A DNA stretch of 64,000 nucleotides, taken from NCBI GenBank assembly GCA_950097015.1, contig CATNEN010000008.1:4030001-4094000 (forward strand), written 5' to 3'. The position numbers were made by a program, and so were the translations under genes. Below are positions 1-64,000 of this stretch, piece after piece. This DNA is from Macrostomum hystrix (taxonomy: Eukaryota > Animalia > Platyhelminthes). The notes below the pieces were generated by a model. The model was not told the origin of the DNA and did no database searches. It was given only the letters and a program-made list of their open reading frames with translations. Each line of letters begins with the position of its first letter. The stretch's first letter is position 1.

Positions 1-305
1 AGACCACATTGGTTCGGGGCGCAGCCGCGGAGAGAAGGCTTGGGGGCTTGTCATGAAACTTACGCCCTTAAGAGCCAACCTCCAAGGCGAGTGAGAGTGT
101 ACACTGCCTGACGATGAGTAAGTCAGGACAGATGTACACACCTGTGTGAGCGCGTGCCTGCGTACGGTATCTGTGTGCGTGTGTGCTCAGGAGTCAGCGA
201 AACGGGGCAGAATTGCCTTCTCGCTAGCTGAGGATCCAATAGTAGTGTCACCAAATGATGTGCCATTGCCCGCAGCCCTCGAAATTAACAATTAGCAATT
301 AACCT
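1..305 (+). mobile_element. tRNA-derived SINE family A, body and tail (head lies outside the window)
   Basis: Shares GGCCAACC..AAGGC..GTGAGAGTGTACACTGCCTGACGATGAG..GTACGGTATCTGTGTGCGTGTG..CTCAGGAGTCAGCGAAA..GTCACCAAATG.TGTGCCATTGC with 31148-31428 and (inverted) with 31794-31946, both of which have tRNA-like A/B-box heads. Confidence 0.75.
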
Positions 306-332
306 GCAATAACGTTCACCAGCAAGCCAATA

Positions 333-1040
333 TTTTCTAAACTGAAGTTGCTAGAAAGGCCTGTTTAATAGGCGATTTAGTTGGCGTTGGATTGACACTT
401 AAGCAACAGGTGCCGGGTGTCCTCAGTGGCGTCAGGCTCGAGCCAATTGGAGCCGAGTATCAGCGAGTGGCCGTTGCGGAGCCGGGCAAGCAGGACTGCT
501 CTGCTGCTTGTCGGCGCGGCTGCTGACGTTGTTCTGGCGTGGGCCTGTTCTAGCGCCGCGTTGGGTGGCGCTGTGTCGGCGCACGCCTCATAGTCCCTGC
601 TCTCAGTGGCTCTCAGAGGTCTCAGGTAGCTAAATCTACGTAGATAAACTCAATTTAGTGGGTTTTAAAATTTAAATGTTGCTTAATTTCGAATTTTTTC
701 TAAACTGAAGTTGCTAGAAAGGCCTGTTTAATAGGCGATTTAGTTGGCGTTGGATTGACACTTGAGCAACAGGTGCCGGGTGTCCTCAGTGGCGTCAGGC
801 TCGAGCCAATTGGAGCCGAGTATCAGCGAGTGGCCGTTGCGGAGCCGGGCAAGCAGGACTGCTGCTTGTCGGCGCGGCTGCTGACGTTGTTCTGTCGTGG
901 GCCTGTGCTAGCGCCGCGTTGGGTGGCGCTGTGTCGGCGCACGCCTCATTGGCTCTCAGAGGTCTCAGGTAGCTAAATCTACGCAGATAAACTCAATTTA
1001 GTGGGTTATAAAATTTAAATGTTGCTTAATATCGAAAATT
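333..1040 (+). repeat. Tandem direct duplication of a ~363-nt GC-rich segment (333-695 and 696-~1040)
   Basis: Both copies start TTTTCTAAACTGAAGTTGCTAGAAAGGCC and are near-identical, apart from short deletions in copy 2. Confidence 0.9.
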
Positions 1041-1418
1041 CTTTAAATTTAAAGTGCAGCTTTTGATTGGTTAAGCTAAGCTGAGATTTAATACTGACTG
1101 GAACTACCATTATCAGCTTGATAAATATCGAAAACTTCCTTAACGGTTGCAACAATTTCAATGTCATGATCAAACAACCGAGTATTAGAATCCGTGCTAA
1201 ACCTGTCAGCTAATGCGTTGACGGAATTGCCATCACCTTTGTGCAATTTAAAGTCGCTTGTAGAGCTAAATATAGCAACCAATCAGATTTCGGCACTGCC
1301 TAGCGAGATTTCTGGCCTGACCAAGTGAGTGTCTGACAACAAATGAGGATCCAGGAAAAGGATAGGGTGGAGAGTGGGGTGGCTTTTGGAGTGGGGTAGT
1401 TGCAAATGTACGTTTTAA

Positions 1419-1828
1419 CAGTAGAAAGATCACGCTATTCTCCCCTGAGGAAAGACAACGGAGTGTTTCAAATACCTCATGATACCTATTGCCTACTTCA
1501 TGATAGCTCCCAAACTAAATGACCGATTTTCGTGAAAGTCCACCATCTGAATCAAAATTTTCCGCCCTTAACGTTGGGCTAACTTTCAAAGCCGTACGAG
1601 CCAGCATCATCGAGATATTCAGCGATTCGTGTCGAAGACGCTGGTGACAAGGACAACTAACATTGATTTGTATAAACCTCTTTGGCACCCACTTTTACCA
1701 CCCGACACCACCACAAGAATCGTTGAATATCTGGACGATGCCGATGTTTTGGTTGATTAGTTGAATGTTTTGGAAGATACAGAAAAAATTTAATGTGTCT
1801 TTCTAATACCCATTTGGTCTTTCTACTG
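1419..1828. mobile_element. MITE with 14-bp TIRs and TTAA target-site duplication (piggyBac-like target)
   Basis: TTAA(1415-1418)|CAGTAGAAAGATCA ... TGGTCTTTCTACTG|TTAA(1829-1832). The TIRs differ by one mismatch and there is no internal ORF. Confidence 0.7.
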
Positions 1829-2146
1829 TTAAGGCTTTCTGTCTACACTTAACTTTGCCACTCGAATCTATACGAGCGTATATTCTATCATCGTTTGTGT
1901 TGCCTCGCACTTCCTAAAGCTTGCGCCAAACAAAGTCACGGTACAACACTTAGCTAAATCTTATTTTAGGATTTAAATTTGCCATAGACATGCGGATGCT
2001 TTCCATCTAACAAGGCAAAATCACTTTCTTGTCTATAGAACAGGTTATCAGTTGCATCTCAGCAGCGCCATGCTTAGTCAATAAAATTTATAATTATTAT
2101 CGATCCTCAATTTATTAGGGGACCCCAGACAAAGCAACGGAATACA

Positions 2147-3568
2147 ATGGCCACTGTGTACCAGAAAATGGAGCATTTAAAGTCTCGCTACGCCCGAGAT
2201 TTGGTTCTGCAGCAGCGCCACAGCCAGGAGCAGCAGCAGCAGCAGGTCGAGACGCCTCGAGCATCGCCGTCCCCGCCGCCGCCGCCGCCGCCGCCGCCAC
2301 CGGTACACAGCGGACACAGCAGCGATCGGCGGTGCTTACTGCAAGCGCCGCCAATCCGTAATCCTCTGCTAGACTCGATGGGCGTTGATCGCACTTTTCG
2401 ACGCATGCAGAAGCAGCAGACGCCGGCACCGCTTTCTCCGCATCATTCGCGTTGCAAACCGAAGCAGCAGATTAATCAGCAGCCATTGCAGTCTCATCAA
2501 CCAGCTAATAGAGCCGAGCCTTCCTCAACTCCGGAGCTGGAGCATCGGCCGTCTGAGCCAATGCTGCTGTACAAGTTTCTCGACAGCCTGCCGTTGAAAC
2601 CTCGCAAGATAACTCGAGCTCCGTCGCCGCGGCCAAGCCAGAACCTGTTGGGCAACAGCTGCTCGCTGTCGCGGGCCTCGCTGCTGGCCTTTCCACCCAC
2701 AAACGCTGCGGTGGACATCCCAGCGGCCACAGAGGACGACATCAAAGACCTGTTTGAAGGCACTGGAGGCAGCACGCTGAGCAGTTTTTCATTAGACTCT
2801 ATCACTTCCATCGCTGAGCAGACGCCGAATTGTTCGCCAGGTCCGGCACCACCACCACCACCGCCAACAGCGCCGCAACCACCGACCACCCCGCAACCGC
2901 CGCCCCAGCCACCACCGCAGAGAAAAAACCGTCGAGATCATCAGCAACAGCTGTTGCCATTGCGCCGGTCCTGCCAGACGTCTCGATGTCGTAGCTCGTC
3001 GCTCGATGTCCGCTCGATGCCCGTATCCTCAACGGCCCGCGGGCGTCAGCCGCATGCTGCCGCCATGCTCGAGAATCTCACCGCGCCGCCAGTGCCAAAG
3101 CCAAGGGGCCGACGCCTCGCCGAGAATAATCCGCGTCCGTTGAGACGTCGGTCTCAGTCCAGCGATCGGGATGGTCATGGTAAGCCGGCTGCTGGTCTGG
3201 ACCGCAGCCCGTGCTGCCAGATTTTTCGAGTCACCGACGAGGCCGGAATTACCAGCTCGCTAGAGTCGAGGGAGGACCGGCGCCTCACAAAGATTCTTCG
3301 ACAGTTCAACTGCGAGGCGAAGCTACTGGGCAAGAAGGAGCTGGCGCCGATGCGCTTCGTAGCCATCGTCTGCCTGACGTCCCCGGACCCTCGGCGATTG
3401 GTGTGGTGCGTTGACAGAATCCACGCCACGTTCCCGCACTGGGAGCTGAAGGGCCAGATACGTCTAGGCCTGCTCGACCTGGCCGCTGGGTGCGGTCCTC
3501 GGCGGACCCAGCGGGGCGGCCGGGGGAGAGCGCACATCCCACGGCTGATTCCCATGGAAATTCCGTAA
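2147..3568 (+). CDS. Uncharacterised 473-aa protein: Q/P/S-rich disordered region plus a ~95-aa probably folded C-terminal domain
   Basis: Long stop-free GC-rich ORF from an ATG, with the same codon style (CAG/CCG tracts) as the four recognisable genes. The C-terminal CCQIFRV...WELKGQIRLG segment has an alternating hydrophobic pattern. No family recognised. Confidence 0.65.
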   Translation: MATVYQKMEHLKSRYARDLVLQQRHSQEQQQQQVETPRASPSPPPPPPPPPPVHSGHSSDRRCLLQAPPIRNPLLDSMGVDRTFRRMQKQQTPAPLSPHHSRCKPKQQINQQPLQSHQPANRAEPSSTPELEHRPSEPMLLYKFLDSLPLKPRKITRAPSPRPSQNLLGNSCSLSRASLLAFPPTNAAVDIPAATEDDIKDLFEGTGGSTLSSFSLDSITSIAEQTPNCSPGPAPPPPPPTAPQPPTTPQPPPQPPPQRKNRRDHQQQLLPLRRSCQTSRCRSSSLDVRSMPVSSTARGRQPHAAAMLENLTAPPVPKPRGRRLAENNPRPLRRRSQSSDRDGHGKPAAGLDRSPCCQIFRVTDEAGITSSLESREDRRLTKILRQFNCEAKLLGKKELAPMRFVAIVCLTSPDPRRLVWCVDRIHATFPHWELKGQIRLGLLDLAAGCGPRRTQRGGRGRAHIPRLIPMEIP

Positions 3569-4838
3569 AAAGCCGGTGAGAGCGGACTCTGCGTGGTTGC
3601 GATCGAATGATGTCGAAAATATCTGTGCAGAAATTTCTCACCTAGAAAATATTAGGTGGTGCCTCTTTCCAATATCCCACCCGTAATTTTTTCCAACGGA
3701 CGTTTCTTAAGTGTCTCCAGGCAACCGTTTCACTTTTGGCACAAAGACCTGTCAGATCGCTCTGTAGAAGGACTCAAAATGTCACGTGACTTGTCTGGTT
3801 TAAGATCTTAAGTTTCCTTTGCCACTATTTAGGCATACCCACCCATGTCTTTGTGGTGACAAATACATCTTTGTCGCTATCAGATTTAACGGGTGTACAT
3901 ATCACGTTATGGGCTGGGTGATCCTCAAGGTCAAAGGTCACATAGTCGATGTACACCACATGTAAATGACCTTGACCAGAAGTAGCAAACAGGCGTTGGA
4001 TGGTGGGCTAGAAAGATAAGAATTCATTCGCATCACAGTGACGCATCATTATTCACACTTGAGTGTCCGCAGTGCAAAGTGGGCAGCTCTGCAGTGTTCG
4101 ATTATATATACGTGTTTTACACTATACTTTGGGCGTAAACCGCGATTATACCCTCCCTATGACACGTGTCGCATTGTCGAGATTCGTTGCAACAAAGTTA
4201 ACTTTTCATTCAGGGCTATAGCTTTCCATCTTGATTGCACCTGGTTGCACCTGCAGTATTTATTTCATCTCGAGTCTGTAGCTTTTTAAACTGTTCGATT
4301 CCTGCAAGTTACTTTTAGTATCTCTTTTTTACACATATGACCTTGTTCTCTCCATCAATTTGTTTTTACCATTGGTCTAAGTGGGCATTCAGTTTTGTTT
4401 GCTTCTGTAAGGTATGTGTATATATGTCTGTAGCCTTTGTCTCGCCTTTGAGTTGTTGCTTTCTGAGTGTTTTTCAAGCTAACTTTAATTATTCCGAATG
4501 GACCAGGATGCCAGTATTATACAGCTTAGACCTACAATAGAATAGGACGTTAGAAGTGCATATATTATGAATATATATTATAGTATGAAACAGAATTTTA
4601 TTTTTTACTCGCAATATACAAGTCAGCTGCAAGTCATTTATAGCATGTAAAGCCAGACTAAAACAATGATGACGTCAGCAAATACACAGTCTGCATGAGG
4701 GCAGCTTATTCTGTAGGGTATATTTTAGGCGCCATCTCCTAAATCTGCTCGAGTTTACTACCATTTTTACCTTCATGCTAAGATACCACCAAGATGATTG
4801 CTAGCTATGTCTGACGTGGTTGAAAATTTACATATAAC

Positions 4839-5090
4839 CAGTCCGTGGGGATTTTAGCAGTCCGTGGGGGTTGTAGCAGTCCGTGGGGATTTTAGCAGTC
4901 CGTGGGGGTTGTAGCAGTCCGTGGGGATTTTAGCAGTCCGTGGGGGTTGTAGCAGTCCGTGGGGGTTGTAGCAGTCCGTGGGGTTGTAGCAGTCCGTGGG
5001 GTTGTAGCAGTCCGTGGGGTTGTAGCAGTCCGTGGGGTTGTAGCAGTCCGTGGGGTTGTAGCAGTCCGTGGGGGTTGTAGCAGTCCGTGG
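4839..5090. repeat. Minisatellite, 18-19-nt unit GCAGTCCGTGGGG(G)TTGTA
   Basis: About 13 tandem units, running directly into a SINE 5' end. Confidence 0.95.
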
Positions 5091-5302
5091 GCGTCGTACC
5101 GGAGTGGTTAGAGTCACGCTCACGAGCAATTAATTTCCTTTTGCAAGTCACTTAACTATGCATTACTTCAGTTACCCAGCTGTTAAATCTGTAAAAACAT
5201 TAGCTGGGGAAATGATTGCGGGTGGGTGTGGCGTCCCTCAGTCCATGGACTGAACAACCGTACGCAGCCTTCAGATGCGCTGCGTAATAGCTGCGGCTGT
5301 GC
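5089..5302 (+). mobile_element. tRNA-headed CORE-like SINE family B (internally deleted copy)
   Basis: A-box-like TACCGGAGTGGTTAG, then GCAAGTCACTTAAC..CAGTTACCCAGCTGT resembling the MIR/CORE domain. The 3' part CAGTCCATGGACTGAACA..GCAGCCTTCAGATGCG..ATAGCTGCGGCTGTGC matches the inverted copy at 27056-27299. Confidence 0.7.
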
Positions 5303-7608
5303 TGTCGGCTGCACATCTGGCCCGATTGCATTGGACAGGTTTAATAAATCATTATAAAAAAATTATTATTACTATTGGTTAGCAGACTCCTGAGCACACA
5401 CGCACACATTAGATACTGTGTACACAGGCACACACTGACACAGGTGTGTGCATCTGTCATCTGTCCTGACTTTCTCATTGTCAGGCAGTGTACACTTAAC
5501 TGTACAGCCTTGGAGATTGCAGTTCTTTCACTCCAATCTAGCCCTGATCTGGCCTTTTTGCCAATCTTTCACCTGTTCAATGCAAGGCAAAATGTTCACC
5601 AAAGCAGGAGGAAAATCGTTGACGCAGACAACTAGTCGCTGCGTCAGCTTGATGCAAGTTTTTTACCTCTACCGAAAGTGCATTATACTCGTAGCTCTGA
5701 ACGGCGAATATGTAGAGCGCTATATGTGGACAGAGATCGATAGAGTCGTAAGTTGGATTGTATTATTGATTGCCGGCAATTTAAACTCGTGTTTTGTGAC
5801 CCAGTGTGAGGTCGAGTCTGCAAATGACTATAACTTTTAACTAGAATTAACTCAAAAGTTCATTTTGACAGGCAGCATATTCATTTTATGAAGTGTTTTT
5901 AACTAAATCACAATGCAGCACGATCATCTAGGCATTCTAGGGTCAAATGATCGAATTATAAACATTGATCGAGCGTATTGGAAGTGCATGTAATGTGTGA
6001 CTTGATCCTTCTGTGTTAATGTGTCAACGTGATCTTCTCGATGCTGAACGACTGAGGTTTAGGCTAGCGGTATAAATTGTCGGACTGCAGCAGCCTGAGA
6101 ATCCCAGTTCTCTCGCAAATGTGAATGTGATGGTGTGCTTGATCTAAGCTGTCAGATTTGCTGGAAGTTTTTAGCGCCTTTGCGCTTATTTTCAAATAAA
6201 TATTTAATAAATTCGAAATAGAACTTGAGCATGACCTTGCCAAGCTGTTGAAGCTTTGCGGAAGAGCATGGTCGGTCAAAGTTATAAAAATACGTATTTT
6301 ATTTTTACTGACTAAAACAAACGGTATCAAATGCTTTTCTTGTTATTGACAGAACTTATTACAAACATAGTCCTAAATGCATGTCTAAATATATTTCAAA
6401 TTTCCACTGAAATTTACTCAAAAGCATTGGAAAAAGTGTGATAAACTAAGCCATTATTTTAAATGCAATCCTCATGTGACCAGCTTTCAGAACTATCCTT
6501 GTAATTGTAACGCAGGTACTTACACATGGTTTAGGCAAGATATGGGCAAGAGACGTAATAATTTCCCGATTGATATTCATATTTAAATAAGGGCTCACTA
6601 ACGTATAAAATACTTGTAATTCGTAAATTTATTACTGCGAAACTTGACAGATGCAACTAGGATAAATTTTCAAAAGCAAATATTTTTTGTCAAACGCAGG
6701 TTTAAAGTATGGAGCCTATGCTCCTATCTCCGTAGTGTATTTTCTTGTACTTTAAAAAATTAAGTTATTCAATGCAAAGAAAGTGTTAGTATTTTCTAGT
6801 GAAATTGGTCCTAGGGGCAACTAAGTTGATTTAATACTCCACTTTCAAATCAATTTTTTCAGTGTCATCACAGGCCAAACCTGTTGTTTTGTTGTGCTAA
6901 ATTTAATCACTGCTATAGGCAAATTTTTGCATATCTATTTGTGAAGCACTTGTTAAAAAATAGCACAGATCAGGTGTTTGTAAGCACTAAGGTATTTAGA
7001 AGTAAGCCTTAATAAGTGTAGCATAATATTGTTTTTATAATTCATTAAAAAACAATATGTGGAGTTTCTTCACATAAGCACATGTGAAGAAACTGGAATA
7101 AAAACATGATAAATACCAATCTCATCAAATTCAATTGACCTCTGGTAGGACATAGGCCCTATCAAGTAGGTTTAGGACCAAGACTGCCACACACCAAGAC
7201 CACCACAGCTAGGGGGAATAACTGAGTATTCCATTGGATAACTTTTAGGTGGGTAAATGTGAGGTTGGCGGTGGCTGGGGGTCTTGTAGAGGTTTACTGG
7301 CAGTAAAGTAATTTCACTTCAAATCCAAAACAAAAACTAAAATGATGTTTCTCAGGTTCTTAGTCTCTTTTTTTAATGGGTTAAAAAAATCTTCTTTATA
7401 AAAATATTAAAAGATAATTAAAAAATGAATATAATTACTTTGTTAATATTAAAGGCTTCTAAATGAAAATTAAAGGACTTTAATTGCAAGAATAGTGGTA
7501 GTAAATAAATGTTTACAATAGATTTGCAATACAATTAATTGAGAAGCAGACTAGAATACTATTCAAGCTGACTGACTAAGATAATGCATCCATATATATA
7601 GAGAAGGA

Positions 7609-8153
7609 CTAGCAAGTTTTGCCCCCCTTCGGGGAGCAGAAATAGTTTTAATTCGTCTAGTATATACTTTTTAGCAGCTGAATTTAAAGCTTTTTAAAGC
7701 TAAAATGATCCCCTAGTGATCCCCCATTGATGACGATCCCCAGTTAACAATGTTTCTCCCAGTTGAACATGATCCCCTAGTTGACGATAATCCCCCAGTT
7801 GATGATGATCACCCAGTTGACAACGATCTCACAGTTGACCATGATTCCCCATTTGATGATGACTCCCAATTGATGATTATGATGATGATGATTACCCTTT
7901 GTAACCCAAGAGTCATTCCCCACCCCAATCTTAGCCAATTAGAAAGGGGGCAATGCGGTGACCTCCTTTTATCTATGGAGCCAGTCAGAGCTGTGGCAGT
8001 CTTGGTCATGCACCATCAAGCAGCCCTTGGTTACTAAGTAGTCCTTTGTTATATTTTTAAGCTTCTCATTGTTACTATCAGAGTCACTCATACTTGCTGA
8101 TAAAGAGGCATTTTAAATAAAGTACTTTACAAATGGTCTAAGTATATACTAGA
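7609..8153 (-). mobile_element. Non-autonomous Helitron/Helentron-like element
   Basis: On the minus strand: A|TC start at 8153; perfect 14-bp inverted repeat TCTAGTATATACTT (8140-8153 vs 7656-7669); GC hairpin GCTCCCC-GAA-GGGGGGC (7621-7637); CTAG|T end at 7609; internal tandem repeat. Confidence 0.6.
7715..7870. repeat. Degenerate ~18-nt tandem repeat (GATGATCCCCCAGTT-like)
   Basis: About 8 diverged units inside the Helitron-like element. Confidence 0.8.
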
Positions 8154-8600
8154 TAGGCCCAATAGTTGCCCAATGATTAAAATTGAGTGAAACAAAGCAT
8201 TGGATTTGAAATATCTTGAGTGACAGTGAAATTACAATATTTTTTCCTATAATGGACTAAGCATACTACTGTTATGAATAATTGATCCACTTTGCCAAAT
8301 ATAATACACATTTTTACATAAATTTATAATGTGTCTAACATTTTGTTAAAATTCTGCTATTAGCTAAAATGAGCAGCCTAGCCAATTGGTATTGCTAGCT
8401 ACTTCAATTTTGATACTTTTTGTTTTCATTGTAAATGAATCTAGTTTTTATACAAGCCAAAATTTATATTATCATTTTATATTCACTTTTTCAGTCTAGC
8501 CTACTGCTTGTAAATACTCAATCACTGCTGCTAAATTAGCAGCTCATATAGATTGTCTGTCAACACAAATTGAATAAAACTCATTGCTAATTTAGCAGTT

Positions 8601-25750
<17,150 letters not shown>

Positions 25751-26623
25751 TATTCGTTTAGCGAACAAGTTAAACTCCTCTTTTTAATGATTTCCAAAGC
25801 TTTATGTTTTGTTTGATTAAACGCGCCGTGATTCAGTTTGCAGAAGATCGAATGCGGGATCTTGAAAATGTGATTGTTTTATTATTTTTAACTCCTTTTT
25901 CACCAAAGCTACTTTCGTACAGTAGTGTGTAATGCGTTCTGATAGTGGTAATCTCGTATGTAGATTTTATATCCGGAAAATTCATTTTTCGTTCCTGATA
26001 AAAGGAAAATTAGCACCCCGACAACTAGCATCAGCTTTTGGTTTGCTAAAGTGCGGAGATCATTTTGAACTTCACTTGTGACCCGCATCAATAAAAAAAG
26101 CTTTCAGAATCATTAGCCGAACCTGCTGTGCATCATCATCAGTTTCATTCCTGATGACAGACTTTTTTTCACAACTTCGATTGACTTTTCCCGTTGATTT
26201 TAAATAATTATTTTCAAATTGAAATGATGATTTGAAATGCTAGCACAGTTTTTCCTTAGCTCATTGTTATGTACTTTTTATTGCCACTTATCGCATCTCA
26301 GTGTGCATAATTGCTGTAAATTGTTTTGCTACTAAAACGCTGGTGTGGTAATTATTGACTAATTTAATTTGCAAATAAACTATATATGGATTGTCATCTT
26401 CGAAAGAGAATATTTTTGCACAGCTTTTTTATTCTAAATAGCACTTGATACTGTCTTTGTAGTATCCTTGCAAATAACGAACACTGCAGAGGCTGCGTGT
26501 AGTAGAGTTATAGTTGAAAAGGATGTGCGCTGATAGCAAGCACTCGGCAGTAGATTTGCTTGAAGCGTGTATTTGTAGTAGTCTGTGCTAGCAATAATAG
26601 CTGGAGGACCCCAAAGGAGTTTC

Positions 26624-26767
26624 TATTTATAGGCGGGAGCGCGAGTGGGGGAACTTTCCAGAAGGATACCATGCATGGCACGCACGCACACGAGAGAAGG
26701 GTCGAGAAGATTCTGGAATAAACAAATGAACTCACGCGTTATAACAAATGAGGGAAGTTTCTAGAAA
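26624..26767 (-). promoter_or_regulatory. Heat-shock-type Pol II promoter: three perfect HSEs and a TATA box
   Basis: nGAAnnTTCnnGAAn at 26650-26664, 26705-26719 and 26753-26767. TATAAATAG reads on the minus strand at 26631-26623, about 19 nt from the proximal HSE, with a CCCGCC GC-box between them. Confidence 0.8.
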
Positions 26768-27055
26768 CTGCAGAGAAGCACGAATAATTGCACGATCGCC
26801 ATAACAGTCTTGTTTACTTTTTTAGGTAACAACGAATTACACAGTTTTTGCAGTTTCAAAAGTTTACTTTTGAAAAGTGGTGAAAACACGTAAAAATTCT
26901 TTCCTCACGATTCTTATCACACTCCGCACTTCGAGGATAGATCTTGGGTGCAGCTAAAGGGTCGGAAATAAATAGAATTCGTTTTTTTAGTTTACTTCTT
27001 AAAACTAGGTTTTAACGAATAATGTAAACGATGCGTACTTTATGCTTCTCTCTAT

Positions 27056-27299
27056 GCACAGCCGCAGCTATTGCGCGGCGCATCTGAAGGCTGCGTACAG
27101 CTGTTCAGTCCATAGACTGGGGGGGGACACCACACCCACATTTAATTATATCCGAGCAAATTCTGTTACATATTTAACAGCTGAAGTAATGCAGAATTAA
27201 GCGTCTTGAGAAAGGACACACATTGTTCCACTGAAGTCGGGAATCGAACCCCAGAACTTCAAGTCGTGAGTCCGACGCCCTAACCACTAGGCTACTACC
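27056..27299 (-). mobile_element. tRNA-headed CORE-like SINE family B, near full length
   Basis: Minus strand reads TAGCCTAGTGGTTAGGG (A-box) ... GGTTCGATTCCC (B-box), then GTGTCCTTTCTCAAGACGCTTAATT..TTACTTCAG (CORE-like). The 3' tail is shared with 5089-5302. Confidence 0.8.
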
Positions 27300-28996
27300 T
27301 CTTTTGGTTACAACCTCTTTTCTCTCTCATAAAGCTCATTAATACCTTTGCGTTATTCACAAATGCAAATTAGAGGTGGGTCCGCGCAATTCATCTTTTC
27401 CGAGTTTGATATTTTGATTCAAATAAACAAATAATGCATGGTGTAATCGACTTTGCTATTATTCAACTAGTTTTGCGGTAAAATGGAGGTAAAAATGATA
27501 CTTTTGTGCCATTTATTTTAATAACGTTGTTTTGATAATGCCAAAATGTTTTGTATGTAATGAATATAATTTATGTACTTTTTTCGAAACCGATCCCTAT
27601 TAGCCTGGACTGGCAGTCTTTTAACGGCGTCTTTGCTTTTGGTAGGAGACTTTGGGCAGCGCATGTATATAGACTAGAGACGGCGTTTAATTTTTTTGTG
27701 GTCAAACTGTTATTGATAAAATTATTTTTAGGAAGTTCGGTCTTTGCTTTATTCAGTTTTAGTTAATTTCGTCTATTCTCTAACTTCTAAGGTCTATATT
27801 TTCTTAAACAATCGTCTTGGATCCTCTTGACTCTTATCTCATGTATGCTTGGCAGAGTATTGGCCTATGCCATGTAGAAATAATATAAACAAAAATCATC
27901 GTGAGGGATTTCGTATTTTTTGGTGTTTACACGGACCACAACAAACAGACCCAACAGAATTAAAAACAGTCATATCCTCACCTCAGTAAAGAGCAAATTA
28001 CTCGAGCAATAGAAAATATATGTTTGTTTCAAGAGAAGTGACCCAGTGTTCAATTTAATCTGTTTCAATTTATGGCTATAAAAATTCGACTGACAAGTAA
28101 GTGCTTTGTGTGATATGTTATATGATGTGATATGATATGTGATATGATAGGCCCTATATTGCAACATTATATTTTTTGAATTTAGGCCAACCTGTTAGAT
28201 ATGCTAAATAAAATTGTTTTGTGGCTTTTTAAAGGGATATAAATGTCAATCCTTCTGGTGAATTGTGTTGCAGCATTAGTATTATTAATATTTAGCAGTT
28301 AAGTAGTCTATTATTACTTGGAAGTAGGATTAGGCCTAGTAGTACATAATCATAGAATTTAAATTTTTAAAGAAATAGTAGTATCCAGCTATTTTTATAT
28401 GAAGTAAGATATATTAAATGCCAGTTTTTTATGATAATTTGTTCATTTGAGGAGACATAGGATTTGAATTTAATTTTTTCTGCTTTAACTTTCTAGATTC
28501 AACTAGTTTTTTTCTAACCAACAAAAACCTGTCTTAAATATAATTGTTTTATCTAATTTAAAGTTTGTACATAGTCAATATAAGTGTTTGTGTTTCTCAA
28601 AACTACCATAAAATTGCAAGGCAAATGTAGATATTTTCTTAGCATCATTTATAGCTAATAAAACTATGTTAACTTAAGTTTTTGTACACTGATTTGTCTC
28701 ACATAGCTGAAATATAAAGCAGTTTTAATATAGTTTCATAGTTTACAAACTTTGGGAAACCACAAGCGTTTTTCTATTTTAATATAAAATATTCTCCATT
28801 GTGCTTTGGTTCATTTAACTGTAAGATGTGTTACCAGCCTTAGCTGGGTAGAAATTAGGGTTGGTGTTGTGACAAGTCAAGTTTAAAAAAATCCCTGGTA
28901 GAATAAAGTCAAATACTGTAAAGCTATAATAAACTATTGTTTTCATGCCCTTACTTAGTTTTGCATCTTATTATCCGTTTTTAACTTTTTTTTCAG

Positions 28997-33664
<4,668 letters not shown>

Positions 33665-34126
33665 ATCCTATCCAACCTACTCATAGTAGGTGGGAGCAAA
33701 CCCGGGCTTATTGCAGCTATTCAAATTTCACATCTCATTTTCGCGGACATTTGTTCATAGATTTGTCGATCACTACTGAAAAATACCTATATCGATACAT
33801 ATCGGATAGATAAGCTTTCACTGTATTAAAATAGTTATTATTGTGCTAATTAAGACCAGGTTACTATGGTAACTATGTCTTCATTTCTATATTTCTTGAA
33901 TGAACTTTCGCGTATGTTCAAAAGATCAGAAAGTGGTCCCGACTTGCCACTTGTGTTTGTGTTTGTACAGAAAGAGTTAATCTTTTGTTCATGAACATAT
34001 CTCGCGGTACTTTCCAGGGTTTTTGCGGCATTGCCACATCTTACTTGCGTTTTAAGTAATCATAAACAACTCAGTGAAATCCTATTGTCTGTTGATTCCA
34101 TGTGCCATTCCATTCTTCACCTTCCA

Positions 34127-35515
34127 TAGCACACCTGCAATCCTACACCTGCAATCCCACACCTGCAATCCTACACCTGCAATCCCACACCTGCAACCCC
34201 ACACCTGCAACCCCACACCTGCAACCCCACAACTGTAATCCCACACCTGCAACCCCACAACTGTAATCTCAGATCTAAAATCCCACACCTGAAATCCCAC
34301 ATCTGCAATACAACACTTGCAATCCCACACCTGCAACCCCTCACCCGCTATCCCACACCTGCAACCCCACACCCGCAATCCCACACCTGCAATCCAACAC
34401 CTGCAATCCCACACCTGCAATCCCACACCTGCAACCCCTCACCTGCTATCCCACACCTGCAACCCCACACCCGCAATCCCACACCTGCAATCCCACACCT
34501 GCAATCCCAAATCTACAATCCCACACCTGTAACCCCACACCTGCAATCCCAAATCTACAATCCCACACCTGTAACCCCACACCTGCAATCCCACACCTGC
34601 AACCCCACATCTACAATCCCACACCTGCAATCCCAAATCTACAATCCCACACCTGTAACCCCACACCTGCAATCCCACACCTGCAATCCCAAATCTACAA
34701 TCCCACACCTGTAACCCCACACCTGCAATCCCACACCTGTAACCCCACACCTGCAATCCCACACCTGCAACCCCACACCTGCAATCCCACACCTGCAACC
34801 CCACAACTGTAATCCTACACCTGCAACCCCTCACCTGCTATCCCACACCTGCAGTCCACATCTACAATCCCACACCTGCAACCCCACACCTGCAACCCCA
34901 CACCTGCAACCCCACACCTGCAACCCCACACCTGCAACCCCACACCTGCAACCCCACAACTGTAATCCCATACCTGCAACCCCACAACTGTAATCCCACA
35001 CCTGCAACCCCACAACTGTAATCCCAGATCTAAAATCCCACACCTGAATTCCCACACCTGCAATCCTACACCTGCAATTCCACACCTGCAACCCCACACC
35101 TGCAACCCCACAACTGTAATCTCAGATCTAAAATCCCACACCTGAAATCCCACATCTGCAATACAACACATGCAATCCCACACCTGCAACCCCTCACCCG
35201 CTATCCCACACCTGCAACCCCACACCCGCAATCCCACACCTGCAATCCAACACCTGCAATCCCACACCTGCAATCCCACACCTGCAACCCCTCACCTGCT
35301 ATCCCACACCTGCAACCCCACACCCGCAATCCCACACCTGCAATCCCACACCTGCAACCCCACACCCGCAATCCCACACCTGCAATCCCACACCTGCTAT
35401 CCCACACCTGCTATACCACACCTGCAGTCCACATCTACAATCCCACACCTGCAATCCCAAATCTACAATCCCACACCTGCAATCCCAAATCTACAATCCC
35501 ACACCTGCAGTCCAC
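34127..35515. repeat. Minisatellite, 14-nt unit CCCACACCTGCAA(T/C)
   Basis: About 95 units between Smurf and CPT1, with a block duplication at offset 853 (ORFs at 34317 and 35170). Confidence 0.97.
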
Positions 35516-36180
35516 ATCCGCAATACATACTTTAATTTTTTTCCAATCAGTGATATGTTTTGATTTGTTAGAGTAAGTCTGAATACCTGATTTTAAACTT
35601 TTTTAAATCTTTCTATTCATCAGAATACATGCCATTTTTAACAACATGACAAGCGAAAACAGATAGCCATATCTAGAAATGCCATCGCGTCTTCTTATTA
35701 TTCTCCTCTGTGATAGTACTTGTACATTTATCTTAAGTACAAATTATCATAGCAAAATTTGTATGTACTTTATTTCACCAATTTTCGTGACTTGTATAAA
35801 TATAATGTTTTGATTCTGTTTAGTTATTGCTAATTAATTTGGGCATAAGTGTTTACTTGTTTGTAAATATGATCGAGTGTTATGCTATTAGGAGGCATAT
35901 CGATTGATAAGTGATTTGAATAATTAACAAGTGTAAACCTAATTGCGCTTTTCTAATCAAATCTAATATACTAGCCCAAAGATGGCTGCATTGTGCTTCA
36001 AAGAGTAATTTATTATTATTTTATTTGCGTTTTTATTACATATATGATTTATTGCGCTTGTGATAAGGCTCAAACCACTAGACTTTTCTTATTTTTAGGG
36101 AGGGAGAAGTTAGCAGAACGATAATAAAGGGGGTAGTCTGTGTGAAAGTGTGAGAGAATAAAGCATAGGGGGTTAAAAGA

Positions 36181-36331
36181 ACGGACCAATCAGAAGGCGG
36201 CGTGGGGCAGGCTGATCAGAGAGTTAATCTTTCTCAGCCTAAGCACGTGACTAATCTTCGCCAATGAAAATTTGAAGACGAATTTCCTCGTAAGTAGATT
36301 TTTATAGTACCTACTTTTGTCTATTTTTCAG
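36181..36331 (+). promoter_or_regulatory. Probable CPT1 promoter or 5' leader (CCAAT x2, GC-box-like motif, E-box) and a 42-nt 5'UTR intron
   Basis: CCAAT at 36186 and 36261, GGCGTGGGGC, CACGTG at 36244, and GTAAGT(36290)...TTTTCAG(36331). Confidence 0.55.
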
Positions 36332-36405
36332 TGCCGAGGTGGTTTGTTAATTTTCCATCAACCTTAAAAAAAGTACATCTTAGCTCCAACAGCACAGACG
36401 AAGCC

Positions 36406-39400
36406 ATGGCCGAAGCCAGGGTGGCGGTGTCCGAGCCGAAGATGGCCGCCGGTCAGATGGAGGAAGGCCGCGACACTTTGCACGATGTGGCCAAGGCTTG
36501 GAGGAAGTCACTGGTTCGAAGATTCTTCGCCACTAGGTCTGCAGCGAGACTAAAGAGGGAGACGGTAGATTCGAGAGGGAGAGGCGATAGATTCGAGAGG
36601 TAGAGATGGTAGATTTGAGAGGGAGAGATGGTAGATTGGATAAGGGAGAGATGGAAGATTGGATGAGGGAGAGACGGTAGATTGGATGAGGGAGGGGTGG
36701 TAGATTAGATAAGGGAGAGATGGAAGATTGGATGAGGGAGAGATGGTAGATTAGATAAGGGAGAGATGGAAGATTGGATGAGGGAGAGACGGTAGATTGG
36801 ATGAAGGAGAGACTGTAGATTGGATGAGGGAGAGATGGAAGATTGGATGAGGGAGAGACGGAAGATTGGATGAGGGAGAGATGGAAGATTGGATGAGGGA
36901 GAGACGGTAGATTGGATGAGGGAGAGATGGTAGATAAGTTGAGGAAGAGATGGTAGATTCAACAGGGAGAGACGGTCGATTGGATGAGGTGAGATGGTGG
37001 ATTGGATGAGGGAGAGATGTTAGATTCGAGAGGCAGAGAAGGTAGATTGGATGAGGGAGAGACGGTAGATTCGAGAGGGAGAGATGGAAGATTGGATGAG
37101 GGAGAGACGGTAGATTCGAGAGGGAGAGATGGAAGATTGGATGAGGGAGAGACGGTAGATTCGAGAGGGAGAGATGGAAGATTGGATGAGGGAGAGACGG
37201 TAGATTCGAGAGGGAGAGATGGAAGATTGGATGAGGGAGAGACGGTAGATTCGAGAGGGAGAGATGGAAGATTGGATGAGGGAGAGACGGTAGATTGGAT
37301 GAGGGAGAGACGGTAGATTCGAGAGGGAGAGATGGAAGATTGGATGAGGGAGAGACGGTAGATTGGATGAGGGAGAGACGGTAGACTCCCGCCACTCCGC
37401 CTCACCCAGGAACTCCATCTACAACGGCCTGTGGCCCACGCACATCTACAATCTGATGGTGACCACCGGGCTTGTGACTCTGCTGCTATTCTGGGATCCG
37501 GTTTGGGCCCAAGCCTTCACCAACCGGCTATGGGATCTGGCCGATCTGCTGAACATAGGCGATTCGATTCCCTACACAATTCGAGTGCCTCTGGTTGCTA
37601 TCGCATTTGGCCTAATATTTTTCATCCTGCTGCTGTACCTCAGGCGGTACGCGCTGAGGGCGCTGCTGTCTTACAAGGGCTGGATGTACCAGCCACCCCG
37701 GACCCAGAGCTGGACTACCCTCGCCTGGGGTCTGCTTGTGCGCATTGTGTCCGGGTATAAACCCAGCACCTACTCGTGCCAGGCCGCCTTGCCGCGAATG
37801 CCGGTGCCACCGCTGAGGCGCACCCTCAACCAGCTGATTGACAGCCTGACTCCCCTGTACGGTCAGGAGAGCGCCGAGGTCAAGGAGTTCAAACGTCAGG
37901 CGGCGGTCTTTGAGAAATCTCTCGGTTATAAACTGCAACGCGTGCTGCAGCTCAAGTCGTGGTGGGCGCCCAACTATGTCACGGATTGGTGGTGAGTTGC
38001 TGTAGGGGTGCAGATTAACAGTAAGACTACCAATTGTCATTTTGCCGCCCGTTTTTATACCAAGGGGGAGTTGATTTTTCTAAAAAAACTTTCTTGCAGC
38101 GCCCGAATGGTTGACAGACTAGGCGAGGGTGTCCTGTGGTTGAGGCTTGATCAGTGAAATTGGAGAAATTCGCGTCAGGGTGTCCATACTGTAGGGGTGT
38201 TCGGGGTTCGGGGTCGGGTCGGGTTTCGGGTCGGGTTTTGGTACCGGGTTCGGGTTCGGGGGTAGGTGTCCGGGTCGGGTTCGAGGTTCGGGGTAGGGTG
38301 TTCGGGTTCGGGTTTCCGGGTCGGGTTTTGGCACCGGTTCGGGGTTTAATTTTATTTCAGTTTTACTTAATTATTATTACCTTATTATGAGATAAAGCGT
38401 ACCTTTCAGAATCGCGCCAATTCAAAAAAATTACCTCGTGAACTAAACTGGCGTACGCATAATGCACTGCACTAAGGAAGGACTTAATAATCTGATCCAG
38501 TATCCAGTAATCATTCTAATGTAAATATATCATTCTATGAATTTTCGGCCCTGCATTATAATATTCCATAGTGAAAGGAATGATCTATATATCCAAAGTC
38601 TAAACTGCATTATGTCTTATGTATTTAATTATGTTTTATTTTTACCTAGCCAGCTAGTTAAGTAGGTAATCCCACATCCAGGCTAACAGAGAACTTGTAG
38701 ACCTTTACTAAACAGAGCAAATCATATTAATGATTATCTATTCTCTATATAGCCGGTTCGTTTACTGTCATCCATTCAGTAAAGTTTTTTAGCAATTTAT
38801 TTTTCTAGCATATAAGCTCTAGCCTTAGCCCTGCTTTTAGCCTTAGCTTATAATTTATGTATTAGGGGCTAGGGCTACACTGTTGCTGACTACTGACTAG
38901 CAGCATGTCTGAGACTATAAGAGCAGATAAATATGAACACAGTCAGGTAGTTCAGAGTCTACCTGACCTACCTGATCTTTTAGATGCTTATCAAAATCAT
39001 AAGCATCTAAAAGTAAGCAGTTGATTATATAAGTTCTAGCAATTTATTTATATATCTGAAGAGCGAAGAGTACGACTGAGGAGTTGAGTGGTGTAGTCAT
39101 AGTGGGGAGAAGAGTTAACAATTGAAAAGTAGAAAGAGGAAAATGTGGAATACTGGTATTTTAAGACATGCATACTGCCTCAACCATGACTCCAAGTCCA
39201 GGAGATAGTCGGGTAAAGTTCGGGGTCGGGTCGGGTTTTAAGTCCGGGTCGGGTTCCGGGTTCGGGGTTAAGGGCTCGGGTCGGGTTCCGGGTTCGGGGT
39301 CAGTGTACCGGAAAAAAATGGAAACCCGAACACCCCTAGTCCATAGTGGCCTAGTTCTACCTGTTGAACTCCTTGAAGGTCCATCAGTCCGTCTAGATAA

Positions 39401-42400
39401 AGGTAGGTGACCACCGAAGACGAAGATGGTGCAGGCACATTCGGGTGGCATGTCGATAGATTTTGAAGACCTGGCAAGGCCGCACTGAGGCGCAGTGCTA
39501 ATTCGTGTATAGGGGTGTATGAAATACACTAGCGCTTAAGGGAGAAATTCGACATTATTCGGCCAGAACCATTGAATATCTCGACGGTCTGAAGAGCTGG
39601 CGACTTGATTCTTGTTTCAGAAGATGCGCAACAAAAATTTGACCCGTGTTCTTGAGTATCATGTGCTTGCGTTGCTCCGTTCGGTTGCAGGACAAAATTT
39701 GTCTGGTGGGGAGTGAATTCCTCCCTTGGTAGTCCTTGGTAGTTAAGTGATTTAAAAAAATCGCACTTTTCAGGGAGAAGTACGTCTATCTGATGAGTCG
39801 CTCGCCATTGCCAATCAACAGCAACTATTATATATTGGATCACAGCTACTTCAAGCCCACATCAGATCCCGCGGCTCGGTGAGCTCATTGTGCTTTACAG
39901 TGGAGTAGACCGGAATAGTGCGGAATAGGAATAATAAGTTTGCTCAATTTTTTAACTCCACCTTTTTGGCACTCCCCAGTGCGGGCTACATTGTCCATCA
40001 CCTGTTGAAGGTGAAGCGCATGCTAGACAGGGAAGAAATAGAGCCGCTACTGATTCGCAGCACAATTCCCGTCTGTATGAGCCAGTACGAGAGGGCATTC
40101 TCAACTACTAGGTGAGTCTGTCGTGGTTTTGTTCAGTGTTGAGCTAAATGTTTATGTTTTATCGTGTTTTGCGAAAAAAAACAGCTGCCATTAAAACTGC
40201 AGAGTTCCGGGTGATGAATTCGATGAATTAGTTCACTATCCGTCATCAAAGAGCAAGGTTTGTTTTTATAACTACTTGTCAGTAGCTAGTGTAGCAATTT
40301 CCGTGTTTTATTTATTTCTCAACCATGAAATATATTTCTTTCAGCACATCATTGTATTGTCTTCTGGCCATTACTACAAACTGGATGTCTACGATGCTGA
40401 GGGGAGAATTTTGTCTCCTAAAACTTTGGAGGAGCTGTTTCGAGGAATTATCGAGGAATTCCAAGCAGCATTCCAGTGAGGCTTTTGGTCATGTTTGAGA
40501 TGGGACTGTCACAAAAACCCCTCCGATCCTATTTTGTCTATCTTATCGGGCGCTTTGTGTCAGCAAAGAATGCCGCGTTCTACTGATAAGTTTGTTGTTG
40601 TCAGCCAATAGTAAGCGTGCGTCACCCACCCCAAAAAGCTTGTCTTTCGTGTATCGGATAGGTGCCAACCAATAGGAACCGGCCTGTTTTGCACCGGCAA
40701 AAAAATTCGTGCCTAAAGGAGGGGGTGGGTGTCGGCCAATAGGAAGCGACTTCATTTATACCGACAAAAAATCTCGTCCCTAGTGGAGGGTTGGGGTGTC
40801 TGCAAATAGAAAGCGGCTTCAGTTACACCGACTAAAAAATCTCGTCCCTAGTGGAGGGGGTGGCTGTCTGCCAATAGGAACCGGCCTGTCTTGCAACTGG
40901 CTAAAAAATCTCGTCCTAATGGACTGGGTGGGTATCTGCCAAAAGTAAGCGACCTTGTTTATACCGACGAAAATCTCGTCCCTAATGGAAGGGGTGGCTG
41001 TTTGCCAAAAGAAATAGGCTTGTCCTGAACCGACAAAAAATCTCGTCCCTCGTGGAGTTAGATTTTTAGATTTTAGTACTTGTCAGCTAAATTGGAACCC
41101 TGCTCCTTCCAGCTTGCCTACATATCTTGTCTCTTCTGTGGAAATTTTGCCTGCCAATCAACGTCATGCTTCACGCCCCACCTCCATTTTCAAATCGCAG
41201 TCAGCGAATCGGAATCTCGCCTAGCAGCCCTGACAGCGCTGGATCGAAGCAAGTGGGCCAAGATCCGGCGTCGCTATTTCCTAGAAAACATCGAATCCGC
41301 CAATCGGGATTTTCTGACTAAATTGGAGTCGGCTATTAATGTGGTGTCATTCTGCGACGAACCAGTCTCTGAGGACTTTAGCGATCGCGGCAAGATGGGC
41401 CTGCACGGCAACGGCAAGAATATCTGGTTCGACAAGAACCACAATGTGATCTTCTTTCCTAGCGGCAGATTCGCTGTTCACTGCGAGCACTCCTGGGCCG
41501 ATGCGCCCGTGTTTGCCCACGTGATCGAATACGTCTACACGGCCGAAGCCATGGATCCCAGCAAGATCTACGACTCGGCCGGGCATTGCCTGGCTGATTC
41601 CGCCGACTCGACGGGTCCAATGCGTCGACCTGAGCGACTGGTCTGGCAATGCTGCGAAGAGCTTGGCCATGAGATCGACGCTGCGTTCGATTTCGGCGTG
41701 AAGGTGCGTATTTAATTTGATTACTACTTACTAGTCTGTTTAGAGTATGAAACCTCCAAACAACAGGTTTTTTACTCACCAGGTTCCTAACCTTTTAATG
41801 CGACACACACACATTATACTACTGACCATTGCACTGAGTAGTCTGATTAGAGTACACAATAACACTCATCTAAATTACCAGAACAACACCGACTTAGACC
41901 TGGTTGTACGCGACTTTAACGAATACGGCAAAGGCGTCATCAAGTGCTTCAAGGTGAGCCCGGACGCCTACGTCCAGATGGTGCTGCACCTGGCCTACTA
42001 TCGCATGCACGGCCGCTTCGCCCTGACCTACGAGTCCTCCATGACCCGCCTGTTCCTGTGCGGCCGCACCGAGACTGTGCGCTCCCTGACCCAGAGCGCC
42101 TGCGACTTTGTGCTGGCCATGTGCGCCAAGGAGTGCGACTCGGGACTGCGCATCCGGCTGCTGCGGCGGGCTGCCGATGAGCACCAGACCAGCTACCGCA
42201 ATGCCATGGCCGGCCTGGGGTCAGTGCGGGGGGTGCGGGGGTCATTGCTGAAGCCATTGCTGAAGCCATTGCTGAAGCCATTGCTGAAGCCATTGCTGAA
42301 GCCATTGCTGTGATCAGTACTCCGGTCATAGCTGGGGCCATTGCTGTGATGTGTAGGTGTCATTACTGGACTCTTTATTACTGAGGTCGTTGCTAGGGTC

Positions 42401-43149
42401 ATAGCTCAGTGGATACCTGAGGATCAGAGCTCGGGTCAGAGCTGGGATCAGAGCTCGGGTCAGAGCTGGGATCAGAGCTCGGGTCAGAGCTGGGATCAGA
42501 GCTCGGGTCACAGCTGGGATCAGAGCTCGGGTCACAGCTGGGATCAGAGCTCGGGTCACAGCTGGGATCAGAGCTCGGGTCACAGCTGGGATCAGAGCTC
42601 GGGTCACAGCTGGGATCAGACCATGGGTCCGAGCTTGGGTCAAAGCTGGGATCAGAGCTCGGGTCAGAGCTGGGGTCAGAGCTGGGATCAGAGCTGGGAT
42701 CAGAGCTCGGGTCAGAGCTGGGATCAGAATTCATCGGAGCACTGCATCACAAATTAAGTTATTCCACCTGCTGCAGCTGCGATCGTCACCTGTTTGCTCT
42801 CTACGTGATCTGCCGCGGCCTTGGCTACGAGTCGGAGTTCCTGAAGTCCACCCTCACCCAGCCGTGGATCCTCAGCACCAGCCAGCAGCCGCAGCAGCAG
42901 CTGGCTGACACGCCCAGCTGCGACTCGCCAGAATTTCGCGACTGCGTCAGCCCGGGCGGCGGCTTTGGCCCGGTGGCCGACCAGGGCTACGGCGTCTCCT
43001 ACATGTTGGCCGGCGATTTTCGAATCTTCTTTCACGTGTCCAGCAAGCGTTCGGCGCCCGACACAGATTCCACCAGGTTTATGGATCACATCTACCAGGC
43101 TCTGCGCGACATCAAAGCCCTGTTTGACGGGCACAGCCATCCGGCTTAG
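36406..43149 (+). CDS. CPT1: Carnitine O-palmitoyltransferase 1-like acyltransferase, ~781 aa, 9 coding exons
   Basis: join(36406..36536,37410..37991,39774..39878,39980..40111,40203..40257,40345..40475,41205..41703,41882..42219,42777..43149). MAEA N-terminus, two TM segments, LPRMPVPPL, NYVTDWWEKYVYL, catalytic EHSWADAP, YESSMTRLFLCGRTETVRS, DRHLF, GGGFGPVADQGYGVSY. The 41205 acceptor was chosen over 41201 to keep frame. Confidence 0.94.
36555..37386. repeat. Purine-rich minisatellite, 22-23-nt unit GGGAGAGACGGTAGATTGGATGA
   Basis: Fills CPT1 intron 1 from about 18 nt after the donor to about 23 nt before the acceptor. Confidence 0.96.
38192..39338. mobile_element. Non-autonomous hAT-like DNA transposon with (G/T)TCGGG subterminal repeats
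   Basis: TIRs TAGGGGTGTTCGGG (38192) and CCCGAACACCCCTA (39338). Flanking 8-mers GTCCATAC (38182-38189, 2 nt from the TIR) and GTCCATAG (39339-39346). AT-rich non-coding core. Confidence 0.7.
40560..41057. repeat. Degenerate ~67-nt tandem repeat (GCCAATAGG..ACCGAC..AAAAATCTCGTCCCTAGTGGAGGGG)
   Basis: 7-8 diverged units in CPT1 intron 6. Confidence 0.88.
42242..42730. repeat. Two adjacent minisatellites (12-nt AAGCCATTGCTG; 12/24-nt GAGCTCGGGTCA/GAGCTGGGATCA)
   Basis: Both in CPT1 intron 8 (42220-42776). Confidence 0.93.
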
Positions 43150-44224
43150 CGCTTTATTCACTAGATTTTTCCTCTAGCTTGGGGAAGAGGACAATATTAC
43201 AGATTTGCTTACTGTGCTACTGAATAACGCTTGCGAGTAGATAGTTTAGGACATGGTCGACGTTTTCTAACCAATACTCAGCTTCGATGCTACCGATTTG
43301 AATTAACTGGCTTATATTTCCACCTTGGCTTGTATTTTTTTCTTCATCGTTTCCTTTAGTTTTCATATTTTTCTTTGGCTTGCATTTTTGTTTCTTGGGT
43401 TGGTATGAACATGGATTGGATAGTCGGATCAGATTTATGCAGTTCGACTGTTGACAAATAACAGTCACCGAGGATTTAAGAATATCACGTACTATTCTTA
43501 GTAACTCTTGTTTTTAGCTAGGCCCCAGTCATACTACTCACTATTTGAGCAAGTAGGCCATATTGTGTACGTTTTTTTCGCACGTTGTAACTGACCTTTG
43601 CTTTCTTGCTATTACAATTAGCCGCCGAGTGTTTTAATGTTTTAAATGATTTCATAGAAGATTTTATTTATATTCTCCTAATCCCATCTTTTTTAGTTCC
43701 GTATTTTAGTCTTTTCTAGCAATTCTCACATTTTTCATTAGTAGTCTACGACGAATTTTTACGATAAAATGACGCTTCAATGCGATATACTCTACTGACA
43801 GTAGAAATTATAGCTTTTTTCCGCGCGTTCTACAAATCGAATGTTATCGAATAATGTTTGCGATTCGCTAAATCCTGGTTGACGCTTTTTTATTCCTGGT
43901 TGTCATTTAAAGCCATGCCATATTGATAGAAGATTTTTACTCATTCCCACTTGGCTTTTCGCTGCTTTCACTGAGCAGTTTTCAAACTATTCGGATGGAC
44001 TATTGCATGGTAGTTTATTGCTTGCTTCTATTTTTTAATCGGTTTCAGAGTGAACACTTTTAAATAAAAACTCAGTATCGTAATTCGATTACAAAATTGG
44101 CTTTTTATCTTCCAATCGATGATTTCTTTAATATTCGTGCATTCTTATAATATTTTACTTGTTACCTGTTTCATTTCTACTCGCCTTCAGTTCTACCCCT
44201 CTCTCTCTATTTCTAACCCTCCCT

Positions 44225-47200
44225 GTTTCATTCCCATTCCACCCTCCATCTTTCATTTCTACCCCTCCCTCCTTCTTTTCTACACCATCCCTCCTTCTTT
44301 TCTACACCATCCCTCCTTCATTTCTACACCATCCCTCCTTCTTTTCCACACCATCCCTCCTTCATTTCTACACCATCCCTCCTTCATTTCTACATCATCC
44401 CTCCTTCATTTCTACACCATCCCTCCTTCTTTTCTACACCATCCCTCCTTCATTTCTACACCATCCCTCCTTCATTTTCTACACCATCCCTCCTTCATTT
44501 CTACACCATCCCTCCTTCATTTCTACACCATCCCTCCTTCATTTCCACACCATCCCTCCTTCTTTTCTACACCATCCCTCCTTCATTTCCACACCATCCC
44601 TCCTTCTTTTCTACACCATCCCTCCTTCATTTCTACACCATCCCTCCTTCATTTCTACACCATCCCTCCTTCTTTTCTACACCATCCCTCCTTCTTTTCT
44701 ACACCATCCCTCCTTCTTTTCTACACCATCCCTCCTTCATTTCTACACCATCCCTCCTTCATTTCCACACCATCCCTCCTTCTTTTCTACACCATCCCTC
44801 CTTCTTTTCTACACCATCCCTCCTTCATTTCTACACCATCCCTCCTTCTTTTCTACACCATCCCTCCTTCATTTCTACACCATCCCTCCTTCATTTCTAC
44901 ACCATCCCTCCTTCATTTCTACACCATCCCTCCTTCATTTCTACACCATCCCTCCTTCATTTCTACACCATCCCTCCTTCATTTCTACACCATCCCTCCT
45001 TCATTTCTACACCATCCCTCCTTCATTTCTACACCATCCCTCCTTCATTTCTACACCATCCCTCCTTCATTTCTACACCATCCCTCCTTCTTTTCTACAC
45101 CATCCCCTCCTCATTTCTACACCATCCCTCCTTCATTTCTACACCATCCCTCCTCATTTCTACACCATCCCTCCTTCATTTCTACACCATCCCTCCTTCT
45201 TTTCTACACCATCCCTCCTTCATTCTACACCATCCCTCCTTCATTTCTACACCATCCCTCCTTCTTTTCCACACCGTCCCTCCTTCATTTCTACACCATC
45301 CCTCCTTCATTTCTACACCATCCCTCCTTCATTTCTACACCATCCCTCCTTCTTTTCTACACCATCCCTCCTTCATTTCTACACCATCCCTCCTTCTTTC
45401 TACACCATCCCTCCTTCATTTCTACACCATCCCTCCTTCTTTTCTACACCAATCCCTCCTTCATTTCTACACCATCCCTCCTTCTTTTCTACACCATCCC
45501 TCCTTCTTTCTACACCATCCCTCCTTCATTTCTACACCATCCCTCCTTCATTTCTACACCATCCCTCCTTCATTTCTACACCATCCCTCCTTCATTTCTA
45601 CACCATCCCTCCTTCTTTTCTACACCATCCCTCCTTCTTTTCTACACCATCCCTCCTTCTTTTCTACACCATCCCTCCTTCTTTTCTACACCATCCCTCC
45701 TTCATTTCTACACCATCCCTCCTTCATTTCTACACCATCCCTCCTTCTTTTCTACACCATCCCTCCTTCATTTCTACACCATCCCTCCTTCTTTTCTACA
45801 CCATCCCTCCTTCATTTCTACACCATCCCTCCTTCTTTTCTACACCATCCCTCCTTCTTTTCTACACCATCCCTCCTTCATTTCCACACCATCCCTCCTT
45901 CTTTTCCACACCATCCCTCCTTCTTTTCTACACCATCCCTCCTTCATTTCTACACCATCCCTCCTTCTTTTCTACACCATCCCTCCTTCTTTTCTACACC
46001 ATCCCTCCTTCATTTCTACACCATCCCTCCTTCTTTTCTACACCATCCCTCCTTCATTTCTACACCATCCCTCCTTCTTTCTACACCATCCCTCCTTCAT
46101 TTCTACACCATCCCTCCTTCATTTCTACACCATCCCTCCTTCTTTTCTACACCATCCCTCCTTCTTTCTACACCATCCCTCCTTCATTTTCTACACCATC
46201 CCTCCTTCTTTTCTACACCATCCCTCCTTCTTTTCTACACCATCCCTCCTTCATTTCTACACCATCCCTCCTTCATTTCTACACCATCCCTCCTTCATTT
46301 CTACACCATCCCTCCTTCATTTCTACACCATCCCTCCTTCATTTCTACACCATCCCTCCTTCATTTCTACACCATCCCTCCTTCATTTCTACACCATCCC
46401 TCCTTCATTTCTACACCATCCCTCCTTCTTTTCTACACCATCCCTCCTTCTTTTCTACACCATCCCTCCTTCTTTTCTACACCATCCCTCCTTCTTTTCT
46501 ACACCATCCCTCCTTCATTTCTACACCATCCCTCCTTCTTTCTACACCATCCCTCCTTCTTTTCTACACCATCCCTCCTTCATTTCTACACCATCCCTCC
46601 TTCATTTCCACACCATCCCTCCTTCTTTTCCTACACCATCCCTCCTTCTTTTCTACACCATCCCTCCTTCATTTCTACACCATCCCTCCTTCATTTCTAC
46701 ACCATCCCTCCTTCTTTTCTACACCATCCCTCCTTCTTTTCTACACCATCCCTCCTTCTTTTCTACACCATCCCTCCTTCTTTTCTACACCATCCCTCCT
46801 TCATTTCTACACCATCCCTCCTTCTTTTCTACACCATCCCTCCTTCATTTCTACACCATCCCTCCTTCTTTTCTACACCATCCCTCCTTCTTTTCTACAC
46901 CATCCCTCCTTCTTTTCTACACCATCCCTCCTTCTTTTCTACACCATCCCTCCTTCATTTCTACACCATCCCTCCTTCTTTTCCTACACCATCCCTCCTT
47001 CTTTTCTACACCATCCCTCCTTCATTTCTACACCATCCCTCCTTCATTTCTACACCATCCCTCCTTCTTTTCTACACCATCCCTCCTTCATTTCTACACC
47101 ATCCCTCCTTCTTTTCTACACCATCCCTCCTTCTTTTCTACACCATCCCTCCTTCATTTCTACACCATCCCTCCTTCTTTTCTACACCATCCCTCCTTCA

Positions 47201-48600
47201 TTTCTACACCATCCCTCCTTCTTTTCTACACCATCCCTCCTTCTTTTCTACACCATCCCTCCTTCTTTTCTACACCATCCCTCCTTCTTTTCTACACCAT
47301 CCCTCCTTCATTTCTACACCATCCCTCCTTCTTTTCTACACCATCCCTCCTTCATTTCTACACCATCCCTCCTTCTTTTCCACACCATCCCTCCTTCTTT
47401 TCTACACCATCCCTCCTTCATTTCTACACCATCCCTCCTTCTTTTCTACACCATCCCTCCTTCATTTCTACACCATCCCTCCTTATTTTCTACACCATCC
47501 CTCCTTCTTTTCTACACCATCCCTCCTTCATTTCTACACCATCCCTCCTTCTTTTCTACACCATCCCTCCTTCTTTTCCACACCATCCCTCCTTCTTTTC
47601 TACACCATCCCTCCTTCTTTTCTACACCATCCCTCCTTCATTTCTACACCATCCCTCCTTCTTTTCTACACCATCCCTCCTTCTTTTCTACACCATCCCT
47701 CCTTCATTTCTACACCATCCCTCCTTCTTTTCTACACCATCCCTCCTTCATTTCTACACCATCCCTCCTTCTTTTCTACACCATCCCTCCTTCATTTCTA
47801 CACCATCCCTCCTTCATTTCTACACCATCCCTCCTTCTTTTCTACACCATCCCTCCTTCTTTTCTACACCATCCCTCCTTCTTTTCTACACCATCCCTCC
47901 TTCTTTTCTACACCATCCCTCCTTCTTTTCTACACCATCCCTCCTTCATTTCTACACCATCCCTCCTTCATTTCTACACCATCCCTCCTTCATTTCTACA
48001 CCATCCCTCCTTCATTTCTACACCATCCCTCCTTCATTTCTACACCATCCCTCCTTCATTTCTACACCATCCCTCCTTCTTTTCTACACCATCCCTCCTT
48101 CATTTCTACACCATCCCTCCTTCATTTCTACACCATCCCTCCTTCATTTCTACACCATCCCTCCTTCTTTTCCACACCATCCCTCCTTCATTTCTACACC
48201 ATCCCTCCTTCATTTCTACACCATCCCTCCTTCATTTCTACACCATCCCTCCTTCTTTTCTACACCATCCCTCCTTCTTTTCTACACCATCCCTCCTTCA
48301 TTTCTACACCATCCCTCCTTCTTTTCTACACCATCCCTCCTTCATTTCTACACCATCCCTCCTTCTTTTCTACACCATCCCTCCTTCATTTCTACACCAT
48401 CCCTCCTTCTTTTCTACACCATCCCTCCTTCATTTCTACACCATCCCTCCTTCTTTTCTACACCATCCCTCCTTCTTTTCTACACCATCCCTCCTTCTTT
48501 TCTACACCATCCCTCCTTCTTTTCCACACCATCCCTCCTTCTTTTCCACACCATCCCTCCTTCTTTTCCACACCATCCCTCCTTCTTTTCTACCTCTCGC
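44225..48600. repeat. 4.4-kb minisatellite, 22-nt unit TTTCTACACCATCCCTCCTTC(A/T)
   Basis: About 200 units in the intergenic region between the convergent CPT1 and SLC6 3' ends. Confidence 0.99.
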
Positions 48601-49194
48601 TCCTTTTTTTCTACCCATCCCTCCTTTATTTCTACCCTCCCCTCCATTTTTACTCCAATATTTGATCATTTCTACCCCCTCCTTATGCAGCGGCTGTGAC
48701 ACTAGCTGTACACCTGGCTCAACAGGGTTAAGTTTCATTTCTTATTAATCGATGGTCGGAACATATACTCGTACTACTATTCCAACCGCATTATCAACTA
48801 ATAAATGCAACCAATCCAATTGTTTCGGGGCTCAGCTAACAGCAAGAAAACTTGAGTGTGAATTGTGTTCGAGCAATGACCAGCTCTCCACCAGCTGCTT
48901 CTGGCCTTCTTTTTGCACTTTTCTGTGCATTTTACGATCCAGTCTTGACGATTGCATTGGCTGCGGCAATAATAAGGGAGACAGGATATTTAAAAAAACA
49001 AGAGAAATCAGCGCATGCAACGCGGAACTGTGGACTTTTTCGGAACAGCAAACAAACAACAATGGAAAGCTAGTAGTCTACTTTTTGCTATAAGTAAATG
49101 AAGACAAACAATGAGATATTATTGAGCTTCTAATTGGATCCGACAGGGTGTCTGACAAACCTGAAAGTAAACTATAGAGATTTTTCAAGTAAGT

Positions 49195-51100
49195 ATCAAT
49201 TCCTCCCGTCTCCCAATTCCTCCCGTCTCCCAATTATTCTCGTCTACCAATTCTTCCCGTCTCCCAATTCTTCCCGTCTCCCAGTTCTTCCCGTCTCCCA
49301 ATTCTTCCCGTCTCCCAATTCCTCCCGTCTCCCAATTCTTCCCGTCTCCCAGTTCTTCCCGTCTCCCAATTCTTCCCGTCTCCCAATTCTTCCCGTCTCC
49401 CAATTCTTCTCGTCTCCCAATTCTTCTCGTCTCCCAATTCTTCCCGTCTCACAATTTTCCCGTCTCCCAATTCTTCCCATCTCCCAATTCTTCCCTTCTC
49501 TCAATTCTTCCCGTCTCATAATTCTTGCCGTCTCCCAATTCTTCCCGTCTCCCAATTCTTCCCGTCTCTCAATTCTTCCCGTCTCCCAATTCTTCCCGTC
49601 TCCCAATTCTTCTCGTCTCCCAATTCTTCTCGTCTCCCAATTCTTCCCGTCTCACAATTTTCCCGTCTCCCAATTCTTCCCATCTCCCAATTCTTCCCTT
49701 CTCTCAATTCTTCCCGTCTCATAATTCTTGCCGTCTCCCAATTCTTCCCGTCTCCCAATTCTTCTCGTCTCCCAATTCTTCTCGTCTCCCAATTCTTCTC
49801 GTCTCCCAATTCTTCTCGTCTCCCAATTCTTCCCGTCTCCCAATTCTTCCCGTCTCCCAGTTCTTCCCGTCTCCCAATTCTTCCCGTCTCCCAATTCTTC
49901 CCGTCTCCCAATTCTTCTCGTCTCCCAATTCTTCTCGTCTCCCAATTCTTCCCGTCTCACAATTTTCCCGTCTCCCAATTCTTCCCATCTCCCAATTCTT
50001 CCCTTCTCTCAATTCTTCCCGTCTCATAATTCTTGCCGTCTCCCAATTCTTCCCGTCTCCCAATTCTTCCCGTCTCCCAATTCTTCCCGTCTCCCAATTC
50101 TTCCCGTCTCCCAATTCTTCTCGTCTCCCAATTCTTCTCGTCTCCCAATTCTTCCCGTCTCACAATTTTCCCGTCTCCCAATTCTTCCCATCTCCCAATT
50201 CTTCCCTTCTCTCAATTCTTCCCGTCTCATAATTCTTGCCGTCTCCCAATTCTTCCCGTCTCCCAATTCTTCTCGTCTCCCAATTCTTCTCGTCTCCCAA
50301 TTCTTCTCTTCTCCCAATTCTTCTCGTCTCCCAATTCTTCCCGTCTCCCAATTCTTCCCGTCTCACAATTCTTCCCGTCTCCCAATTCCTCCCGTCTCCC
50401 AATTCTTCCCTTCTCTCAATTCTTCCCGTCTCCTAATTCTTCCCGTCTCCCAATTCTTCCCGTCTCCCAATTCTTCTCGTCTCCCAATTCTTCTCGTCTC
50501 CCAATTCTTCTCGTCTCCCAATTCTTCTCGTCTCCCAATTCTTCCCTTCTCTCAATTCTTCCCTTCCCTCAATTCTCCCCTTCTCTCAATTCTTCCCGTC
50601 TCCCAATTCTTCTCGTCTCCCAATTCTTCTCGTCTCCCAATTCTTCCCTTCCCTCAATTCTCCCCTTCTCTCAATTCTTCCCTTCCCTCAATTCTTCCCT
50701 TCCCTCAATTCTTCCCTTCCCTCAATTCTCCCCTTCTCTCAATTCTTCCCGTCTCTCAATTCTTCCCTTCCCTCAATTCTCCCCTTCTCACAATTCTTCC
50801 CGTCTCCCAATTCTTCCCTTCTCTCAATTCTTCCCGTCTCCTAATTCTTCCCGTCTCCCAATTCTTCCCGTCTCCCAATTCTTCTCGTCTCCCAATTCTT
50901 CTCGTCTCCCAATTCTTCTCGTCTCCCAATTCTTCCCTTCCCTCAATTCTTCCCTTCTCTCAATTCTTCCCTTCCCTCAATTCTCCCCTTCTCTCAATTC
51001 TCCCCTTCTCTCAATTCTTCCCTTCCCTCAATTCTTCCCTTCCCTCAATTCTTCCCTTCTCTCAATTCTTCCCTTCTCTCAATTCTTCCCTTCTCTCACT
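49195..51100. repeat. Minisatellite, 17-nt unit TCTCCCAATTCTTCCCG
   Basis: About 110 units with higher-order blocks (305-nt offset). Confidence 0.98.
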
Positions 51101-51479
51101 TCTTACCTTCTCTCAATTTTTCCATTCTCACCATTTTTACCTGCTTCCAATTCTTGCATTTTCCCAATTCTTCCTTTCACCCAATTTGCAAGTTAGCAAA
51201 AATTGAAAATAACATACATATAGATGCACATACTTGTACGTACAACAGTTACTTCATAGATGAAGCAACAGGTATAACAACTAATCTAAAATAACAAAAA
51301 CAATACAATACTTTATTAAAAAACACCAACTGCGAGACAACTACAGGCAAAGAAGCGGGCTGTAGCTAGTCGATTAAATCAATTTAAATTTTTCCTAAAA
51401 ATTGAATAATTTTCGCAGAAATGTATAGATTAGCATGGGCCATATGACTCCCTAGTTGCATTTGACCTTCCCGCAGCAA

Positions 51480-51609
51480 TTAGACTTGGGTGTTGGCTGC
51501 TGAGGCGCTCTTGTTTGGCGACTGCGGCGCCGAGGAGCCACTGAACGAGCCGGACTCCTCCGGCAGCGGCTCCCCGACGGAGAAGGCGGCGAATGGCAGA
51601 GCGGATGAT

Positions 51610-51645
<36 letters not shown>

Positions 51646-54600
51646 TGATACTCCTGCGCCAGGTTGGCCGCTGACGAGATGAGCTGCGGATCGATGTGCT
51701 GCAGAGCCGAGAAGGAGTTGGTGTTGGTGCGGATCCGGTTCAAACCGGATTCCCGGCTGGCCGCGCGCTGCAGCTCGGCGGCGATGCTCAGCTTCGACTG
51801 GAAGAAGGCGGTCGCGCCCTCGGCAGAGTCGGCGTTGGTGCGGGCCAGGTTGTCCAGGAACTGGCTGCGGTGCTTCGGCTTCGCCGGGCCCCAGTCCTCC
51901 GAGGGTTTCAGGAACTCCCTGAACAGGATGAAGCCGCCCTCCCGGCAGTAGCGGTAGATGGCGCAGGCCGGGATCCAGGCGATGACGAAGAGGCCGATGA
52001 GGACGCAGAGAACCTGGAAGGGCCGGCTGTAGGTGTAGCTGCCGTAGGTGATTGGCTCGTTGAACACGGCCATGAGTACAATCAGTATGAGCATGACCAG
52101 GGGTGTTATGACCACCCAGGTGGCGCGCCAGTAGATGTTCGGCCGGCCGCCGACCATCAGGCGGATGTCCTCGGCGAACTGCCTGTACGGGTAGATGTAC
52201 ATCAGCACAACTAGCTCCACAATGCCGCACACTAGCAGTGGAAAGGTGGACACGGCATTGTCTACCAGGTTCAGCAGGTACATGCCGCCGCCGAAGCACA
52301 TTGAGAGGCCCAAAACGAACAGGAAAGTGCAAACGCTAACGCGGTAGATGATGGCGTGCTTCTTCGAGGCGCCCATCCAGCCGAGCGAGCGCAGCTCGTC
52401 TTGGAAGGCGCACAGCACCGTCTCGGTGATGGAGAACTGGACGGTGTGGAGAGGTGGGCGGGTGCGGTAGATCAAATGGGAATTGGTTTCAGTGTTTAGT
52501 GGCGGTAGATCAAATGGGAATTGGTTTCAGTGTTTAGTGGCGGTAGATCAAAAGTAATTGGTTTCAGTGTTTAGTGGCGGTAGATCAAAGGGAATTGGTT
52601 TCAGTGTTTAGTGGCGGTAGATCAAAAGGGATTGGTTTCAGTGTTTAGTGGCGGTAGATCAAAGGGAATTGGTTTCAGTGATTAGTGGCGGTAGATCAAA
52701 GGGAATTGGTTTCAGTGTTTAGTGGCGGTGGATCAAAGGGAATTTGTTTCAGATTTTTACACTTAAGATAGTTTTTTTAGCAAGCACTGCTTAGGGTAGT
52801 TTAGTCAGAAACAATTTTTGAACTCAGATATCCCGTCATTCCTCTGAGTACAGTGGTGTTAGCATGGTTCTTGCTTGTGATTCAATTGAATTTAATGCTT
52901 CATACGAACAGTGGAGACGTCATATGCATAAAAATTAGCTGGCTTTTATCAATTTTTTGGGAACTTTTTTTATTACTAATTAATGAACAATAATCTGCTA
53001 ATCTCATTACCTAGAGCTGCCAATTCGCCTTCTTGTGCTGAGGCCACACCTTTGCCGTGTTTAAATAATCTATAGGCCGTGCATTAATCCCTGACCTACC
53101 TTAACTGCCTTCCTTAATCAGGGAAATAGAAATCTTCAAAGAAGATTTTGCATTTAGACTGCTCGCACATTCTAGGGGGATGAAAATCGCTGGAAAAACT
53201 GATGGGGCTCTCTGCCATTGCTGTTCGAAAGAAAAGCTGCGGGTTTGGGGAAAAGAGAATATTTCCTGCTGGTTGACTGACTGCTTCAGCAACCATTTGA
53301 GGAATATTAATTGCTGGACAGGAAGGGGCGGAAATGGCCCGTCAATTTAATCCCCAAGGGGGGAAAAATCCCCATCTCTGCACTTGAGCAATTATTACAC
53401 TGCAATTAAATTGTGACCACTGTTGAACTCGAGATGTTTGAGTTGGCTTGCCTAGATTTAGCAGGGGCGTTCGATTCCCCTGCTATTCAGTTTAAACGCA
53501 CAGTTTGATATCGCTATTGACTCAGCGCTTTCAATACGAGGCGTGTGTACATTCCTTATGATGCAACAGCTGAGGCGTGTGTACATTCCTTATGATGCAA
53601 CAGCTGAGGCGTGTGTACATTCCTTATAATGTTACGATCTGGAATCTGGACTCAGTCATTGAGTCTACGAGTACAATAAATATAAATATGACTGACTCAG
53701 CATTTGTTAGAAGGAGATTAGGGGTGGGTGCTACAGCGCCTTGCATCAGTGAGAGAAAGTAAGCATTGTAAATCTAAAGACAGTACAGTGGGGTGACATG
53801 GGTGCACGTGAACTATAGCCAGATAGTAAATAGAGAGTATTGAAATGACAATAAAGTAGCTGTTATAGAGCGGCGCGCAAATGGTACTTTTCTAAGCTAT
53901 CCGACAGAATCAATCTGGAATTACGTCCCAATCTGGAATCTAAAAATAGCTCACATAACAAGAGGTCAGAAAAAATCCCTTTCAATGAACATTAACTCTG
54001 AGCTCAAAATAGCACACAGCTTAGTGGGGGGACGAACTTTTTTCAATGTACATATGATTCTATGAGCTAAAAATAGCATATAGAAATTCTCACCTGCGAA
54101 CCAAAGCCTAAAGTGGCCATCATAATGAAGAACAGAACGGCCCATAGCGGAGACAGCGGCATGTGTGTCAGGGCCTCCGGGTACACCACAAATGCCAGTC
54201 CGGGACCGCCCTTAGCCACATCCTCAACTGGTACATTCTTCTTGTAGGACATGAAGCCCAGATTGCAGAATATGACGAAGCCGGCAAACACGGAGGTGCC
54301 GCAGTTGATGAGGGCTACCAATACCGCGTCTCGCTGGCAATTGTTGCGAAACTTATTATAAGAGCTCATTGCTATGAGACCACCGTTGCAGCAGGACAGG
54401 CTGAAGAATATCTGCGTAGCCGCTTCCATCCACACCTGCGAGATAACAGAGAGCGGCAGACAATGATAACAGAGAGCAGTAGACACTGATAACAGAGAGC
54501 GGCAGACACTGATAACAGAGAGTGGCAGACACTGATAACAGAGAGTGGCAGACACTGATAACAGAGAGCGGCAGACACTGATAACAGAGAGTGGCAGACA

Positions 54601-57600
54601 CTGATAACAGAGAGTGGCAGACACTGATAACAGAGAGCGGCAGACACTGATAACAGAGAGCGGTAGACACTGATAACAGAGAGCGGCAGACACTGATAAC
54701 AGAGAGCGGCAGACACTGATAACAGAGAGCGGTAGACACTGATAACAGAGAGCGGTAGACACTGATAACAGAGAGCGGTAGACACTGATAACAGAGAGTG
54801 GCAGACACTGATAACAGAGAGCGGTAGACACTGATAACAGAGAGCGGTAGACACTGATAACAGAGAGCGGCAGACACTGATAACAGAGAGCGGCAGACAC
54901 TGATAACAGAGAGTGGCAGACACTGATAACAGAGAGCGGTAGACACTGATAACAGAGAGTGGCAGACAATGATAACAGAGAGCGGTAGACACTGATAACA
55001 GAGAGCGGCAGACACTGATAACAGAGAGCGGTAGACACTGATAACAGAGAGCGGTAGACACTGATAACAGAGAGCGGCAGACACTGATAACAGAGAGCGG
55101 TAGACACTGATAACAGAGAGCGGTAGACACTGATAACAGAGAGTGGCAGACACTGATAACAGAGAGCGGTAGACACTGATAACAGAGAGCGGTAGACACT
55201 GATAACAGAGAGCGGCAGACACTGATAACAGAGAGCGGCAGACACTGATAACAGAGAGTGGCAGACACTGATAACAGAGAGCGGTAGACACTGATAACAG
55301 AGAGTGGCAGACAATGATAACAGAGAGCGGTAGACACTGATAACAGAGAGCGGCAGACACTGATAACAGAGAGCGGTAGACACTGATAACAGAGAGCGGT
55401 AGACACTGATAACAGAGAGCGGCAGACACTGATAACAGAGAGCGGTAGACACTGATAACAGAGAGCGGCAGACACTGATAACAGAGAGCGGTAGACACTG
55501 ATAACAGAGAGCGGCAGACACTGATAACAGAGAGTGGCAGACACTGATAACAGAGAGCGGTAGACACTGATAACAGAGAGCGGCAGACACTGATAACAGA
55601 GAGCGGCAGACACTGATAACAGAGAGCGGCAGACACTGATAACAGAGAGTGGCAGACACTGATAACAGAGAGCGGCAGACACTGATAACAGAGAGCGGCA
55701 GACACTGATAACAGAGAGTGGCAGACACTGATAACAGAGAGCGGTAGACACTGATAACAGAGAGCGGCAGACACTGATAACAGAGAGCGGCAGACACTGA
55801 TAACAGAGAGCGGCAGACACTGATAACAGAGAGCGGCAGACACTGATAACAGAGAGCGGTAGACACTGATAACAGAGAGCGGCAGACACTGATAACAGAG
55901 AGCGGCAGACACTGGTCACCTTGTAGTCTAGCAGGCGGCTCCACACTGGCCTGACGTAGAACAGCACGCCACGCATGGCCCCTGGCAGAGTCGCTCCCCG
56001 GATGAGCAAAGCGGTGAGCATCAGGTAAGGGAAGATGGCAGTAAAGTAGGACACTTTGCCCAACGACTGGATGCCCTTGATGAGTACCAGGATGACCAAA
56101 ATCCAGGCTACCAACAAGGCTAAAGCCAGGCGCCAATTGAAGTTTCCGTAATCCTCGATTCCGGCAGTCAGTTCCAGCACGAACCGCCTGGTTTGAGTTG
56201 TAGTGGGCGATGTTGTTACACTTCAAATCAGGTCGCATTCAGTCTAGGCTTACAGCTGTTTATATAGTAATTAGTTCAGACCAATTTTTACTTTACATTT
56301 AGAATGTACTTTTGCGGTTAAAAGTACAATTTTATATGACTCACTCGTAAAACTCCTCGGATGGAGAGCGGCACTTGGTAGTTATGTTGGTGCTGTTGAC
56401 TGGATTGGGAAGCATTTTAAGGGTTGTGGAGGTTGAAATTAATTAATCTAACCTTTTATTCTCTTGGCCTCTCTTATCTCCTTTCCGTGCCGTTCTTGGC
56501 AACCCAGTAATCCTTATTACTTGCGCCAACCTAATCCCCTTTTTTATTGCTTTTAGTCCCTCATCTTGGCACCCCATTAATATTATAGCCTTACTAATCC
56601 GTTTCTGTGCCTCGCTAATCCATAATTTGTGCCTCTCTAAATACCTCTTTGTGCCTCACTAATCCCTCTTTGTGCCTCACTAATACCTCTTTGTGCCTCA
56701 CTAATCCCTCTTTGTGCCTCACTAATCCCTCTTTGTGCCTCACTAATCCATACTTTGTGCCTCTCTAATCCCTCTTTGTGCCTCACTAATCCGTTCTTGT
56801 TGGCTCACTAATCCGTTATTTGTGCCTCACTAGTGCCTCACCAATCCCTATTCTCCGCACCTGCCAAATCCCTATTAGACACCCTATCAGCTGATCGGCA
56901 CCCGATAATGCTCACACGAGCAGCTGAGCTCATCAGTAAAGTTGGTCAGCAGTCCATGGCCTAATCCAGCCCCCATCTCCGTGGCATTATCCGATTGGGA
57001 TCTGAACTCCCGGCAAAGGCCGCTGCGCCACGATTCGTCGCAGAATTGCCAGGGCAGTCGAGCTCGGAAACTGTACACCAGGAAGAACAGGCACTGGGCC
57101 ACTATCACGTTATAGTAAGCTGATAGAATCAGAGATACCAACACCATGGAAACGCCGAGGCCTGCAATCGTTGGTAGATGGGTGCAGGTCATTGTTTATT
57201 TTGTGTCCGCATCTTTTCCCTTACTAATCCTAAAGATACTCTCAAACCCCAACGCTAATCCCAAAAACCAAAGCTACTGATCCCAATCCTACTGATCCCA
57301 ATGCTACTGATCCCAATGTTACTGATCCCAATGCTACTGATCCCAATGCTACTGATCCCAATCCTACTGATCCCAATGCTACTGATCCCAATGTTACTGA
57401 TCCCAATGCTACTGATCCCAATGCTACTGATCCCAATGCTACTGATCCCAATGCTACTGATCCCAATGCCACTGATCCCAATGCTACTGATCCCAATGCT
57501 ACGTATCCCAATGTTACTGATCCCAATGCTACTAATCCCAATGCTACTGATCCCAAAGCTACTGATCCCAAAGCTACTGATCCCAAAGCTACTGATCCCA

Positions 57601-60199
57601 AAGCTACTGATCCCAAATGCTACTGATCCCAAAGCTACTGATCCCAAAGCTACTGATCCCAAAGCTACTAATCCAAATGCTACTGATCCCAAAGCTACTG
57701 ATCCCAATGCTACTAATCCCAATGCTACTGATCCCAAAGCTACTGATCCCAAAGCTACTGATCCCAAAGCTACTAATCCAAATGCTACTGATCCCAAAGC
57801 TACTGATCCCAAAGCTACTGATCCCAAAGCTACTGATCCCAAAGCTACTAATCCCAATGCTACTGATCCCAAAGCTACTAATCCAAATGCTACTGATCCC
57901 AAAGCTACTGATCCCAAAGCTACTAATCCCAATGCTACTGATCCCAATGCTACTAATCCCAATGCTACTAATCCCAATGCTACTGATCCCAATGCTACTG
58001 ATCCCAAAGCTACTGATCCCAAAGCTACTAATCCCAATGCTACTGATCCCAATGCTACTAATCCCAATGCTACTGATCCCAAAGCTACTGATCCCAAAGC
58101 TACTGATCCCAAAGCTACTGATCCCAATGCTACTGATCCCAATGCTACTGATCCCAATGCTACTGATCCCAATGCTACTAATCCCAATGCTACTGATCCC
58201 AATGCTACTGATCCCAAAGCTACTGATCCCAAAGCTACTAATCCCAATGCTACTGATCCCAATGCTACTAATCCCAATGCTACTGATCCCAAAGCTACTG
58301 ATCCCAAAGCTACTGATCCCAAAGCTACTGATCCCAAAGCTACTGATCCCAATGCTACTGATCCCAATGCTACTGATCCCAATGCTACTAATCCCAATGC
58401 TACTGATTTCAAAGCTACTGATCCCAGTGCTACTAATCCCAATGCTACTGATCCCAATGCTACTGATCCTAATGCTACAAACAACTATACTACTTGTCTC
58501 GATGCTACTAATCCTAAACCCACGATTTATCAAATCTATTTCAGAGAAGACACAGACCCAGAGGGCAGACACGACGAGCCAGTCCGTAGGGATTACTCGT
58601 TGACTATCGAGTTGATGAGCAGTTCATATTGAGCACACCCAAAAGGGCTTGCCTTCAAAAATGTAACTGATATCCCACTTTTAGCCATTCTCACCCTGTC
58701 TCAGCCCACTCTCATCCTTGATTATGCGCTCAAATCCTGCCTCAGCCACTTTTATCCCCTGCCACCACTCCCATCCTCTGTCTCAGCCACTCCCACCAAC
58801 TCTCTCAGCCACTCCCACCACCTCTCTCAGCCACTCCCACCACCTCTCTCAGCCACTCCCACCACCTCTCTCAGCCACTCCCACCACCTCTCTCAGCCAC
58901 TCCCACCACCTCTCTCAGCCACTCCCACCACCTCTCTCAGCCACTCCCACCACCTCTCTCAGCCACTCCCACCACCTCTCTCAGCCACTCCCACCACCTG
59001 TCTCAGCCACTCCCACCACCTCTCTCAGCCACTCCCACCACCTCTCTCAGCCACTCCCACCACCTCTCTCAGCCACTCCCACCACCTCTCTCAGCCACTC
59101 TCACCCCTGTCTCAACCTCTCTCATCCCCTGTCTTAGCCACTCTCGTCCCCTTTCTCAGCCACTTTCTTAGCCACTCTCACCACCTCTCTGAACCACTCT
59201 CATCCCATGGCTCACCCACACTCATCCCCTCTCTTCGCCACTCTCACCCATCTCAGCCACTCCAAAGAACGCACCTTTGAACAGCGGACTGACGCGCCAG
59301 ATGGTGAGCGGTCCCAGGCTGGCGAACTGGCCGAAGCTGAGCTCCAGGAAGAAGCAGGGCAGGCCGACTAGGGCTAGCATCAGGCAGTAGGGCAGCAGGA
59401 ATGCGCCTGTGGTTGTAAGGGGCGAAAATTTTATGTTTAATTTGGTTCCTATGAAACACTGCGGTAGTTGAAGAGGAGATGGGGAGATAGGGGAAGGGAA
59501 GTGAGGAGATGGGGAATAGGAGATGGGGAGATAGGGGAAGGGAATTGAGGAGATGGGGAAGAGAAGATGGGGAGATAGGGGAAGAGGAGATGGGGAGATA
59601 GGGGAAGGGAAGTGAGGAGATAGGGGAAGAGGAGATGGGGAGATAGGGGAAGGGAAGTGAGGAGATAGGGGAAGAGGAGATGGGGAGATAAGGGAAGGGA
59701 ATTGAGGAGATGGGGAAGAGGAGATAGGGAGATAGTGAAATGGCAATGAAGCTCTTAGGGGGATGTAGATATGGAGATAGGGTGTGGGAGATGTATTGAA
59801 ACTGAGGAGGGATGGGAGATGGGAAATGGAGTAAGATTGGGAAATTAGGAAGAGGTCAATAGTTTAGTTAGGGTCCAAGGTAAGCAGCCGGCAGAGGCAA
59901 TCAGGCTCACCTCCGCCGTTCTTGTAGCACAGGTAGGGAAACCGCCAAACATTGCCCAGTCCGACGGCGTAGCCAACGCAGGTGAGAAAGAACTCAACCT
60001 TGCCGCCCCAGGCTGCCCTGCCCTGCTGGGCGGCGTCCATCATCAGCATGCCGGCCTCGAAGCCTTCAACAGCCTGGTCCTGGTCCTGGACCTGGTTGAC
60101 TGCCAGCGCGGCGGTTGCTGCCGCGGCCGCAGGGCCGAGCTCCTTGTTGGCCACAGCGAACGGCTGGGTCTCCTCGGGATTGTAGACCTTCTCGTCGCT
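51480..60199 (-). CDS. SLC6/NSS sodium- and chloride-dependent transporter (amino-acid/GlyT-PROT-like clade); initiator not evident
   Basis: complement join(60199..59911,59406..59275,57161..56916,56399..56345,56187..55920,54435..54094,52436..51480), phases consistent. Motifs: [73 protein letters not shown]; C-terminal polyQ and PDZ-type TQV. Confidence 0.93.
52465..52752. repeat. Minisatellite, 37-nt unit GGCGGTAGATCAAAGGGAATTGGTTTCAGTGTTTAGT
   Basis: About 8 units ending about 28 nt from the last SLC6 acceptor. Confidence 0.96.
53542..53627. repeat. 2.5 copies of a 34-nt unit GAGGCGTGTGTACATTCCTTATGATGCAACAGCT
   Basis: Direct tandem copies. Confidence 0.9.
54440..55911. repeat. Minisatellite, 23-nt unit (sense strand TGTCTGCCGCTCTCTGTTATCAG)
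   Basis: About 64 units making up almost all of SLC6 intron 55919-54436. Confidence 0.99.
56620..56850. repeat. Minisatellite, 21-nt unit CTTTGTGCCTCACTAATCCCT
   Basis: About 10 units in an SLC6 intron. Confidence 0.93.
57255..58478. repeat. Minisatellite, 15-nt unit GCTACT(G/A)ATCCCAA(A/T)
   Basis: About 80 units in an SLC6 intron. Confidence 0.98.
58740..59215. repeat. Minisatellite, 22-nt unit CTCTCAGCCACTCCCACCACCT
   Basis: About 20 units in the same intron. Confidence 0.96.
59470..59830. repeat. Irregular purine-rich repeat (GGAGATGGGGAGATAGGGGAAG-like)
   Basis: In SLC6 intron 59910-59407. Confidence 0.88.
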
Positions 60200-60835
60200 C
60201 TGTGCGATGGAAATTTTTGCTATGTTAGTTTTTAGTTCTATTGCCGCCTGAATCTGTTTCTAATGCTGAGTACCTATTTTACAGCTGGGTGGGCTGGAGC
60301 ACTCTTTTTACTAAAAGTACAAGTCCAAGAAACTTTGTCATTCGCCAGCGAAATCAACATCCGGATATTGAATGTGTCTTCTGGTTTCAACAACCCACAG
60401 CATATTCCCATTCGAATGATATGTTATCTAGATATTTGGCAGTGGGCTGTTGTACATATACAGCCACTGCTCACTTAAAAGCAAACAAAATATTTTGTTG
60501 ACTGCCGAGGAATCATGGGATTAGAAGATTTTGGGGTGTTTCATTCTCTTGCACATGCTAGATAAGGATTCGTGACAGTTGGGACTATTATCCCAATATG
60601 CCTAAAGACAGATATTTTAGAGGAAGATAATACTTGTACTTTCTCGTCAAAGTGTGAAAGAAAATTTAATATACAGCCTAGTCTCAAAATCATAGGTTAG
60701 ATTCAAAATTGGTTTAAAGCCAAGATGGATTCTTATTAAAATAAAAGTACGCCGTTCAATTCCGCCAGCAAGAAAGCGCAGACAAGCAAATCCTACTTCC
60801 CCTGTATTGCACAAGAAAGCCAGTCGAGCATAATT

Positions 60836-62168
60836 CCCATCACCCACAGTGCGTCACTCCCATCACCCACAGTGTGTCACTCCCATCACCCACAGTGCGT
60901 CACTCCCATCACCCACAGTGTGTCACTCCCATCACCCACAGTGCGTCACTCCCATCACCCACAGTGCGTCACTCCCATCACCCACAGTGCGTCACTCCCA
61001 TCACCCACAGTGCGTCACTCCCATCACCCACAGTGCGTCACTCCCATCACCCACAGTGCGTCACTCCCATCACCCACAGTGCGTCACTCCGATCACCCAC
61101 AGTGCGTCACTCCCATCACCCACAGTGCGTCACTCCCATCACCCACAGTGCGTCACTCCCATCACCCACAGTGCGTCACTCCCATCACCCACAGTGCGTC
61201 ACTCCCATCACCCACAGTGCGTCACTCCCGTCACCCACAGTGCGTCACCCCCATCACCCACAGTGCGTCACTCCCGTCACCCACAGTACGTCACTCCCGT
61301 CACCCACAGTGCGTCACTCCCATCACCCACAGTGCGTCACCCCCATCACCCACAGTGCGTCACTCCCGTCACCCACAGTGCGTCACTCCCATCACCCACA
61401 GTGCGTCACTCCGATCACCCACAGTGCGTCACTCCCGTCACCCACAGTGTGTCACTCCCATCACCCACAGTGCGTCACTCCCATCACCCACAGTGCGTCA
61501 CTCCGATCACCCACAGTGCGTCACTCCCGTCACCCACAGTACGTCACTCCCGTCACCCACAGTGCGTCACCCCCATCACCCACAGTGCGTCACTCCCGTC
61601 ACCCACAGTGCGTCACTCCCATCACCCACAGTGCGTCACTCCGATCACCCACAGTGCGTCACTCCCGTCACCCACAGTGTGTCACTCCCATCACCCACAG
61701 TGCGTCACTCCCATCACCCACAGTGCGTCACTCCCATCACCCACAGTGCGTCACTCCGATCACCCACAGTGCGTCACTCCCGTCACCCACAGTGCGTCAC
61801 TCCCATCACCCACAGTGCGTCACTCCCATCACCCACAGTGCGTCACTCCCATCACCCACAGTGCGTCACTCCCGTCACCCACAGTGTGTCACTCCCATCA
61901 CCCACAGTGCGTCACTCCGATCACCCACAGTGCGTCACTCCCGTCACCCACAGTGCGTCACTCCCGTCACCCACAGTGCGTCACTCCCGTCACCCACAGT
62001 GCGTCACTCCCATCACCCACAGTGCGTCACTCCCATCACCCACAGTGCGTCACTCCCGTCACCCACAGTGCGTCACTCCCATCACCCACAGTGCGTCACT
62101 CCCATCACCCACAGTGCGTCACTCCCATCACCCACAGTGCGTCACTCCCATCACCCACAGAGCGTCAC
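60836..62168. repeat. Minisatellite, 23-nt unit TCACTCCCATCACCCACAGTGCG
   Basis: About 58 units upstream of the first SLC6 coding exon. Confidence 0.99.
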
Positions 62169-62824
62169 TTCCTTGCCCTTATATTTGTTTCCTTGGCAAT
62201 CTCCCTTCATATGCCATCCGTCTTTTAAGAAACCGCTTCACCAGGGGTAAGATAGCTAAATGGATAGCTAAACCAATAGCTGCGTAAATTTTCAATCACC
62301 GTACAATAAAGTACAAAAGGGAAGAATAGAATCGTCTGTAATCTACCCCCTTCCCTGTGGGCGGAAAGAGAAGAGTGAGGTGGACTGAAACTGGTTGGTA
62401 TAGATTGCTAAGGGATCCTATAGCTAGCTGTCTTACAAAGGACTATAAGGCAGAGCGATAATAATAGTGGGCAAAGCCACGAGGAGACGGCGTGGGATCA
62501 CGGCATGCCAGCTGTACAGTAACTGTTTGTGCTGAAGGCGTATAGGATATCATGTGATTATCTCAGAAGAGCAAATGAAGCGTATAGAATTCCTACATGG
62601 AAACTGACATAGGCTTTTTGAACTGTATGAAAGAGGCATAAAAAGGAAGCATTTTTGTTTTAACTGTTGAGATTCAGCGATCGCTTCATCGATATCATAG
62701 CGTCTTAGACTTCATACTACAATTCTAACGATTACCGATAATATGTCAAAATTATTTTTTAAGTCCTGCTTACACATAATTGTGCGACTCCTGAAGAATA
62801 ATTTGGGTACATACTAAGACCTAT

Positions 62825-63595
62825 AGCCCTGAAGATCCAGAGGATCGGCCCTGAAGAACTAGAGGACAGGTCCTGAAGAACTATACAGGATAGGTCCTAA
62901 AAAACTAGAAGGATAGGTCCTGAAGATCTAGAGGATAGGTCCTGAAGAACTAGAGAATAAATCCTGAAGAACTAGTGGATAGGTCCTGAAGAACTAGAGG
63001 ATAGGTCCTGAAGAACTAGAGGATAGGTCCTAAAGAACTAGAGGATAGGTCCTAAAGAACTAGAGGATAGGTCCTAAAGAACTAGAGGATAGGTCCTGAA
63101 GATCTAGAGGATAGGTCCTAAAGAACTAGAGGATAGGTCCTAAAGAACTAGAAACTAGAGGATCGGTCCTGAAGAACTAGAGGATAGGTTCTGAAGAACT
63201 AGAAACTAGAGGATCGGTCCTGAAGAACTAGAGAATAGGTCCTGAAGATCAAGAGGATAGGTCCTAAAGAACTAGAGAATAGGTCCTGAAGATCTAGAGG
63301 ATAGGTCCTGAAGAACTAGAGGATAGGTCCTAAAGAACTAGAGAATAGGTCCTGAAGATCTAGAGGATAGGTCCTGAAGAACTAAAGGATAGGTCCTGAA
63401 GAACTAGAGAACAAATCCTGAAGAACTAGAGGATAGCTCCCGAAGAACTAGAGGACAGGTCCTGAAGAACTAGAGGATAGGTCCTGAAGAACTAGTGGAT
63501 CGACCCTGAAGAACTAGAGAATCGACCCTGAAGAACTAGAGGATAGGTCCTGAAGAACTAGAGGATAGGTCCTGAAGAACTAGAGGATCGGCCCC
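62825..63595. repeat. Minisatellite, 22-nt unit GAAGAACTAGAGGATAGGTCCT
   Basis: About 35 units. Confidence 0.97.
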
Positions 63596-64000
63596 AAAGG
63601 CCTGAAGAACTTTACTTGAGATGAGAGCTCTTGATAATGAATAGCTGTATAGTATGCACGTACCACTATACCAGGCCTTGCTAGCCTAGAAATGGAATTC
63701 CTTACTACATACAAAGTCAGGCAGTAGATACTGACTATGTGGCTTATAGAATACAGTCGCATGTAACCATTATTGCAACAAGCTTCTGAGCTTCTGATCT
63801 AACGTCATGGCACAATTAACAATGCACTATTTATGAAGCCAACAATGCATGAACTCTGGCAAATCTTAGAGTGGATTTGAGCAGTGAAAGAGTTAAGATT
63901 CTACTATGTCTATTCTACTAGAACACATGGCGTTGAAAGGATTAGGTGATTAGCTCTACAATGCCAGGCCAACACGATGTAATTCCGGTAGAGTCGTAGA

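Follow-up and report, generated by a model that had tools for sequence, protein, structure and literature searches.

We propose that positions 26458 to 26806, on the minus strand of a 64-kb stretch of the Macrostomum hystrix genome (the whole stretch analyzed, hereafter the window), are very probably best explained as a solo long terminal repeat (LTR) of a Ty3/Mdg4 (gypsy) retrotransposon with a promoter responsive to the heat-shock factor (HSF). An earlier note on this DNA had described an “orphan” heat-shock promoter, for which it offered as readings (a) the solo LTR of a heat-activated retrotransposon bearing heat-shock elements (HSEs), (b) a short heat-induced noncoding RNA, possibly reading antisense into the MATE gene, and (c) an enhancer of the adjacent Smurf-like gene. 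The structure of the block fits the first of these; it is a 349-bp solo LTR with its target-site duplication (TSD), and the apparent orphan promoter is thereby explained as ordinary transposon debris (Table).

Table. Features of the window and domains of the related full-length elements
Feature	Position	Strand	Basis or remark
Solo LTR, 349 bp, subfamily A, Ty3/Mdg4	26458..26806	-	ends common to all genomic copies; end-to-end alignment with LTRs of full-length elements
Upstream TSD copy, AAGAC (minus-strand reading)	26807..26811	-	flank comparison
Downstream TSD copy, AAGAC (minus-strand reading)	26453..26457	-	flank comparison
Distal HSE TTCTAGAAACTTC	26754..26766	-	part of a 5-unit HSE in sister copies; here split by an 8-bp insertion at ~26774-26781
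Middle HSE TTCCAGAATCTTC	26706..26718	-	no variation among the seven A copies examined; same sequence in subfamily B
Proximal HSE TTCTGGAAAGTTC	26651..26663	-	pattern scan, copy alignment
TATA box TATAAATAG	26623..26631	-	sister copies carry ~24 bp after the TATA box, deleted here at ~26616-26617
AATAAA in flanking host DNA, 25 nt past the LTR end	26428..26433	-	outside the repeat boundary; possible stop for read-out transcripts
MATE-like gene, MatE exons	17236-17574; 22334-22480	+	domain matches
MATE-like gene, C-terminal last exon	24221-25750, stop codon at 25750	+	ORF
Smurf/NEDD4-like gene	first recognizable C2 exon ~28945; WW 30634; HECT 32394	+	domain matches
Subfamily B ORF domains (amino acids)	CCHC zinc knuckle 280-295; Asp protease 355-449 (weak); RVT_1 596-721; RNase H 785-919; integrase 1035-1231		Pfam

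The identity of the block as a solo LTR follows from its sharp repeat ends, its TG...CA termini, the TSDs found in the window and at five other copies, and the presence in the same genome of homologous LTRs flanking gag-pol. The genome-wide BLAST search proposed in the earlier note, with positions 26392 to 26806 as the query against 220,453,370 bases in 42 contigs, recovered further copies of the block elsewhere in the genome; the published assembly comprises ~220 Mb in 42 contigs (PMC10468722). When a longer segment of the window (24001 to 29500) was compared by BLAST with the repeat loci, the similarity between copies began at 26806 and ended at 26458 every time, never extending to 26392, and the DNA outside the 349-bp unit was unrelated from locus to locus. 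Read on the minus strand, the unit opens with TGTTAT and closes with ACTACA, and these ends are identical in all copies. Hence, of the LTR-like termini that had been placed 415 nt apart, TGTTAT at 26806 stands as the start, whereas ATGACA at 26392 does not stand as the end, since all other copies stop at 26458. It is because this downstream end was set 66 nt too far that the TSD was overlooked and reported as missing: with the end corrected to 26458, a perfect 5-bp duplication, AAGAC, brackets the unit, so that the LTR identity and the TSD are both directly observed. The LTR occurs once in the window, with neither an internal region nor a second LTR, and is flanked by unique host DNA. The previously recorded AATAAA and the tiny ORFs MTIHI and MHTEMR (each ending in a stop codon) are present in the sequence; the AATAAA is not part of the element, and no polyadenylation signal was recognized within the LTR.

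Within these boundaries, the promoter motifs that had drawn attention to the block are borne out. A pattern scan located three perfect 3-unit HSEs (TTCnnGAAnnTTC) spaced ~50 nt apart on the minus strand, and the hsp70-like TATA box lies 19 nt past the proximal HSE, with the GC-box CCCGCC before it. The 64-kb window contains five perfect 3-unit HSEs, against 0.79 expected from dinucleotide shuffles, and three of the five fall inside 116 bp; the three HSEs with their TATA box are real and far above chance. The window copy also has two private lesions, namely the 8-bp insertion in the distal HSE, which leaves a perfect 3-unit HSE in place, and the ~24-bp deletion just past the TATA box, which probably includes the native start site. 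Given these lesions, the output of this decayed member may be weak or shifted.

The window copy belongs to a set of LTRs that we term subfamily A, with at least seven copies in the genome that are 81 to 88% identical to it. Most of these are isolated units of 349 to 388 bp, and at least five besides the window copy are solo copies with their own 5-bp duplications: perfect TSDs are found at four (TTAGA, AAGTT, GGGCT, and GTCAG), and at one more the TSD matches at 4/5 positions (GAATC/GATTC). Two truncated copies, on contigs C15 and C38, are still attached to an integrase. The C15 copy is without a TSD and is preceded, in the same orientation, by an integrase ORF and the polypurine tract GGTGGGGAGG; its internal sequence is 96% identical to that of the C38 copy and shows 87 to 89% DNA and 90% protein identity to ~25 further loci, which constitute an abundant full-length family. 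In both, the element breaks off ~2.0 to 2.1 kb before the 3' LTR; a search of 10 kb around either gave no 5' LTR, and no intact full-length element with the exact A-type LTR was found. Being known only from diverged solo LTRs and two truncated remnants, subfamily A looks extinct. An A-type LTR on contig C38 (L008, G000:C38:14594152-14595644) is broken into two parts by a nested insertion of ~1.1 kb of other DNA.

The sister of this set, subfamily B, is represented by at least 18 full-length elements of 5,070 bp, which carry 335-bp LTRs (TGTTGT...ACAACA), the TSD ATTGA, a polypurine tract, and a single ORF of 1,399 to 1,420 amino acids coding for gag-PR-RT-RH-IN. The domain order recovered with Pfam, PR-RT-RNase H-integrase, is that of Ty3/Mdg4 (gypsy) pol genes, the protease match being a weak one. 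Nine nucleotides past the 5' LTR lies an 18-nt primer-binding site, the complement of the 3' end of tRNA-Ser(AGA) genes present in the same genome. The single ORF, the length of ~5 kb, and the tRNA-Ser primer-binding site are compatible with the Mag clade, though not diagnostic of it; the best database relatives of the element share only 53 to 64% identity with it, the best named ones 56 to 64%, and no M. lignano protein is among the homologues listed for it. The LTR pairs of three B elements examined are identical at 335/335, 330/332, and 332/332 positions (99.4 to 100%), and at least 40 B-type LTRs are 97 to 100% alike, which indicates that subfamily B is young. Thus, the structure of the family is a matter of direct observation: a young subfamily, whose LTR pairs are identical and whose reading frames are open, exists alongside an apparently extinct one that left solo LTRs scattered near genes.

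The isolated 349- to 388-bp units that dominate subfamily A, for which an intact full-length element was not recovered, might instead be taken for a nonautonomous short repeat (TRIM-, SINE-, or MITE-like) merely resembling an LTR. We regard this as highly implausible, as two A-type copies directly follow an integrase and polypurine tract, the units can be aligned from one end to the other with the LTRs of complete gag-pol elements, and they have no terminal inverted repeats beyond TG/CA, no poly-A, and no A/B boxes.

Returning to the LTRs proper, those of subfamilies A and B align over their full length, with the three HSE clusters and the TATA box in homologous columns. The clusters of intact copies comprise 3 to 5 HSE units: in most A copies the distal cluster forms a perfect 5-unit HSE, the middle HSE does not vary among the copies aligned, and in B copies the proximal cluster has 4 units. 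Counting identical columns between A and B from a three-copy majority of the LTR, with the motif columns defined on the A copies, we observed 84% identity (52/62) in the HSE and TATA columns against 55% (168/308) elsewhere (Fisher p ~1e-5); relative to the rest of U3 alone, with the same definition of motif columns, the contrast is 84% against 56% (Fisher p ~2e-4). This conservation of the HSEs and TATA box, itself directly observed, would fit selection acting on the element to retain its HSEs and its coupling to heat. As judged from the alignment, the HSE module is older than the separation of subfamilies A and B. That the HSE/TATA module has been better preserved than the remaining LTR sequence in two diverged subfamilies goes beyond what has been reported for M. 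lignano, as does the coexistence of a young subfamily with an extinct-looking one.

The layout of the LTR also recalls the heat-shock genes of the host. M. hystrix has four intronless hsp70 genes on contig C33, with Hsp70 ORFs of 639 to 646 amino acids, whose promoters each have several HSEs, then a TATA box 14 to 15 nt past the proximal HSE, then ~150 nt of A/C-rich leader. The host promoters and the LTR are thus alike in having several HSE clusters, a TATA box 14 to 19 nt after the proximal HSE, and then an A/C-rich leader. However, an Hsp70 ORF follows only in the host genes, and nothing can be aligned between the two beyond the HSE motif: a BLAST comparison of both LTR types with 12 HSP70 loci returned only HSE-motif matches of at most 22 nt. 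As nothing aligns beyond this motif, the LTR promoter is not a recent capture of these host hsp70 promoters. Two of the C33 genes (L016/L017, G000:C33:3867893-3873260) form a divergent pair with a common HSE-rich spacer of 1.7 kb, and a full-length B-type element with HSE-bearing LTRs lies ~23 kb from this pair, at C33:3896578-3901643.

Heat-induced loci need not encode a protein, the hsr-omega gene of Drosophila, which produces a heat-induced long noncoding RNA, being a case in point. The shared HSE/TATA layout, along with the tandem arrays that lie downstream on the minus strand, could accordingly be read as marks of a host heat-shock locus, either a truncated former hsp promoter or an independent lncRNA gene of the hsr-omega type. 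Such an origin is very improbable in our estimate: the resemblance to hsp70 promoters consists of the HSE motif alone (at most 22 nt), the similarity between copies stops exactly at the LTR termini, and TSDs mark an insertion. The arrays, for their part, are located in introns of the plus-strand MATE-like gene, lie on both sides of the block, and occupy 42.6% of the window. An Rfam e-value scan of positions 25800 to 27400 yielded nothing above the gathering score for a known noncoding RNA in the LTR block. A spliced hsp gene further downstream can also be set aside: as the earlier note had remarked, no hsp coding sequence follows the LTR, and the nearest HSP70 match on the same contig is ~370 kb off (C8:3.69 Mb). 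Nor was an hsp ORF found downstream of any other copy, the HSP70 family matches all lying elsewhere in the genome.

Taking the solo-LTR reading as the preferred one, we propose the following scenario. A Ty3/Mdg4 element would have inserted between the MATE-like and Smurf/NEDD4-like genes, duplicating 5 bp of target, and recombination between its two LTRs would later have deleted the internal part. In the U3 region of the A/B family LTR, three HSE clusters ~50 nt apart precede a TATA box, which is the layout of a heat-shock gene promoter, and genes with the HSF DNA-binding domain are present in the genome; hence, HSF is expected to bind the LTR in heat. Under heat stress, trimeric HSF would occupy the HSEs and transcription would proceed from ~26600 toward lower coordinates. 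In a full element, the HSF-driven transcript would be the genomic RNA, whereas the output of the solo copy in the window would be limited to a short read-out RNA, antisense toward the 3' end of the MATE-like gene. An exact-protein look-up for RNA contigs that might place the transcription start and poly-A site gave no match.

Support for such a response comes by analogy with the congener M. lignano, for which canonical HSEs have been described in the LTRs of Ty3/Mdg4 families belonging to the Mag, CsRN1, and Gmr1/Osvaldo clades (Ustyantsev et al., Mob DNA 2025, PMC12801592), among them Mlig-id115|Mag, Mlig-id36 and Mlig-id55|CsRN1, and Mlig-id38|Gmr1/Osvaldo. Four such families are induced more than 250-fold at 37°C, and mutation of the HSEs in the Mlig-id115|Mag LTR, which has three of them, abolishes the heat induction of a reporter (PMC12801592). 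M. hystrix is mentioned neither in that article nor in its preprint. The elements of the two species agree in genus, in superfamily, and in having LTRs in which canonical HSEs (nTTCnnGAAnnTTCn) come ahead of a TATA box; the M. hystrix LTR matches Mlig-id115 in having three HSEs, the latter being compared by description only, and solo LTRs are found near host genes in both species. Heat induction has been demonstrated in M. lignano, whereas for M. hystrix we infer both HSF binding and heat induction of the LTR family from the M. lignano HSE-LTR families. Moreover, the window copy, unlike the tested M. lignano families, is a decayed solo LTR from a subfamily that looks extinct. The presence of HSEs does not by itself ensure a response to heat, as two HSE-bearing copia families of M. 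lignano are not heat-induced (PMC12801592). With the HSE-LTR strategy known from these experiments, the M. hystrix case is clear and largely expected; it extends the flatworm phenomenon to a second Macrostomum species.

Parallels are also seen farther afield. ONSEN (ATCOPIA78), of Arabidopsis and other Brassicaceae, is a heat-activated LTR retrotransposon whose LTR HSEs recruit the host heat-shock factor, and its solo or new LTR copies can render neighboring genes heat-responsive. It resembles the M. hystrix element in having HSEs in the LTR and, if the analogy holds, in being transcribed under heat stress via the host HSF; however, it is a Ty1/Copia element of plants, whereas the M. hystrix element is a Ty3/Mdg4 element of a flatworm, with the order RT-RH-IN. 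As the two are unrelated in sequence, the HSE trait is convergent. Another comparison is with Helitron1_CE of Caenorhabditis elegans, which is cited as an HSE-carrying rolling-circle transposon (PMC12801592). It is likewise a mobile element spreading HSF sites through an animal genome, but unlike the M. hystrix element it is a DNA transposon, without LTRs, such TSDs, or reverse transcription.

We also inspected seven related elements in other assemblies for HSEs in their LTRs. Four of the seven have no HSE, and in one more no LTR was recovered. The element from GCA_029979705.1 has HSE-like motifs before the TATA box, with a perfect HSE in only one of its LTRs. The element named for the sponge Corticium candelabrum, which is 56% identical in protein, has two 239-bp LTRs of the same sequence (L035:1236-1474 and 5709-5947, and likewise in L036, GCA_963422355.1) that start with a perfect 4-unit HSE (TTCTGGAAACTTCCGGAA) and have an HSE dimer ~20 nt before TATATAAA. 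HSEs are thus sporadic rather than universal in this Ty3/Mdg4 lineage. The Corticium LTR suggests that heat-coupled LTRs exist outside flatworms, and its 4-unit HSE hints that coupling to heat stress may be ancient, or have arisen repeatedly, across Metazoa.

These observations invite a wider reading, which we put forward only tentatively and consider rather less probable than its negation. It holds that the HSE module has long belonged to this Ty3/Mdg4 lineage and has been kept by selection, as opposed to a recent gain private to M. lignano, that the M. hystrix LTR is perhaps orthologous to that of Mlig-id115|Mag, and that the coupling to heat might be ancient or recurrent across Metazoa; as a separate part, the solo LTR might make its Smurf-like or MATE-like neighbor heat-responsive. 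M. hystrix belongs to the other of the two main Macrostomum clades than M. lignano, going by the contrasting mating types in the assembly paper (PMC10468722). If the LTRs were orthologous, then the HSEs would have been acquired before these two clades diverged.

The possible effects of the LTR on the host depend on its setting. It sits between two plus-strand genes, pointing away from the Smurf-like gene, whose first recognizable C2 exon is ~2.1 kb away, and toward the 3' end of the MATE-like gene, whose stop codon is reached ~700 bp beyond the LTR in the direction in which the LTR reads. If active, the LTR would produce an RNA that is short, ending near the flanking AATAAA, or that reads through antisense; it could also act as an orientation-independent HSF site on the Smurf-like gene. 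The short or antisense RNA and the Smurf-like enhancer that had been offered as readings of their own thus become possible side effects of the solo LTR. A stronger version would have the host co-opt the LTR as a heat-responsive enhancer or promoter, with HSF raising the transcription of the divergent Smurf/NEDD4-like gene or driving antisense RNA into the 3' end of the MATE-like gene. The proximity of both genes and the persistence of three perfect HSEs and a TATA box in an old copy speak for it, but the window copy is indistinguishable from other decaying solo LTRs, with its insertion in the distal HSE and its deletion in the start region, and in M. lignano only two solo HSE-LTRs lie within 2 kb of host genes, which were only mildly induced (PMC12801592). 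Hence, we consider such co-option improbable. More generally, solo LTRs with HSEs are candidates for giving rise to new heat-responsive regulation and, in scans of the M. hystrix genome, a recurrent source of false “orphan promoter” calls.

A few further features of the surroundings are recorded here in their own right. The last exon of the MATE-like gene contains an in-frame, perfect 10-fold repeat of the heptad IPDSECL (array 24529-24747, 21-bp unit, 100% matches), past which the protein continues into a long low-complexity tail with a hydrophobic segment at its end, an unusual C-terminal extension for a MATE transporter. A tRNA-like match at 27232-27301 on the minus strand, 426 bp from the LTR, was considered with a view to tRNA targeting; it is weak, scoring 33.3 bits for Rfam RF00005 (gathering score 29), and is not called by ARAGORN. 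The tandem arrays of the window number 41, all separate and of short period (14 to 45 bp), each with a unit of its own; a strong strand skew marks many of them, and most are intronic, in the MATE-like gene and its neighbors, examples of the arrays being those at 14375-17209, 17548-19499, 44216-48635, and 49197-51186.
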